Notes: generated by a model not told the origin, from the letters alone. Shown: positions 1 to 64,000, numbered from the stretch's first letter. The stretch is DNA of 64,000 bases from Candidatus Kapaibacterium sp. (GCA_963665665.1 OY762428.1:2016001-2080000), one strand, 5' to 3'. Translations and numbers: made by a program.

Positions 1-2
1 AA

Positions 3-197
3 ACAGATTCTTATTTCCTGACAGGTCTTTTTGGGCAATATACCTTTACATCCGGTGGATTTATTCATAATGTTTCGCTGAATATCGACAATCTTTTCAA
101 CAGGGAATACCGTAACCACTTGTCCAGGATAAAATCTATCATGCCGGAGCCGGGATTCAACATCAGGTTTGTGTACCGGGCACTCGTGGAATTATAA
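3..197 (+). CDS. TonB-dependent outer-membrane receptor, C-terminal fragment (5' end outside window)
   Basis: Manual translation of frame 3 gives ...SLNIDNLFNREYRNHLSRIKSIMPEPGFNIRFVYRALVEL*, with the NLFN..Y..H...PG.N signature of TonB-receptor C-termini. Confidence 0.75.
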   Translation, partial: TDSYFLTGLFGQYTFTSGGFIHNVSLNIDNLFNREYRNHLSRIKSIMPEPGFNIRFVYRALVEL

Positions 198-422
198 TAT
201 CCTGATATCTTAACATATTCTTAACATTTTAATTAAAAGTTTTATCAAAATATTTATAATATTCTTTGAATATTGGAATTATAAAATTTTGTCTGATCTG
301 TTTAAAATTAATCACTACTTAAAATTAATGTGTTAACTTTATATTAAGTAATAAGAGCAAACTGATAGATTTTCATCAATGCTTTTATAATGTTAATGAT
401 TCAATATGGCAGGAAGAAATAA

Positions 423-3281
423 ATGATGAATATTACAAAAGCCGGAAAAACGTATCTCAGCGTTTTATTGCTTTCTTTCGTCTTTGTACCATATATAAAC
501 GCGCAAACCAAATACGCACCTAAAACACCGAAAAATATAATAATTGTAATCAGTGACGGTTGCGGTATAAACCACATAGAAGCAACAAACTATTATAATA
601 ACGGCAAGGCGGAAAGTTCTGTTTATCAGTCTTTTCCTCATTCTTACTGGATGGCTACATTCCCGCAGAAAGGCCCCTACCACGATGGTGACCCGCTTTG
701 GGATAACGGCTATAATTCCTACAAAGCATGGACGGATTTCGAATACGTTAAACAGAGGCCTACAGGTTCGGCTCCTGCTGCAACAGCTATGGCTACCGGA
801 AAGAAAACATATATGCGTTCGATAGGTATAGGAGTTAACGGTGAAGCGCTGTATAATATTACTCAGCGTGCAAAAGACCTTGGTAAAAGTGCCGGGGTAG
901 TAACATCTGTTCAACTATCCCATGCAACACCAGCAGGATACGTTGCTCATAATGCCGATCGGGGAAATTATTCTGAAATTGCTAGGGAAATGATTCTTGA
1001 CAGCAGGCTGGATGTAATTATGGGCTGCGGCCATCCCCTGTATGATAATGACAATCAGTTGACTGACTCGATTAATTATAAGTATGTTGGCGGTAAGGAA
1101 AGCTGGGAAGGCCTTGAATCAGGCAGTATCAGCTATAAAATTGCATCAAACAGCGGTAATGAAAAGGTCAGGGATTGTGACGGCGACGGAAGGCCTGATC
1201 CCTGGAGGTTGATTGATGATAGAGCAGATTTCGAAAAACTTACCGACGGGGAAACACCAAAAAGGGTTTTCGGGGTGGCACGTTGCTTCGAAACTCTGCA
1301 ATACGACAGAAGCGGCGACACTAAAGCCGATGCATATACTGTTCCATTCAATGATGGAGTTCCTTCTTTGAAAATCATGGCTAAGGCTGCATTGAACGTA
1401 CTTGACAACAATGAAAAAGGCTTCTTCCTGATGGTTGAAGGCGGAGCTGTTGACTGGGCAGGACATGACAATAATTCGGGGAGGCTTATCGAAGAACAGT
1501 CTGATTTGAATGAAACTGTTGAAGCTATTATTGAATGGGTTGACACACATGGAGGCTGGGATGAAACTCTTCTTGTTGTTACAGCCGACCACGAAACCGG
1601 ATATCTTACAGGCCCGGGTTCTGGCCCCGGCGCTATACCTTTTGATACTGCTCATCCACCGGTCTGGAATGATATTGTGAATAATGGCAAAGGCAAAATG
1701 CCGGGTATGGAATGGCATAGCGACGGCCATACAAACCAGCTCGTACCTTTCTATGCCAAAGGCTGCGGTAGTGAAATATTTGAAAAATATCTTGACGAGT
1801 TTGATCACAAGCGCGGCGCATATCTACAAAATACCGAACTTGGTATGGCTCAGTTTGAATTATGGCCTTTGCCCGAGGAATTTATTATACCTGAAAATAT
1901 TATTGTGTTTATATCCGACGGCTGGGGTATTAATAAAATTAATGCTGCTAATTATTTCCATGGTGAAACCCAGGCTTACCAGGAATTTCCTTTAAGCATA
2001 TACATGAGTACATATCCGGCATACAGTAACAGGATTATTAACCCGCAAACGGATATAACATTGACAAACAACGGATGGGATGTATGGTATAATCCTTATG
2101 TGAACTGGAATAGCAATTGGAATGCCATGAGTAAGGGAGCAACAGGTTCGGGAGCCGCGGCCACAGCCATGGCCTGCGGAGTTAAATCATCATATAAATC
2201 TATTGGAGTTAATATTTATCATGATTTACTACCGAATATTACAGAACGTGCGAAATCACTTGGTAAATCGGCAGGTGTAGTAACTTCTGTTCAGTTCTCA
2301 CATGCAACCCCGGCTGCTTATGTAGCACATAATACATACAGGAATAATTACTCAGCAATTGCACAGGAAATGATACTCGACAGCAGGCTTGATTTGATAA
2401 TGGGCTGCGGACATCCCTTGTATGATAATGAAAGGAGGCTTATTGATACTCCTGATTATAATTATGTGGGCGGAAAAGCTATGTGGGAGCACCTTACCGC
2501 AGGAAATATTGAATTTTCCGGGCTAAACAGAGATAACAGAGGGCGTATAGCTCCATCACAAAATACGACAGTTAAAGATTGTGACGGCGACGAAAATCCC
2601 GACGCCTGGAAACTGCTTCAGAGTGTTGAAGATTTTAGAAAACTAATGAATGGCGAAACGCCGAAAAGAGTTATCGGAGTGCCGCAGGTGTATAAAACAC
2701 TACAATTTGACAGAAGCGGGGAAAAACACAATGCGAAATCTTATGACATCCCATTTACTGATAGTGTACCGACACTTGAAGAAATGACACGCGGGGCACT
2801 GAATGTTCTCGACAACAACGAAAAAGGCTTTTTCCTGATGGTGGAAGGTGGAGCAGTTGACTGGGCCGGGCATGACAATTCTTCGCCCCGTGTTATTGAG
2901 GAGCAGCAGGACTTTAATAAAGCTGTGAATGCTGCAATAGAATGGGTTAATGAAAACGGAGGATGGGAGAAAACACTGATAATAGTTACCGGTGATCACG
3001 AAACAGGCTACCTGACTGGTAAAAGCGCAAACCCGAATGGCTGGAATCCGGTTATTAATAACGGCAAAGGCAATATGCCAACTATGACATGGAACAGCGG
3101 CAGCCATACCAACCAGCTTATTCCATTCTTTGCCAAAGGCGCAGGTTTTGAAATTTTCAAACGCTATGCAGACCAGACAGATGAACGCCGGGGCGAATAT
3201 CTCACAAACTCAGAACTGGGGCAGGCCTGTTTTTATCTTTGGGGCAGGCTTATTACTAAAGGTCAAAAAGTTAAAAATTAA
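423..3281 (+). CDS. Secreted alkaline phosphatase (PhoA family) with two tandem catalytic domains
   Basis: Signal peptide; two copies each of ISDG, TGS(A/G)xAATA (Ser nucleophile), SHATPA, EGGAVDWAGHDN, DHETG and HTNQL. Confidence 0.9.
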   Translation: MMNITKAGKTYLSVLLLSFVFVPYINAQTKYAPKTPKNIIIVISDGCGINHIEATNYYNNGKAESSVYQSFPHSYWMATFPQKGPYHDGDPLWDNGYNSYKAWTDFEYVKQRPTGSAPAATAMATGKKTYMRSIGIGVNGEALYNITQRAKDLGKSAGVVTSVQLSHATPAGYVAHNADRGNYSEIAREMILDSRLDVIMGCGHPLYDNDNQLTDSINYKYVGGKESWEGLESGSISYKIASNSGNEKVRDCDGDGRPDPWRLIDDRADFEKLTDGETPKRVFGVARCFETLQYDRSGDTKADAYTVPFNDGVPSLKIMAKAALNVLDNNEKGFFLMVEGGAVDWAGHDNNSGRLIEEQSDLNETVEAIIEWVDTHGGWDETLLVVTADHETGYLTGPGSGPGAIPFDTAHPPVWNDIVNNGKGKMPGMEWHSDGHTNQLVPFYAKGCGSEIFEKYLDEFDHKRGAYLQNTELGMAQFELWPLPEEFIIPENIIVFISDGWGINKINAANYFHGETQAYQEFPLSIYMSTYPAYSNRIINPQTDITLTNNGWDVWYNPYVNWNSNWNAMSKGATGSGAAATAMACGVKSSYKSIGVNIYHDLLPNITERAKSLGKSAGVVTSVQFSHATPAAYVAHNTYRNNYSAIAQEMILDSRLDLIMGCGHPLYDNERRLIDTPDYNYVGGKAMWEHLTAGNIEFSGLNRDNRGRIAPSQNTTVKDCDGDENPDAWKLLQSVEDFRKLMNGETPKRVIGVPQVYKTLQFDRSGEKHNAKSYDIPFTDSVPTLEEMTRGALNVLDNNEKGFFLMVEGGAVDWAGHDNSSPRVIEEQQDFNKAVNAAIEWVNENGGWEKTLIIVTGDHETGYLTGKSANPNGWNPVINNGKGNMPTMTWNSGSHTNQLIPFFAKGAGFEIFKRYADQTDERRGEYLTNSELGQACFYLWGRLITKGQKVKN

Positions 3282-3534
3282 AATTATCAAAAATCAGATC
3301 TCGAAATTACAGGTAATTATACAACCTGCCAAGGTAAGTTGCCAGAATTTGCTGAGTTTGTAGGGGTTTTAATTATAAATGGAATGAAAATTGATATTTT
3401 GAATCCGAATAATTTTATACTACTGTGTGAGAATATCAGCTAAACAAAAATTAATTTTCATTTTATTTGAATATTAATTATTTTATAAGGTTGTGAAAAC
3501 AACTCTTTTATAAAACATTTTTTTGGGGTTTTTT

Positions 3535-4767
3535 ATGATAAAAATTAAATTATTACTTTTTGCCACTTTGCTGATTGCTGCAAGCATGAATATGCTTGCC
3601 TCCGGGCATCCCATATCTGCTACCAACGACAACGGTGCAATATGCTTTGACGGAACTGATAATTATGCAAAGGTTTGTACTACTTCTGTCTTAAACGACA
3701 TGTCATCTTTCACAATTGAAGCATGGGTTTACTGGACAGGAAGCGACTTTGAATTTCTTTTCGGAGCAGGCTCTTCGGACTTTGCTTCTGAATTTTTAGA
3801 AGTTCAAACTACTAGTTTAAACAGCCTGAGATTTATTCCTGCCAAATCAATTTATATTGATACAGAGCAAAATACTTTTAATCCGAATGTATGGAACCAT
3901 ATTGCCGTTGTATATGACCCTGCAATTTCAAAGGCTGAAATTTATATCAACGGAGTTTTTCTACATGTGGGCGTAATGGCACCATCTTTTATGAACTGGA
4001 CGGCAGTACACAGTACCTGCGTCGGGATGAATATTGGTTGCAGATATAACTCAGATACACCTGTTAATTTCTTCCATGGTAAAATGGACGAATTTCGCTT
4101 ATGGAAGTCTGTCCGCACTGCAACTCAGATCAGGGAAAACATGTTCAGGGAGCTTCCTTCCCCCGGAACAGAATCGGATTTAGTTTTATACTACAAATTT
4201 AACCAGGGCAATCCCGGAGGCAATAATGCCGGCCTGATTAATGTAACCGATAGCAAAGGTAATTCTCACGCACAATTAAAGAACTTTAACCTAAGCGGTG
4301 ATTGCTCCAACTGGATAAATTCGGGAACCATATTCGCAAATTATTCCGAAATTGTTTCGGATCAGGCTCTTGGTTCAGTAACTTATTCTGTTTCAGGTAC
4401 TGCCGCAAATATTGGCAGCGATATTTTTACCGGTATCGACAGGGTTATTTCGATTGAACCAACCAACAACAGCGGCCTGAATGCCACTTATATTTTCCAT
4501 TACGAAGACGCAGACCTGAACGGAATGCCTGAAGATCAGCTTCAACTTTACCGCTCTACTGACGGTGGTGCTACATGGGTTGCAATGGGCGGTGTAGTCG
4601 ATCCTGTTAATAATACTATCACAGTTACAGGAGTAGATCACTTCTCGCACTGGACTGCCGCTACAATACCTTACGGGATACCAACACTTCCGGAATGGGG
4701 ACTTATCATCCTCGGAACATTGTTCGTTCTTGGAACTTCACTGATAATTTTCCGTAAATTTGCATAA
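3535..4767 (+). CDS. LamG-like jellyroll surface protein with IPTL-CTERM sorting signal (paralog 1)
   Basis: Signal peptide; FTIEAWV, WNHIAVVYD, GKMDEFRLW LamG motifs; C-terminal IPTLPEWG + TM helix + RK. ATG 3535 preferred over TTG 3523. Confidence 0.8.
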   Translation: MIKIKLLLFATLLIAASMNMLASGHPISATNDNGAICFDGTDNYAKVCTTSVLNDMSSFTIEAWVYWTGSDFEFLFGAGSSDFASEFLEVQTTSLNSLRFIPAKSIYIDTEQNTFNPNVWNHIAVVYDPAISKAEIYINGVFLHVGVMAPSFMNWTAVHSTCVGMNIGCRYNSDTPVNFFHGKMDEFRLWKSVRTATQIRENMFRELPSPGTESDLVLYYKFNQGNPGGNNAGLINVTDSKGNSHAQLKNFNLSGDCSNWINSGTIFANYSEIVSDQALGSVTYSVSGTAANIGSDIFTGIDRVISIEPTNNSGLNATYIFHYEDADLNGMPEDQLQLYRSTDGGATWVAMGGVVDPVNNTITVTGVDHFSHWTAATIPYGIPTLPEWGLIILGTLFVLGTSLIIFRKFA

Positions 4768-4793
4768 TTTGGCTTTAAAATTGCTTTAATCAC

Positions 4794-4824
4794 AACCGGG
4801 TAGTTCATTCTTCCCGGTTTTTTT
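4794..4824 (+). terminator. Intrinsic terminator
   Basis: AACCGGG...CCCGGTT stem followed by T-run. Confidence 0.7.
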
Positions 4825-4921
4825 ATTAATAAACAAAAAAATGTTTTACATATTATTGAATTTGATTAACTTGTGTAACTAATGAAAATACACATACTTC
4901 TTTACAATTTCAGAGGTCTTT

Positions 4922-6163
4922 ATGAAAAAAATCAATCTTGCTTTATTGTCAGTAATGTTACTGGCTTTTTCTTTTGATTTTGCTTATGGAAAAAACCCCT
5001 CGATGAACGAGAGCGGTGCTATATGTCTTGACGGAACTAAAGATTATGCAAGGATTTGCACTACATCTGTTTTTGATGATATGTCTGCTTTTACAATTGA
5101 AACATGGGCTTATTGGACAGGTAATGACATCGATTTTCTTTTCGCCGCAGGCTCTTCAGAGTTTGCCTATGAGTTTATGGAAGTCCACACTAATAGTAAT
5201 AACAGTCTGCGATTTATTCCTGTAAGAAATATGGGAACTGCTCAGGGCTGCTATTTTGATACTGATGCTAATTCGTTCAATCCAAACTTATGGAATCACG
5301 TTGCTGTTGTTTATGATCCATCTGCTCAAATTGCTAAAGTTTATATCAACGGAGTTGATGTTCATGTAACAAGAGCCGGATACACAGCCGGATGGCCGGC
5401 AGTTCATTCCTCATGTACTGGTATGGATATTGGTTGCAGATATAACACAAATAGTCCTACTTATTTCTTTCAGGGAAAAATTGATGAATTCCGCCTATGG
5501 AATACTGCCCGCACTGCAACTCAGATCAGGGAAAATATGCACTGGGAACTGCCTTCCCCGGGAACAGAGTCAAACCTAATTGTATATTACAAATTTAACC
5601 AGGGCAATCCTGGCGGTAACAATGCCGGCCTGATTAATGCAACCGATACCAAAGGAAATTCCCATGCACAATTAATGAGCTTTGACCTAAGCGGTGATTG
5701 CTCCAACTGGATAAATTCGGGAACTATGTTCGCAAATTATTCCGAAATTGTTTCGGACCAGGCTCTTGGTTCAGTTACTTATTCTGTTTCAGGTACTGCT
5801 GCAAATATTGGCAGCGATATTTTTACCGGTATCGACAGGGTAATATCTATTGAACCAACAAATAACAGCGGCCTGAATGCCACTTATATATTCCATTACG
5901 AAGACGCAGACCTGAACGGAATGCCCGAAGATCAGCTACAGCTTTACCGCTCTACTGACGGTGGTGCTACATGGGTTGCAATGGGCGGTGTAGTCGATCC
6001 TGTTAATAATACTATTACAGTTACAGGCGTTGATCACTTCTCGCACTGGACTGCCGCTACAATTCCTTACGGGATACCAACACTTCCGGAATGGGGACTT
6101 ATTATCCTTGGTACATTGTTTGTTCTTGGAACATCACTTATAATATTCCGTAAGTTTGCATAA
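4922..6163 (+). CDS. LamG-like jellyroll surface protein with IPTL-CTERM sorting signal (paralog 2)
   Basis: Same architecture as 3535..4767; C-terminal ~144 aa identical; GAGG RBS upstream. Confidence 0.8.
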   Translation: MKKINLALLSVMLLAFSFDFAYGKNPSMNESGAICLDGTKDYARICTTSVFDDMSAFTIETWAYWTGNDIDFLFAAGSSEFAYEFMEVHTNSNNSLRFIPVRNMGTAQGCYFDTDANSFNPNLWNHVAVVYDPSAQIAKVYINGVDVHVTRAGYTAGWPAVHSSCTGMDIGCRYNTNSPTYFFQGKIDEFRLWNTARTATQIRENMHWELPSPGTESNLIVYYKFNQGNPGGNNAGLINATDTKGNSHAQLMSFDLSGDCSNWINSGTMFANYSEIVSDQALGSVTYSVSGTAANIGSDIFTGIDRVISIEPTNNSGLNATYIFHYEDADLNGMPEDQLQLYRSTDGGATWVAMGGVVDPVNNTITVTGVDHFSHWTAATIPYGIPTLPEWGLIILGTLFVLGTSLIIFRKFA

Positions 6164-6184
6164 TTTTATTCAAAAATTTTCAAT

Positions 6185-6220
6185 AAAAAAACCGGGATGC
6201 TAATATATCCCGGTTTTTTT
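6185..6220. terminator. Bidirectional intrinsic terminator
   Basis: A-run-ACCGGGAT...ATCCCGGT-T-run between convergent genes. Confidence 0.75.
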
Positions 6221-6245
6221 ATACCATCACATTTATATGCAAAGT

Positions 6246-8438
6246 CTATTCTTCAATTTCCAGGTTAGTGAATTCTTCTGTGATATTAAAATCATACTCC
6301 GGATATTCATAAATCGGCATCCGTGGCTCAGTTGATCCCATTGAATAGCCCCAGATATTTTCATATTCTGCCCTGTTCTCGCCGATTTCCTCTAATTGAT
6401 TCAGGTATTCACTGATTGATTTCGATTCAATAATAATCACTTTACCCATCTTGTTAATTATCGGGCTGTGGTTTCTGGTTGAGTCATGATCGAATTCAAG
6501 AATCCTGCGGCCATATCTTGTAATTCCTATTGTACGGAAAGTAAGGCTTTTACCCACGCCCGGCAGGTTCAGGACGTTTCTGTCCGTAGCAAGGAAAGGA
6601 ATGCCGGCCTCAATTCTTATTTTATCAATATTATTTATACTATTCTCGGGGTCATCGGGAATTGTAACCAGTTTGTCGATAAGTCCGTCAGGTACAACGC
6701 CGAATTTCTTTTCTTCCATTTGCTCCTGTACAGCCCTGGCATTGGTAGCAAAGTTAAACTGATTTTCCATGTAACCCTTAACACTGAAGGTATAGTAGTT
6801 CAGGATGCCAATGTCGTTTAATACTTTCCTTAGCTGAGCAGTGTGGCCTCTTCTTGATGATGCAGTAGTAAATACATGCTGGTTCGTAACTGTCCAGCCT
6901 GCTTCGTGAAGCATTTTAACTGCTTCCAGAACTTCGGGTGTTACTTCCATGGGGGATTCGAAATGGGTTTGAATTACGAACTGGCGGATACCGACAGCCG
7001 CGGCTTTTTCCCTGAAATCTGAAAGCACGCCGATAAGGCTGTCTGTTATTCTTTGCGGAAGGTAAACAGGAAGCCGCGAACCAAGCCTTACCCTTAATAA
7101 CTCGGCATATTTTTCGTTCTCGGGCCTTGCTTCGTTGGCTTCTTTTTTCCTGACGGCCATTTCATAAATAGCATCAAGTATACGGGCAAGAGATTTATCC
7201 GAGCTCATCAGTGCATCTCCGCCGGTAATCAGTATATCCCGTAGCTGTGAATCATTTTCAAAATAATCCATATACTTGCGCAGGCGTTCAGGCCATGTTT
7301 CCGTAGGCTTCAGCTTTTTCAGGTTGAAATTCAGGTTGCCCCGCTGGAAGTCGTACATCCTCTGGCAGGATGCACAAAGTCCTCCGCACGCACGCCCCAT
7401 GGTATCGGGAATAAGAATAGCCACTTCCGGGTATCGGCGGTGTACATTATGCTGCGAAGGAAGTATCCATCCGGCGGCATTGGGTTTGCCTTCTTCTACT
7501 TTGTCCTCTTTCTCCCAGGCAACTATTTCTCCGTATTCATCAATAAGCTGTTTGCTATAAAGAATATAATATCTTATACCAAGGTCAGCTCCGATTGCAA
7601 AATAAGGAACGCGAACATGCAGCAAAGACAGGTAATATGGATTGATAAAGAAAGGAATACCAAGTGATTCAGCTTCGTAAAGTATTTTCATAGTATCGGG
7701 ATCAAGTGAATTCCCGAGCAGTTCATTCAGCAATTTTGGCGAGCGAACTGCAAAACGAAGATGGAAACGGGACTCGTTCCACCATTCCATTGCCCTGATG
7801 ATTTTCTGAGATTTGGACATTCCCGGATCGAAGTTATAGATAGAATCATTTATTTCGCCGCTGTCTATTTTCTCAATCAGAATTTTAATAATTCTTTCCC
7901 GGTTCTCTTCCCTTAGCTTAATAATTCGTGGGTCCAGGCCGGACGGGTAGCGTTCCATCCACTTTTCAAGCTTGTTTTTATCAGGCATTTCAGGAGTAAA
8001 CTTACCGCTGAACTGGCGGAAAAGCTGTAGCATATCTTCAAAGAAGAATGGTTTGGCACCGCCGGTACCATAATTCACCGCCAGCCATATCAACTGTATG
8101 GGATTGCTAACTGCTATTTCACCGCGAATATTAAGGTCGTCGAATTCACGCCCGGCATTATCAACATAATCCAGGAGCCTTATCGTGGCGTAATCTTTCC
8201 ATGTCAGTTTTTCGAAGAATTCTCTTGTTGCCTTGCCGCTTTTATAGAATTCATAAGCATCTTTATTCTTTTTCAGCTCGGCTACCACCCAGTTCCTCAT
8301 TCCGACAAGAGCCTCGGTTTCATTTCGCGAGTTTCTCATCAGTTCTTCAAGGTAAGGATTTTCCTTTAGCAGAATTTTCAGCAGCCTGTGCGATTTTACG
8401 GTAATGGCAATTTGGTCAAGTTGATGAGTATTTTCCAT
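6246..8438 (-). CDS. KamA-family radical SAM protein (lysine 2,3-aminomutase-like, long form)
   Basis: HRRYP...CGGLCASCQR (CxxxCxxC), DILITGGD, RLGSRLPV, THF, PGVGK (candidate PLP-lysine motif). Confidence 0.8.
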   Translation of the reverse strand: MENTHQLDQIAITVKSHRLLKILLKENPYLEELMRNSRNETEALVGMRNWVVAELKKNKDAYEFYKSGKATREFFEKLTWKDYATIRLLDYVDNAGREFDDLNIRGEIAVSNPIQLIWLAVNYGTGGAKPFFFEDMLQLFRQFSGKFTPEMPDKNKLEKWMERYPSGLDPRIIKLREENRERIIKILIEKIDSGEINDSIYNFDPGMSKSQKIIRAMEWWNESRFHLRFAVRSPKLLNELLGNSLDPDTMKILYEAESLGIPFFINPYYLSLLHVRVPYFAIGADLGIRYYILYSKQLIDEYGEIVAWEKEDKVEEGKPNAAGWILPSQHNVHRRYPEVAILIPDTMGRACGGLCASCQRMYDFQRGNLNFNLKKLKPTETWPERLRKYMDYFENDSQLRDILITGGDALMSSDKSLARILDAIYEMAVRKKEANEARPENEKYAELLRVRLGSRLPVYLPQRITDSLIGVLSDFREKAAAVGIRQFVIQTHFESPMEVTPEVLEAVKMLHEAGWTVTNQHVFTTASSRRGHTAQLRKVLNDIGILNYYTFSVKGYMENQFNFATNARAVQEQMEEKKFGVVPDGLIDKLVTIPDDPENSINNIDKIRIEAGIPFLATDRNVLNLPGVGKSLTFRTIGITRYGRRILEFDHDSTRNHSPIINKMGKVIIIESKSISEYLNQLEEIGENRAEYENIWGYSMGSTEPRMPIYEYPEYDFNITEEFTNLEIEE

Positions 8439-8786
8439 GATATCCTCGAAGTAGATTTAATATGATAACATATTATAACAAATAACCGTTAAATTTTCAA
8501 GGATGAAATCAGAAATATTGACTTTTTTTATAAATACAATTGATTTATATCTAAAATTACTAACATAATTCTTTACAATCTTTATACTGTTCCGGGCAGG
8601 ATAGGTTTGTATTTAAAAGCATTTATTTTCTCCAATTTGGGGATAATTGCTTAGAATTCAAATTAACTCCCCCCCTGCTTTTATCTTTCAACAATAATAT
8701 CAGCCTTCATTCTTTTCTGTATAAGTTGTGACTAATTATTATTAATTTTGCTTATAATTACAGATAGTATTTAGAAACATATAAAT

Positions 8787-9560
8787 ATGTCAGAAAACAA
8801 AGAGAAGAAGACAAAGGAATCCGAAGAAGAAAGTGAAGAAAAAGAACTAAGCTTTCTGGATCACCTTGGTGAATTAAGGAAAAGAATAATATATGCTGTA
8901 ATCGGAATTTTCGTCGGTGCAGGCGTGTCTGCACTTTTTATTGATTTTATTATGGATACTGCTCTGCTGGGGCCTGCCGTTGATAACGGCCTTGTTCTAC
9001 AAAACCTGAGGACTTTCGGCCAGCCGATTGTATTTTTCAAAGTGGTAGCTATTGTTGGTGTTATCATATCATTTCCTCACACTCTGTATCAGCTTTGGAA
9101 ATTTATTGCGCCGGGCCTTTACGAGAACGAGAAAAGCTGGGTAAGGGTGATAACTTTCTTTACTTCCCTTTGCTTTATGGTAGGCATTGCTTTCGCGTAT
9201 TTTGTAATGATACCCTCGATGCTTTCGTTTGCTGCATCTTTTGGAACAGAGCAGATAAAGAATAATATTGATATAAATGAATACTTCAGCTTCATTTCCA
9301 CAATACTACTTGCTGCGGGGCTGTTTTTTGAGCTTCCCATGGTTAGCTTCGTGCTTTCAAGGTTCGGTATGCTTAAAGCCAAAACTATGCGTAAATTCAG
9401 AAGGCACGGAATAATTGTAATATTGCTCCTTGCAGCAATTCTTACTCCGACACCCGACCCTGTAAGCCAGCTGATATTTGCCATACCGCTTTTCTTTCTT
9501 TACGAACTCAGCGTATTAATTGCTGTATTTGGTGAAAAGAAATATAATAGTAAGAATTAA
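8787..9560 (+). CDS. tatC: Twin-arginine translocase subunit TatC
   Basis: FLDHLGELRKR, YQLWKFIAPGLYENE, FELP, TPTPDP motifs; multiple TM helices. Confidence 0.95.
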   Translation: MSENKEKKTKESEEESEEKELSFLDHLGELRKRIIYAVIGIFVGAGVSALFIDFIMDTALLGPAVDNGLVLQNLRTFGQPIVFFKVVAIVGVIISFPHTLYQLWKFIAPGLYENEKSWVRVITFFTSLCFMVGIAFAYFVMIPSMLSFAASFGTEQIKNNIDINEYFSFISTILLAAGLFFELPMVSFVLSRFGMLKAKTMRKFRRHGIIVILLLAAILTPTPDPVSQLIFAIPLFFLYELSVLIAVFGEKKYNSKN

Positions 9561-9644
9561 ATTATTCAAAAAAAGCTTGTTATTCGCCAACTTTAATTAT
9601 TTTTGTATATTCTTATTTATTCTTTGGATTAATAATGGAATTAA

Positions 9645-10619
9645 ATGGCATTAAAAGAAATCAGTAAGCCTGTTCATAAGGAACTTGAAACATTCAATAA
9701 AGTTTTCAAAGACTCAATGAAATCCGATGTTTCACTTCTGAACCTGATAATTGCATACCTTACAAGGAAACGCGGGAAACAAATCAGGCCTACCCTTGTT
9801 CTCCTTGCTGCAAAGGCATGCGGGGGAATTACGGACAGATCTTATACCGGTGCTGCTATGACTGAACTTCTGCATAATGCTACTTTGATTCATGATGACG
9901 TTGTTGATGAGGCAACCGAACGCCGCGGGATGGCTTCGATAAATGAAAAATGGAATAACAAGATTTCTGTACTTATTGGCGACTACCTTCTTGGAAAAGG
10001 ATTATTAACAGCTATTGACACTGATGAATTTGATTTCCTTCGTGCTCTATCAACAGCTGTTAAAAGAATGAGCGAGGGGGAATTGCTGCAAATCCAGAAA
10101 AGTAAGGATTTTGATACCGACGAGGATACTTATTTCAGGATAATCGGAGATAAAACCGCGTCGCTCCTTTCTGCCTGCTGCGAAATAGGAGCTATAAGCG
10201 CCGATGCCGACATGGATACCAGAGAGATATTCCGGCAGTTCGGGGAAAACATAGGCCTTGCATTCCAGATACGCGATGATGTTTTTGATTACCAGGGATC
10301 AAGCTCACTAATTGGAAAACCCGTTGGCAACGACCTGAAAGAAAAAAAACTTACTCTGCCATTGATCTATTCTTTCCGTCATTCCGAGAAAAGAGATTCA
10401 AAAAAAATACTCGGGTATATCAAGTCCGGAAATCTTAGCAAGGATAAAATCAAAGAGATAGCAAATTTTGTTAACACCAGGGGCGGTATAAAGTATTCAG
10501 AGGAAAAATCTTCAGAATTATCCCGGAAAGCAGTTGATTTACTATCACCTGTAAAGGATAGCGATGCTAAGGAATCGCTTATCAGCCTTGCCGAATATGT
10601 GATTAACAGAAAAAGATAG
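9645..10619 (+). CDS. Long-chain polyprenyl diphosphate synthase (IspB/HepT-like)
   Basis: GKQIRP, LIHDDVVD..RRG (FARM), KTA, FQIRDD (SARM). Confidence 0.92.
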   Translation: MALKEISKPVHKELETFNKVFKDSMKSDVSLLNLIIAYLTRKRGKQIRPTLVLLAAKACGGITDRSYTGAAMTELLHNATLIHDDVVDEATERRGMASINEKWNNKISVLIGDYLLGKGLLTAIDTDEFDFLRALSTAVKRMSEGELLQIQKSKDFDTDEDTYFRIIGDKTASLLSACCEIGAISADADMDTREIFRQFGENIGLAFQIRDDVFDYQGSSSLIGKPVGNDLKEKKLTLPLIYSFRHSEKRDSKKILGYIKSGNLSKDKIKEIANFVNTRGGIKYSEEKSSELSRKAVDLLSPVKDSDAKESLISLAEYVINRKR

Positions 10620-10693
10620 TTTTTTTTCAATATTTTGCCTTAAACTTAGTCATTAAAATAAAATTTAATTAGAATAATCATGGAGAGCTTCTA

Positions 10694-11398
10694 ATGGAAA
10701 AAGAAGTTTATTACAAAGAATTAAGCAACGAACAGGTAGCTGATGCTCAGCGTGCATTTCTTACAAAAGTATATTCCTGGATGGTTGGTGGGCTTGGAAT
10801 TACTACCCTTACGGCATGGTGGGCAAATTCAAGCGGGCTTGACGTTAGTATAGCGCTTGGCGGATACTCACTGTTCCTGATAATACTTCAATTCGGATTG
10901 GTATTTGCACTTAGCGCAGCAATTAATAAAATGAGCCAGACAGTAGCAATGATCTCATTTATTGCCTATTCATTTCTTACAGGGCTTACTTTTTCTGTAA
11001 TTTTGATGGCCTATACCACAGAAGCAATATATAATACATTTTTAGTTACTGCATCTATGTTTGGCGCCTTAAGTTTATACGGATTCGTGACGAAAAAGAA
11101 CCTGTCGGGCCTCGGGTCATTTATGTTCATGGGGCTAATCGGCATCATTATTGCTGCTGTATTGAATATGTTCATTGCCTCATCGGCATTGGGCTTTGTA
11201 ATTAATGTGATTGGCGTCGTCGTTTTCGCGGGCCTTACCGCTTACGACACTCAGCGGCTTAAAGAAATGCACTACCTTATGTTGCAAGGAGAAGAAATTG
11301 CAACAAAAGGGGCTATTCTCGGCGCTCTGAGGCTTTATCTTGATTTTATTAATTTATTCCTGCTCCTGCTCTCATTCTTCGGAGGCAGCAGGGATTAA
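10694..11398 (+). CDS. Bax inhibitor-1/YccA family membrane protein
   Basis: FLTKVYSWM, TAYDTQRLK, GALRLYLDFINLF; ~7 TM helices. Confidence 0.92.
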   Translation: MEKEVYYKELSNEQVADAQRAFLTKVYSWMVGGLGITTLTAWWANSSGLDVSIALGGYSLFLIILQFGLVFALSAAINKMSQTVAMISFIAYSFLTGLTFSVILMAYTTEAIYNTFLVTASMFGALSLYGFVTKKNLSGLGSFMFMGLIGIIIAAVLNMFIASSALGFVINVIGVVVFAGLTAYDTQRLKEMHYLMLQGEEIATKGAILGALRLYLDFINLFLLLLSFFGGSRD

Positions 11399-11415
11399 AA
11401 ACAAACGAATAATAT

Positions 11416-12543
11416 ATGAGTGAAATTTCTCCTTTGTTTGCCGTGGAAGCCGAACAGCTTATGCTGGCCGGTGAAGTTGACGAGGCAGTGCGATTATGCC
11501 TTGAAGGCCTTGATGTGTACCCGGGATATTCGGCAGCCTACCTGATACTGATCAGATCCTTCAGGGAAAAAGGCAAATATGATGATGCGATGGATATTAT
11601 TCGCAAGGCAGAGGAGAAATTTCCACGAAACCCCGGTATTATTGCCCTGAAATCCGAACTAAGATCTGCAAGTAAAGAAATATCAACACCAGCTCTTGAC
11701 CCGGAAAATGCTTCTGAAACCAGCAATAATACAAATAAAGAAAATATTAGTCTATCTGAAGGAATTGAAGAAAACCAGAATTCCGAAAGTTTTAAAAAAG
11801 TAAAAAATCAATCTTCTGATGAAATCATCCCAGTCATTGATGAAGATACGGCCAAAACTGATGAAGATGTAATTGCTGAAACGGATAATGAAAAAGAAGA
11901 GCCCGTTGATTTTGAGGATAAGGTGATTGAAAACGATGCCGATTTTGATGTTGATGCCATTAGTAAAAAATTTGAAACCCAAAAAGAATCCGATAAAACA
12001 ACCAAAGGCCTGCCACTTTCGATACTTCTTGATATTGATCCCGGGGAACAATACGAAAGTTCGAAAACAATTAAACATGATGATCCCAACCTGATACCGG
12101 GAATTGATTTCTCTCCCCTTGGAATTAGTACAGATAATATTACAATACCCGAGCTAAAAAGCACTCCTGTGTTTTTTCCTCCTTTCCCTGAGTTTTCAAG
12201 GGGTGATTTTGATCTTGGGGGCGTGGATACTCTTTCTACTGTTAAAAGGGCGGATAATGAAGACAGCATTCCTACCACCCTTTCCGGTCCTTCACAAACA
12301 ATTGAAGAATTGGCCCGCAGGCTGGAAAGCCTGAAAAAAGAAGGCAGCTCCGATATTAAACTACCTGAATCCGAATTGAAAAAACCTGTTGTTACTGAAA
12401 CCATTGCTGATATATTTATCAGCCAGGGGCTTTATGATGCTGCAATAGATGCTTTCAATGAATTGATAACAAGTTACCCGGACAAAAAAGAATATTTCAT
12501 AAGCAGAATATCTGAAACAAGAGAATTGCAAAATCCTTGCTGA
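11416..12543 (+). CDS. TPR-containing protein with acidic disordered middle
   Basis: N-terminal TPR-like helices; C-terminal VTETIADIFISQG..AI..F..L...YP TPR-like repeat. Confidence 0.65.
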   Translation: MSEISPLFAVEAEQLMLAGEVDEAVRLCLEGLDVYPGYSAAYLILIRSFREKGKYDDAMDIIRKAEEKFPRNPGIIALKSELRSASKEISTPALDPENASETSNNTNKENISLSEGIEENQNSESFKKVKNQSSDEIIPVIDEDTAKTDEDVIAETDNEKEEPVDFEDKVIENDADFDVDAISKKFETQKESDKTTKGLPLSILLDIDPGEQYESSKTIKHDDPNLIPGIDFSPLGISTDNITIPELKSTPVFFPPFPEFSRGDFDLGGVDTLSTVKRADNEDSIPTTLSGPSQTIEELARRLESLKKEGSSDIKLPESELKKPVVTETIADIFISQGLYDAAIDAFNELITSYPDKKEYFISRISETRELQNPC

Positions 12544-12547
12544 GCAA

Positions 12548-13474
12548 TTATTTCCCGAGTATCATTCTGCCGTCTGTTACAGGTTTATCATCACCGGCAA
12601 AATACAATTCCAGATTATAGCCTATTTTATCAACAATTCCTGATCTTATTAATTCCCTGTCCCCGCCGGACGGATCGGTATAAATACTGGCAAATTTACC
12701 AGGGGCAACGGACATATCCCGGTATTTGCCTAACATATTCTTATACCCGTTCTGAAGCAGTGCCTGATAATTTTGTTCAAGTTTATTCAGAAGTATCCTA
12801 AGCGATGTTGATACATTAGTTTTTTCTTTCATAAAATCATTTATACAGGCTGCTGCAGGCACATAGCTGTCGGTAATAACCTCCGGCGCCATTTCCACAT
12901 TAACTCCTATCCCGAGTATCGCGGCATTTACAATATTTCCCATAAGTTTTGCCTGTGCCAGTACCCCGCTTACTTTATTTCCTTCTATCAGAACATCGTT
13001 TACCCATTTGATGCCGGCATTTTTTTCCATCCCGGGAAAATCATTTATCATTTCAGCCACGGAAACAGCAGACAGCATAATAAATCCGAGGCTTAAATTT
13101 TCAATTTCACGGTTCGGGGCAAGATAAGCAGATAAGTGTATATTGCCTCCGAGGCTTTCCCAGTACCTGTTCCTGTAACCGTGAAATTCCCTGCCCTTGT
13201 CTGCAAGGCAAATAATATTACCGGGAAATTCCGTTTTTGATGATTCTTCTATCAGGATATCATATTGCGATCTTTCAGCAAAATCTGTTATGAAAGCATA
13301 ATCCCATATACCAGGAAATTCAATGTCTGAATTATATATTTTGTCCGAATCAAGCAATCCCGAACACAAAGAAGCAATGGGATTATCGATCATATCCGGG
13401 TTTGTTCCTGCCCATTTTGTTCTAAGGCCAAGAATTTTTTCTGCGTATATGCGGCTGTCTGTGTAAACTATCAT
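12548..13474 (-). CDS. Biotin protein ligase-like protein (BPL/LplA fold), divergent, no HTH
   Basis: R.WES..GNIHLS, IKWVNDVLIEGNKVSGVL, LGIGVNV motifs. Confidence 0.75.
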   Translation of the reverse strand: MIVYTDSRIYAEKILGLRTKWAGTNPDMIDNPIASLCSGLLDSDKIYNSDIEFPGIWDYAFITDFAERSQYDILIEESSKTEFPGNIICLADKGREFHGYRNRYWESLGGNIHLSAYLAPNREIENLSLGFIMLSAVSVAEMINDFPGMEKNAGIKWVNDVLIEGNKVSGVLAQAKLMGNIVNAAILGIGVNVEMAPEVITDSYVPAAACINDFMKEKTNVSTSLRILLNKLEQNYQALLQNGYKNMLGKYRDMSVAPGKFASIYTDPSGGDRELIRSGIVDKIGYNLELYFAGDDKPVTDGRMILGK

Positions 13475-13595
13475 TATTTCAATCCATGGAAATTATCAAA
13501 ATTAAATAATTTCATTATAAAAAATGCTTTTGATTTTTCATTTTAAATATTTATTATTACAAACCGTGAAAAAGAAAACGATTGGAGTTTTTAAG

Positions 13596-14717
13596 ATGGC
13601 AAAGCAAAAGACCGATTTTCTTCCTGCAGAAAGAACAGACAACGCATTGTTGGATATTCAGGCCAAAGATATGTCAAATATCAAAAACCTGAAGGAAATA
13701 TCCAAAGCAATACCGGATGTATTCATGATACTTAACCAGGAAAGGCAAATAGTGTTTTCGAACCAGGCTATGTTTGACTTTCTTAATGTAAAAGATGAAA
13801 AAGAAGTTTGCGGCCTCAGGCCAGGAGAAGCTTTTTCCTGCGAGAAAGCTTTTATCGACAAAGGCGGGTGCGGAACAACAGAATTCTGCCGGACATGCGG
13901 GGCAGCACAGGCAATTGTTAACAGCATGAAGGGAAAAGCCGATGTGCAGGAATGCAGGATTATACGTAAAGAAAACGGAGACCCCCTTGACCTTAGGGTT
14001 TGGACTACTCCTTTCAAACATGAAGGTAATGACTATACCATATTTTCTATAAAAGATATAAGTAATGAAAAGCGCAGGCGTGTTCTGGAAAGGCTGTTCT
14101 TCCATGATATTATCAATACGGCAGGAGGCCTGAAAGGCTTTGCTTCACTTCTTAAGGATTTCCCCGAGGATGTTGCCGAATACAAAGATATTATTTTTAT
14201 GCTCTCGGAAAAGATAATTGATGAAATTCAAATGCAGAAATTGATTTCATCTGCCGAGAACGGAGACCTGGTGCTTTCACTGCTTACTGTAAATACCAAA
14301 ATGCTGCTTTCCGAATTAGAAGATACTTACAGAAAACACGAAGTTGCAGACGGGAAATATATACACTTAGACAGATCCACTGCTGATGTGAGTTTTGAAT
14401 CCGACCCTACCCTGTTGCGAAGAGTTCTTGGCAATATGATTAAAAATGCCCTGGAAGCATCCGAGTATGGTGATACCGTAACAATTAAAGCTGATAATAC
14501 CGACGGCGCTGTCCTGTTCTCTGTTAACAATCCGGCCGTGATGCCGAGAAATGTTCAGCTCCAGGTATTCCAGAGGTCATTTTCAACAAAAGGAGGAGAC
14601 AGGGGGCTGGGAACCTACAGCATGAAATTACTTGGCGAAAAATTCCTGAAAGGCAAAGTCTGGTTTGATACCGAAGAAGGAAAAGGAACCACTTTCTACC
14701 TGCATTTGGATATTTAA
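13596..14717 (+). CDS. PAS-domain sensor histidine kinase
   Basis: PAS-like N-terminus with Cys cluster; H-box FFHDIINT; N-box NMIKNALEA; FSTKG..RGLGTY; GGAG RBS before ATG 13596. Confidence 0.88.
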   Translation: MAKQKTDFLPAERTDNALLDIQAKDMSNIKNLKEISKAIPDVFMILNQERQIVFSNQAMFDFLNVKDEKEVCGLRPGEAFSCEKAFIDKGGCGTTEFCRTCGAAQAIVNSMKGKADVQECRIIRKENGDPLDLRVWTTPFKHEGNDYTIFSIKDISNEKRRRVLERLFFHDIINTAGGLKGFASLLKDFPEDVAEYKDIIFMLSEKIIDEIQMQKLISSAENGDLVLSLLTVNTKMLLSELEDTYRKHEVADGKYIHLDRSTADVSFESDPTLLRRVLGNMIKNALEASEYGDTVTIKADNTDGAVLFSVNNPAVMPRNVQLQVFQRSFSTKGGDRGLGTYSMKLLGEKFLKGKVWFDTEEGKGTTFYLHLDI

Positions 14718-14720
14718 TTT

Positions 14721-14921
14721 GTTTATACTCCGTTTAAAGGAAAAATATGTTAAATATTTTAAAAAATAAAAAAATGTCATTCTGAGCGCCAGCGAAGAAT
14801 CCATTCTTAATATTTTTATACTAAAACAAGTGGATTCTTCAGTCGCTTCGCTCCGTCAGAATGACAATTTTACAATTATTCTTTTCAAAACAGAATAATA
14901 TCATCTTAGCTGAGTAGTAAC
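14721..14921 (+). repeat. ~200-bp MITE/REP-like element with internal palindrome (copy 1)
   Basis: Core hairpin GTCATTCTGA...TCAGAATGAC (14776-14865); closely similar inverted copy at 54483-54683. Confidence 0.8.
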
Positions 14922-14957
14922 TTTAATTTTATTCCATACTCAAAAACAATAAAAAAC

Positions 14958-14997
14958 AGCGCTGCTGTCTTCACCTGTAAAAGAAGACAGCAGCGCT
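14958..14997 (-). terminator. adk terminator
   Basis: AGCGCTGCTGTCTTC / GAAGACAGCAGCGCT perfect stem; A-run on + gives a U-tail on -. Confidence 0.75.
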
Positions 14998-15018
14998 TTA
15001 GTAAATCAGGCCGGAATA

Positions 15019-15669
15019 TTATTTGAATTTATCCAGCACTTCGCAAAATCGGTTGAATACATCATCAAGAGCACCAACTCCGTCAACTTTTACAGCAATA
15101 CCTTTATCTGTGTAATAACCTATAAGCGGCATTGTTTGCTTTTCGTATACTTCCAGCCTGTTCCTGATAGGGCCTTCGTGGTCGTCATCCCTTTGGATAA
15201 GCGCAGACCCGCAGGCATCGCAGATGTTTTCCTTTTGCGGCGGCTTAAATATCAGGTGATATGATTTCCCACAGTTCGTGCAAGTACGGCGTGCAGTAAG
15301 CCTGCTGACAAGTTCCTCGTTCGGAACTTCAAGCACCAGTGTAGAATCTAATTTCTGGCCCATTTCTTCAAGAAGTTTATCCAAAGCTTCTGCCTGCGGG
15401 ATAGTACGCGGGAAACCATCAAGGATATAACCGTTTGCCATTTCGGGTTTTCCCAGTTCATCCCTTATCATATTGATGATCACTTCATCGGGAACAAGAT
15501 TTCCGCCATCAATATATTTTTTGGCGAGTGCTCCCAGTTGAGTTCCTCCCTTGATATTTGCCCTTAGTATATCGCCTGTGGAAAGCTGGATAATACCATA
15601 TTTTTGGGTAATTCGTTCTGCCTGTGTTCCTTTGCCGGCACCCGGAGGGCCTAAAAAAATCAACCTCAT
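15019..15669 (-). CDS. adk: Adenylate kinase (Zn-lid type)
   Basis: GPPGAGKGT, STGDILR, LDGFPRT, lid CTNC...CDAC, QRDDD. Confidence 0.97.
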   Translation of the reverse strand: MRLIFLGPPGAGKGTQAERITQKYGIIQLSTGDILRANIKGGTQLGALAKKYIDGGNLVPDEVIINMIRDELGKPEMANGYILDGFPRTIPQAEALDKLLEEMGQKLDSTLVLEVPNEELVSRLTARRTCTNCGKSYHLIFKPPQKENICDACGSALIQRDDDHEGPIRNRLEVYEKQTMPLIGYYTDKGIAVKVDGVGALDDVFNRFCEVLDKFK

Positions 15670-16787
15670 GCCAATTCCTCATTGTATTATTAATAATTCA
15701 ATTGTCCGCTCTCTTTTTCGGCGGTTTAGTCCTGAGGCCACAGCTCTTGGTCTCTTCAAAAAAGCTTTAACTGTCTTTTCCGTCTTCTCGATTTCAAGTG
15801 ATTAAACAAATAAAAAAAAACAATAAAGGCAATATTTATTTTCATTCATACTGGAAAAAAATATTTGGCTGTAACCAGTATGTGGATTATTTCACGGCAA
15901 TTCCTTATAAATCGAAATATTATTACAATTGTATTATGCCCGCCCCGCCCCGATGCATTTTAAGATCACGCAGTGATATGGAAAATCCGGCTCAGGTTAG
16001 GCCGGATTCATAACAGAAAATCCATCCTGAAGTATAATTTACGGAATTTCCTGCTCAGGAATGAAAGATCACCAAGCCTTATATCCCCAACCCGCCCTGA
16101 TCTATCATTCTTTGGCCTCAGGCAATAGTTGTGCCTTATCACTTCAAAGAAGTTCAGCATCATAAACACGAATATTTTGATAAATATATTGATTACATGG
16201 AATTATACATCCATAGCCGGATATATTGAAGCAATCTCAGGCCACATTAAACCGACATCGGACCACGCTATACGCTTCATGGACATCATTGAAAGATTCC
16301 CTGACCGTATAATAGCAAAGGTTTGCCATAAAATCAGAATATTTTGCCTAACTGCCTGCTTGCTTAGCCCATAAGAAAACCCGTTTTGCCTAATTAATTG
16401 CATTTTTTAAATAAAACCCCGGAAGGTAAGCCTGAAAACCACCTATAGATTATATTAATAATTAAATATCTAATCCAATATATTATATATTATACTAATA
16501 TTATTAAATATCAAGTATTTATAATTAAATATATAATATATTCAAGCCTTGATATAGTTTATCTAACAAAACTTTTAATATATCTTATTAAATATTTTAT
16601 ATAACTAATAATTTATCCTTTATATTCAATAAATTCAATTTTATAAACTAATAAATATATGCCGTAAAGTATTAAATAATCAGTTTGTCTATTTAATTAG
16701 CCGGACTGATTGAACGGCTTCCTTTAAAAAAAACAGCGATTTAAGGTGAAATAATCTTAACTTGCAAAAAATCAAAAGGAGCATCAA

Positions 16788-17075
16788 ATGGCAAACAAAC
16801 GAAGAAATTACAGTTCAAAATTCAAAATGCAGGTAGCCCTGGAGGCAGTCCAAGAGAGAAAAACAATAACCGAGCTGGCATCGGAGTACGGGGTTCATCC
16901 AAACCAGATAAGCATGTGGAAAAAGCATTTAAAAGAAAGTGAAAAGGAAGTATTTGAAAACAAGCGTGGGCCAGGGAAGAATAAAAAAGAAAAAGACGAA
17001 TCAGTATTATATGAAGAAATAGGCCGGCTAAAAATTGAATTAGACTGGTTAAAAAAAAAATTGGGACGTGAGTAA
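16788..17075 (+). CDS. IS3 transposase OrfA (HTH)
   Basis: RRNYSSKFKMQVALEA..ELASEYGVHPNQISMWKK; A10 slippery run at 17051-17060. Confidence 0.9.
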   Translation: MANKRRNYSSKFKMQVALEAVQERKTITELASEYGVHPNQISMWKKHLKESEKEVFENKRGPGKNKKEKDESVLYEEIGRLKIELDWLKKKLGRE

Positions 17076-17913
17076 AGAAGAACGCAGGAAGATGGTAGAT
17101 GCTGATAATAAAGAAATTAGCATAAGCCGGCAGTGCGAGCTTTTGGGTATTAGCAGGAGCTGTTATTATTACAAACCCAAGGGTGAAAGTGAAGCAAATA
17201 TTCTATATATGAAGCTGATCAAAGAACAATTCGCGATTACTCCATTTTATGGAGCCAGAAAAATGACAGCACACTTACGTTCTTTGGGATACCATGTTAA
17301 CTATAAACGAATCAGGCGATTAATGAAATTATTGGGACTTCGGGCAATATATCCCCAACCGGACACGAGCAAACCGAACAAGGAGCACAAAATTTATCCA
17401 TACCTGTTGAGGGATATGAAAATAAGTCGTCCGGATCAGGTTTGGAGCCTGGATATAACATATATTCCGATGCGTAAAGGATTTATGTATCTTATAGCAA
17501 TTATAGATGTTTATAGCAGGTATATCGTCGACTGGGAATTATCGAATAACCTTGAGAAGGAGTTCTGCATAGATACAATAAAAAGGTCTTTGAAAACCAG
17601 GAAACCGGAAATAACAAACACGGATCAGGGCAGTCAGTTCACGAGCAATGATTTTGTGAAAACGATTCTGGATGCTGATGTTAAGGTAAGCATGGACGGC
17701 AAGGGCCGCGCCTTGGACAATGTTTACATAGAACGCTTCTGGCGGAGCTTTAAATACGAAGACCTGTATCTGAAGTCTTACGAAGACGGAAAAGAGCTCT
17801 ATGGCGGTATAAAGGCTTATGTCGATTGGTATAACAACACGAGGCCGCACGCAGGAATTGAATACCAGATTCCGGCTGAAAAATATATGAACGAACAGCG
17901 GTTCGTTAATTGA
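17068..17913 (+). CDS. IS3 transposase OrfB (DDE integrase core)
   Basis: WSLDITY, NTDQGSQF, DNVYIERFWRSFKYE, YNNTRPH; -1 frame relative to OrfA. Confidence 0.92.
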   Translation: MSKEERRKMVDADNKEISISRQCELLGISRSCYYYKPKGESEANILYMKLIKEQFAITPFYGARKMTAHLRSLGYHVNYKRIRRLMKLLGLRAIYPQPDTSKPNKEHKIYPYLLRDMKISRPDQVWSLDITYIPMRKGFMYLIAIIDVYSRYIVDWELSNNLEKEFCIDTIKRSLKTRKPEITNTDQGSQFTSNDFVKTILDADVKVSMDGKGRALDNVYIERFWRSFKYEDLYLKSYEDGKELYGGIKAYVDWYNNTRPHAGIEYQIPAEKYMNEQRFVN

Positions 17914-18409
17914 AAACTTTGTTGGAAAAGTGAAAAAATGCAATCCGGTAAGCAATTGATAAAAAAAGAAATAGAAAGGAGAGTGAAAGTTATCCACAAT
18001 TTCCAGGTTGTTAACAAAAAGAAAAAAAAGTAGCAAAAAAAAGAAAAATTAATATTATTACATATTTTTTTCTTATTTTATTAGAGAAGAAGTATAGATT
18101 AATAAACACCATAAACTATACTTTTATTTGTCTAAGCAATAGGGAGCATTTCAGATTATTTGCTTAGAAGCTTAATATATTCTATAATTCGATCTTGATA
18201 TTTTATAAAATCTAAAGAAGAATTGATAAAAAGCTTAGAATTATCGTTTGGATAAAGTGATATTTTAATTGATTATATTATTAATTTTATTAATCGATAT
18301 GATTATTTAGTATTTCAATAAATATATTTAATACAAATACTTATTTTATTAATAATTTTAATAATGTATTTTATTAATTGTCTTTGTTAAATAAAATATT
18401 AAGGCAGGC

Positions 18410-18661
18410 ATTCCGAATTCTGATGCAGAATAAGAAAATAACACAACAGAAATTCCGGATTCTGATGCAGACAAAGCAGATAATATGGCAGGTATTCCCT
18501 ATTCTGATGCCGAATAAGAAAATAATATAACGGACATTCCATATTCTGATACAAACAAAGCAGGTAATATGGCAGGCATTCCGGATTCTGATGCCGAATA
18601 AGAAAATAATACACCGGACATTCCTCATTCTGATGCAGACAAAGCAGATAAATAGGCAAGA
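18410..18661 (+). repeat. Tandem repeat, six 42-bp units alternating A/B (84-bp higher-order period)
   Basis: ATTCCnnATTCTGAT starts at 18410, 18452, 18494, 18536, 18578, 18620. Confidence 0.9.
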
Positions 18662-18949
18662 GTTCCGTAATAGAAACTGCCGCTTTCTTGAAATTCCGCC
18701 ACTTAATATTTCCACAACATAAAACATATTGATTTTCATCCGTATCAGGCTTCTCCCGGGAAGGAATTTCCCTGTAAGCTTATACTTTTGGATTATTCTT
18801 GTTTTGTGAAATAATTTAATTTCGCGGCCTGTCCAAAATATTATACATCAATGCATTATTCCCAACTAAGAATCCCGTTTTTGAAAAAAAATCCTTAAAT
18901 TGCAAAAAATCTATATTAGGCATTTTTAACGAATTAGAGATTTTCATCT

Positions 18950-21370
18950 ATGTACGTTTCATATAATTGGCTTAGAGAATTAACCGAGATAAAACAATCG
19001 CCCGCTGAACTGGATCATGCAATGACTATGCTGGGCCTTGAAGTTGAAGGTATTGTTGATTATAAAGAAAAATATAAGAATTTTTTCACCGGCGAAGTGA
19101 CAAAAGCCGAAAAGCACCCCGACGCGGATAAACTAACTATCTGCGAAGTAAGTACGGGAGCTGAAAATTATAATGTTATTTGCGGCGCTCCGAATGTGGC
19201 GCAGGGACAAAAAATAATATTTGCCGCCCCGGGCGCCCTGATACCTTCGGCAGGTTTTAAAATTGAGAAAAGAAAGATTCGCGGAGTTGAATCCAACGGT
19301 ATGATATGCAGCGAAACCGAACTTGAAATCGGCGATGACGGAAGCGGTATTGTTGTACTGCCGGAAGAAACGGAACCCGGTATCCCCCTTTCCGATTACC
19401 TGGAACTCAATGATATTGTTTTTGATGTCAGCCTGACACCGAATAAATCCGATTGTAACAGCCATATAGGTGTTGCCCGTGAAGTAGCCGCTTATAATAA
19501 AACAAGCGTTAACTATCCCGACACAAATCCTGTGGAAGGCGGAAACGACGTTAATGATGAAATTAAAATAGAAATTGAAGATACTGAAAACTGCTACAGG
19601 TATATTGGCCGGGTGGTAAAAGGCATTAAAGCAGGGCCGTCCCCCGAATGGCTGAAACAAAGGCTTACCGCAATTGGCCAAAGGCCTGTTAACGTGGTGG
19701 TGGACGTTACCAATTACGTGCTGATGGAATACGGCCAGCCTCTGCATGCTTTCGACCTGAAAGAGGTTCAGGGCAGGAAAATAATTGTGAAAAGGGCTGC
19801 AAAAGGCGATAAATTCACTACATTGGACAGCAAGGAACGCGAGCTTGATGATAATATGCTGATGATCTGCGACGCTGAAAGACAGATTGCCGTTGCCGGA
19901 GTTATGGGCGGCGAAAACAGTGAAGTGAGCGATGAAACTACTGATATTCTTATCGAGTCGGCTTATTTCTTCCCTACTTCTGTTCGTAAAACATCCAAGA
20001 AACTTGGAATACAAAGCGAAGCTTCCTACCGCTTCGAGCGCGGCGTGGATATTGAAAATGTGGAAGCTGCTGCCGACAGGGCTGCAAAACTTATTGCCGA
20101 ACTTGCCGGTGGAACTGTTTGCAAGGGCAAAGTTGACGCTTATCCCGTGAAACAGGAGAAATTGAAACTGAATCTCCGCTACGCCAAAGCAAGAAGAGTT
20201 ACGGGTATTGACGTCAGCGACAGTGAAATAAAAGAGATATTTGAAAATCTGAACTTCCCGATTATCGAGGAAAATGATGAAGGCCTTACCCTTGAAATTC
20301 CGCCATACAGAGTTGATATCAGCTACGAGATTGATCTGATCGAAGAAGTTGCCAGGATGTATAACTATGATAATATTCAGCCGGATTACTCATCCGTGAT
20401 TAATTTCGGTGCTGTGAAAGTTCCTGAGCACCTTGCCGTACCGGCGCTTCGCGGAAGAATCAGAGATTATCTTATTCCCCGTGGTTTCAAGGAAATAATC
20501 ACACAAAACATCACCGATCCGACATCGGCATCAATATTTACCGACAACCCGATAAAGATTTCCAACCCGCTTGGCGAGGAACTATCGGTAATGAGGCCCT
20601 CGCTGATACCGTCAATGCTTAAAACAATCGAAAGAAATATCAGGTTTGGCAATCATGACCTCTGCTTCTTTGAATTGGGAAAAGCATTCAGCCATGTTGA
20701 CGACAGGGAAGATACTTTTATAAAAGGACACAAAGAGCAGGAATATCTGCTTATTGCCATGACGGGTAATAAAGCTCCTGTAAACTGGAATTCCGAGCGG
20801 GGAAACGCTGATTTTTATGATATAAAAGGCGTTTTCGAGGAAATGATAAGCTTCTTCAGGCTTCGCTCGTTTAAACTTCAGGCAAAAGCCGATGAAAATG
20901 GAATTTTTGGCGGAAATTCCCTTGCTGTTAAATACCGCAAGGATATAATTGGAAGACTTGGCGAGCTGTCCGGTAAACTTTTGAAAAAATTTGATATTGA
21001 CGTGCCCGTTTTTGTATGCCTGCTGGATATGGAACAGCTTTATGCAACAGATATCAAGCATCCGCAGTACAGTCCGGTTGCTCCCTTCCCCGGCAGCAAG
21101 CGCGACCTTGGCTTTATTGTTGATAAGGAAGTCAATTCGGGCGAGATAAAAACTATGATAGATAACAAGGGCGGTAAATACCTTCAGAACACAACAATAT
21201 TTGATGTTTACGAGGGTAAAAACATTGGAGAAGACAAGAAAAGCGTGGCGTTTTCACTTCTCTTTGCTTCGCCGAAGAAAACCCTGACGGACAATGAAGT
21301 TGATGCAGCCGTTAATGGGATAGTTAAAGCCGTGGAAAAGAAATTCCAGGCTGAGCTTCGCAAGTTCTAA
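18950..21370 (+). CDS. pheT: Phenylalanine--tRNA ligase beta subunit
   Basis: HPDADKL, CGAPNV, RGVESNGMICS, YRFERGVD, DLIEEVAR, FDVYEG. Confidence 0.97.
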   Translation: MYVSYNWLRELTEIKQSPAELDHAMTMLGLEVEGIVDYKEKYKNFFTGEVTKAEKHPDADKLTICEVSTGAENYNVICGAPNVAQGQKIIFAAPGALIPSAGFKIEKRKIRGVESNGMICSETELEIGDDGSGIVVLPEETEPGIPLSDYLELNDIVFDVSLTPNKSDCNSHIGVAREVAAYNKTSVNYPDTNPVEGGNDVNDEIKIEIEDTENCYRYIGRVVKGIKAGPSPEWLKQRLTAIGQRPVNVVVDVTNYVLMEYGQPLHAFDLKEVQGRKIIVKRAAKGDKFTTLDSKERELDDNMLMICDAERQIAVAGVMGGENSEVSDETTDILIESAYFFPTSVRKTSKKLGIQSEASYRFERGVDIENVEAAADRAAKLIAELAGGTVCKGKVDAYPVKQEKLKLNLRYAKARRVTGIDVSDSEIKEIFENLNFPIIEENDEGLTLEIPPYRVDISYEIDLIEEVARMYNYDNIQPDYSSVINFGAVKVPEHLAVPALRGRIRDYLIPRGFKEIITQNITDPTSASIFTDNPIKISNPLGEELSVMRPSLIPSMLKTIERNIRFGNHDLCFFELGKAFSHVDDREDTFIKGHKEQEYLLIAMTGNKAPVNWNSERGNADFYDIKGVFEEMISFFRLRSFKLQAKADENGIFGGNSLAVKYRKDIIGRLGELSGKLLKKFDIDVPVFVCLLDMEQLYATDIKHPQYSPVAPFPGSKRDLGFIVDKEVNSGEIKTMIDNKGGKYLQNTTIFDVYEGKNIGEDKKSVAFSLLFASPKKTLTDNEVDAAVNGIVKAVEKKFQAELRKF

Positions 21371-21425
21371 AGCAGGATTTGAAATGGGACTAATTCATGA
21401 GTTTGTCTCAAAGATTTGACAAACG

Positions 21426-21495
21426 GTCATCCTGAGCACAGCGAAGGATCCGGAACATGTATGAAAACTGGATTCTTCACTTCGTTCAGAATGAC
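21426..21495. repeat. REP-like palindrome (GTCATYCTGA...TCAGAATGAC family)
   Basis: GTCATCCTGAGCACAGCGAAGGATCC...GGATTCTTCACTTCGTTCAGAATGAC. Confidence 0.8.
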
Positions 21496-21596
21496 CACTT
21501 GGCAAAAAAAGAACACGAGTCATTCTCATGATTAATTTAAACAATATAGCCGTTTAATGATCATTTAATGATTAAAAACTACCTCTCAGGTGAATT

Positions 21597-23639
21597 ATGG
21601 CAGCAGATGAAAACAAAATGATATCCGGTAAACCGGGAGAAGATATTCAGGAAACTATTATAAACCTGTGGGATATGATATATCGCCTAAGCGATAAATA
21701 TGATAGTATCCGTAAGCAAAATGCTTCAAAAAATGAAGAAATTGAAAACCTGAATGCCAGGCTGGACGCGGAAAGAAGTTCACGTGACGAACTAAGCGGC
21801 GCTGCAGGCAATATGGAGCAGAAGATAGAAATTGCCGAACAGGAAATTCACGAAAAAAACCTTGCTATTGTGGCCCTGGAGGAAAAGCTGGCAAAAGCAA
21901 GGGAGTTTGAAGATAAATACAATCGTATAAATTCGGAATACGAAGCGCTTTTGTCTGAAAACAATGATTACAAAAACAGGGCTTCCGGTATTCCCGAACT
22001 GACAAGACAACTGAATGAGGAAAGGGAGTTACATTCCGGGCTGAAGATCAGAACTGATGAGCTGACTGCAGAAATTGAAAAACTCAGAAATACAGGCAAA
22101 GACCTGGAATTCACGAAAAAAGAAATTGCCAGGAAGAACGTGGAATTGCATTCCAAGAGCGAAAAACTATTGGAGCAAAAGAATCGATTATCATACCTTG
22201 AAAGCCGCCAAAGGGAATATGATGAAGTTGTTAGTAATAATGCCAGGTTGACACTGGAAAACACTTCCCTGAAAGATAAAATATGGGAACTGGAAAACAA
22301 GCTTGACAATTCCACCGGGGAAATTTATGATCTGAATAGAACTATCGAAAATATTGAATATAAAGCAGAATCAGAGAAAGCCGCTTCCGGTAAAATCATA
22401 AGCCAAAAGAATGCAACTATTGACAAATATTCAAATATTATCATTGATAATAAACTAAAAATTATAAAATTACGCAGGCAGGCCGCTGATGCAGGGCAGC
22501 AAAATTCATTTCTTTCGGATAAATTGAAAAAAGCTCTGGAAAGCAAAAAGGATATACTTTTCTGGAAGGATAAATATTATAAGCTGATGAAAGAATACGA
22601 GGAAGCCGAAGAAAAAATATTTACAATCCATGAACAAAGTCAGGCGATAAAGCTTGAATTAAGAGGTAAAGAAGAAGTTATTAATAATTTAAACAGCGAA
22701 CTTTCTGTGTTAAAAAGCAGATATGAGGCATTGAAGGAAAATACCGAAAAAGCTGAAAACATTATAAAAGACCTTAAAAACGAGAAATTTATACTCGAAG
22801 GCCGTATCGATCAGATGAAGAAGGAATTGGATGAATCCGGAAGCAGAATAAAAACTGCAGAGGGTCGGCAGGATGAGATTAAAAACCTGATATCTGAAAA
22901 CGAGAACCTGAAAATGGCTATCATAAATAAAGATATGCAGGCCGACGAATCCGAAGGCCTGCTGAAGAATCTCAGGAATGAAAAAATATTACTCGAGTCC
23001 CGAATATCAGAAAAAGAAAAAGACCTGGAAACCTTTAAGGATAAGATCAGGTCTCTTGATAACGAAATTAACAGGTACAAAGCCCTGCTGGAATCGGATA
23101 ATGACAAAGGTGAAAAACTTGAAAAACTCAACCAGGTAATAAGCAGCCAGGCATTCGATATTGATGAGCTTAGAAGTGAAAACAAAAATTTGAGAACACT
23201 CAATGACGAGTTCCGATCATTGAAAAACAATGCTGAACAGAAAAGAAAAGACCTTCTGGAAGAAAAACAGGAAATTGAAGCGAAACTTGTTGCTCTTATG
23301 AAAGAAAAAGAAATAAACGAACTGAAACTGAATAACAGTCTGAACCTGGCAGAAGAAGAAAAACTTATGCTTGAAGCCCGGATAAAAAATATTGAATCCG
23401 GGAGCCGGAAAATATCCGAAGAAAAGCAGATTCTTGAATCGGACTTGAAAGCCCGGGACATAAATTTGCAGGAGTTCAAAACTGCAAAGGAATTACTTGA
23501 GATGGAAATCAAGAAGAAGGAAGAGGAAATTTCTGATTCTATTGCCAAAATCCAGGAACTGGAATCAAGGCTGGGGCAGATAGAGCAAAAACTTGTAAAT
23601 TCAATTGATTTGGCTGATAAATTGCTAAGCGGTAATTAA
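21597..23639 (+). CDS. Long coiled-coil protein in the ZapB position (between pheT and zapA)
   Basis: 680 aa, E/K/L-rich heptads over nearly the whole length, no ATPase motif or TM segment; synteny. Confidence 0.7.
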   Translation: MAADENKMISGKPGEDIQETIINLWDMIYRLSDKYDSIRKQNASKNEEIENLNARLDAERSSRDELSGAAGNMEQKIEIAEQEIHEKNLAIVALEEKLAKAREFEDKYNRINSEYEALLSENNDYKNRASGIPELTRQLNEERELHSGLKIRTDELTAEIEKLRNTGKDLEFTKKEIARKNVELHSKSEKLLEQKNRLSYLESRQREYDEVVSNNARLTLENTSLKDKIWELENKLDNSTGEIYDLNRTIENIEYKAESEKAASGKIISQKNATIDKYSNIIIDNKLKIIKLRRQAADAGQQNSFLSDKLKKALESKKDILFWKDKYYKLMKEYEEAEEKIFTIHEQSQAIKLELRGKEEVINNLNSELSVLKSRYEALKENTEKAENIIKDLKNEKFILEGRIDQMKKELDESGSRIKTAEGRQDEIKNLISENENLKMAIINKDMQADESEGLLKNLRNEKILLESRISEKEKDLETFKDKIRSLDNEINRYKALLESDNDKGEKLEKLNQVISSQAFDIDELRSENKNLRTLNDEFRSLKNNAEQKRKDLLEEKQEIEAKLVALMKEKEINELKLNNSLNLAEEEKLMLEARIKNIESGSRKISEEKQILESDLKARDINLQEFKTAKELLEMEIKKKEEEISDSIAKIQELESRLGQIEQKLVNSIDLADKLLSGN

Positions 23640-23794
23640 GAATTAATAAATATCTTATTGATTCGTTAATATTTTTACGAATAAAAAATTTGTTTGTTGA
23701 CAATTTAAAAGTTAATTTAACCTTGAATTTTATTAAATTTTTACTATTATTAATATAAGTTAGTGAATTCTTCTGAAGTATAACCGGAAATGAA

Positions 23795-24076
23795 ATGGCA
23801 GAAACTGTAAGAGTAACAATCGGTGGCAGGGAATACTCCCTGGTAGGGGAAGATTCGAATCTTACCCGAAATGCTGCGGAAGAAGTAAATAAACAAATAA
23901 AGGAGCTGAAAAAGAACTACGGGGATGAGTCCTCGAATACTTTATCCGTGCTGGCAGCGCTAAATATAGCCGAAGGTTCCTTACGGGACCGGCAGCAAAA
24001 TGACACAGATATGAAATTCGCTAATATTGAATTAAATAAAATGGCGGAATTTTTAAAATCGACCATAGATAGATAG
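23795..24076 (+). CDS. zapA: Cell division protein ZapA
   Basis: VRVTIGGREYSL...AVxAALNIA-like motif (SVLAALNIA); upstream of 6S/rny. Confidence 0.88.
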   Translation: MAETVRVTIGGREYSLVGEDSNLTRNAAEEVNKQIKELKKNYGDESSNTLSVLAALNIAEGSLRDRQQNDTDMKFANIELNKMAEFLKSTIDR

Positions 24077-24229
24077 GATTAAAAGCGGAGCAATTATTTT
24101 TGTAATTTTAAATACAACCGAGGTTTAATGGGTATTTGATATACTGTTTTAATAAAATCATATTATAATTATATCATTTTATATGACCGCTTTTCTACGC
24201 GTTCTTTGAATTTGTTCAGATTATTTCAG

Positions 24230-24436
24230 CCGCATTTGGTTTCATTGTCACACGGATAAAGAACATATAATTTTTATAAAATGGGAGGTAGGCTCCGTTT
24301 TTTAACAGCAGGCCTCATACCGCAACCCGGTAAGTCCTTCACGGGGCTCAGTGGAAACTGGAGATTGACGGGATGCCACCCACTGTGTCAGAGAGAGTTC
24401 TTTCTCTCGTGCACTTTAAAATGATACTAAATGCGG
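24230..24436 (+). ncRNA. ssrS: 6S RNA
   Basis: Closing stem CCGCATTTGGTTTCATT / AATGATACTAAATGCGG enclosing ~200 nt with GGGAG and CACCCAC segments, then T-run; canonical zapA-6S-rny position. Confidence 0.75.
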
Positions 24437-24610
24437 TTTTTTTATTTTTTTAATTTAGAATTTTCGAGGAAAGCAGGCTGACTTTCCGCGCCCGTGTTAT
24501 CAGGGGGTGATAAGGGCGTTTAAGTGTTAAAGCCATCTTTTTAGTTAAACCCGATGGGATTGTTTAATTATTAATCCGGTTAATCCCGGAAGCGATAGGA
24601 GATTGAACTA

Positions 24611-26173
24611 ATGAGCGAATTATTTATCGTGCTGGCCTCCCTGGCCGGCCTGATTGTCAGTTTCTTCCTTGGCTATACAGCCGTGAAGAAAATATCTACG
24701 GCAAAGCTTGAGGACGCCGAGAAGAATGCCAAAAAAATCCTTCTTGATGCCGAAAAGGATGCTAAGAATGCAAAAAAAGAGAAGATGCTTGAAGTTAAAG
24801 AAGAATGGCATCGGAAAAAACAGGAATTTGAAAGCGAAACGCAATCCAAACGAGCAAAGATACAAGTGCTTGAAAAACAAATCAAAGCTCGCGAAGAAGG
24901 TATAGAAAACAAGCTTGATATCATCCTGAAAAAAGAAAAGCACCTTCAGATATTCGAAGAAGACCTGCACAAGAAAGAAGACAAAATAAAAGAGAAGGTA
25001 GCCAAAGCCGACGAAATTATCGATGACCAGATGAAAAAACTTGAACAGATCAGCGATCTGAGCAAGGAAGATGCAAAAAAGATGCTTATCGATAACATGG
25101 TTAACGACGCAAGAGTGGAAGCCGCGCAGCTGGTAAAACAAATAAAAGACGAAGCACAGTCGCAGGCTAATCGCGAAGCGCAGAAAATAATTGTTCAGGC
25201 AATACAAAGAACTGCTTCCGACCACAGTGTTGAAACTACAGTATCTGTTGTAAGCCTTGACAGCGACGAAATGAAAGGCCGCATTATCGGACGCGAGGGA
25301 AGGAATATCCGTGCGTTTGAATCTGCAACCGGAATTGACCTGATTATTGACGACACCCCCGAAGCCGTTGTTATATCCGGGTTTGATCCTTTCCGCAGAG
25401 AAGTGGCTAAGATGTCGCTTGAACGCCTTATGCTTGACGGACGTATTCACCCGGCAAGAATAGAAGAAGTGGTTAATAAAACCCGTAAAGAACTGGAAGA
25501 AGAGATTTCCCGCGTTGGCGAGAACACGGTTCTTGACCTCGGACTGCACAGAATGCACCCGGAACTGGTAAGAATGATCGGTAAAATGAAATACCGTTCC
25601 AGCTACGGCCAGAACCTGCTTAACCACTCGATAGAGGTTTCTTACCTTTGTGGTATTATGGCAGCCGAACTTGGAATGGATACAAGCCTTGCCAAGAGGG
25701 CAGGCCTGCTTCATGACGTAGGTAAATGCGTTGACAGGGAAACAGAAGGCCCGCACGCCCTTATCGGACTTGAGCTTGCTAAAAAATTCAAGGAACACCC
25801 GATTGTATCAAATGCTATCGGCGCCCACCACGAAGACATCGAAATGGAATCAACCATTGCCGTTCTCGTTCAGTCTGCTGACTCGATCAGCGGCGCAAGG
25901 CCCGGAGCAAGGCGTGAGTCTCTCGAAAATTATATCAAGCGCCTTGAAAAGCTGGAATCTCTTGCAAACGGTTTCGAAGGAGTTGCCAAAACATTTGCAA
26001 TCCAGGCAGGCCGTGAAGTCAGGGTTATTGTTGAACCTGAAAGAGTTGACGATCCTTCGGCAGACAATATGGCTTCATCCATTGCCGAAAGGATTGAACA
26101 GGAAATGGAATATCCGGGCCAGATAAAGGTTACGGTAATCAGGGAACGCAGGAGCGTTTCTATAGCCAAATAA
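24611..26173 (+). CDS. rny: Ribonuclease Y
   Basis: N-terminal TM, coiled coil, KH domain (KGRIIGREGRNIR), HD domain (LLHDVGK), ARPGARRE. Confidence 0.97.
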   Translation: MSELFIVLASLAGLIVSFFLGYTAVKKISTAKLEDAEKNAKKILLDAEKDAKNAKKEKMLEVKEEWHRKKQEFESETQSKRAKIQVLEKQIKAREEGIENKLDIILKKEKHLQIFEEDLHKKEDKIKEKVAKADEIIDDQMKKLEQISDLSKEDAKKMLIDNMVNDARVEAAQLVKQIKDEAQSQANREAQKIIVQAIQRTASDHSVETTVSVVSLDSDEMKGRIIGREGRNIRAFESATGIDLIIDDTPEAVVISGFDPFRREVAKMSLERLMLDGRIHPARIEEVVNKTRKELEEEISRVGENTVLDLGLHRMHPELVRMIGKMKYRSSYGQNLLNHSIEVSYLCGIMAAELGMDTSLAKRAGLLHDVGKCVDRETEGPHALIGLELAKKFKEHPIVSNAIGAHHEDIEMESTIAVLVQSADSISGARPGARRESLENYIKRLEKLESLANGFEGVAKTFAIQAGREVRVIVEPERVDDPSADNMASSIAERIEQEMEYPGQIKVTVIRERRSVSIAK

Positions 26174-26207
26174 ATTCAGCAAATTTGATTTTTGCATTGT
26201 ATATATG

Positions 26208-26236
26208 GTCCGGTGCGTAAGCTCCGGACTTTTTTT
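26208..26236 (+). terminator. rny terminator
   Basis: GTCCGG...CCGGAC + T-run. Confidence 0.7.
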
Positions 26237-26348
26237 AAATAAAAATTTGCTGTATCTCCTGGTGGAAGTTTATCATGAAAAGCCATCTACCTGGATAAAT
26301 TAAGTAAGAAAGCATCAGGAATGTTTGTTTGTTAGTTTTTTAGTTCAA

Positions 26349-26421
26349 CCCTTCCGAAGGAGGGGCTTACTGCAAAGCCCTCTGCTTCGAGGAGGGTTTC
26401 ACACTGCGTGTGTTTGGGAGG
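26349..26421. repeat. Degenerate CCCT(C/T)C...GAGGG palindromic repeat
   Basis: CCCTTCCGAAGGAGGGGCTT...AAGCCCTCTGCTTCGAGGAGGGTT...GGGAGGG; resembles the module at 60.9/62.5/63.3 kb. Confidence 0.5.
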
Positions 26422-26592
26422 GATCGCAAACTGAATTAGAATAATCAATAATTGCAATTTCAAAAAACACGTTGGTTCCGGATGTGTGAAATTAATATTA
26501 TGACTTTACCTGATAATTTCCTGCTTTTCTCTTCGGCTCAATATGATTATTTTTGCCCGAATAGTGATTTATAACAACGATCATGAAATAAA

Positions 26593-27588
26593 ATGCCGAA
26601 AAAAATTATCAGAGACGAATATACTGCCAGAATAAACCGCGTGTTAGATTTTATTCAGGATAATCTGACAGAAAAGATGAACCTGAAACAACTTGCCGGA
26701 ATAGCAAATTTTTCGCCATATCATTTCCATAGAATATTCAGCGCTATCACAGGCGAGCCGTTAAATAAATTTATTCAGCGCGTTAGAATCGAAAAAGCGG
26801 CAATATTGCTGCTTACTAACCGCGACAGGCCGGTAACTGATATAGCGTTTGATTGTGGTTTTTCCGGATCGGCAGCTTTTGCAAGAACCTTCAGGGATTT
26901 TTATGGTATGTCGGCATCTGAATGGCGCAGCGGGGGTTACGAAGAATATAGCAAGAATCGTAAATCATATAGCAATTTCAGCAAACAGGATGGCAAGCAT
27001 TGTAAAGATTCCGATCAACACTTCAGGTATATTTGCAGCGTAGTTGATATTAATAATAACAAAATCAAATGGAGAGTTGAAATGGAAAACAACAAAAACA
27101 TGACAGCAGATGTTGAAGTTATTGATATTCCGGATATGACTGTAGCTTACGTTCGTCATATCGGCCCATATAAGGGAGACAGCGAGCTGTTTGGCAGGTT
27201 GATCGATAAACTGATGAAATGGATTTGCCCCCGGGGGCTTTTCATGCCGCCAAAAAGTCAGCTTATGGCAGTATATCACGACGACCCTGAACTGACTGAT
27301 GAAGATAAGCTCAGGATGAGTATAGCAGTAAATGTGCCTGAAGATACCGAGGTAAGTGGTGAAATTGGTAAAATGAAATTGGAAGGCGGACAATTTGCGG
27401 TTGGACGTTTCGAACTTGCCGGTGATGAGTATCCAAATGCCTGGGCTGCTATGTACGGCGGTTGGCTGCCGGAAAGCGGCTACCAACCGGAGGACAAACC
27501 ACCCTATGAGATATACAGGAATGACCCTAAGGAACATCCCGAAAACAAGTGTATTGTTGATATTTGTATTCCGGTTAAACCTTTATAG
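26593..27588 (+). CDS. AraC-family transcriptional regulator with GyrI-like effector domain
   Basis: FSPYHFHRIF, DIAFDCGFS..FARTF; C-terminal VAYVRHIGPY, YHDDP, WLPESGY, DICIPV. Confidence 0.92.
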   Translation: MPKKIIRDEYTARINRVLDFIQDNLTEKMNLKQLAGIANFSPYHFHRIFSAITGEPLNKFIQRVRIEKAAILLLTNRDRPVTDIAFDCGFSGSAAFARTFRDFYGMSASEWRSGGYEEYSKNRKSYSNFSKQDGKHCKDSDQHFRYICSVVDINNNKIKWRVEMENNKNMTADVEVIDIPDMTVAYVRHIGPYKGDSELFGRLIDKLMKWICPRGLFMPPKSQLMAVYHDDPELTDEDKLRMSIAVNVPEDTEVSGEIGKMKLEGGQFAVGRFELAGDEYPNAWAAMYGGWLPESGYQPEDKPPYEIYRNDPKEHPENKCIVDICIPVKPL

Positions 27589-27618
27589 ATCATTATTATT
27601 GCAATAACTATGCAAATC

Positions 27619-27656
27619 ACTCCTTTGCCGTTTCAGGTGGTAAAGGAGTTTTTTTT
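27619..27656 (+). terminator. Terminator of AraC gene
   Basis: ACTCCTTTGCC...GGTAAAGGAGT + T-run. Confidence 0.7.
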
Positions 27657-27758
27657 CCGGCTGACTTAAATTGTCCGGAGAAGTAGGATATGATTATTCT
27701 TCAAATCATAGTACCACAGTATCAGACGAACATTAACATCATTTATATGTCTGGAAAT

Positions 27759-27843
27759 AAAAAAACCGCGAGTCAGGTGCCGGAAGCTCGCGGTAGGTCG
27801 TATGTACTTGGATTGAGAAGGAGTATATACAATTTATACTACG
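27759..27843 (-). ncRNA. Candidate small RNA (promoter + orphan terminator)
   Basis: Minus-strand TAATTTTG promoter motif (27850-27857) and ACCGCGAG..CTCGCGGT stem + U-run (27759-27794), with no gene between. Confidence 0.4.
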
Positions 27844-27928
27844 GGCACACAAAATTAAAGTTTCATTATATTATCATTTTTTTTATTTTATGTTCAAACA
27901 GTTGAACTATTCTCGGACAGAGGTTATT

Positions 27929-28579
27929 ATGAATTCAGATAAATCGCAATATTTCCCAATACTGGTGAATCTTGGAAAATTCAAATCACTTGTTATAGGC
28001 GGGGGCCCCATTGCTTTCAGGAAAGCTATGAACCTGCTTAATTTTGGTGGCCAGGTAACTGTTCTTACCCCTGAAATGTGCCCGTCAATGCAGGCTCTTG
28101 CAGATGAGAAAAAAATTGAACTAATGCAGAAATCTTATGAAAAAGGAGATGTTAACGGCTATTCCTTTGTATTTGCCGCTACGGATAATGAAGAAGTTGA
28201 CAATATGATAAAAGATGATTGCGATAAACTCGGAATTCTGCTGAATGTTGCTGATGTTCCCGATCTTTGTAACTTCATCATGCCTGCAACGATCAAAAGA
28301 GGACGCTTTATTGCAGCAATATCAACCCAGGGTGATGCCCCGTTCTTTGCAAAAGAAATGAAGCAGCATATCAGCAAAATATTATCCCCAATGGTTGCCG
28401 ATGTTACCGATCTTGCCGGAGAGTTTCGTATCCGATTGATGAACGATCCGCGATATGGCAACCCTGAATTGAGATATGAGCTTTTCCATAAATTCCTGGA
28501 AATTAACTGGGAAAAAGTTCTCTACGAATACGGCAAAACCGGCGCTGATAAAAAAATGGATGAGCTTTTTGCTGAATAG
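27929..28579 (+). CDS. Precorrin-2 dehydrogenase / sirohydrochlorin ferrochelatase (SirC/CysG N-terminal type)
   Basis: YFPILVNL..LVIGGGPIAFRK, AATD, NVADVPDLCNFIMPA, AISTQG.AP; GAGG RBS before ATG 27929. Confidence 0.9.
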   Translation: MNSDKSQYFPILVNLGKFKSLVIGGGPIAFRKAMNLLNFGGQVTVLTPEMCPSMQALADEKKIELMQKSYEKGDVNGYSFVFAATDNEEVDNMIKDDCDKLGILLNVADVPDLCNFIMPATIKRGRFIAAISTQGDAPFFAKEMKQHISKILSPMVADVTDLAGEFRIRLMNDPRYGNPELRYELFHKFLEINWEKVLYEYGKTGADKKMDELFAE

Positions 28580-28604
28580 TGTTACTTGTACTAAATGAAT
28601 TTTT

Positions 28605-28635
28605 AAAAAGCACCGGTATTATTTCTGGTGCTTTT
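28605..28635 (+). terminator. Intrinsic terminator
   Basis: AAAAGCACC...GGTGCTTTT. Confidence 0.6.
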
Positions 28636-28767
28636 ATTATTTTTTTTGATTAACCTATCAGCTTCAACAATTTGTGGAAAAAGATATTTCATTTTCAGTT
28701 AATTTATGAGTAGCTTTGCATAATAATTTATATTATGAAATAAAATATTGATTCTGAAAAACTGAAT

Positions 28768-29730
28768 ATGAAAAATTTTGCCATTACAGGGGTGGCCGGA
28801 TATATTGCCCCAAGACACCTAAAAGCAATTCATGATACGGGGAACCGGCTAATTGCAGCAGTCGATCCGCATGATTCCGTAGGAATATTGGACAGGGATT
28901 TCAAAGATGTAAGTTTTTTTACTGAATTTGAAAGATTCGATCGTCACCTGGAAAAACTGAGAAGATACGACCAGGAAAATAAAATTGATTTTCTGACAAT
29001 TTGCTCCCCCAATCATCTTCATGATGCTCACATCAGGCTGGCTTTAAGGCTCGGGGCCGATGCAATATGCGAAAAACCACTCGTATTGAAGGCTTCCAAT
29101 CTTGATACTCTTCAGGAACTGGAGGATGAAACAGGAAGAAAAGTATATAATGTACTTCAGCTGAGGGTTCATCCTGCAATAATGGCATTGAAAGAAAAAT
29201 TTTCTGCTAAGCCCAAAAATGGCAAACATGAAATATTACTTACATATATCACTTCCCGAGGCCCGTGGTATCATTATTCATGGAAGGGTAATATTGAAAA
29301 ATCCGGTGGTGTTGCCACTAATATCGGCATACATTTCTATGATATGCTTATGTGGATTTTCGGCCCTGTTATTGGTACTGAACTTCATATTTCCGAAAAC
29401 AGCAAAATGGGCGGATATATAGAATTAGAAAATGCAAATGTACGCTGGTTCCTTTCGATTGACAGGAACGACCTTCCCAAGGAAGTAACAGAAAAAGGGC
29501 AGACTACATTCAGGTCAATTACTATCGACAGCGAAGAAATCGATTTTACTCACGGATTTACAGACCTTCATACAGAGGTTTACAGGGATATACTCAAAGG
29601 TGGCGGATATGGCCTGAAGGATGCCCGCCCATCGATTGAACTGGTAGAAAAGATCAGGAACCTGGATATTGTTTCTGATACGGCAAAAACTCATCCCTAT
29701 ATACTGGAACTAATTAAAGGAAATAAATAA
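28768..29730 (+). CDS. Gfo/Idh/MocA oxidoreductase, UDP-GlcNAcA 3-dehydrogenase (WbpB/WlbA-like)
   Basis: GVAGYIAPRHLKAI, ICSPNHLH, CEKPLV, GGVATNIGIHFYD, GFTDLH. Confidence 0.9.
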   Translation: MKNFAITGVAGYIAPRHLKAIHDTGNRLIAAVDPHDSVGILDRDFKDVSFFTEFERFDRHLEKLRRYDQENKIDFLTICSPNHLHDAHIRLALRLGADAICEKPLVLKASNLDTLQELEDETGRKVYNVLQLRVHPAIMALKEKFSAKPKNGKHEILLTYITSRGPWYHYSWKGNIEKSGGVATNIGIHFYDMLMWIFGPVIGTELHISENSKMGGYIELENANVRWFLSIDRNDLPKEVTEKGQTTFRSITIDSEEIDFTHGFTDLHTEVYRDILKGGGYGLKDARPSIELVEKIRNLDIVSDTAKTHPYILELIKGNK

Positions 29731-30309
29731 ATGGATTATTTTGTTCATGAATCATCCTATGTTGATGATAATGTTGAAATTGGCGAAGGTACAAAGATAT
29801 GGCATTTTTCCCACGTGCAAAGCGGAACTAAAATCGGAGAGAAGTGTGTATTCGGGCAGAATGTTAACGTTGGTAACAATGTTAAAATCGGTAGTTTTGT
29901 GAAAGTACAAAACAATGTTTCTATTTATGAGGGTGTCGAGCTTGAAGATTATGTTTTCTGCGGCCCGTCGATGGTATTTACAAATGTTATCGACCCGAAA
30001 TGCCTTTACCCGCAGCGCGGTTCGGAATTCTATTATAAAACTCTGGTAAAATTTAATGCATCTATCGGCGCTAATGCAACTATAGTCTGCGGAAATACAA
30101 TTGGCCGCCATGCTATGATAGGCGCCGGTTCCGTTGTTACAAAGGATATTCCTGATTATGCTCTGGTTGTTGGCGTGCCGGGCAAAATAATCGGCTGGGT
30201 TAGCGAGGCAGGCAAAAGGCTTGAATTCAACGAAGATGGAATTGCATTTTGTGATAAATCCGGTAAAAAATATAAGTTAACTGATAATATCTGCAAAGAA
30301 GTTGATTGA
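29731..30309 (+). CDS. Hexapeptide-repeat N-acetyltransferase (WbpD/WlbB-like)
   Basis: IGEGTKIWHFSH, KVQNNVSIYEGV, FCGPSMVFTNV; directly abuts the WbpB-like gene. Confidence 0.9.
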   Translation: MDYFVHESSYVDDNVEIGEGTKIWHFSHVQSGTKIGEKCVFGQNVNVGNNVKIGSFVKVQNNVSIYEGVELEDYVFCGPSMVFTNVIDPKCLYPQRGSEFYYKTLVKFNASIGANATIVCGNTIGRHAMIGAGSVVTKDIPDYALVVGVPGKIIGWVSEAGKRLEFNEDGIAFCDKSGKKYKLTDNICKEVD

Positions 30310-30417
30310 TTAATACTTAAGTAATGATTTATTTTGACATTGAATTAAAAATATTTTATCTTTGTATGTGTAATTTGTGAAATACTTCACGTGATAATTT
30401 CGGGGGACACTTTATAG

Positions 30418-31518
30418 ATGCTTCATAACAAAACAGTTGCAGTTGTAGTTCCGGCTTACAATGAAGAAAGCCAGATTGGTATGGTTATCGATACCATGCC
30501 TGAATTTGTTGACAGGATTGTTATCGTTAACGATAAATCCAAAGACAAAACTGCCGAAGTTGTTATGGAATATATCAAGAAAGAGAAAAAAGGCAAAACA
30601 ATTATAGATAAAGCCCTTAGCAAGATAAAGCAAAACAAATTCAACCGAGCGGAAGTTGTTCTCCAGGAAGCAAATAAAAAAGAAATAGAGCTTTTTACAC
30701 CTTTTGAAGTTGCCAACGAAGACCCTGATAATTGCAGGATAATTCTTGTAAACCACATTGAAAACGGAGGTGTTGGAGCGGCAATAGCCACCGGGTACAA
30801 GTGGTGCAAAGATCACGATATAGACTGTACTGCCGTTATGGCAGGTGACGGACAGATGGACCCCGGTGAACTTGAAAGAATTTGTGAACCGGTTGTAAAA
30901 GAAGGGATTGATTATGTGAAAGGTAACCGCCTGATTCACCGCAGCGCTTTGCTGGTAATCCCGAAAGTCAGGTATATTGGTAACTCAATGCTTTCCATTC
31001 TTACAAAAATAGCTTCCGGATATTGGCACGTTTCCGATACTCAAACCGGTTATACTGCCATATCCAAAAGCGCCCTGAATGCAATCAGGCTTCACCAGAT
31101 ATTTAAAAGATACGGAATGCCAAATGATATGCTGGTTAAATTGAATATTTCCATGTGCAGCCTCAGGGAAATTGAGATCAAACCGGTATACGATGTGGGC
31201 GAACAAAGTAAAATGAAGATAGGCAAAGTTATTCCAACCGTATCATGGCTTCTTGTAAAATCCTTCTTCAAGCGTTTATGGTTCAAGTATCTTTTCAGGG
31301 ATTTTCACCCTCTGTTTCTCCTTTATCACCTGGCGCTGATTCTTGCAGTTATATGTCTTCCTGTAGGATTGAACATGCTCTATGCCATATTCGATCATGG
31401 AAATATGATAGCTGATCAAACCCTTCTGATTTTCATCTTTCTTGCTACCAGCAGTTTCCAGTCTTTCCTGTTTGCGATGTGGATGGATATACAGGATAAT
31501 GAGCGGCTCTATAAGTAG
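30418..31518 (+). CDS. Glycosyltransferase family 2 with C-terminal TM helices
   Basis: VVVPAYNEE, VNDKSKDKT, GVGAAI, AGDGQMDP, SDTQTGY. Confidence 0.9.
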   Translation: MLHNKTVAVVVPAYNEESQIGMVIDTMPEFVDRIVIVNDKSKDKTAEVVMEYIKKEKKGKTIIDKALSKIKQNKFNRAEVVLQEANKKEIELFTPFEVANEDPDNCRIILVNHIENGGVGAAIATGYKWCKDHDIDCTAVMAGDGQMDPGELERICEPVVKEGIDYVKGNRLIHRSALLVIPKVRYIGNSMLSILTKIASGYWHVSDTQTGYTAISKSALNAIRLHQIFKRYGMPNDMLVKLNISMCSLREIEIKPVYDVGEQSKMKIGKVIPTVSWLLVKSFFKRLWFKYLFRDFHPLFLLYHLALILAVICLPVGLNMLYAIFDHGNMIADQTLLIFIFLATSSFQSFLFAMWMDIQDNERLYK

Positions 31519-31530
31519 CTGTAAATCTGA

Positions 31531-32418
31531 TTATTCCTCAAAGAAATAGCCTTCATTTTTAATTACCAGATCAATTTTCCATTTCATTACAATGAATAGC
31601 TGGTCGGATTTCGATGATTTCACGTACCATTTATCTTTACCGGCCTCATAGAAATACAGGCATGTTTCGTTTATTATTAACGATCTCCACAAGGGAGGCA
31701 ATTCTGCAGGCGGATTGTCTTCGAAAAGATCGGTCTTGTAGTCAGCAAGATATTTAAGCAAAGCATCAAGGGCTTCCTTATTAACTTCCTTATTATTCAG
31801 AAGCCAGTTCCCGGCATGTTGTTCTAAAACAAAATTGTTCCCTTCGCCCGAGTATGCAATACTTCTAATAGCATCTTTAGCAATTTTAAATATCGTTTTG
31901 TCTCTCCAGTCCGACAGTGGAGCGCTGAAAACACCTGCAAGAGCACCTTTAATTAATTTTACTTCGTTGCTGCCGGGTTCGCGGACATAGGAATCCAGAC
32001 CGGCTCCCACGGGTTTTCCTATTAATATATCCATAACAATCCGGCTTCCCTGCCAAACTTTCAGCTTTATTGCCGAAGAATCATCAAGATTGAATGCGTT
32101 CTGTTTATCAGGGTTATCCGAGAGGATATTCTTTATTTTACTTTCGGAAATATGTTTCAACGCATTTTCAACTTTGGAAACTGCTGCCGGGTATCTGATC
32201 GGGAATGAAACAAACCATTCCCCGGTATGTTTTTCAAGAGTAATTTTGCCCTGGAAATTTTCAAATTCAATCCTGCTGATTGCAGCGCTGTCAATTTTAG
32301 CAAGTTGTTTTCTTTTACTCAAATCTTTGTTTTTTTCCCCCGGCTTTTGCATTATATAATAAGCTGCAAATAACAGGGCTGCAAAAACTGATAGCAATAC
32401 AATTGTTTTCCTGCTCAT
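31531..32418 (-). CDS. DUF4340-like membrane-anchored periplasmic protein
   Basis: N-terminal TM; W.V..P..YPA, IGK....SYVR, SDWRDKTIF pattern. Confidence 0.6.
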   Translation of the reverse strand: MSRKTIVLLSVFAALLFAAYYIMQKPGEKNKDLSKRKQLAKIDSAAISRIEFENFQGKITLEKHTGEWFVSFPIRYPAAVSKVENALKHISESKIKNILSDNPDKQNAFNLDDSSAIKLKVWQGSRIVMDILIGKPVGAGLDSYVREPGSNEVKLIKGALAGVFSAPLSDWRDKTIFKIAKDAIRSIAYSGEGNNFVLEQHAGNWLLNNKEVNKEALDALLKYLADYKTDLFEDNPPAELPPLWRSLIINETCLYFYEAGKDKWYVKSSKSDQLFIVMKWKIDLVIKNEGYFFEE

Positions 32419-32729
32419 TTAATAATCCCGATGATAGTTGCTTCAAAATCATTACTCATAAATTACGCAATGATTTCCAGGATATGAAACATATTCTGAT
32501 ATTATAATTGGTGATGGAAATTACTGCTACCTAAATTCGAAGCCATCATTTATTTATTCTATCCAACAATAACGTTTCTCTTAGTACAGCCTGAGGGTGA
32601 ATTTATTGAACGTTTGGCATTTCAAAGCAATTTACTATTAAACCGCTACATTGTTAATTAAATGTTTTGAAGTATAATTTTTGCAAATTTCCCACAATAC
32701 ATTTTTATATTCTTATGATAAGTTAAGTT

Positions 32730-33095
32730 CTATTTATATAACCAATCTATTGCTGCTTTGTAATCTGAAGTAAAAAACATGAATAAGCCTTGATTATTCG
32801 TTACTGTTTCATAAAAATCTAAATTGTCAAGTTCATTTATATCAACTAAAATCGCAACTTGAGCAACTTTTGGTGCTGCTTTTCTTGTTTCTGTTGCAAA
32901 CAATACCGTATCAACAACTCCAAGTTCGTGTCTTAAGTGTTGTTCATCACATAGTATTTTTTTGCTTTTATATTTAAGAGCCGCTTCGATAATTGCTTTA
33001 GCATAATCTAAAGTTTCTTCCATATCATCTGCAATACCAAATGCAAAAACTTTTAATAGCTCTTTTTCAGTTTCAAATTTGTATTTGATTGACAT
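32730..33095 (-). CDS. Small hypothetical protein (STAS/SEC14-like fold possible)
   Basis: AT-rich ORF; KILCD, FYETV..NQG..F.D..AA.DWL; AAGGA RBS before ATG 33095. Confidence 0.55.
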   Translation of the reverse strand: MSIKYKFETEKELLKVFAFGIADDMEETLDYAKAIIEAALKYKSKKILCDEQHLRHELGVVDTVLFATETRKAAPKVAQVAILVDINELDNLDFYETVTNNQGLFMFFTSDYKAAIDWLYK

Positions 33096-33616
33096 TTTAT
33101 TATTCCTTTTATTAGTTTGAGAATTTTGTACTACACTAAAAATAAAACCAATATACAAAATATAGTTGAAAATATCGGTTTATCATGGCAGTTACAGCAA
33201 TACGAATTCAAGCTGCAAGCCTTGAATTTACTACTGCCCCGGCTATTGTGTTTATACACTGTTAGCTACAGGCATTAATTCTTTTCATTTATTTTCTGAA
33301 AAGTCAAATTTCAAGAAGTGTAATATTCTCTTTCAACTACGCAGTCTCTTGTTAAGGAATATGTAAATAAATTTTTTCCATCTGAGTATTATATTATTTT
33401 GCACAATGAATGATAAATAACAGAATACAATCATGAAGGTTAGAATGCCGAAAAGTTCCTTTTCTGAAAAAAGCAGATTAAAAATATATTGAAACTATAT
33501 ACTGAATTTAAAGAATAGACAATAGGCCGGGAATTTATTTATTTATTGAATAACGCTAAAGACGCTCCTATTTCGTATTTTTGTACAGTATATAAAAGAA
33601 CATAGAAAATTTAGTT

Positions 33617-34510
33617 ATGGATGATTACCGAAAATACCTGCAGCCGGACACAATAGCAAGGCTGAAAAATATTGAATTGAAAGCAAGAATGGTTGTTGAA
33701 GGATTTATTACCGGGCTGCACAAATCGCCTTATCACGGATTCAGCGTTGAATTTGCCGAACACAGGCCGTATAATCCGGGCGACCCGATAAGATATCTGG
33801 ACTGGAAGGTTTATGGCCGCTCAGATAAATTTTATATAAAGCAGTTCGAGGAGGAAACCAACCTTCGTTCTGTTATTGCGCTTGATTCCAGCGCTTCAAT
33901 GAAATACGCGTCAAAAGGTAATATCAGCAAGTACGAATACTCTTCCTACCTTGCTGCTGCCATATCCTACCTTTTAATAAAACAAAGAGATGCCGCCGGC
34001 CTGGCTTTATATGATACTGATATTAAAAGATACCTGCCCCCGAATTCCAGGCAGAGTTTTATCAGCGAAATATTGAAAGCTATAGCTGGCAATGAACCGG
34101 AAAATGAAACCGGGACTGCAAAAGCCCTTGACCTGCTGGCAGAAAGAATTAACCGCAGAGGGCTGGTTGTGATTATCAGTGACTTCTTCGACGAAACCGA
34201 TTCAATAATGCAGGCTTTAAAACATTTCAGGCATAAAAAGCACGAGGTTATTGTATTCCAGGTACTTGATCCGAGAGAAGTTGATTTCAAACTTGGTAGC
34301 GGTGCTAATTTCAGGGATATGGAAACAGGCGAGGAAATGATCACTCAGCCACATCAGCTGCGAAAAGTGTATCACGAAACAATGCAGGATTTTATCGAGA
34401 CGATTAAATCAGCCTGCTATGCGAACCATATAGACTATCACCTGATTGATACTTCAATGCCTTTCGACAGGGCAATGAAAGAATTTATTATCAAAAGAAG
34501 CAGGGTATAA
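33617..34510 (+). CDS. DUF58 (vWA-like, MoxR-associated) protein
   Basis: GLHKSPYHGFSVEFAEHRPY.PGD..RYLDWK, DSSASM, ISDF. Confidence 0.92.
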   Translation: MDDYRKYLQPDTIARLKNIELKARMVVEGFITGLHKSPYHGFSVEFAEHRPYNPGDPIRYLDWKVYGRSDKFYIKQFEEETNLRSVIALDSSASMKYASKGNISKYEYSSYLAAAISYLLIKQRDAAGLALYDTDIKRYLPPNSRQSFISEILKAIAGNEPENETGTAKALDLLAERINRRGLVVIISDFFDETDSIMQALKHFRHKKHEVIVFQVLDPREVDFKLGSGANFRDMETGEEMITQPHQLRKVYHETMQDFIETIKSACYANHIDYHLIDTSMPFDRAMKEFIIKRSRV

Positions 34511-34618
34511 TAAATACAAAAGCTATTCAAATTTATAATGACAATTACAAGCAATAAAAGCCCCGCTAAAAAGCGAGGCTCTGCAAGTGGAATTTATCGT
34601 AAAAAAAAGTAAATACTT

Positions 34619-34876
34619 TTAATTAGACGGATAAACCGATATTCTGGTTTTTTCTCTTCCGTCATGCTCAAATTTTACCTGTCCATCTATCAGGCTGAAG
34701 ATTGTATAATCTTTGCCCAGGCCGACATTTTTGCCGGGATGGAATTTAGTGCCGCACTGGCGTACAATTATGTTCCCGGCTTTTACAATTTCGCCGCCGA
34801 ATCTTTTAACGCCGCGTCTCTGCGAGTTGGAATCGCGTCCGTTTTTTGACGAACCGCCACCCTTTTTATGAGCCAT
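34619..34876 (-). CDS. rpmA: 50S ribosomal protein L27
   Basis: [16 protein letters not shown]...[15 protein letters not shown]. Confidence 0.98.
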
Positions 34877-34888
34877 AATTAAACCTCT

Positions 34889-35200
34889 CTATGAAATTGT
34901 AATATCTGTAATTTCAATTGTTGTGAAGTGCTGTTTATGGCCGTTAAGTTTTCTATAACCTTTGCGGCGTTTTTTGTGGAAAACAAGCACTTTATCACCC
35001 CTGCCATGCTCAATTATCTTTGCCTGCACGTTACCTTCAAGGTAGGGTGTGCCAATAACGGTATCTTCACCGTTTTTAGTCAGAAGTATGTTGTCGAATG
35101 CAACAGTATCGCCCGGCTCGCCCTGCAATGCCGGCACTGTTAATACATCATTTTTGCTTACTTCGAACTGTGTTCCTGCTATTTCTACTATTGCTAACAT
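34889..35200 (-). CDS. rplU: 50S ribosomal protein L21
   Basis: AIVEIAGTQFEV...HGRGDKVLVFHKKRRKGYRKLNGHKQ. Confidence 0.97.
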   Translation of the reverse strand: MLAIVEIAGTQFEVSKNDVLTVPALQGEPGDTVAFDNILLTKNGEDTVIGTPYLEGNVQAKIIEHGRGDKVLVFHKKRRKGYRKLNGHKQHFTTIEITDITIS

Positions 35201-35333
35201 TCGTGTTACCTTTTTTATAGCTATTTCAAGTTATCAATCATAAGAGCATTCAAATTAGCAAAACTTTTCCACATTTCCAAACAATAATTGATAGATATCT
35301 GAAAATATTGAAAGATTCACTACCTCGGTTTTC

Positions 35334-36602
35334 TTATGCTGATTTCGTTTTCAATTCAAAATCTGTTAAAACCAAAGGTTCAACGCCGTCCCTGATAGAT
35401 TCTGCCGTCACAACACAGCTTTTAACATCCGGCATATCCGGCAGGCTGAACATAATGGGAAGCATATTTTCTTCCATTATCGAACGCAAAGCCCTGGCGC
35501 CGGTTTTCCTTACCTGTGCCTTTTTCACGATTTCCTTCATGGCTTCTTCTTCAACTTGCAGTTCTACGCCTTCCATCAGGAAAAGTTTACGGTACTGCTT
35601 GATAAGAGCATTCTTCGGATCGACCAGGATACTCATCATTGCTTCATCGCTAAGCTGATCAAGCGGGGCAAATACCGGCATTCTTCCGATAAGCTCCGGA
35701 ATGAAACCGAATTTTAAAAGGTCTTCGGGTTCGGATTTTTTAAGAAGCTCGTAGCTTTCCTCAATATTTTCCTCTGCCTCGGCAGCAAATCCAATTGTTG
35801 AAGAACGCAGCCTTTGCTTTATAATTTTCTCAAGGCCGTCAAATGCACCGCCAAGAATAAACAGTATGTTTTTTGTATCGATATGGATAAGCGGCTGTTC
35901 CGGATGCTTTCTTCCTCCTTTCGGGGGTACGCCCGCAACTGTTCCTTCCAGAATTTTCAGCAATGCCTGCTGAACGCCTTCTCCTGAAACATCACGTGTA
36001 ATGCTTGTGGATTCGCTCTTGCGTCCTATTTTGTCAATCTCGTCGACGTAGATTATACCGCGCTCGGCCTGTTTCACGTTGTAGTTGGCATTCTGAAGCA
36101 GCTGCACAAGAATTGTTTCCACGTCGTCGCCCACATAACCGGCTTCAGTTATTGTAGTGGCGTCCGCGATAGCAAAAGGTACTTTCAGTATCTTGGCAAG
36201 AGTCCTTGCAAGAAGTGTTTTGCCGGTACCAGTTGGGCCAGCAAGCAGAATGTTTGATTTCTCGATCTCAACTTCTGCAAGATCGCCTTCCATTTCGCCG
36301 TGTTTAATCCTTTTATAATGGTTATAAACAGCTACGGAAAGAACTTTTTTCGCATAGTCCTGTCCGATAACATGCTCACTGAGCTTTTCCATTATTTCGG
36401 ATGGCTTTGGCAGCCTGCCGTCAAAATCCTTGTAAAGCTCCCTGTTCTCATTTTTCTTTATTATTTCCAGGGAACTATTCACGCATATATCACATATAAA
36501 CACATTGTTAGCTCCCTCGATAATGGTTGAAACTTCATTGGAAGTCCTTCCGCAAAAAGAGCATTTTATCTGGTCCCTGGTAAATTGGTTTCGCTTTGCC
36601 AT
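35334..36602 (-). CDS. clpX: ATP-dependent Clp protease ATPase subunit ClpX
   Basis: CSFCG..CDIC Zn finger, [30 protein letters not shown] loop. Confidence 0.98.
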
Positions 36603-36632
36603 TATATTTTATCAAGTATTAAAATCACAATA

Positions 36633-37241
36633 TTATTTTTCTTCACTCATCTGCTGGGCGGTATCAATAACTTTATCAATTATACCGTATTCCATAGCAT
36701 CAGTCGGTGTCATGTAGTTGTCCCTGTCAGCATCTTTTTTGATCTTTTTCAGGTCCTTGCCGGTATGTTTGGCAATAATCTCAAAAAGCTGTTCCCTTGT
36801 TTTCAGCATCTGGCGCGTGTAAATTTCAATATCACTTGCCTGGCCCTGGGTGCCACCCAAAGGCTGATGCATCAGTATATTGGAATTCGGAAGTGAAAAA
36901 CGTTTACCGTTTGCTCCGGCACAAAGAAGTACCTGAGCCATTGATGCAGCCATGCCGATAGCTATTGTAGATACATCAGGTTTGATAAACTGCATGGTAT
37001 CGTATATAGCCAGCCCTGCAGATACAGAACCGCCCGGAGAATTAATATACAGGTGAATATCTTTGTTCGGATCCTCGCTTGTAAGGAAAAGAAGCTGCGC
37101 AATTACAAGGCTCGAAAGCTGATCGTCAATCGGCGATCCGATAATAATGATCCTGTCTTTCAAAAGTCGGGAGTAAATATCATAAGAGCGTTCGCCCCTG
37201 CTTGTCTGTTCAACTACTATCGGTACCAGGTGATTATTCAT
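36633..37241 (-). CDS. clpP: Clp protease proteolytic subunit
   Basis: [34 protein letters not shown]. Confidence 0.98.
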
Positions 37242-37406
37242 GTTTTTATCCTTATTCTTTTTAATATTAAAACAATCAAATCAATTAACGAATCATTTAA
37301 TTGTATCTTTTATCGAAGTTCGTTCTACTTCCTATTAATAAATCAACCCCGCTAATGCGAGGTTGAGTGTTTAATTTTTTTGATGTCTGCCCGGGAAGAG
37401 AAAATG

Positions 37407-38789
37407 TTATTCTTTTTCCTCTTTTTCTTCACCCTCGTCAACATCATTTTCTTGCACATCTTCAACCTCGACATCCTCATGATCGTGATCTTCATCATGG
37501 TCATGGTCGTGACCCTTGTGTTCAAGTTCTTCAAATGTGATTTCGTTTGTTTCAACAAAGTCCATCAAAAAGTCCATGAGTTTTTTATTAAGAATATTCA
37601 TAACAAAGTTCTCATTCTGCATAAGCCTTTGTTTGAATGTATCCTTATCTGTTTTATATTTTTCAGCTTCAGTTGCAACTATCGGGTCGATATCATGATC
37701 CTCGACTTTTATCTCTTCTTTTTTAACGATTGCAGTGCGGATCATTTCCCATTTAACCTGTTTTTCTGCCATCGGAACAAGGTCGTGTCCCATCATTTCA
37801 TAGGTTATCTGATCCATTCCCGGCTGGTTTGAATATTTTTTCTTGATATCTTCGAACATAGCTTTACCAACCTGGTCAACGATTGACTTGGGAAGCGGGA
37901 AGTCATGTGCATCAACAAATTTATCCACAAGGTCATCTTCCATTGCACGGCGGGCTTTTTCGTCCCATTGTTCCTGGATCTGGAAGGAAATTTCTTCTCT
38001 TAGTTCTTCAGTAGTTGTAAATTTACCTTTTGTATATTTCTCAGCAAATTCATTTGACCATTCTGCCGGAACCAATTCCCTGATACCAAATACTTCAACT
38101 TCAAATTCCTGGTCTGGAGCATGAGTATCGTCTTTGCTCGGGTTAATCCTGAATTTATCGCCTGTGTGTTTGTTCAGAAGATTTTCTTTAAGAACCGGAA
38201 GGACTGTTTCATTGGCAAGATAAACAGTTGTTTCTTCTTCTTTTGCGTCGCCAATAAGAATCATACCAGATTCGGGATCAATTTTTCTGATCTTGATATC
38301 AACAAGGTACTGATCGTTTTTAACTTCAGTATCTTCTTTCATTTCTCCGTTGTTCCGGCAAACATTTTCAACTTCTTTATCGATTTCTTCTTCGTCAACA
38401 ACGTGAACCGGTTCGTCAACTACTATAGATGAATAATCTACAAGATCAATTTCCGGGAACTGGTCGTAACGGACATGATAATCTACGCCGTCATCAGTTT
38501 TATTAATATCCATCAGTCTTGGTTCGCCGATCATGTGAATCTGGTCTTCCTGGAGAATTTTATTAAATTCTTCGGTTACGATATCCTGGTCAGCTTCAAG
38601 CCTGATCTGTTTTCCGAAAAGCTTTTTAACTGTGTTCAGCGGAACTTTTCCTTTTCTGAAGCCCTGTAGGTCGATATGAGGCCTGGCTTTTTTATAGGCT
38701 TTTTCGTAATGAGGTTCCAGTTCTTCATTGCCGAGTTTCAATATCATTTCGTACTCGCAACCCTCAACTAATTTAATTTCCTTTTCCAC
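37407..38789 (-). CDS. tig: Trigger factor
   Basis: GFRKGKVP motif; tig-clpP-clpX synteny. Confidence 0.93.
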   Translation of the reverse strand: MEKEIKLVEGCEYEMILKLGNEELEPHYEKAYKKARPHIDLQGFRKGKVPLNTVKKLFGKQIRLEADQDIVTEEFNKILQEDQIHMIGEPRLMDINKTDDGVDYHVRYDQFPEIDLVDYSSIVVDEPVHVVDEEEIDKEVENVCRNNGEMKEDTEVKNDQYLVDIKIRKIDPESGMILIGDAKEEETTVYLANETVLPVLKENLLNKHTGDKFRINPSKDDTHAPDQEFEVEVFGIRELVPAEWSNEFAEKYTKGKFTTTEELREEISFQIQEQWDEKARRAMEDDLVDKFVDAHDFPLPKSIVDQVGKAMFEDIKKKYSNQPGMDQITYEMMGHDLVPMAEKQVKWEMIRTAIVKKEEIKVEDHDIDPIVATEAEKYKTDKDTFKQRLMQNENFVMNILNKKLMDFLMDFVETNEITFEELEHKGHDHDHDEDHDHEDVEVEDVQENDVDEGEEKEEKE

Positions 38790-38828
38790 AGCTAAATCCC
38801 TTGTAAATTATAAGTGTTAAAAATATTG

Positions 38829-38911
38829 TGCGGACGGGGAGAGTCGAACTCCCACGTCCTAAGGACACTAGATCCTAAGTCTAGCGCGTCTGCCAATTCC
38901 GCCACGTCCGC
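38829..38911 (-). tRNA. tRNA-Leu (anticodon TAG), CCA not encoded
   Basis: Reverse complement GCGGACGTGGCGGAATTGGCAGACGCGCTAGACTTAGGATCTAGT...GTTCGACTCTCCCCGTCCGCA; long variable arm; typical position upstream of tig. Confidence 0.95.
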
Positions 38912-39421
38912 AAAGTACAGAATACAAATATACGGGTATTTTTCAAATTAACAAACATAATTTTCAAGTGATTAGAAATATTTCCACAAAATACTAATGC
39001 TTATAAATAAATACCCTGCCGAAGAGGTCTTGTTCTTTCGGCCAACTTCAGCTATCAGTTCAGATAATTGCAGGAAGCTCTTTTTAAATCAGGTTATCAG
39101 GCGGATCACACTCCGGTATTACTGCCATTTATTATCCGGAAGTTTTATTAAAAATATTTTCATTAGCCCGGAATTTTGAAGTTAAGCATTGCTCCAAAAT
39201 TGTTTTCCGGATCTATCTTATTGTATAATATATGCAGCCCAAAATCAGGTTTTTGAATATATTAACATTCAATCTAAAAAACATGGTTTTTAATTATTAA
39301 CATTTTTATATATATTGTATCGTTGATTTAGGATTCAAAACGTTCGGAATATTATCATAGTTTGCATTCAATAAAGCCGGCCCGGGATGATGTTGATTTT
39401 TAATAATCATCAGGTAGCAAA

Positions 39422-41374
39422 ATGAAGATGAAAAATTTCCTGAAACTCTTAACGAAATCTGATAAAGAATCTATGCTTAAAGTGATTCTGATTCTTGTAG
39501 CTGTAAGTTTATCCGGATGCTACATGAAAACCACGCTGCCTAAGACAATCGATTGTCCTCCGCCCGAGCAGGATTGCAGGCCCGGAGACTGGAGCGGTAT
39601 GCCATTCGATACTTCGAAGACAAGCGCTGACATAAAGGGGTGGTACTGGGCAATTGAAAACGTGAAGCAGATAAATTCTCCTGATGACGAATGGGGCTTT
39701 TCGTTCATAGATAATAAGCTGGCAGCCATGACTTATTCTGATTTCGACAGGCAGAATATGCTTATTGCAAGAATGATCAGGCCCGATAAATTCGGAATGG
39801 AATCAGGTATGTATATTCCTAAAGCAGGGCATATCGGGGCAATAAGCCTGAGAGGTAATAAAGCTGTGCTTGCTTCCGTCAGGACCGAGGAAGATTATCT
39901 TGACGATGCCAGCGAGGAGGAACTTGAGGAATTTTACAGCCGGAAAGCACAGGAAAATTCGGAGAATGAATTGCTCCAGGTTGTTCCTTATGATTATCTG
40001 GTAGGGAACTCGGATCTATATTCAGCAAATTTCGAAGGGAACCAGTTAAAGAATATTGTTTCGCTCGGAGATAAAATCCATTATGATTACCAGACATGGG
40101 AATCACACCCGGCTTTATCACCAGACGGAAATGTTATATTATTTTCATCGGACAGGCCGGGAGGATATGGCGGAACTGACATCTGGATGCTGTTCAGGGG
40201 AAAAAACGGCGACTGGAGCGAACCAGTTAATGCCGGTGCTTCGATAAACACAAAATGTGACGAAATTACACCATTTATTACTTCCGACGGAAAACGCCTG
40301 TTGTATTCCTCTTCCGGCGGTGAAACTGTTGGCGGTTATGATATTTATGAAGCAAAAATCGTAAATGAATTATGGGCCGATGCCGGAGCAGGATTAAAAG
40401 ATAAAACTTCGAATATTGATTATTTTACTTCAATACGGAATATTGGCGCGCCACTTAATACTGAGGCTGATGAATTATTTCCTTCATCACCTGCTGATCC
40501 CGATTCGATACTTTATTACAGTTCGAACCAGAATCAGGGCCGTACTTCAATTATATTAATGCGTGGAGGTTTCGACATATTTGTCCGTTACCGCAAATAT
40601 CCACCTGAATATCTTGCAAAGCAGAAAAGGAAAGAAAGTGAAGTCGGTATTGATCTCGGACTGGCCGACCTTCCCGAAGAGCAGTTAGAAGATCCTGATA
40701 TTGACTATATTCCTTTCTTTGAGCTTAAAGGTACGGTAGTTAATGCCGAGACAAAACAGCCGGTTGAAAATGCCTCGGTTATTATTGCCGAACTGCCTTC
40801 AAAAGAAGTGAAGGAAGAAAAGGTTACTGATGAAGCCGGAGCTTATTCCGTTAAGCTGGAAAAGGGCCGCGAATTTGAAGTTACCGCCCAGGGCAAGGAT
40901 CTTTTCTACGATTCCTTCAAATTGAACGTGGCAAAAGAAGATACCGTAACCGAGATAGTAAGGGATGTTATCCTGCCGCTGAAGATGGAACTCAGGGTAA
41001 ATTTCCCACTGGATAACCATACAGATCCATACAAGTACGTTCTGGACAGCAATGGTGTGGAAACTAACCGCACCTGGCAGCAGGAACTTGATAAACTGGC
41101 AGATAATATAAAATTGTCAATGAAAAACCTTGAAAAAATTATTCTGGTAGGTAATACTGATTATCTTGCCAGTGTCAGCTATAATAATAAGCTCGGCCAA
41201 AGGCGAGTTGATTTTGTAATCAGGGAACTGATAAAAAGGGGAGTTCCGGAAGACATCCTTGAAGGACGTTCCGCAGGTGAACTGGAACCATTGCCTAAAC
41301 GACCAGGTGAAAACGAGAAAATGTATCGCAAGCGTTTAAGAAGAGTGACTTTGGAAAAGGTGCTGAAGAGTTAG
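39422..41374 (+). CDS. OmpA-family lipoprotein with PD40 propeller repeats and carboxypeptidase-regulatory-like domain
   Basis: Lipobox LSGC (start may be ATG 39473); PALSPDG..FSSDRPGGYGGTDIW; C-terminal GNTD...YN.KL..RR OmpA-like motif. Confidence 0.8.
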   Translation: MKMKNFLKLLTKSDKESMLKVILILVAVSLSGCYMKTTLPKTIDCPPPEQDCRPGDWSGMPFDTSKTSADIKGWYWAIENVKQINSPDDEWGFSFIDNKLAAMTYSDFDRQNMLIARMIRPDKFGMESGMYIPKAGHIGAISLRGNKAVLASVRTEEDYLDDASEEELEEFYSRKAQENSENELLQVVPYDYLVGNSDLYSANFEGNQLKNIVSLGDKIHYDYQTWESHPALSPDGNVILFSSDRPGGYGGTDIWMLFRGKNGDWSEPVNAGASINTKCDEITPFITSDGKRLLYSSSGGETVGGYDIYEAKIVNELWADAGAGLKDKTSNIDYFTSIRNIGAPLNTEADELFPSSPADPDSILYYSSNQNQGRTSIILMRGGFDIFVRYRKYPPEYLAKQKRKESEVGIDLGLADLPEEQLEDPDIDYIPFFELKGTVVNAETKQPVENASVIIAELPSKEVKEEKVTDEAGAYSVKLEKGREFEVTAQGKDLFYDSFKLNVAKEDTVTEIVRDVILPLKMELRVNFPLDNHTDPYKYVLDSNGVETNRTWQQELDKLADNIKLSMKNLEKIILVGNTDYLASVSYNNKLGQRRVDFVIRELIKRGVPEDILEGRSAGELEPLPKRPGENEKMYRKRLRRVTLEKVLKS

Positions 41375-41438
41375 CGATTTTTTTTAATAAACGAAACCAT
41401 AAACTTAGGAAAAGTGATAAAAAAGGGATTATAAGAAA

Positions 41439-43622
41439 ATGACGCCATTAAGATTTCTATCCATATTATTAATATTATTTCTCGTGGGTTGCGGGAGTGT
41501 TGCCCTGTATGTGAACAGTGTAGTATCAACAGGTCTGCCTTCGCTTGAACAACTTGAAAACCCCAAGCAGAACCTTGCTACCCAGGTTATCAGTGCTGAC
41601 GGTAAAGTACTTGACCTGTTTGCTAAAGACAGAAGGGTAAGGCTGCCACTTGATAGTATTCCAAAAAACTTCATTAATGCCCTGATTGCAACAGAGGATA
41701 AAGACTTTCGTGATCATTGGGGCGTATCTGCCGAAAGGGTAATTAAAGCTGCTGTAAAAACCATTTTATACAAAGTTCTGGGTTATGGCAGGCAGGAAGG
41801 TGCTTCAACTATTACTATGCAGCTGGCCAGAAATCTTTTTTTAAACCATGATAATCGAATGGAAAGAAAAATACGTGAAGCTTTTGTGGCTGTCCAAATC
41901 GAGAAAACATATACTAAGGAAGAAATTCTTGAGATGTATATAAATACGGTTCCCATGGGGCGTGGTGCTTACGGGCTTAATGTTGCTTCCCGAGTTTACT
42001 TTGATAAGTCTCCTCAGGAACTAACTTTGGCCGAATGCGCACTATTGGTAGCCATTATTAAAACTCCCGAGAGATATAATGACAGAAATGTTGACCTGGG
42101 GCTGGCAAGAAGAAACCTGGTTTTACGCCTTATGCATGACCAGGGATATATTGGCTCTGAATACGGAAAAGCATTGAAAGAACAGATTAATTTCAAAACA
42201 GGAAAGTGGACTTCGCGCGATATAAGCATAGCGCCTCATTTTGTTGAAATGATCAGGCAGAAACTTCATCGCGGAGGCCTGTTGGCAGGCAAGGGAATCA
42301 ATCTTTATGAAGACGGGCTGACTATCTATACTACTATTGATACCAGAATTCAGCAGTATGCCAATGAAGCCGTTGAAGAACATCTGCTTGAATTTCAGAA
42401 ATTATTCGAGAGGAACTGGCGCTGGAAATACAACCGTGAACTGCTGAACGATTTTGTCAGCAAAGCTATCAAAGCCAGGGCTGATTATAAAGAAGCCTCA
42501 AAAGACATGAAAAAACGCATAGCTGCTTCACTCAGGAAAGACAAGAAATTCCTTGATTCTCTTAAAAATATTCTGACAACTATACAGACAGGATTGGTCG
42601 TTATTGATCCTGCAAGCGGAGCTATCAGGGCAATGGTAGGTGCTTCTCCGAAATTCATGAAAGAGCACAACGATGCAAAATACTCGCTGAACCATGCTAC
42701 CCAGATACGAAGGCAGCCGGGTTCATCCTTCAAACCATTTGTTTATTCTCTTGTTGTTCAGCAGGGCGTCCCTACCGACACCCTGATCGAATGCGGGCCT
42801 TTTTCTTTTGAAACCGTTACGGGTGAAATATGGAGCCCAAGGGGTACAGGCGGATGTGAGGAAGGTGGTAAAATTTCCTTGCGCGATGGCCTTAGGCGTT
42901 CTATAAATACTGTGGCAGCAAGGCTTATTACGGAAGTAACCAGCCCTGCTAAAGTTGTTTCCCTTCTACGCAGAGCAGGAATAAAGTCGAATATTCAGGC
43001 TGTTCCGGCAATTGCCCTCGGTGCCGGTGGTGAAGTTACTCCTCTTGAGTTGACATCGGCATACAGCATTTTTGTATTCAATGGCTATCATGTTGAGCCA
43101 TGGTATATTGACAGGATTGAAGATAATAATGGGAACATTATATATCAGAAAAAAGACAGCAAACAGGTTCGTGATGCTTTGGAAACAAAAACAACACATA
43201 CTATGACCGGACTGCTCAGCAATGTTATTCAGCATGGTACCGGCTGGCGCGTAAAACAATTCTTCACCGGGGTTGACTGTGCAGGTAAAACCGGAACAAC
43301 CAATGACAACACCGATACCTGGTTCGTGGGTTATACCCCCGAACTTGTTGCAGGATGCTGGGTAGGATTTGATGATATGAGAGTCTCATTTGGTGAATAC
43401 GGCGAGGGTGGAAAAGCTGCAGCGCCGATCTGGGGCAGGCTTATGGGGAAAATTTATGACGATAAAACCCTGCCATATAAAAAGAAAAAATTCGATTTCA
43501 TGCTGAAAGATACCTCGGAAATTGTTAATCAGACTTTCTTCAATGATTCAACAATTAATACCGAGGCAAGCAACAGCAATAATGCAAGGAAATTTCCGCG
43601 CTTAAGGCCGGAAAACAATTGA
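41439..43622 (+). CDS. Class A penicillin-binding protein (PBP1A family)
   Basis: EDKDF..H.G, GASTITMQLARN, RKIRE; SSFK, SIN, KTG transpeptidase motifs. Confidence 0.95.
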   Translation: MTPLRFLSILLILFLVGCGSVALYVNSVVSTGLPSLEQLENPKQNLATQVISADGKVLDLFAKDRRVRLPLDSIPKNFINALIATEDKDFRDHWGVSAERVIKAAVKTILYKVLGYGRQEGASTITMQLARNLFLNHDNRMERKIREAFVAVQIEKTYTKEEILEMYINTVPMGRGAYGLNVASRVYFDKSPQELTLAECALLVAIIKTPERYNDRNVDLGLARRNLVLRLMHDQGYIGSEYGKALKEQINFKTGKWTSRDISIAPHFVEMIRQKLHRGGLLAGKGINLYEDGLTIYTTIDTRIQQYANEAVEEHLLEFQKLFERNWRWKYNRELLNDFVSKAIKARADYKEASKDMKKRIAASLRKDKKFLDSLKNILTTIQTGLVVIDPASGAIRAMVGASPKFMKEHNDAKYSLNHATQIRRQPGSSFKPFVYSLVVQQGVPTDTLIECGPFSFETVTGEIWSPRGTGGCEEGGKISLRDGLRRSINTVAARLITEVTSPAKVVSLLRRAGIKSNIQAVPAIALGAGGEVTPLELTSAYSIFVFNGYHVEPWYIDRIEDNNGNIIYQKKDSKQVRDALETKTTHTMTGLLSNVIQHGTGWRVKQFFTGVDCAGKTGTTNDNTDTWFVGYTPELVAGCWVGFDDMRVSFGEYGEGGKAAAPIWGRLMGKIYDDKTLPYKKKKFDFMLKDTSEIVNQTFFNDSTINTEASNSNNARKFPRLRPENN

Positions 43623-43648
43623 TAAACAGTATTTAGCCGGAGAGGGAT

Positions 43649-44308
43649 ATGAATAAAAACTATGATTTTACTGACGGAAGGGAAATGCAGATTGGCACTA
43701 TGTTCTGCATTGGAAAAAATTATGAAGCTCATGTCAGGGAAATGGGCTCTAAAGTTCCCGAATATCCTTTTATATTTATTAAACCTCCGCAGGCTTATGT
43801 TCCTGATGGTTCGGCAGTAGAACTTCCTGAGTTTTCCGATATGATACACCATGAGGTCGAACTTGTTATTGTTATAGGTAAAGACGGGCAGGATATCAGC
43901 GAAGAAAATGCTTATAACCATATTGCCGGCTTCGGTATCGGGCTTGATCTGACACTGAGGGATCTTCAGACAGTGGCAAAGAAAAACTGCTTTCCCTGGG
44001 CAATTGCAAAAGGATTTAAAAATTCTGCTCCTTTGTCCCGTATAACTCCCTATAATAATGATAAGCATGGCAAACTTATTCTTGACCTTGAATTATCTGT
44101 AAACGGGGAAAAACGTCAGGAATCTAATACATCCATGATGATAAACAGTATACCCAGGATAATATCTTTTCTTTCAAAAGTTTTTTCCCTAAGGGAAGGC
44201 GATTGCATTTTCACCGGTACACCCGAGGGAGTAGGGCCTGTGAATAGCGGTGATAAACTGCATGCCAGACTGAAAGGTGTTGCTGATTTGAATATTGAAA
44301 TAAAATAG
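43649..44308 (+). CDS. Fumarylacetoacetate hydrolase family protein
   Basis: CIGKNY..H..E, HHEVEL, DLTLRDLQ, W..AKGF, FTGTPEGVG. Confidence 0.92.
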   Translation: MNKNYDFTDGREMQIGTMFCIGKNYEAHVREMGSKVPEYPFIFIKPPQAYVPDGSAVELPEFSDMIHHEVELVIVIGKDGQDISEENAYNHIAGFGIGLDLTLRDLQTVAKKNCFPWAIAKGFKNSAPLSRITPYNNDKHGKLILDLELSVNGEKRQESNTSMMINSIPRIISFLSKVFSLREGDCIFTGTPEGVGPVNSGDKLHARLKGVADLNIEIK

Positions 44309-44332
44309 TATATCATAATAAATGGCATTACT

Positions 44333-45721
44333 ATGAAAAAATTACTCTTAGCGCCGGTTATTGCTTCTCTGATATTTTCAACCTGGGGTTGCGGCATAGG
44401 CCTTAACAGGATTGAAAAAGACACATATACAATATCCCACAGGGATACAACCACGGAATATCATGTGCAGAATGCTCCGGGCAATCGTGATAACGGGGTG
44501 ATATTTCCTTCATCCCGGACATTTAAATCCGAACGTTACCTGCTTCAGCAGGATAGTGTTGTGGAAAGGGAATACCCGGATTTCATCAGGATGGGAGCTT
44601 TCGAAAGTGTGGGTTTCCTGCTCGGCGGTGATAAAGATTACGCCCTTGGTTCGGGATTATTCGGTATATTTCATGATTTTGACAAAGATTATACTAATTA
44701 CCGTGGCGATCCGGACAAAGTATTTGTAGGCGGGCTTTACAGAATCGGAATCGGAGAGTGGCGCCTGCGCTGGTTCAGGGATGCCAAAAACTGGACTATT
44801 GGCAGTTCGGCTTTCGAGGCTATAGTTCCTGATGCCCGTTTGGAGAAGACCCTTTTGAGTATAGCCCCGATATACGTCAGGAAAAGGTGGTTCCTGAGTG
44901 AGGATATTCCTTATCTCTGCCTTACCGGAGCTGTTGGAATCGGGTATTATCCGTCACAATATATTAATACTTCCCTGTCACTCGACCTTGGTTCATTATC
45001 CGGCCTTAATTTCAGAGCTTACGCCGGATTTGCCGCCGGGCAGCATTCGGCATCCGCCCCGCAGGTAAAAGAAAGCAATTTTTCCAATGAAGCTCAAAAA
45101 ACTTATATACCTTACGCCGGTATTGGAGTTTCATTGCTGGATTTCTTCAATTTGGTTGAGGAAACAGAAACCGAATGGAAAGACTACAAACATAGCGGCT
45201 GGGATATCGGGCTTATGCAGATAGGTTTCCTTTCCACCGGTTCTGATTATTCATCCTTTGCAGAAGATAACGAGGAAGGAATGCTTAACGGCTTGATGCT
45301 GCGTTTCCTGAATGCATCAACGGCTATACCAGTGCTGAACAATCAATTTTATGCCGGTACATCCCTGTTCAGTATGATTGCTCTTGGAAAATACGAATGG
45401 GGCGTAGGAGTTTTGCCAATAAGAGTAGGCTACTGGCAAACAATACTTGCAGATGAACTAACCACAGAACCATTCATGGAATTCAATTATTATCCTTCAT
45501 CATTTGTAAATATCGGAAACAGGGTAAACCTGAGGATAAGCGAGCAGATTAACGTCAGCTTTATTATTGGCTATGCTTCCGGCAGTACAAGTGAAGTGCT
45601 TGGTAATAATCTGGTTGACAACTTTGGCGCTCCGGGGGATTTTTCCGGAACATATATCGGCCTTACGATAGGCTTCATGGATAAAATTTTCTTCCCTGAA
45701 GAAATCAGATATAATAAATAG
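44333..45721 (+). CDS. Hypothetical lipoprotein / beta-rich outer-membrane protein
   Basis: Lipobox-like TWGC; Gly/aromatic-rich beta-strand pattern. Confidence 0.55.
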   Translation: MKKLLLAPVIASLIFSTWGCGIGLNRIEKDTYTISHRDTTTEYHVQNAPGNRDNGVIFPSSRTFKSERYLLQQDSVVEREYPDFIRMGAFESVGFLLGGDKDYALGSGLFGIFHDFDKDYTNYRGDPDKVFVGGLYRIGIGEWRLRWFRDAKNWTIGSSAFEAIVPDARLEKTLLSIAPIYVRKRWFLSEDIPYLCLTGAVGIGYYPSQYINTSLSLDLGSLSGLNFRAYAGFAAGQHSASAPQVKESNFSNEAQKTYIPYAGIGVSLLDFFNLVEETETEWKDYKHSGWDIGLMQIGFLSTGSDYSSFAEDNEEGMLNGLMLRFLNASTAIPVLNNQFYAGTSLFSMIALGKYEWGVGVLPIRVGYWQTILADELTTEPFMEFNYYPSSFVNIGNRVNLRISEQINVSFIIGYASGSTSEVLGNNLVDNFGAPGDFSGTYIGLTIGFMDKIFFPEEIRYNK

Positions 45722-45747
45722 CAAACTTTATTATTAAACTTACTATT

Positions 45748-46260
45748 ATGAAAAATATCCTGATAATTCTGATATTGATTTTCGGCATAATTTCCTGCAA
45801 TAAGGAAAAAGATGATTCCCAGTGGGAAAAGGTAATTGGATTCAATGAGGTGAAAGAAACATCCGGTATAAATCAGCTTCCCAAAGGAATTGCTTATTTA
45901 CCGTTATATTCACATATCTATCATATACATGAAACTAATCCATATATGCTGACAGTAACTGTAAGCATTAGAAATGTTTCACTTCTTGATACGGCTTATA
46001 TCCTGAAATGCGATTATCATAATACTGAAGGAAAAAAAATCAGGGAATACGTTCATAAACCTGTTTTCTTAAAACCATTGGAAACAATAGAAATTGTGAT
46101 TTCCGAAGCCGACAAAGACGGAGGCTCAGGAGCAAATTTCATATTTGAATGGGCCATGAAAAATAAAAAATATCCTCCGCTGTTCGAAGCTGTTATGATA
46201 TCAACTCAAAGCCAGCAAGGCTTATCATTTGTAACAAGAGGAATAGATATCAGCAATTGA
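45748..46260 (+). CDS. DUF3124-like lipoprotein
   Basis: Lipobox IISC; YLPLYSHIY, TVSIRN, GGSGANFIFEW, P.FEAVMI, GLSF.TRG. Confidence 0.8.
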   Translation: MKNILIILILIFGIISCNKEKDDSQWEKVIGFNEVKETSGINQLPKGIAYLPLYSHIYHIHETNPYMLTVTVSIRNVSLLDTAYILKCDYHNTEGKKIREYVHKPVFLKPLETIEIVISEADKDGGSGANFIFEWAMKNKKYPPLFEAVMISTQSQQGLSFVTRGIDISN

Positions 46261-46357
46261 AAACAGCTCCGGGATATTAATATAACTATATCTGAACAGG
46301 CGAATTGTCGCCAGAAAAATATTTATGAATAATATTATCCATAAGAAAATGACTGAA

Positions 46358-46936
46358 ATGAAAAAGATAAACATCCTGATTGCCGCTTTAGCATTGTTTT
46401 TGCTGAATTCATGTCAGCCGGATACATATTTTTTAAACCGCAAAGTAGCTGAATATATGATAAGCGGAGAAATATTATCCCACATAGACAGTGTGGAAAA
46501 ATCCGGAGAAAATGCTGTTTTAATCCACTCAGGCGGAATTACTTCACTTCGTGTGCTAAAGATTACACAACTAATTGCCGATTTTACTATAGAGGCAAGC
46601 AATGGGAAAGGAATCCGGTTTGCTTTCCGAACCAATAGTAATGATTATCCCGAGCATAACGCTATCAGGTTTGATTATACTACAGAAGGTTCGTCGGTAT
46701 TTGAAAATAATAGTCTTTTGGCACGGGTGGATTCTGTAAAGCTGACTCATTATGAACCTGTACGGCTGAAAATTTACAACGATGGTATATATTATAAAAT
46801 ACTTGTTGATTGTGATACGGTTTATAAAGGATCAACTATGCTACCGGCAACGGAGTATGTTATCATCGAATCTCTCGGAGGTACTGAAGCTCTTCTTTCT
46901 GGCATAGATTTTGCCGAAATCGTAGATGAGTTTTAG
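46358..46936 (+). CDS. Hypothetical lipoprotein
   Basis: MKK..LLNSC lipobox if started at ATG 46358. Confidence 0.55.
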   Translation: MKKINILIAALALFLLNSCQPDTYFLNRKVAEYMISGEILSHIDSVEKSGENAVLIHSGGITSLRVLKITQLIADFTIEASNGKGIRFAFRTNSNDYPEHNAIRFDYTTEGSSVFENNSLLARVDSVKLTHYEPVRLKIYNDGIYYKILVDCDTVYKGSTMLPATEYVIIESLGGTEALLSGIDFAEIVDEF

Positions 46937-47004
46937 TACTTTGACAAATTATCCGGCCCCGAAGTATTTTTTTTGGTAATTAATTTAAATATCAAAAAAA
47001 AATC

Positions 47005-47031
47005 TAAAGTCTGAAAAAAAAATGCCGAAAA
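47005..47031 (+). promoter_or_regulatory. Sigma28 (FliA)-type promoter of flagellin
   Basis: TAAA-N15-GCCGAAAA versus consensus TAAA-N15-GCCGATAA. Confidence 0.8.
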
Positions 47032-47062
47032 AGAAAACTAAGAAGGAAAAAATAATAATGTT

Positions 47063-47099
47063 GGCAGGATGCCCTTACATTTATAAACAACACGGAGGT
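47063..47099 (+). promoter_or_regulatory. Putative CsrA-binding sites in flagellin 5' UTR
   Basis: GGCA-GGA-TGCC hairpin (47063-47073) and ACGGAG overlapping the RBS. Confidence 0.6.
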
Positions 47100-47104
47100 A
47101 TATT

Positions 47105-48055
47105 ATGCCAACAGCTATATCGGGTGGCTCAAGAATTCGCACCAATATTCAGGCGGAAAATGCTTACAACGCACTGAATAAAGCGGGCAATAATATTGCT
47201 AAAAGCCAGTTGCGATTATCAACCGGTAAAAGGATTAACAACGCATCTGATGATGTTGCCGGTTATATCACTTCAAGGTCTTTGCAGTCAAGAAATGGCG
47301 CTTTAAAATCAGCCATGCAGTCCACTGGTGATGCTAAGAACGTTACATCCATTACTCAGGATTCCCTGGATAATATAAACGGACTACTTACAACCATTAA
47401 GGACTCGGCTGCTACAGCATCTTCAGGCTCTTTGGGAACGGATGAGAAAGTTGCATTGGCCAAGGGAGCTTACCGTTTGGCACAACAGATTCAATTTGTA
47501 GTTGATTCTACTGTATTTGGCGGCAAGCAGCTTCTTCAGGGTGATTTTCAGGGCGAATGGACTATCGGCTATTATGCTGACAACACAGTGCTGTCTATCG
47601 ACCTGAATTTGAAAACCGACAACTCAGACTTTAACGTCGATAGCCAGAACTTTAACCTGAACGCTACAGCAAGTGCAAGGGCCGGAGTTACTAGCACATT
47701 TGCCGGTGTTGAAGGGCTGAATCTTGAAGCATTGAACAGTGTTTCTGCAGATGAATTGGGCATCTTCTCTAATGACCAGATAAATACTACACTTACAAGC
47801 CTTGCAACGGCTTTGAACAATGTGAACAAAGTTGCTTCATATATTGGTGGTGTTGAAATCAGGTTGAATTCACAGGAAGATTTGCTTCAGTCACAGATGA
47901 CGAATTATTCAGCTGCTATATCAAGAATTGAAGATACTGACGTTGCTAAAGAACAGCTTGACCTTATTAAGAGCCAGTTCCTGCAACAGGCATCAGTGAT
48001 TTCCCTGGCACAGGCAAATCAGAACCCGCAGACATTCCTGCAGTTAATGGGTTAA
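47105..48055 (+). CDS. fliC: Flagellin
   Basis: RIRTNI..., RLSTGKRINNASDDVAG, T.FGG..LL.G, SRIEDTDVAKE, LAQANQ.PQ..LQL. Confidence 0.95.
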   Translation: MPTAISGGSRIRTNIQAENAYNALNKAGNNIAKSQLRLSTGKRINNASDDVAGYITSRSLQSRNGALKSAMQSTGDAKNVTSITQDSLDNINGLLTTIKDSAATASSGSLGTDEKVALAKGAYRLAQQIQFVVDSTVFGGKQLLQGDFQGEWTIGYYADNTVLSIDLNLKTDNSDFNVDSQNFNLNATASARAGVTSTFAGVEGLNLEALNSVSADELGIFSNDQINTTLTSLATALNNVNKVASYIGGVEIRLNSQEDLLQSQMTNYSAAISRIEDTDVAKEQLDLIKSQFLQQASVISLAQANQNPQTFLQLMG

Positions 48056-48113
48056 TGACTAATTAAACTTCGGAGGCAGCGGGTAATAAATTCGAACAAT
48101 ATTTTCCGGCAAG

Positions 48114-48138
48114 AGGCGGAGCGACAGCTTTCGCCTTT
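48114..48138 (+). terminator. Hairpin/terminator after flagellin
   Basis: AGGCGGAGC-GACA-GCTTTCGCCT-TTT. Confidence 0.5.
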
Positions 48139-48171
48139 TCCGGGCTAAAATAGAATAGGAGTTGATCAAGT

Positions 48172-48525
48172 ATGGCATCAGCAGCACAACAACTCGCGGC
48201 CAGCAAGCTGTATGGAACAAAAGGCAAGGGGCAGGTTCCCTCTTACCTTGAGCAGGAAGTTTATTCCTGGAGCAAAGAAAAAATCATACTTAAAATGTAT
48301 GATCTTTTCATAGTTAGCTGTAAAAGGCAGGATGTTCAGAAAATGAGCCGTGTTCTGATAGAATTAATGGGATCGCTGAATTTTGACTACGAAGAAACTT
48401 CTACCAGGCTTTATCGTCTTTATGAATATTGCCAGAGATGTATTTTTCAGAAGAAATTCGACGAAGCTCTTCATATTATTACAGACCTCAGGAATACCTG
48501 GGCAAAAGCATTTAATCTTGATTAG
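48172..48525 (+). CDS. fliS: Flagellin chaperone FliS
   Basis: ELMGSLNFD...L..LYEY...I..LRNTW pattern; follows flagellin. Confidence 0.85.
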   Translation: MASAAQQLAASKLYGTKGKGQVPSYLEQEVYSWSKEKIILKMYDLFIVSCKRQDVQKMSRVLIELMGSLNFDYEETSTRLYRLYEYCQRCIFQKKFDEALHIITDLRNTWAKAFNLD

Positions 48526-48535
48526 GAGTTGAAAT

Positions 48536-49969
48536 ATGGCTGATTATTCTTTATCAGGCGTTTCATCAGGCGGTTACGAATCGCAAACTGATCAAATTGT
48601 TGCTGCTTATAAACAAACACAGCAATACCGGATTGATGCGCTCAATACAAAAAAATATGATTACCAGGAAAAGCAGGCCTTTTTCAATACGCTTAATTCG
48701 AAGCTTAGCACATTAATTTCCAGGCTTGACACATTTACGGCTGATGATGCTGCCGACAAGTTTGTTACACGGTCGATAACATCGTCAAATACCTCGGTTA
48801 TGACTGCTTCTGCCGACAGTGACGCAATTGTCGGTATTAGTCAGATTAATGTACAGCAGCTTGCAACAAATGACATTCTAATCTCTGATCAGATGAACCT
48901 GGATGATGACTTTAAACTTAAAGCCGGAACCCAGGAATTTGTATTAAATATCGGAGAGAACGAATATACGATCAATATGGAACTCGATGGTGATGAAACC
49001 AACGAAGAAGCAATGAAAAAAATTGCAAAGGCTATAAACAGCTTTACCGATGATGATGACGAAGAAATAGCAGTTACCGCTGCTTTTATTAAGGATACTT
49101 CAACAACCGGAAGGCTTACACTCACTTCCACCGAAACAGGTTCTGAAAATGAAATATCCTTTACACAAACTAAGCTTTCAAAGGAACTCGGGTGGTCAAA
49201 CAATCTGAAAAGTTCAGGCGATAGCCGTACTGAAGCAAACGATACTTCGGCCGGCTACAGATACGCCGACAGAAATGAGCTTGACGCAAATCTGACAGTA
49301 AACGGAATTGACATCACAAGATCGTCAAACAGTATTGATGATCTTCTCCCGGGAGTAACCCTTAACCTGAAAAAACCTCAGGAAGAAGATGAACTCCCCG
49401 TAACATTGACAACTGAAATTGATGTTCAGGCAGTGGTTGATCTTCTGGAACCATTGCTTAATTCGTATAATGATACTTTGGAATATCTTAATTATGATAA
49501 AGATATCAGAAGATCCGAAAGCTCGGTAAGCGGGTTATATTCAAGGCTTAGGGGAACATTATCAGAAAAAGTTACCGGCCTTGGTGATGGCGACCCGAAT
49601 TATCTGGCTTCTATTGGAATAAATATTGGTTCTGACGGCACAGTAAGTATATCCGATAAGGAAAGGCTTGAAGAAGTTCTGGCCGACGATCCTCAATTGG
49701 TAGCTAATTTGTTTACAGCGGAGGACAGTTTTGTAAATAAAGTCAGCTCGGCACTTGAAAATCTGACCGGCTCCGGCGGGTTATTTCAAACAAGGGCATT
49801 GTCACTCGGAGACCAGATAGACTATACCGCTGAAAGAACTGAAGAATTACAGGCAAGAATAGATGCTCAGGCAGAAACACTTCGGAAGCAGTACGAAGAT
49901 ATGCTTGAAGTTTACCTTGAAGCTCAAAATCAATATCAGCTTCTCGGCACGTCGTCTTATTCTTATTAA
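48536..49969 (+). CDS. fliD: Flagellar filament cap protein FliD
   Basis: V.QLA, A.LTVNG.DITRSSNSIDDLLPGVTLNL, L.SIGI...DG, LRKQY C-terminus. Confidence 0.9.
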   Translation: MADYSLSGVSSGGYESQTDQIVAAYKQTQQYRIDALNTKKYDYQEKQAFFNTLNSKLSTLISRLDTFTADDAADKFVTRSITSSNTSVMTASADSDAIVGISQINVQQLATNDILISDQMNLDDDFKLKAGTQEFVLNIGENEYTINMELDGDETNEEAMKKIAKAINSFTDDDDEEIAVTAAFIKDTSTTGRLTLTSTETGSENEISFTQTKLSKELGWSNNLKSSGDSRTEANDTSAGYRYADRNELDANLTVNGIDITRSSNSIDDLLPGVTLNLKKPQEEDELPVTLTTEIDVQAVVDLLEPLLNSYNDTLEYLNYDKDIRRSESSVSGLYSRLRGTLSEKVTGLGDGDPNYLASIGINIGSDGTVSISDKERLEEVLADDPQLVANLFTAEDSFVNKVSSALENLTGSGGLFQTRALSLGDQIDYTAERTEELQARIDAQAETLRKQYEDMLEVYLEAQNQYQLLGTSSYSY

Positions 49970-50003
49970 TTAAATTTTTTAAAACCCGGCAACGGAGGTT
50001 ATT

Positions 50004-50453
50004 ATGATAAACGCAATAAAGGGAATCGCAGCCACGGACAGGGCTTATTCCGCGTATGGCAATACCTCCGGACCCTTGCATTCGGACCTTAGCTCCGGAT
50101 TGGAGGAAATATTAACCGGAAAAGAGGAAGAAAAGGTTAATAAACTTGATCTTAAGTCTGCATCTTTGATCAAAGAGAAGGACAAGGAAAAAGTAGATAA
50201 TGAAAAAAACGGGGAAGAATCTCCTGTAATTAATTATGGTGAGATTACTGATAAAATAAACAATCTTATCCAGGACCAAAACCGTTCTATAGAATTTTCG
50301 CTTGATAACGATTCTAAGCAAATGGTTATGAAAGTAATGGATAAGAAGACCAATAAAGTAGTGCAGCAAATTCCTCCGGAAACAACTCTTAAATTGGCAA
50401 AAATGGTAGCGTCAATTTTAGATAAAGGGCTAGTGGCTAATGCAACAGTCTGA
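50004..50453 (+). CDS. flaG: FlaG family protein
   Basis: IEFSLD......MKVMDKKT.KVVQQIPPE..LKLA. Confidence 0.85.
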   Translation: MINAIKGIAATDRAYSAYGNTSGPLHSDLSSGLEEILTGKEEEKVNKLDLKSASLIKEKDKEKVDNEKNGEESPVINYGEITDKINNLIQDQNRSIEFSLDNDSKQMVMKVMDKKTNKVVQQIPPETTLKLAKMVASILDKGLVANATV

Positions 50454-50796
50454 GGTAATTGATATAAAACAGGCTTTAATCAGCCTTAGAAACCTGTCTT
50501 TAAATATTAATATTAAACTCAGGGATGAAGCTAATACAGATTTGGCTGAAACCATCGCCAGGCTTTACTCTGAGAGAATGAAACTTATTAATGAAATAAA
50601 AAATTGGCAAAATTCAGAAAAAGGAGCTAAATTTATTGAAATAAGTGCCGATACTTTTAAAAAAGGTATCGAAGAAGTGCAAAAGATTGAAGATGAAAAT
50701 ATTGCACTGATAAAAAACAGATACCAAAGTACAGGTAACAAACTTAAAAAATTGATTAAGCAAAAATCAATTTTAATCTATACCAGAGAGAAATGA
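50440..50796 (+). CDS. Helical flagellar protein, FliT-like
   Basis: 118 aa all-helical, ER..LI..I pattern, inside the fliC operon. Confidence 0.5.
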   Translation: MQQSEVIDIKQALISLRNLSLNINIKLRDEANTDLAETIARLYSERMKLINEIKNWQNSEKGAKFIEISADTFKKGIEEVQKIEDENIALIKNRYQSTGNKLKKLIKQKSILIYTREK

Positions 50797-50797
50797 A

Positions 50798-51073
50798 ATG
50801 ACTATAGGATCAGTAAATAATCTTGGGAAAATATACCAGGCCAAAGAAAGCGAATCTGCAAAGCCGAAGTCCGGCGATGCCGCTAAAGCTGCAAAAGCCG
50901 GTGAAACATCCAGGCAGACTGCTCCTGATACTTTGGTTCTTTCGGCAGAAGCCAAAAAACTCCGCCCTATTAAAGATAAAATAGCGGAAGGATTTTATGA
51001 CAGGCCGGAAGTAGTGAAAAAAGCTGCCGCTAAAATTTCGCAGGAGCTTCCAAAGTCAGGCGCAACAAGCTAA
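50798..51073 (+). CDS. flgM: Anti-sigma28 factor FlgM-like
   Basis: D.LVLSAEAK...IK.KIAEGFY pattern; small and low complexity; flagellar context. Confidence 0.7.
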   Translation: MTIGSVNNLGKIYQAKESESAKPKSGDAAKAAKAGETSRQTAPDTLVLSAEAKKLRPIKDKIAEGFYDRPEVVKKAAAKISQELPKSGATS

Positions 51074-51403
51074 ATAGTTTTCCCGTTTTAAAAAACGAAC
51101 AAGCCGGCATAAAGCAGGTTTGGTTGTTTTTTTAATTACCCCGTTACTTCATAAGCCTTATTATTCCCATTAATAATGTATTATTTCTGTTTTATTAAAA
51201 TAAATGCTGTGATATATTTCACGTACATAAAAAACAACAAATTTACACAATTGTGATTTTTTTTATTGCATTTTTAATGATTTTTCATTAAAATTCGTTT
51301 GTAATGTCTCTTTTGAACTAATGCTTTTAGATTAATGAAAAAATAGATATATTATATTTACCGTTTTGTACAAGTTTTACCTTAAAGTAGGGAGAGTAAA
51401 AGT

Positions 51404-51847
51404 ATGTCGAGAACATTGAACAAAGTGATGCTGATTGGGAATGTAGGAAGAGACCCCGAATTAAAATTCACTCCAAGTGGTATTCCGGTCACATCTTTCA
51501 GACTTGCTACATCTGAAACATGGAAAGACAGGGAAGGAAGTATACAGGAACATACAGACTGGCACACAATAGTTGCCTGGCGCGGTTTGGCAGAAGTGAT
51601 TAACAAGCTGGTTTCAAAAGGTTCTCGCGTTTATATTGAAGGACGAATCCAAACACGTACTTTTGATGATAAAAGCGGAAATCGGAGGCATGTTGTTGAA
51701 GTACTGGCTGACAATATGCTGCTCCTTGACCCCAAGGGGAAAAGTAATGATGACTATGATTCTGAGGATAGTAGCGATGAATACAGCTACGACGATTATG
51801 ATTCCTCCCGTTATTCCACTAAGAAAAGCGATGATCTGATTTTTTAA
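51404..51847 (+). CDS. ssb: Single-stranded DNA-binding protein
   Basis: NKVMLIGNVGRDPE, LATSE.W, TDWH.IV, KGSRVYIEGR; acidic tail DDLIF. Confidence 0.96.
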   Translation: MSRTLNKVMLIGNVGRDPELKFTPSGIPVTSFRLATSETWKDREGSIQEHTDWHTIVAWRGLAEVINKLVSKGSRVYIEGRIQTRTFDDKSGNRRHVVEVLADNMLLLDPKGKSNDDYDSEDSSDEYSYDDYDSSRYSTKKSDDLIF

Positions 51848-51910
51848 TTTTGTCAGGATTGGCATTTTTTCATAAGCCCTGAGAGGGCTTTTTTATTTGG
51901 GTATAGCAGA

Positions 51911-52858
51911 ATGAGCTCTGAGAAAAATAAAGAGATTAGGGTTGGATTGGTTTCTATTGCAGGAATTCTTTTGGCAATTGCCGGAATATCACTTGGAAAG
52001 GGTTGGTTCGGCGGAGCAACCGGAACCGAGTTGTTATTAAAATTTCCACATTCCTCGGGAATTGCAATGCATGATCCCGTAACTGTTTCAGGAGTTGACC
52101 GAGGCAGGGTGGAATCAATCAATAACATAGACGGCGGTGTACAGATCGTTGCTACTATTGATGATATTTCAGATTTCAAGGAAGATGCCTCGGCAAGGAT
52201 TTTACTTCTGGAAATTACCGGAGGTAAAAAAATTGATATTAATCCGGGCAAATCCGAAATACCATTTAACCCGGAAAATATCATTGCCGGAACCACACCT
52301 GCCGACCTCCCGGAACTTATTGCCACTCTTGGCGGTGTCAGCAGCGAGGCAATTACATTGATGAGAAGGCTGGATACGATTTCTGTTGCTTTAACAGCTC
52401 TGCTTTCCGATGAGAAATTTGTTAATGATATAAAATCAACTTTTCAAAGTGCATCGGAATTAAGCTCTGATATCAATCAGATTATAAAAAATAACAGAGG
52501 TAAAATCGAGAACTCTATTGCTGATATTAGTGATATTATTGATAAGCTTCGAAACAGTATTGATAGAAATGAGCCAAAAGTAAGCTCTATTATTGATGAA
52601 TTGGATAAATCGATCACCAATCTTCAGCCTTTGATTGGCAAATCTTCCGAATCACTTGACTCCTTGGATAGATTAATAGCAAATCTTAACGATATCAGCA
52701 CACAGGTTAAAGATCCGGAAGGCAGTATCGGCAGGTTACTTTATGACAAAGAATTATCTAATCGGCTTGATTCAACTCTTACCGAATTGAGTGAGTTCAT
52801 TAAAAAGATGAATAAATACGGTATAAATGTAAATGTAGGGCTTGGACACGAACCGTAG
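51911..52858 (+). CDS. MlaD/MCE family protein
   Basis: EIRVG + TM; GI...DPV.VSGV..GRV, GGK.I.INPG; helical C-terminus GSIGRLL.D. Confidence 0.88.
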   Translation: MSSEKNKEIRVGLVSIAGILLAIAGISLGKGWFGGATGTELLLKFPHSSGIAMHDPVTVSGVDRGRVESINNIDGGVQIVATIDDISDFKEDASARILLLEITGGKKIDINPGKSEIPFNPENIIAGTTPADLPELIATLGGVSSEAITLMRRLDTISVALTALLSDEKFVNDIKSTFQSASELSSDINQIIKNNRGKIENSIADISDIIDKLRNSIDRNEPKVSSIIDELDKSITNLQPLIGKSSESLDSLDRLIANLNDISTQVKDPEGSIGRLLYDKELSNRLDSTLTELSEFIKKMNKYGINVNVGLGHEP

Positions 52859-52885
52859 AAACAAGTTCGTGCCCTGCTAATTATT

Positions 52886-54370
52886 CTATTGATGTTTTTT
52901 TAATTCCTCAACATCATCGAAATGTGTTTTTTCAGTTCCGATAACCTGGTAAGTTTCATGGCCTTTTCCGGCAACAAGGATAATATCATTTTCAAGAGAT
53001 AGAAGCACAGCCTGCTTAATGGCATCGCGCCTGTCTTCTGTTCTTATCGTATCTTCAATGTATTCATCATCAATACCGTCGAAAATATCATTAATGATTG
53101 CAACAGGATTTTCTGTCCTTGGGTTGTCACTTGTTACTATTGTCAGGTCGGAATTTTCAACAGCTATCCTGCCCATAGGGGCTCTTTTGGATTTGTCCCT
53201 GTCGCCGCCGCACCCAAAAACGGTGATAAGCCTGTTTTCAAAATTACCGGCAGCATCAAGGGTTTCACGGCAGGCATTAATGGCCTTTTCAAGAGCGTCA
53301 GGAGTGTGGGCATAATCAACGATACCAATAGCGCCATTGCCAAGTAAAACCTTCTGCATACGCCCCGGAGCGCCTTCAGCAACTTTCAACCCTGATGCAA
53401 TTAACTTTTTATCTATACCAATATTATAGCAATATGCCGCCGCCTGAGCCGCATTATAAATATTGAACATCCCCGTTAGTTTTGTGGATAGCAGCAACTC
53501 TTCGCCGTCGATATTAGTACCGAGTTTAAAATATGATGATTTCAGCCCGAATTGCTCGCTGCTGATTTTCATATCAGTATGTCCCTGCCGCCCTATCCTG
53601 ACAATTTTGTTTGCTTTGCATTCGGTAATCATTTCCTCTGAGTATTTGTCGTCTAAGTTCACCACAGCCAATCCGTCCGAGGGAAGTATATCAAACAGAA
53701 TTTTCTTAGCAGAAGCATATTTATCCATACTGCCGTGATAGTCAAGGTGCTCATGTGTAAGGTTTGTAAAAATTCCGCCATTGAAATTTATTCCTTCGGT
53801 TCTCCCCTGTTCCAGTGCATGAGAGCTTGTTTCCATAATCACGTGAGAACAGCCTGATTCTCGTATCATATTAAAATATTTGCAAAGCTCTGTTGATTCA
53901 GGTGTTGTATGAGTAGCCGGTATAAATTCACTGTCGATAATAATACCGGTTGTTCCGATAAGCGCAGTCTTTATGCCGGCAGCTTCAAGGATAGATTTCA
54001 GAAGATATGTGATCGTAGTTTTACCGTTTGTGCCCGTAACGCCGATTACATACAGATTATCAGTAGGATTATCATAGAAATTGTGTGCCATCAGGGCAAG
54101 TGTTTTCCTGGAATTATTGCATAGAATGTATGTTATATCAGGGTTTATATTTTCAGGAAGCCTTTCACAAATTATAGATGATGCTCCAAGTTCAAGAGCT
54201 TTTGAAATAAAATTATGGCCGTCGAAGGCTGCCCCGCTGATAGCGGTAAAAAGTGAACCTTTGGCACATTTCCTGGAATCATATTCAAGGCTTGAAATTT
54301 CAATATCAACAGGCCCTATAACTTCCTTAACGTCAATATTCTTTAGTAATTCTTCCAGCGTTTTCATCAT
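52886..54370 (-). CDS. murE: UDP-MurNAc-tripeptide synthetase (DAP-type)
   Basis: GVTGTNGKTT, TTPE, METSSHAL, DYAHTPDA, FGCGGDRD, DNPR, AGKGHETYQ. Confidence 0.96.
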   Translation of the reverse strand: MMKTLEELLKNIDVKEVIGPVDIEISSLEYDSRKCAKGSLFTAISGAAFDGHNFISKALELGASSIICERLPENINPDITYILCNNSRKTLALMAHNFYDNPTDNLYVIGVTGTNGKTTITYLLKSILEAAGIKTALIGTTGIIIDSEFIPATHTTPESTELCKYFNMIRESGCSHVIMETSSHALEQGRTEGINFNGGIFTNLTHEHLDYHGSMDKYASAKKILFDILPSDGLAVVNLDDKYSEEMITECKANKIVRIGRQGHTDMKISSEQFGLKSSYFKLGTNIDGEELLLSTKLTGMFNIYNAAQAAAYCYNIGIDKKLIASGLKVAEGAPGRMQKVLLGNGAIGIVDYAHTPDALEKAINACRETLDAAGNFENRLITVFGCGGDRDKSKRAPMGRIAVENSDLTIVTSDNPRTENPVAIINDIFDGIDDEYIEDTIRTEDRRDAIKQAVLLSLENDIILVAGKGHETYQVIGTEKTHFDDVEELKKHQ

Positions 54371-54482
54371 TTCTTCCGGTATTTTAATATTCAAACAGTA
54401 TTTTCAAATCACATTTTTTGTGGATCATAACTGACAATTTGTGTCGTCATACATTAAATTTTCAGTTTAAAACTGTAAAAAA

Positions 54483-54683
54483 GTCACACTCAGCCAAGAT
54501 GATATTATTCTGTTTTGAAAAGAATAATTGCAAAATTGTCATTCTGACGGAGAGAAGCGACTGAAGAATCCACTTGTTTTTAGTATAAAAATATTAAGAA
54601 TAGACTCTTCACTTCGTTCAGAGTGACATTTTTTTGTATTTTTTACAACATCTAACATATTTTTTCCTTTATGCCGAGTAGTC
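54483..54683 (-). repeat. ~200-bp MITE/REP-like element (copy 2, inverted relative to 14721-14921)
   Basis: Reverse complement aligns along its length with 14721-14921; core hairpin 54538-54627. Confidence 0.8.
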
Positions 54684-54692
54684 ATCATAAAC

Positions 54693-55775
54693 TTATACTT
54701 CAAGCCCCTGCTTTAGAATTTCAGCTCTTTCGGCAACTTTCAGGTTGTCGATAAGATTATCCAGTTCGCCTTCGATGATTTCCCTGAGGCTGTAATTCTT
54801 TGCTTCTCCTTCCAGCCTGTGATCAGTAACACGGTTCTGAGGCCAGTTGTAAGTACGGATTTTTTCAGACCTGTCCCCCGAGCGAACCATTGATTTCCTG
54901 TTTGAAGAAATTGCACTTTGCTGCTTTTCAAGTTCTAATTCATATATTCTTGAGCGAAGTACTTTCATTGCTTTTTGTTTGTTCTTGAGCTGAGATCTTT
55001 CGTCCTGGCAGCTAACTACTATATTCGTAGGTAAATGTACAAGGCGTACCGCTGTTTCAACTTTATTCACGTTCTGTCCGCCCTTGCCGCCGGCACGGAA
55101 AATATCTACCCTCAGGTCCTCGTCGCGTATTTCCACATCAACATCTTCTGCTTCAGGGAGTACAGCCACCGTTGCCGCCGATGTATGTATTCTGCCGCTG
55201 GCCTCGGTTTCAGGAACTCTCTGCACACGGTGCACGCCACTTTCGAACTTACAGTTTCCGTATGCGTCGTCCCCGTTCATCGAGAAAACAACTTCCTTAT
55301 AGCCGCCGCGCTCGCTCTCGTTAAAACTGATCACTTCAATTTTGTAATTCTTCAGCTCGGAATATTTTTGATACATCCTGAAAAGGTCTCCTGCGAAAAT
55401 ACCGGCTTCATCTCCGCCCGTGCCGGCCCTGACTTCGAAGATACAGTTTTTCATATCATTGGGATCCTTGGGAATGAGAAGAATTCGAAGCTCTTCATCC
55501 ATTTTTTCCTTTTGTCCGTTAAGCCCGTCGATCTCCTCGTAGGCCATATCTCTTAGTTCATGGTCTGTTTCCGGGTCATCAATCATTTCCCTGTTGGACC
55601 TTATTTCGCTGCAGATACTCAGGTACTCAGCACCAGCTTCGGCAAGAAGCTGCATGTGCTTGTATTCCCTGTTCACTTTGGTAAATTTCTTTATATCAGA
55701 GGCAATTGCCGGGTCGTTCAATTTTTCTTCAAGCTGTTTATATTTCTCTAATATCGACTTTATCTTATCTTCCAT
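54693..55775 (-). CDS. prfA: Peptide chain release factor 1
   Basis: [14 protein letters not shown] (PxT), [21 protein letters not shown]. Confidence 0.97.
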
Positions 55776-55948
55776 AATCCCAATTATTCTATTTATTAAT
55801 ACTTACTAATACAAAAATACTATAAATCAAGGAAATAACATAAAATTGAAATTCTGGGGTTGCCGGATGAATTTAATCACCTGTCTTTAACATCTTACAA
55901 ATAATTCAGCGGAAAGCATTCCTTCCGAATTACAATTAATATTTGTTT

Positions 55949-58711
55949 TTAATTCTCAATGATAATAACATAACCCCTGCTGTACTTCGATACCGGATCG
56001 AGCCATTTGCCTTCCTTCATCAGGTCGAATTCCATAAAATATTTGCCGCCAAGTTCAGGCACAACAAAGTTATATTCAACTTCCGAAACTGATAATGGCG
56101 TAAATGCCCTGGGCTGTGATTCATATATAATTTTTCTGGTGGCAAAATCCCTGAGCCTGATATTTAATGAAACATCATTTCCAAGTGATCTCATAAGGTC
56201 AAAAATATCGAAATTGAATTCAACAGTATCCCCGGGTGAGAAATTAAATTCCGGCAGCTTGAATATCGGGTCAAGGACTATGTCATAATCCTGCCAGGGG
56301 AAGAAATCAAGTGATTCTAATGACTTGGGCAGCCTTTTGCCCTGTATCTGTACGGAATCAACCTTTATTCCTATAAGTTTTTTCTTTTTATTTCTTTGCA
56401 GGTCTCCGAAGAATTCGATATTCAGCACGGGGGGAATCTTCTTCATCTTGAAATCTATTTTAAATTCCCATTCCCCCGGCCGCATATCATAGTTAAAGAC
56501 CTCTTCCTTGTTTATCTTTACTATCATATTTTGCTTGATCTTGTTGTTGTTCGTTACTTTCAGCCAGAGCGCTGTTGCCGTGTCGTTCGGGCGTAGCGGC
56601 ATGGTAATATTTGCACTGCCGTTTATCCAGCGATGTTCGTAAAAGCCCTTAGTTAGAGTTCCATAAAACGAAGTATCCAGCAGGTCGCGGTTCAGGTATG
56701 ACGGGGCAAGAGCCACCAGTCCCTGGTCTGCCCTGCTGTTCTTCAGCCACAGGTAATCATCGCTGTCAAATTCCTTTGCGATAAGGAATGCAGCATTGTT
56801 TTTTAAGTTATATTCCGGATTATTTGTGAGCAATACAGGGCTGTCAGAAGTGTCATTTTTAATCGTAATAAATTCAGCTTTTAATTCCGGGCACTGATAT
56901 TGGTAATTAAATACGTTGGGAGAATTTTTGGTAGCAAGGTCTATTGCCAAATTGTTCTCAGCTACCCCGGATACTCGTAGAGCATTTGTAATAATATTTC
57001 TTTCCAGGCGATTCTGATGGTGATATTGAATAACATAAATATATGTGACTGCCGAAAATGCAATGAACACAAGCCCCATGGCCGGAAAAGCAACATAAGG
57101 CAGCTTTTTGCCAAGAAAACCGACAAATAAATAACCCGCCAGCATGAAAGCTGTGAAAATCATTATATTTATTGTTCCGAGCGCAGAACGCAACGGGAAG
57201 AATGACATGAAGTTTCTGAAAGAAGGTTCCGCTTCGATAATATTTCCGTAAGTGGAAAGCGGCAGGATAACAGATATTGCAATAATCACAAATGCTGCCA
57301 GATGTATCTTCCAGTTAAAGAAAGCTTTTCTATCAACAATACCGTAAAGGGCAAAGGCAAATACAGGAGCCAGGAAAACCTCTGCGTAACGGCCATAGAA
57401 GAACCTGTCCGGACGGTAATCCATATCGGTAATACCGAGGTTGGTAATAATAAAAAGCATTCCGAACACATTCAGTATCAGGTACATTAGCGCAACGCTG
57501 CCGGGATCTTTCAGCAGTTCCTGCCATTTCATTTCTGATTTGGTTGCCATATAATAAACCATGTATGCAATGCCAAAGGCAAAAAAACCGAAAGTGGCGA
57601 CATTCAGGTAATAAATTTTACCACTAACGTTTATAACCCATTTCCATAGTGAATCCAGGATAAAATCAATGAAATCCGGGCCGGGAATAACAGCATAAGT
57701 CATTCCGAGAAATATAGCGAGGAATATCATCAGCTTTATCAGGTCTTTCCAGTTGAATTTGCCTTTAAAAGTCAATAATACAACAAATGCTGATTGAATA
57801 AGCAGCAAAGCAAGTCCGATCATTATTGTCGTTGAATTATAACGCAGCAGAAAGGCTGATACAATGCCGGTGATTGATAGATTTATATAATGCAGGTTGT
57901 GTTTTTTTGGAAGGAACATTCCGGAGAGAACAGCCATGATTACTATCAGAAGGTCAATCCTCCCAAAAAGCTGCTCAATTATCTGCTCAATTGAATTTTG
58001 CTCGCCGTGCATCAGGCTGCTGAGCTGCTCACCGTAGGATAAGGAAAAAATCAGAACAAAGAAATTTATTATCAGAACGGTTGAACCGAAACTGGCATCC
58101 AGAGACTTACGGCGCATCAGGAATATCAGGAATACGAAATTAAGGAATATAATAGATATACCCCTGACATGAATTGTGTAAATCAGTACGGAAACAAGTG
58201 CAAATAAAACAGTCGATACCCAGTCCTGCTTTTTATAAAAATATGCAAATGAAAAGATGAGCAATGCAAAAAATGCCGGGGTCACGGCATCAGTCCATGC
58301 CATCTTTGATTGCAGGAAAAATGCCGGGTAAAGCGAGATAACGAAGGACAGAAGCAGAGACCTGTTTGTCTTAAGTTTAAAAATATGATGCAGTAAAAGA
58401 AAAAGCCATATTACGATGGTAGCGGAAAGTATGCCGTTAATTACCAGCGCCGCTTTGTAAATCATAGCGGGATCGCTGAAAAGCATGAATGCGGGAGAGA
58501 TTATCATGGAATATCCAAAACCACTGGGCTGTCCGCCGCCGGGATAAACGGGCATGGAACCGCCCGCAATATAACGCGCTTTGCCAAGGTATCCGAATTC
58601 ATCGCCTGCTACAACAGGGGTTTCAAGGCTGAGTCCCATAATAATATGTGTTGCTGCAAGAATAATATATGCTGTAAAGATTACGATAAATGTTTTTCTG
58701 TTTTCTTTCAT
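55949..58711 (-). CDS. Large polytopic membrane protein, GT-C (PMT/ArnT-like) glycosyltransferase-like with soluble C-terminal domains
   Basis: GDEFGY in the first loop, many TM helices, YGRY motif; TAnnTTTG at 58752-58759 (-) favours a start at 58723 or 58711. Confidence 0.6.
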   Translation of the reverse strand: MKENRKTFIVIFTAYIILAATHIIMGLSLETPVVAGDEFGYLGKARYIAGGSMPVYPGGGQPSGFGYSMIISPAFMLFSDPAMIYKAALVINGILSATIVIWLFLLLHHIFKLKTNRSLLLSFVISLYPAFFLQSKMAWTDAVTPAFFALLIFSFAYFYKKQDWVSTVLFALVSVLIYTIHVRGISIIFLNFVFLIFLMRRKSLDASFGSTVLIINFFVLIFSLSYGEQLSSLMHGEQNSIEQIIEQLFGRIDLLIVIMAVLSGMFLPKKHNLHYINLSITGIVSAFLLRYNSTTIMIGLALLLIQSAFVVLLTFKGKFNWKDLIKLMIFLAIFLGMTYAVIPGPDFIDFILDSLWKWVINVSGKIYYLNVATFGFFAFGIAYMVYYMATKSEMKWQELLKDPGSVALMYLILNVFGMLFIITNLGITDMDYRPDRFFYGRYAEVFLAPVFAFALYGIVDRKAFFNWKIHLAAFVIIAISVILPLSTYGNIIEAEPSFRNFMSFFPLRSALGTINIMIFTAFMLAGYLFVGFLGKKLPYVAFPAMGLVFIAFSAVTYIYVIQYHHQNRLERNIITNALRVSGVAENNLAIDLATKNSPNVFNYQYQCPELKAEFITIKNDTSDSPVLLTNNPEYNLKNNAAFLIAKEFDSDDYLWLKNSRADQGLVALAPSYLNRDLLDTSFYGTLTKGFYEHRWINGSANITMPLRPNDTATALWLKVTNNNKIKQNMIVKINKEEVFNYDMRPGEWEFKIDFKMKKIPPVLNIEFFGDLQRNKKKKLIGIKVDSVQIQGKRLPKSLESLDFFPWQDYDIVLDPIFKLPEFNFSPGDTVEFNFDIFDLMRSLGNDVSLNIRLRDFATRKIIYESQPRAFTPLSVSEVEYNFVVPELGGKYFMEFDLMKEGKWLDPVSKYSRGYVIIIEN

Positions 58712-58949
58712 GCCTGATTTCATTCTGAATAGGATTACATAATTCCAAACGCAAAGATAAGAATTTAATATATGATAATACAAATTGAATCTTGTGAATA
58801 TGCAAACAACTATATTCTGATGTTAGTAATTTTATTCTTGTATTTTCATATAAAAGCATTAAATTTGACCTTTAGGATGGAACAATTTGGACTTTGGTTT
58901 AAAATTTTTCATATTTTGTTTCACTAAACTTTGGTTTTCGTTATAGTTA

Positions 58950-59483
58950 ATGGATGAATGCTTACATACGGGGGGGCAGGCTGATACCCGTGAATTGAAC
59001 TGGTATCCGTTTTATACGCGCAGCCGCCATGAGAAAAAAGCCTATCAAAACCTTATTCGTGAAGGTTATAATGCTTATTTGCCTCTAAAGAAATCTGTAA
59101 GGCAGTGGAGCGACCGCAGGAAAATTGTGGAAACGCCGCTGATTTCTTCCTATGTATTTGCCAAAACAACGAGAGACCAACTTTACAACATAGTAAAACT
59201 CGACGGAATAGCACGTTACATCAGCTTTGCCGGCCAGCCTGCCACGATTCGGGACAAAGAAATTGATATTATCCGAAAAGCCTTGACTGAGGATACGGAA
59301 CTGGAAGTTAAGGATGGTATGCTGGGCGAGGGCCGCGAAGTGAAATTAAACGCCGGGCCTTTCATGGGATACTCCGGAAAGGTAATAAAACTAAAAGGGA
59401 AAAACAGGCTTGTGATTGAGATTGAAGCCTTGAATAAAACTTTGTTGATTACAGTTGAAAGAAATCAACTGTCGGGAAGATAA
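58950..59483 (+). CDS. UpxY-family transcription antiterminator (NusG paralog)
   Basis: WYPFYTRSRHEKK, YLPL....RQWSDRRKIVETPLISSYVF, KOW motif G.EV....GPF.G..G. Confidence 0.9.
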   Translation: MDECLHTGGQADTRELNWYPFYTRSRHEKKAYQNLIREGYNAYLPLKKSVRQWSDRRKIVETPLISSYVFAKTTRDQLYNIVKLDGIARYISFAGQPATIRDKEIDIIRKALTEDTELEVKDGMLGEGREVKLNAGPFMGYSGKVIKLKGKNRLVIEIEALNKTLLITVERNQLSGR

Positions 59484-59632
59484 ACCCGAATCAACCGCTT
59501 ATTATAATAAATATTGCGGTATACTTATAAAATACAATGATTTGTCCGTAGGCCACAGATGTGACTGAAAGGGCTGTGCCTTGGAAAGAGGGAAAGAAAA
59601 CACTTTGACACTTGCAAAATTGAAATCTAAAG

Positions 59633-59895
59633 TTCCCCTCTTGGGGGGTGGCGAGCGCAGCGAGACGGGGTGGATTCTTAATTGAAAATTTGAAATTGAT
59701 ATTTAATAATGCTGTATAGCTTAAAAATATTCATAGATGTCATCCTGAGCGAAAGCGAAGGATCCATTCTTCAACAATATCAGCAAAGAAAAAATGCATT
59801 CTTCAGTCCCAAGCTCAGGAAGCCTGCCCCAACCAGTCGGGAAATGACAAAAGGGTTGTTGATGGAAAATGAAGAAGAACCGGACATAAATATAT
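59633..59895 (+). repeat. Modular inter-cassette repeat R1
   Basis: TTCCCCTC..GGGGTG module, ATGCTGTATAGCTTAAAAA, GTCATCCTGAGC..AATGAC palindrome, GAAAATGAAGAAGAA..ACATAAAT. Confidence 0.8.
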
Positions 59896-60192
59896 ATGAG
59901 TAAGTCTGATAAGAATATAAAACTGATAGAATTTATTGACAGGAATAGACGGCTTTTCTGGTATATTCCTGATGATGCCATGCATGACATAAGCGACGAA
60001 CTGATACTGGAAAATACTCTTAATTATGCAGGCCTTGATTCTATTGTGGAATATTTCAATATTATCGGACTAAGTAGGGCAGCCGGTATATTCAAGTCCT
60101 TGCACGGCAGAAAAAAGCACAATATCTCTCCCGAAATTTATAATTTTTTTTCACTGGTATTTAAAAGGTATGTACCCGGATATTCTAAATAA
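59896..60192 (+). CDS. Small protein, putative antitoxin partner of AbiEii-like nucleotidyltransferase
   Basis: LFWY...E..LNY motif; 3' end overlaps the NTase gene by 23 nt. Confidence 0.65.
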   Translation: MSKSDKNIKLIEFIDRNRRLFWYIPDDAMHDISDELILENTLNYAGLDSIVEYFNIIGLSRAAGIFKSLHGRKKHNISPEIYNFFSLVFKRYVPGYSK

Positions 60193-60784
60193 AAAACAAA
60201 TTGAATTACTTGAATTATGTAAAGTTTTCAAAAGGGAATTTTATCTTGCCGGAGGTACTGCTATTGCTCTTCAGATTGGACACAGATCGTCAATTGATTT
60301 CGACTTTTTTAAAAAGTCTGCAATCAATCCAAAAAAAGTTATCGACAAAATTGAAAAAGCAGGTTACGATCACTCAATTGTCCGCGCAACATCTGACCAG
60401 CTTGATGTTTTTGTTAACGATGTAAAACTTACATTCCTGCATTATCCATTTGAAGTTGAAGCAAAACAGAAAATGGATAATTATTTCAGGACGCCGGAAT
60501 TGATTTCCCTGGCAGCCCTGAAGGCTTATGCTCTTGGCAGGCGTTCGAAGTGGAAAGATTATGTCGATCTTTATATTTTGATAAACAGGCATTTTTCAAT
60601 TAATGATATATCCCTTAAAGCCGGAGAAATTTTCGGTCAGCTTTTTTCAGAAAAACTTTTTCGAAGTCAGCTATCCTATTTTGATGATATTGATTATTCC
60701 GAACCAGTGATATGGAGCGGCCATGAATTTTCGGCTGATGAGATAAAAGCTTTTTTAGAAGAAAAATCAACCGAAATATTTTAA
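60170..60784 (+). CDS. AbiEii/AbiGii-family nucleotidyltransferase
   Basis: FYLAGGTAIALQIGHRSSIDFDFF; KAYALGRR..KDYVDLY. Confidence 0.85.
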   Translation: MYPDILNKKQIELLELCKVFKREFYLAGGTAIALQIGHRSSIDFDFFKKSAINPKKVIDKIEKAGYDHSIVRATSDQLDVFVNDVKLTFLHYPFEVEAKQKMDNYFRTPELISLAALKAYALGRRSKWKDYVDLYILINRHFSINDISLKAGEIFGQLFSEKLFRSQLSYFDDIDYSEPVIWSGHEFSADEIKAFLEEKSTEIF

Positions 60785-60835
60785 TTTCTAATGTATAAAA
60801 TGCCCCATAAGGGATTGACTATTTAATTAGAAATT

Positions 60836-61040
60836 GATAATTAAAAATGCTTCATAGCTTAAATAAATCGAGAAATGGAAGTATCCTCCCCCTTAATCCC
60901 CCTCCAAAGGGGGACATCCCAGAATTCCCATCGAGAGGTGGATTGCGAAGGATCCATTCTTCAACAGTATCAGCAGGAAAAGATGGATTCTTCAGTCGCA
61001 AGCTCCTTCAGAATGACAAGAGGGTTCTTCAAATGAAAAT
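60836..61040 (+). repeat. Modular inter-cassette repeat R2
   Basis: GATAATTAAAAATGCTTCATAGCTTAAA..CCCCCTTAATCCCCCTCCAAAGGGGGAC..GCGAAGGATCC..GGATTCTTC..GAATGAC. Confidence 0.85.
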
Positions 61041-61078
61041 TAAAAATAATAACAACCGAAAATGAATAACCAAGACTG

Positions 61079-61402
61079 ATGGGCAGAAAAAATAAAAAGA
61101 AAAAATATTACGATGAGCCTCTGAGCAAGGAAATGATCAGTAATATTATACATGAGGCTGTAGAAAAGCAGATAAAGGAGAAGAATCCTCCGGAGGTTGC
61201 GAGAACTTATTACAGGCTGATAGTTATGGGATTGAGTTCCAAAGATGCAAAATCACAAATAATACGGGCTTTTTCAATTGAACTCAGGCAAAGTAAAAAA
61301 TCGGACTATGCCTGGGAAAAAGAATCATATATAGAAATACTTGAAATGCTCCCCATGGAAGATGAGGAATTATATGCTCTTTACCATAGTTTCGAGGACT
61401 AA
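61079..61402 (+). CDS. Hypothetical protein (helical; V..QI....PPE...Y.RL...G pattern)
   Basis: 107-aa ORF with protein-like composition; possible DUF1841-like similarity is recalled, not verified. Confidence 0.55.
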   Translation: MGRKNKKKKYYDEPLSKEMISNIIHEAVEKQIKEKNPPEVARTYYRLIVMGLSSKDAKSQIIRAFSIELRQSKKSDYAWEKESYIEILEMLPMEDEELYALYHSFED

Positions 61403-61455
61403 AGAAATAATCACGATAAGAGTGCAAAGTAAATTAAGCAACTAAGCTATCAATA

Positions 61456-61764
61456 ATGGAAAACGTTGAACAAATAAAGAATATACTTGAAAAAATCTTC
61501 TGGGATATGAACCCCGGGGAGAAAAACAGAAATATCAATATTATTTTGTCGGACAAAAAATCAGTCCTGTCCGATAAACGAATACTGATAAAATTGCTTA
61601 CGGGGCTTGCATGGTACGACCTGCAAAAACTTTTCACGCAGGAAGAATTAAAATCTGCCTTAAATTATGATGTTATTGACAAATTATTCCCGGTTTCCTT
61701 AAGAAATTATTATAATGATGCCGCAAAATTACTACGAAAATATTCTTTACCCTCTGCAGGATAA
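61456..61764 (+). CDS. Small protein, putative antitoxin partner of second AbiEii-like NTase
   Basis: IFWDMN..., WYDL; 3' end overlaps the NTase gene by 50 nt. Confidence 0.6.
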   Translation: MENVEQIKNILEKIFWDMNPGEKNRNINIILSDKKSVLSDKRILIKLLTGLAWYDLQKLFTQEELKSALNYDVIDKLFPVSLRNYYNDAAKLLRKYSLPSAG

Positions 61765-62404
61765 AATTTTAAAATTGGTAAGCTTAGCCAAAACTGATTT
61801 CTACCTGACAGGCGGAACTGCTCTTAGCAGGGTTTACCTAAATCACAGGTATTCAGACGATTTGGATTTTTTTGTTAATAACAGCCCTGATTTTAAGCCG
61901 GCCGTGGAAGCAGTTCTAAATATTTTTGATGATGGGGAAGTTATCTATAAGCCAATTTCAACAAATAACGGATTTGTCAGGTTGGTAATTAATGATAAAA
62001 ACTGCAATCTGAAAATTGACTTTGTTAACGATATTTCTTTCAGAGCGGGTGAAGTTGGTGAATGGAAGAAATACCCGAGAGTAGATAATATGCTGAATAT
62101 ATTATCTAATAAGATTACTGCACTGACGCGCTACGAAACTAAGGATATCGTGGATATTGTCCATATTGCTGTCAAAACAGAATTTAGCTGGGAAGAAATC
62201 TTCAACGATGCCCTCCAAAAAGATGTTTGGGCAAACCCGGTGGAAGCTGCAAAGATTCTTGATGCTTTCCCAACAGGAAAACTTAAAGAAATAAAATGGA
62301 TAGCTGATAGTCCGGATGAAACGATCTTTTCGGATTATATTTCCCAAATTATTCAGGATATTCTTTCAGGCAAAGACAATAGCCTTTTTGGAATTTGCAA
62401 ATAA
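61715..62404 (+). CDS. AbiEii/AbiGii-family nucleotidyltransferase
   Basis: FYLTGGTALSRVYLNHRYSDDLDFF; KIDFVND; NK..A..R...KDIVDI. Confidence 0.85.
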   Translation: MMPQNYYENILYPLQDKILKLVSLAKTDFYLTGGTALSRVYLNHRYSDDLDFFVNNSPDFKPAVEAVLNIFDDGEVIYKPISTNNGFVRLVINDKNCNLKIDFVNDISFRAGEVGEWKKYPRVDNMLNILSNKITALTRYETKDIVDIVHIAVKTEFSWEEIFNDALQKDVWANPVEAAKILDAFPTGKLKEIKWIADSPDETIFSDYISQIIQDILSGKDNSLFGICK

Positions 62405-62407
62405 AAA

Positions 62408-62601
62408 ATTCCCATCGAGGGGTGTCCGAAGGGCGGGGTGGATTCTTCAATTAAATAATTAACAATGCTTCATAGCTTAAAAAAATTGATAAATAGTAGT
62501 ATCCTTCCCCTTAATCCCCCTCCAAAGGGGGACATCCCAGAATTCCCATCGAGGGGTGGATTTATTATTGAAAATGAAGAAGAAATAAAACATAAATTCA
62601 A
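62408..62601 (+). repeat. Modular inter-cassette repeat R3
   Basis: ATTCCCATCGAGGGGTG twice, ATGCTTCATAGCTTAAAAA, CCCCTTAATCCCCCTCCAAAGGGGGAC, GAAAATGAAGAAGAA..ACATAAAT. Confidence 0.85.
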
Positions 62602-62796
62602 ATGATAGATAAATCAGCAATAAATATTACAAGCAAAAACAACGATACATCTGAAATTGAATATTGGAGCCGTAAAACGCCGATATTGCGGATTCTTGCT
62701 TTAGAAGAATTGAGAAAAGAATATATTAAGTGGAAACATGATTCAGAGCCGGGATTTCAAAGAGTTTATAAAATTATTAAACTCAAAGAAAGTTAA
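62602..62796 (+). CDS. Small protein preceding nucleotidyltransferase (putative partner)
   Basis: YW..KTP..RI.ALE.LR...FQRVY pattern; overlaps the next gene by 59 nt. Confidence 0.6.
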   Translation: MIDKSAINITSKNNDTSEIEYWSRKTPILRILALEELRKEYIKWKHDSEPGFQRVYKIIKLKES

Positions 62797-63217
62797 ATAT
62801 ATGATAATTGGCGGCTATGCTGTTGCTTACCATGGATATCCCAGATATACGGGCGATATAGATTTTTGGATTGATAATAGCAGGGAAAATGCCAGAAGAA
62901 TTATTGCGGTTCTTAACGATTTTGGATTCGATTCACTTGAGATAAAACCTGATGATCTTGCTAATCCTGATAATGTAATTCAACTTGGATTCCCTCCGAA
63001 CAGGATAGATTTGATTTGCGGTATTGAGGGGATTGATTATAACAATGCTTATGATAATTCTGAAATAACCGAAATTGATGGCGAAAAGATCAGGTTTATA
63101 AATCTTGACGATTTGATAACCACCAAGAGTATTAGCGCCCGAAAACAGGATCTGGCCGATATTGATAAACTTGAAAAGATTCGCCTGATGAGGAAAAACC
63201 TTAATGGAAAGAGTTAA
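62738..63217 (+). CDS. Minimal nucleotidyltransferase (DUF6036-like)
   Basis: DFKEF..LLN...Y.IIGGYAVAYHGYPRYTGDIDFW; K...R.QD.AD. Confidence 0.8.
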   Translation: MIQSRDFKEFIKLLNSKKVKYMIIGGYAVAYHGYPRYTGDIDFWIDNSRENARRIIAVLNDFGFDSLEIKPDDLANPDNVIQLGFPPNRIDLICGIEGIDYNNAYDNSEITEIDGEKIRFINLDDLITTKSISARKQDLADIDKLEKIRLMRKNLNGKS

Positions 63218-63285
63218 TTAAAATAAACACGCAAAGGCGCTGAGAACTCAAAGAAAAAAATTCACCTTGTATGTTTGTAAAGACA

Positions 63286-63467
63286 GATAATTAAAAATGC
63301 TTCATAACTTAAAAATATTCAAAAATGGAAGTATCCTCCCCCTTAATCCCCCTCCAAAGGGGGACAATCCAGAATTCCTATCAAGGGGTGAATGCGAAGG
63401 ATACATTCTTCAACACTATCAGCAGGAAAAGATGGATTCTTCAGTCGCAAGCTCCCTCTGAATGACA
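63286..63467 (+). repeat. Modular inter-cassette repeat R4
   Basis: Direct repeat of R2 (60836-61018) with scattered substitutions. Confidence 0.85.
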
Positions 63468-63518
63468 TTTACACACTTGTTCCATTAGCTTCATAGTTCT
63501 GCTAAGTACATAATAAAA

Positions 63519-64000
63519 ATGCAAGTCACAGAAAAATATATTGACAGTCTCCTTAATCAGGGCGAAAACAGCGGGGTAGAGTTTAAATCCGCTGATGTGC
63601 GGGTCGAATCCCTTGCAAAGGAAATCGTGGCTTTTGCAAATACTTCCGGCGGTACTGTTTTGTTGGGCGTGGATGATGATTCTACTATTTCAGGCCTCTT
63701 GCCAGATAAGAATTATGAAGAATGGGTTATGAATATTGCCCGCAACAATATAATCCCGGCTATTCAGCTTGATTACAGCGAACACGAGAAAAATAGAAAA
63801 ACAATTGCCATTATCAATGTTCCTAAGGGCAAGGACAAACCCTACCAGGCAAATGACAATAAATTTTATCTCAGGGTTGGATCTACAAACAGGGTTGCCA
63901 CTATAAATGAACTACTCAGGTTGTTTCAGGAGAGCGGCGCTTTTCATTATGATATTACCAGCGTGGATGGAAGCAGCCCCAAAGCTCTGAATTTCTTCAA
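63519..64000 (+). CDS. AlbA_2 (Schlafen-like) DNA-binding domain protein, 3' end outside window
   Basis: Manual translation MQVTEKYIDSLLNQGENSGVEFKS...EIVAFANTSGGTVLLGVDDD...KPY....FYLRVGSTNR. Confidence 0.8.
   Translation, partial: MQVTEKYIDSLLNQGENSGVEFKSADVRVESLAKEIVAFANTSGGTVLLGVDDDSTISGLLPDKNYEEWVMNIARNNIIPAIQLDYSEHEKNRKTIAIINVPKGKDKPYQANDNKFYLRVGSTNRVATINELLRLFQESGAFHYDITSVDGSSPKALNFF

Follow-up and report, generated by a model that had tools for sequence, protein, structure and literature searches.

UpxY proteins are antiterminators of long polysaccharide operons, and in Bacteroides fragilis the UpxY-responsive region sits 5′ of upxY rather than 3′. The locus of Candidatus Kapaibacterium sp. 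described here, whose front lies at the end of the 64,000-nt stretch of DNA that was analyzed (the window), resembles the capsular operons of Bacteroides in that an NF033644-positive upxY stands at the head of glycan biosynthesis genes that keep one orientation over more than 27 kb. It differs from them in that 9.9 kb of non-glycan modules separates upxY from the glycan genes. B. fragilis carries eight UpxY according to one report (PMC7593976), whereas this genome has a single UpxY.

The modules within the array have counterparts in other described systems. MenAT1/AbiE (DUF1814) systems, like the array, combine a minimal nucleotidyltransferase (NTase) containing the GG...D.D motif with a small overlapping upstream gene, as in the pairing of MenT1 with MenA1, an antitoxin of 68 aa (PMC10435456). 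These systems are stand-alone bicistrons, whereas the array lies inside an operon, and its partner proteins are without a detectable family and mutually unrelated. Integron cassette arrays, including the chromosomal ones rich in toxin-antitoxin (TA) genes, also consist of co-oriented small, often TA-type genes, each marked by a repeat, and a single upstream promoter is plausible here too; unlike in integrons, IntI, attI, and an attC sequence or fold were lacking, and the mosaic repeat is built in part from genome-wide elements. The repeat has four modules. A and D resemble BIME/REP and MITE-like repeats in being short hairpins that are variable in order and intergenic in 252 of the 257 copies outside the array, whereas B and C occur at a single locus of the genome and the array copies all have one orientation. 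Finally, the clustering of modules and the matches to ORF6N, AlbA_2, and AbiEii are shared with defence islands recognized by PADLOC; in contrast to these, the present island is situated inside a biosynthetic operon, 3′ of its antiterminator, and has no mobile-element genes at its flanks.

Organization of the locus

The upxY gene (58950–59483, + strand) encodes a NusG-like transcription antiterminator of 177 aa, which scored 144.2 bits with NF033644 against a cut-off of 100 and also matched Pfam NusG and KOW. In a whole-genome search, it was the only UpxY above the model cut-off, the runner-up reaching 69.7 bits. TAnnTTTG is the Bacteroidota −7 consensus, and a pattern scan with it located a candidate promoter box at 58860–58867 (+ strand), 83 nt 5′ of the upxY start. 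Only one other + strand box was found in the non-coding DNA of the region, in spacer IG3, and the scan detected no obvious promoter in the interval between the array and the glycan genes.

The 9.9 kb that follows upxY comprises eight repeat-delimited, co-oriented units, and all of its 17 genes and 31 repeat modules share one orientation. These units are four MenAT1-like pairs, a MazF pair fused to ORF6N, an MNT-HEPN pair, a lone ORF6N, and an AlbA_2 protein. Unit 1 (59896–60784, + strand) consists of a 98-aa gene without a known family (59896–60192) and a 204-aa AbiEii/MenT-type NTase (60170–60784) that overlap by 23 nt; the NTase scored 48.8 bits with PF08843 (cut-off, 22.5) and also matched PADLOC AbiEii models. 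Unit 2 (61079–62404, + strand) contains a 107-aa hypothetical protein (61079–61402), a 102-aa partner (61456–61764), and a 229-aa AbiEii/MenT-type NTase (61715–62404; PF08843, 44.7 bits, cut-off 22.5), the genes of the latter two overlapping by 50 nt. In unit 3 (62602–63217, + strand), a 64-aa partner (62602–62796) overlaps by 59 nt a minimal NTase of 159 aa (62738–63217), which gave 33.5 bits with DUF2204 and 26.1 bits with DUF6036. Unit 4 (63519–64000, + strand) is cut by the window end; its full ORF (L001:5519–6673), ending at window-equivalent position 64673, encodes a 384-aa AlbA_2/Schlafen + HATPase_c_4 protein (PF04326, 85.9 bits; PF13749, 66.9 bits) that matches pAgo-associated PADLOC models and domains. 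ORF6N matched the PADLOC candidate PDC-S05 with 270 bits. No match to the UpxZ family was found among the array proteins scanned. Elsewhere, the genome has six more MNT-type matches and one more ORF6N locus.

The preliminary description, made from the window, had placed co-oriented units of a small gene and an NTase after upxY, and all main ORFs 3′ of upxY are indeed on the + strand. The further repeat-and-cassette units that it suggested looking for downstream are present as well, the array continuing for 5.4 kb past the window end. It had also raised the possibility that a polysaccharide locus begins with the array, and this is supported: co-oriented glycan genes start at L001:11361 on the + strand, beyond the window, and continue for at least 27 kb past the array. 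Their products include a GATase/AsnB-like amidotransferase, a UDP-GlcNAc 2-epimerase (Epimerase_2, 334 bits), a formyltransferase (Formyl_trans_C), an epimerase/dehydratase (Epimerase/GDP_Man_Dehyd), an MBOAT protein, and a MatE-type protein.

Nucleotidyltransferases, their partners, and their occurrence in Bacteroidia

In all four NTase pairs, the small gene lies upstream of the NTase gene and overlaps it. The four paralogous NTases are 21–43% identical to one another, and each has separate relatives in other families. The NTases of units 3 and 7 share 43% identity, and the two AbiEii-like NTases share 28% while their small partners are unrelated, in agreement with the earlier view that the cassette genes are unrelated or highly divergent. 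Pfam AbiEii was above its cut-off in two of the four, and the other two fell under DUF2204/DUF6036. The GG...D.D motif was conserved in the alignment, with the residues equivalent to D40 and D42 invariant in all four, and an NTase profile searched against structures matched MenT1 (PDB 8an4, E = 2.2e-9) and AbiGII (9hlo, E = 7.8e-4). By their sequences, the array NTases are members of the AbiEii/MenT superfamily of toxins, and the AbiEii-type kinship noted in the preliminary description is upheld by the PF08843, PADLOC, and MenT1 profile matches.

A predicted complex of one NTase with its 60-aa partner gave an ipSAE of 0.60 (runs, 0.60, 0.53, and 0.68), with 0.00 for the best control; the calibration is only rough with a user-supplied alignment, as used for this pair. 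The partner had a pLDDT of at least 62, the run-to-run contact agreement was at least 0%, and the tool graded the prediction as "weak support." To pass, a pair must score 0.32 and exceed every control by 0.20; in the calibration, 58 of 80 solved complexes did so, as did 2 of 110 mismatched pairs, and passing scores of 0.60 or less came from only 7 of the 80 solved complexes and from both of the mismatched pairs that passed.

UpxY loci of other families again contain three of the four partner families, two of which sit directly 5′ of a homologous NTase, in genomes G260 and G281. The third, the family of the 102-aa partner, has this arrangement in G281, whereas in G006 it is followed by a PIN pair, and a partner and NTase pair similar to unit 3 is located just 3′ of upxY in G260. 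The UpxY-led operons of G281, G236, G006, and G072 have partner and NTase pairs and MNT-HEPN pairs interspersed among their glycan genes. All NTase-profile matches of G000 (4/4), G281 (3/3), and G236 (3/3) were inside the UpxY locus; sequences from these three genomes built the profile, and the informative part is that no further copies occur elsewhere in them.

In 151 Bacteroidia genomes, 17 of the 150 NTase-profile matches listed were near upxY (−5 to +30 kb from the listed upxY and on its strand), distributed over eight genomes with four matches in G000. The remaining matches listed were farther away on the same contig (8), on other contigs (68), or in genomes without a listed UpxY (57). 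Among independent genomes, 6 of 81 matches were near upxY, compared with approximately 0.4 expected from a genome-size estimate, an excess that is inflated by kinship among those genomes. Twenty sampled copies away from upxY adjoin housekeeping genes, such as those for SAM synthetase, gyrase, and AIR synthase, and glycan families were absent from the 25 commonest Pfam families of their 119 neighbours. In the majority of the 62 other Bacteroidia UpxY loci examined, glycan genes follow upxY directly, with few or no such inserts. The tie between NTase pairs and UpxY loci is not general.

Spacers and repeat modules

The spacers are mosaics of modules A, B, C, and D, which were located by nhmmer and are given here on the + strand. 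Spacer IG0 (R1; 59484–59895) has a unique leader of approximately 145 nt, followed by A (59630–59697), B (59681–59739), and a full-length D (59746–59860) that best matches the genome-wide D copies. IG1 (R2; 60785–61078) is composed of B (60819–60878), C (60870–60951), and a truncated D, termed D′ (60935–61042). IG2 (R3; 62405–62601) contains A (62404–62462), B (62435–62494), C (62488–62565), and a short A-like hairpin; it also includes one terminator-like hairpin in the sense strand (L001 4546–4559). IG3 (R4; 63218–63518) begins with a degenerate A-like segment and continues with B (63270–63328), C (63320–63399), and D′ (63384–63496); its TAnnTTTG box, a perfect −7 match, is at 63270–63277. 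Spacer IG7 has no B. The repeats R1–R4 reported previously before each unit are real: a 108-nt stretch is present in three copies (93% and 88% identity to the reference copy), a 53-nt stretch in four, and R2 and R4 share a 78-nt stretch at 94% identity.

The modules differ in their distribution. A genome-wide census detected 83 copies of A and 189 of D, on the + strand in 44 and 103 cases, respectively. For the copies outside the array, a crude gene caller placed 74 of 76 for A and 178 of 181 for D in intergenic DNA. Within the array, all 31 module copies are in the sense orientation. The A and D copies elsewhere flank unrelated genes, and no TA or NTase family was found among 20 proteins scanned from nine other repeat clusters. 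A and D have colonized the array spacers as they did hundreds of other intergenic sites. In contrast, all nine nhmmer hits of B (E ≤ 1e-3) and all seven of C in the 5.46-Mb genome are in this locus, the next best hits having E-values of 0.83 and 0.0038, respectively. The preliminary description had named scattering of the repeats over the genome regardless of such genes as counting against its reading; this holds for A and D and fails for B and C. The only Y1_Tnp in the genome (75.7 bits, C1:1821817) has no A or D within 6 kb and is flanked by a different repeat, and thus no RAYT flanked by A or D was found.

B sits roughly 100–260 nt 5′ of the next start codon, as read off the coordinates. 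A 23-nt core of C is invariant in all seven copies, with variable flanks, and the NTase gene at L001:9343–9828 takes its stop codon from a C element. The minus strand of C gave 32.4, 32.1, and 29.2 bits with the whalefall-1 RNA (RF01762), below the gathering value of 37, the 32.4 bits coming from the C core in IG1, and no match at gathering level was obtained in L001 or in a relative's tandem arrays. Neither B nor A was found in any other UpxY locus fetched. The repeat unit folds as separate small hairpins, with unremarkable z values (RNA, −1.8; DNA, −1.5).

The five D copies located after a C have their best hits among one another, whereas the two without a preceding C best match genome-wide copies. 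Since the post-C copies are closest to each other, the B-C-D′ composite spread locally. The unit postdates the genes: its copies are 85–94% identical, compared with 21–43% for the NTase paralogues. ORF6N, together with 45 nt of flank, was duplicated locally (93% identity). The earlier proposal of recombination between the repeats is supported to the extent of this duplication and the local B-C-D′ spread. In reads of the likely source run, all joints between spacers had short sides of at most 36 nt and fit other genomic copies of A and D.

Explanations for the array

The reading to which we give slightly better than an even chance is that a toxin-antitoxin/defence island sits within an antiterminated UpxY operon, where it is tolerated and transcribed through, with local recombination among its spacers. 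The cassette modules would be mostly promoter-less and transcribed from the upxY promoter, and UpxY-modified polymerase would cross the hairpin-rich spacers. Insertions may be tolerated because, as we propose, UpxY read-through keeps the distal glycan genes from being silenced. Gene conversion or unequal crossing-over, starting from the B and D homology that the spacers share, would carry B-C-D′ from one spacer to another, and this homology would also permit duplication and loss of units. Against this reading, IG3 contains a perfect −7 box, B itself could be an unrecognized promoter, and NTase pairs are not generally tied to UpxY loci. Tolerance alone leaves unexplained the confinement of B to the locus and its presence in nearly every spacer.

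These features of B suit an unlikely alternative, in which B (or B-C-D′) is a functional cis-element and not a by-product of recombination: an internal promoter or 5′ leader common to all cassettes and co-regulating them, or, on the long transcript, an RNA-processing or stabilizing site or a site for UpxY reloading. All nine copies of B are here, always in sense and roughly 100–260 nt before the next start; the C core is invariant though its flanks differ; and the units are much better conserved than the genes they separate. Nevertheless, no + strand TAnnTTTG box was scored within B, and the fold of the unit is ordinary. IG7 lacks B, the responsive region in B. fragilis is 5′ of upxY, and homologous cassettes elsewhere work without B, since it is absent, as is A, from the other UpxY loci fetched. 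Somewhat less likely still is an ordinary island that merely neighbours upxY, in which the modules have their own promoters and autoregulation and UpxY is irrelevant. TA pairs usually have promoters of their own, most of the homologous NTase pairs of other genomes are away from upxY, and this genome holds further MNT-type and ORF6N matches; however, the embedded pairs recur in UpxY-led operons of at least four other genera, the near-upxY matches among independent genomes exceed expectation even if kinship inflates them, and a single orientation is kept throughout the array. Moreover, no other UpxY and no obvious promoter serve the glycan genes, so that transcription must cross the array if UpxY controls them.

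The preliminary description had likened the array to an integron, and unrelated genes each preceded by one locus-specific direct repeat, in a unit younger than the genes, would suit the capture of cassettes at B-C-D′ by a site-specific recombinase, either unlike known types or with its gene at another place, that inserts and excises them as units. We consider such capture very improbable. The best TIGR02249 match in the whole genome scored 90.5 bits against an IntI cut-off of 265, and all 10 Phage_integrase (tyrosine-recombinase) matches are more than 500 kb from the locus. The attC core sites have the consensus RYYYAAC ... GTTRRRY, and a search with it on both strands of the 9.9-kb array yielded no pairs, compared with 2.0 ± 1.9 in 200 shuffles. 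The separate short hairpins are not attC-like, the B..C pattern occurred in no other genome or metagenome-contig record searched, and the spacer joints in the reads fit other A and D copies. With IntI, a recombinase within 500 kb, attC sites, and their fold all absent, identity as an integron was rejected.

Under the favoured reading of a tolerated, read-through island, the pairs are predicted to act as toxin-antitoxin or abortive-infection modules and may also stabilize the locus against loss. If this reading is true, the front of the UpxY operon would be a place where small modules of the selfish or defence type collect.

Organization of the upxY locus

The source genome (G000) consists of a single contig (C1) of 5,458,198 bp, of which the window covers bases 2,016,001–2,080,000, and the next 34 kb beyond it were fetched as stretches L001 and L002. 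L001 positions are converted to window positions by adding 58,000. upxY (58950–59483) scored 144.2 bits against NF033644 (cut-off, 100) and was the sole UpxY gene above the cut-off in the whole genome. Every substantial ORF after upxY was found on the plus strand. On the opposite strand upstream of upxY, genes encoding a release factor, a Mur ligase, and a membrane protein assigned to no family were found. This 944-aa multi-pass membrane protein, encoded divergently from upxY (55949–58783, minus strand), had no Pfam or NCBIfam match, and its position beside the glycan locus suggests a role in the handling of glycosyl groups or polymers.

upxY was followed by an array of eight units separated by spacers (IG0–IG7). 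Within the window, three units contained a nucleotidyltransferase (NTase) gene whose start was overlapped by a small upstream partner gene by 23, 50, and 59 nt. Two of these NTases were AbiEii-like (PF08843, 48.8 and 44.7 bits; cut-off, 22.5), and the third matched DUF2204 (33.5 bits) and DUF6036 (26.1 bits). The other array genes in the window were one encoding a 107-aa hypothetical protein and the start of an AlbA_2 gene. Everything that the preliminary description had listed (upxY, NTase units, small genes, and AlbA_2) was present. Past the window, the array continued with the genes for the AlbA_2 protein, which also carries HATPase_c_4 (384 aa), and an ORF6N protein (179 aa); a 69-aa gene, a MazF/PemK gene, and a second ORF6N gene with no spacers separating the three; a 60-aa gene with a fourth minimal NTase gene (161 aa); and genes for an MNT protein (99 aa) and a HEPN-type "NTase_sub_bind" protein (134 aa).

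Behind these further cassette units, glycan genes started at L001:11361 and continued on the plus strand throughout, to at least C1:2,112,370. They encode a GATase/AsnB-like enzyme, a UDP-GlcNAc 2-epimerase (334 bits), a Formyl_trans_C protein, an NAD-dependent epimerase/dehydratase, an MBOAT protein, and a MatE-type protein. Because these co-oriented genes lie downstream, the earlier guess that the array is the front of a polysaccharide locus was correct. This reading and that of the cassettes as toxin-antitoxin (TA)-like are both supported by homology and context. A short heptamer run was also observed just 5′ of the first glycan gene (L001 11090–11130).

Alignment of the four NTases revealed a shared conserved GG...D.D motif, and a profile built from them matched MenT1 (8an4, E=2.2e-9), two structures annotated as "putative", and AbiGII. 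MenT1 is described in PMC10435456 as a tRNA-modifying toxin that is neutralised by the adjacently encoded 68-aa MenA1. For the small partners, no family was found, and the 60-aa partner matched only unnamed clusters of a protein atlas, with a best score of 0.89. Three of the four partner families recurred at other UpxY loci: the 64-aa family was located directly 5′ of a homologous NTase gene in G260, and the 60-aa family likewise in G281, where the 102-aa family also preceded a homologous NTase gene directly, but in G006 the 102-aa family was found before a PIN pair. For one NTase–partner pair, a complex was predicted with an ipSAE of 0.60 (0.60, 0.53, and 0.68 in the individual runs; best control, 0.00), a partner pLDDT of at least 62, and a run agreement of at least 0%, and the prediction was graded as "weak support" by the tool. 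Among the other array proteins, ORF6N matched the PADLOC candidate PDC-S05 (270 bits), and the AlbA_2 protein matched pAgo-associated PADLOC models.

Repeat modules and recombination in the array

The repeats R1–R4 of the preliminary description, which correspond to IG0–IG3, are real: a 108-nt stretch occurred three times with 88–93% identity, and a further 78 nt were 94% identical between R2 and R4. The spacers were mosaics of four modules, namely A, a small hairpin that is rich in G+C and has an AT-rich tail; B, an AT-rich segment of about 60 nt; C, an approximately 80-nt hairpin with a 23-nt core invariant in all seven copies; and D, an approximately 110-nt hairpin. Whole-genome profile searches yielded nine matches for B (next-best E=0.83) and seven for C (next-best E=0.0038), all of which were on the plus strand at the array locus. 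The same type of search gave 83 matches for A and 189 for D across the genome. Outside the array, 74 of 76 A copies and 178 of 181 D copies were intergenic according to our crude gene caller (4045 genes, 86% coding), with every flank configuration represented. The array was the largest A/D cluster in the genome (15 matches in 9.5 kb), and 16 other clusters had at least four matches. No TA or NTase family was detected among 20 proteins scanned from nine of these other clusters; the proteins had matches to MreB, DUF1016_N, MauE/DoxX, or the MGMT DNA-binding domain, low-complexity matches, or no match. The preliminary description had set its reading against repeats scattered through the genome without regard to such genes. 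A and D are scattered in this way, and B and C are not; the possibility that all the repeats are genome-wide REP-like elements was ruled out for B and C by their confinement to the array locus.

The second-largest A/D cluster (G000:C1:1772061–1777849; L023) contained 10 copies in 5.8 kb, adjoined mreB, and included two 151-aa ORFs assigned to no family. The sole clear Y1 (IS200/RAYT-like) transposase gene in the genome (G000:C1:1821400–1822700) was flanked on both sides by a different repeat family, not by A or D. At two cassette-bearing UpxY loci in other genomes, L058 (G260:C91) and L053 (G236:C18), the spacers were filled throughout by tandem 7–8-nt repeats and the hairpin repeats of their own genomes.

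An integron-like mechanism, proposed earlier for the array, was not supported. Integrons comprise IntI and attC sites, whereas neither was detected here. The best match to the integron-integrase model in the whole genome scored 90.5 bits against a cut-off of 265, and all 10 tyrosine recombinase matches in the genome were more than 500 kb away from the array. Core-site pairs of the attC type, searched with what we take to be the core-site consensus, numbered 0 in the array against 2.0 ± 1.9 expected. In addition, the composite unit B-C-D′, in which a truncated D follows C, was predicted to fold into separate short hairpins with ordinary z-scores and not into an attC-like structure. The integron reading was rejected on these four grounds. 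B and A were absent from all other UpxY loci fetched, and searches of genome_contigs and metagenome_contigs for the composite B..C pattern gave no further record.

The five D copies located after a C lacked the usual 5′ arm and were mutual best matches with 85–94% identity, which indicates that B-C-D′ is one locally spread composite. The two D copies without a preceding C (IG0 and IG6) had their best matches among the genome-wide copies. The genes are older than B-C-D′: the NTase paralogues were 28% and 43% identical with unrelated partners, individual NTases and partners had separate relatives in other families, and the C element of IG7 began within the NTase reading frame and provided the NTase stop codon. 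A plausible route would have started from spacers already sharing B and D, one of which gained C; C may then have been carried to the remaining spacers by gene conversion or unequal crossing-over. The two ORF6N genes provide direct evidence of recombination inside the array: their proteins were 94% identical, and the duplicated segment began 5 nt 5′ of the start codon and ended 45 nt past the stop codon.

Contigs from read archives were also mapped (contigs only; minimum likeness, 88). In the X4 run, which carries a second organism label and belongs to another study, upxY, IG0 (A, B, and D), and unit 1 were found on a single contig, which showed 70 differences and 10 gaps relative to the source genome along 2875 nt. 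Fragments of units 2, 3, 4, and 6 were also present; the MNT–HEPN unit and the glycan genes had no cover, which is not evidence of their absence, and unit order was not comparable because the contigs break at repeats. In X7, a marine-metagenome contig (depth, 7.75), the end of the unit-3 NTase gene was joined to an A module mapping at IG5, nominally skipping 2220 nt. Since the 63-nt side of this joint consists of a repeated A module, inside which the contig ends, the joint was not taken as proof that cassettes had been lost; it indicates only a different spacer make-up after the unit-3 NTase gene. The joints in the likely source run had sides of at most 36 nt and were compatible with other A/D copies.

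A BLAST search with B and C against 40 relatives returned only C-core copies, in G009, G007, and G021. G009, a genome of the same family, contained 30 or more copies of the C core, which were often repeated in tandem with a period between 49 and about 110 nt, and the C core therefore behaves as a REP-type element and not as a single-copy RNA gene. In G007, C-like copies were present in frame within two neighbouring genes for paralogous proteins (322 and 500 aa; copies at L022 2963–3035 and 4459–4531; G007:C23), which looks like insertion of a repeat element into genes with the frame intact. The C core also matched Rfam whalefall-1 below the threshold (32 bits vs 37, minus strand) at window positions 60870–60951, 62488–62565, and 63320–63399. 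The stretches L019 2230–2464, L020 1356–1540, and L021 1942–2189 belong to the same set of C-core sequences. To our knowledge, whalefall-1 has so far been known solely from whale-fall metagenomes.

Cassettes at UpxY loci of other genomes

UpxY was uncommon in the taxonomic surroundings of the source organism: with the source genome counted, a UpxY above the cut-off was present in 6 of the 61 family genomes, in 8 of 121 for the order, and in 62 of 151 for the class. When UpxY proteins were sought in metagenome_contigs, one relative only (37% identical) was returned. We fetched 60 class- and order-level UpxY loci and two from the family. In G006 and G072, both of the same family, a pair consisting of MNT and a 151-aa protein was located one gene past upxY, and a PIN pair was also present in the G006 locus. 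In G281 and G236, partner-plus-NTase and MNT–HEPN pairs were interspersed among the glycan genes. All genome-wide matches to the NTase profile were located at the UpxY locus in the source genome (4/4), G281 (3/3), and G236 (3/3); the profile was built from sequences of these genomes, and only the lack of further copies is informative.

Within 8 kb 3′ of upxY, 108 small co-oriented ORFs were scanned at those 56 loci for which 3 kb or more of sequence was available. Among the most frequent families were 23S_rRNA_IVP (8) and NTP_transf_2 (6), and rarer ones were PDDEXK_3 (2), NTase_sub_bind (1), PIN (1), and DUF559 (1). The 23S rRNA intervening-sequence protein family (PF05635) was thus the commonest small gene just after upxY (8/108; L041–L100, 60 Bacteroidia genomes). 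Three ORFs of G236 located antisense between glycan genes had the same N-terminal motif as PF05635 proteins, a likeness of sequence motif only.

Among the 150 NTase-profile matches listed for 151 genomes (three more exist), 17 were located between −5 and +30 kb of the listed upxY on its strand, 8 at a greater distance on the upxY contig, 68 on a different contig, and 57 in genomes without a listed UpxY. In 20 sampled copies away from upxY, an upstream gene of 63–76 aa was usually kept, and the neighbours were housekeeping, not glycan, genes (119 of 124 scanned, five long proteins being left out). In view of these housekeeping neighbours, the idea that such NTase cassettes occur at polysaccharide loci only was rejected. 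Taken together, the evidence for and against indicates that the link with UpxY operons holds as an enrichment in certain lineages and is not general, and the source genome is its extreme case. In many Bacteroidia, a conserved pair of an approximately 65-aa gene and a minimal NTase gene (about 150–155 aa) was co-oriented among gyrase, SAM synthetase, and AIR synthase genes (L101–L120), which points to an uncharacterised MenAT1-like family of wide distribution that becomes embedded in operons.

Transcription and significance of the array

All 31 module copies in the array were in sense orientation, and A and D were near 50:50 genome-wide, favouring by about 2:1 the direction of the flanking genes where these are co-directional. 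Four A-module sites were terminator-like on the antisense strand only, in a sigma-70-type scan that suits Bacteroidota poorly. Non-coding TAnnTTTG sequences, possible −7 promoter boxes of Bacteroidota, were found on the plus strand at two places only, 83 nt 5′ of upxY and in IG3. These patterns may serve as weak clues to transcription.

We lean, with some reserve, toward the view that the array forms a TA/defence island that is tolerated inside an antiterminated operon and transcribed through; on this view, its spacers were colonised by genome-wide repeats, and a local composite spreads in it and mediates rearrangement via homologous recombination. A bolder view holds that UpxY-led operons are dedicated expression docks for promoter-less MenAT-like and other TA/defence modules, that B-C-D′ is an active element, serving either as a capture recombination site without an integron integrase or as a site of antiterminator re-engagement, and that surface-glycan and abortive-infection genes are turned on together as a single phage-defence programme. 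We regard these three propositions, taken jointly, as improbable. TA arrays within UpxY-led operons were not found described in the main text of the articles covered by our full-text searches; TA genes are mentioned among rfaH neighbours in PMC7593976.

If the array is read through from the upxY promoter, operons driven by a specialised NusG paralogue are able to take up numerous selfish or defence modules and suffer no polar damage. Surface polysaccharide is a determinant of phage receptors, and such read-through would tie TA and abortive-infection genes to the expression state of the surface polysaccharide. As a compact natural test bed, the locus offers four MenT-like pairs that are divergent and have new small partners, together with a repeat unit that can be traced from strain to strain as it spreads locally.
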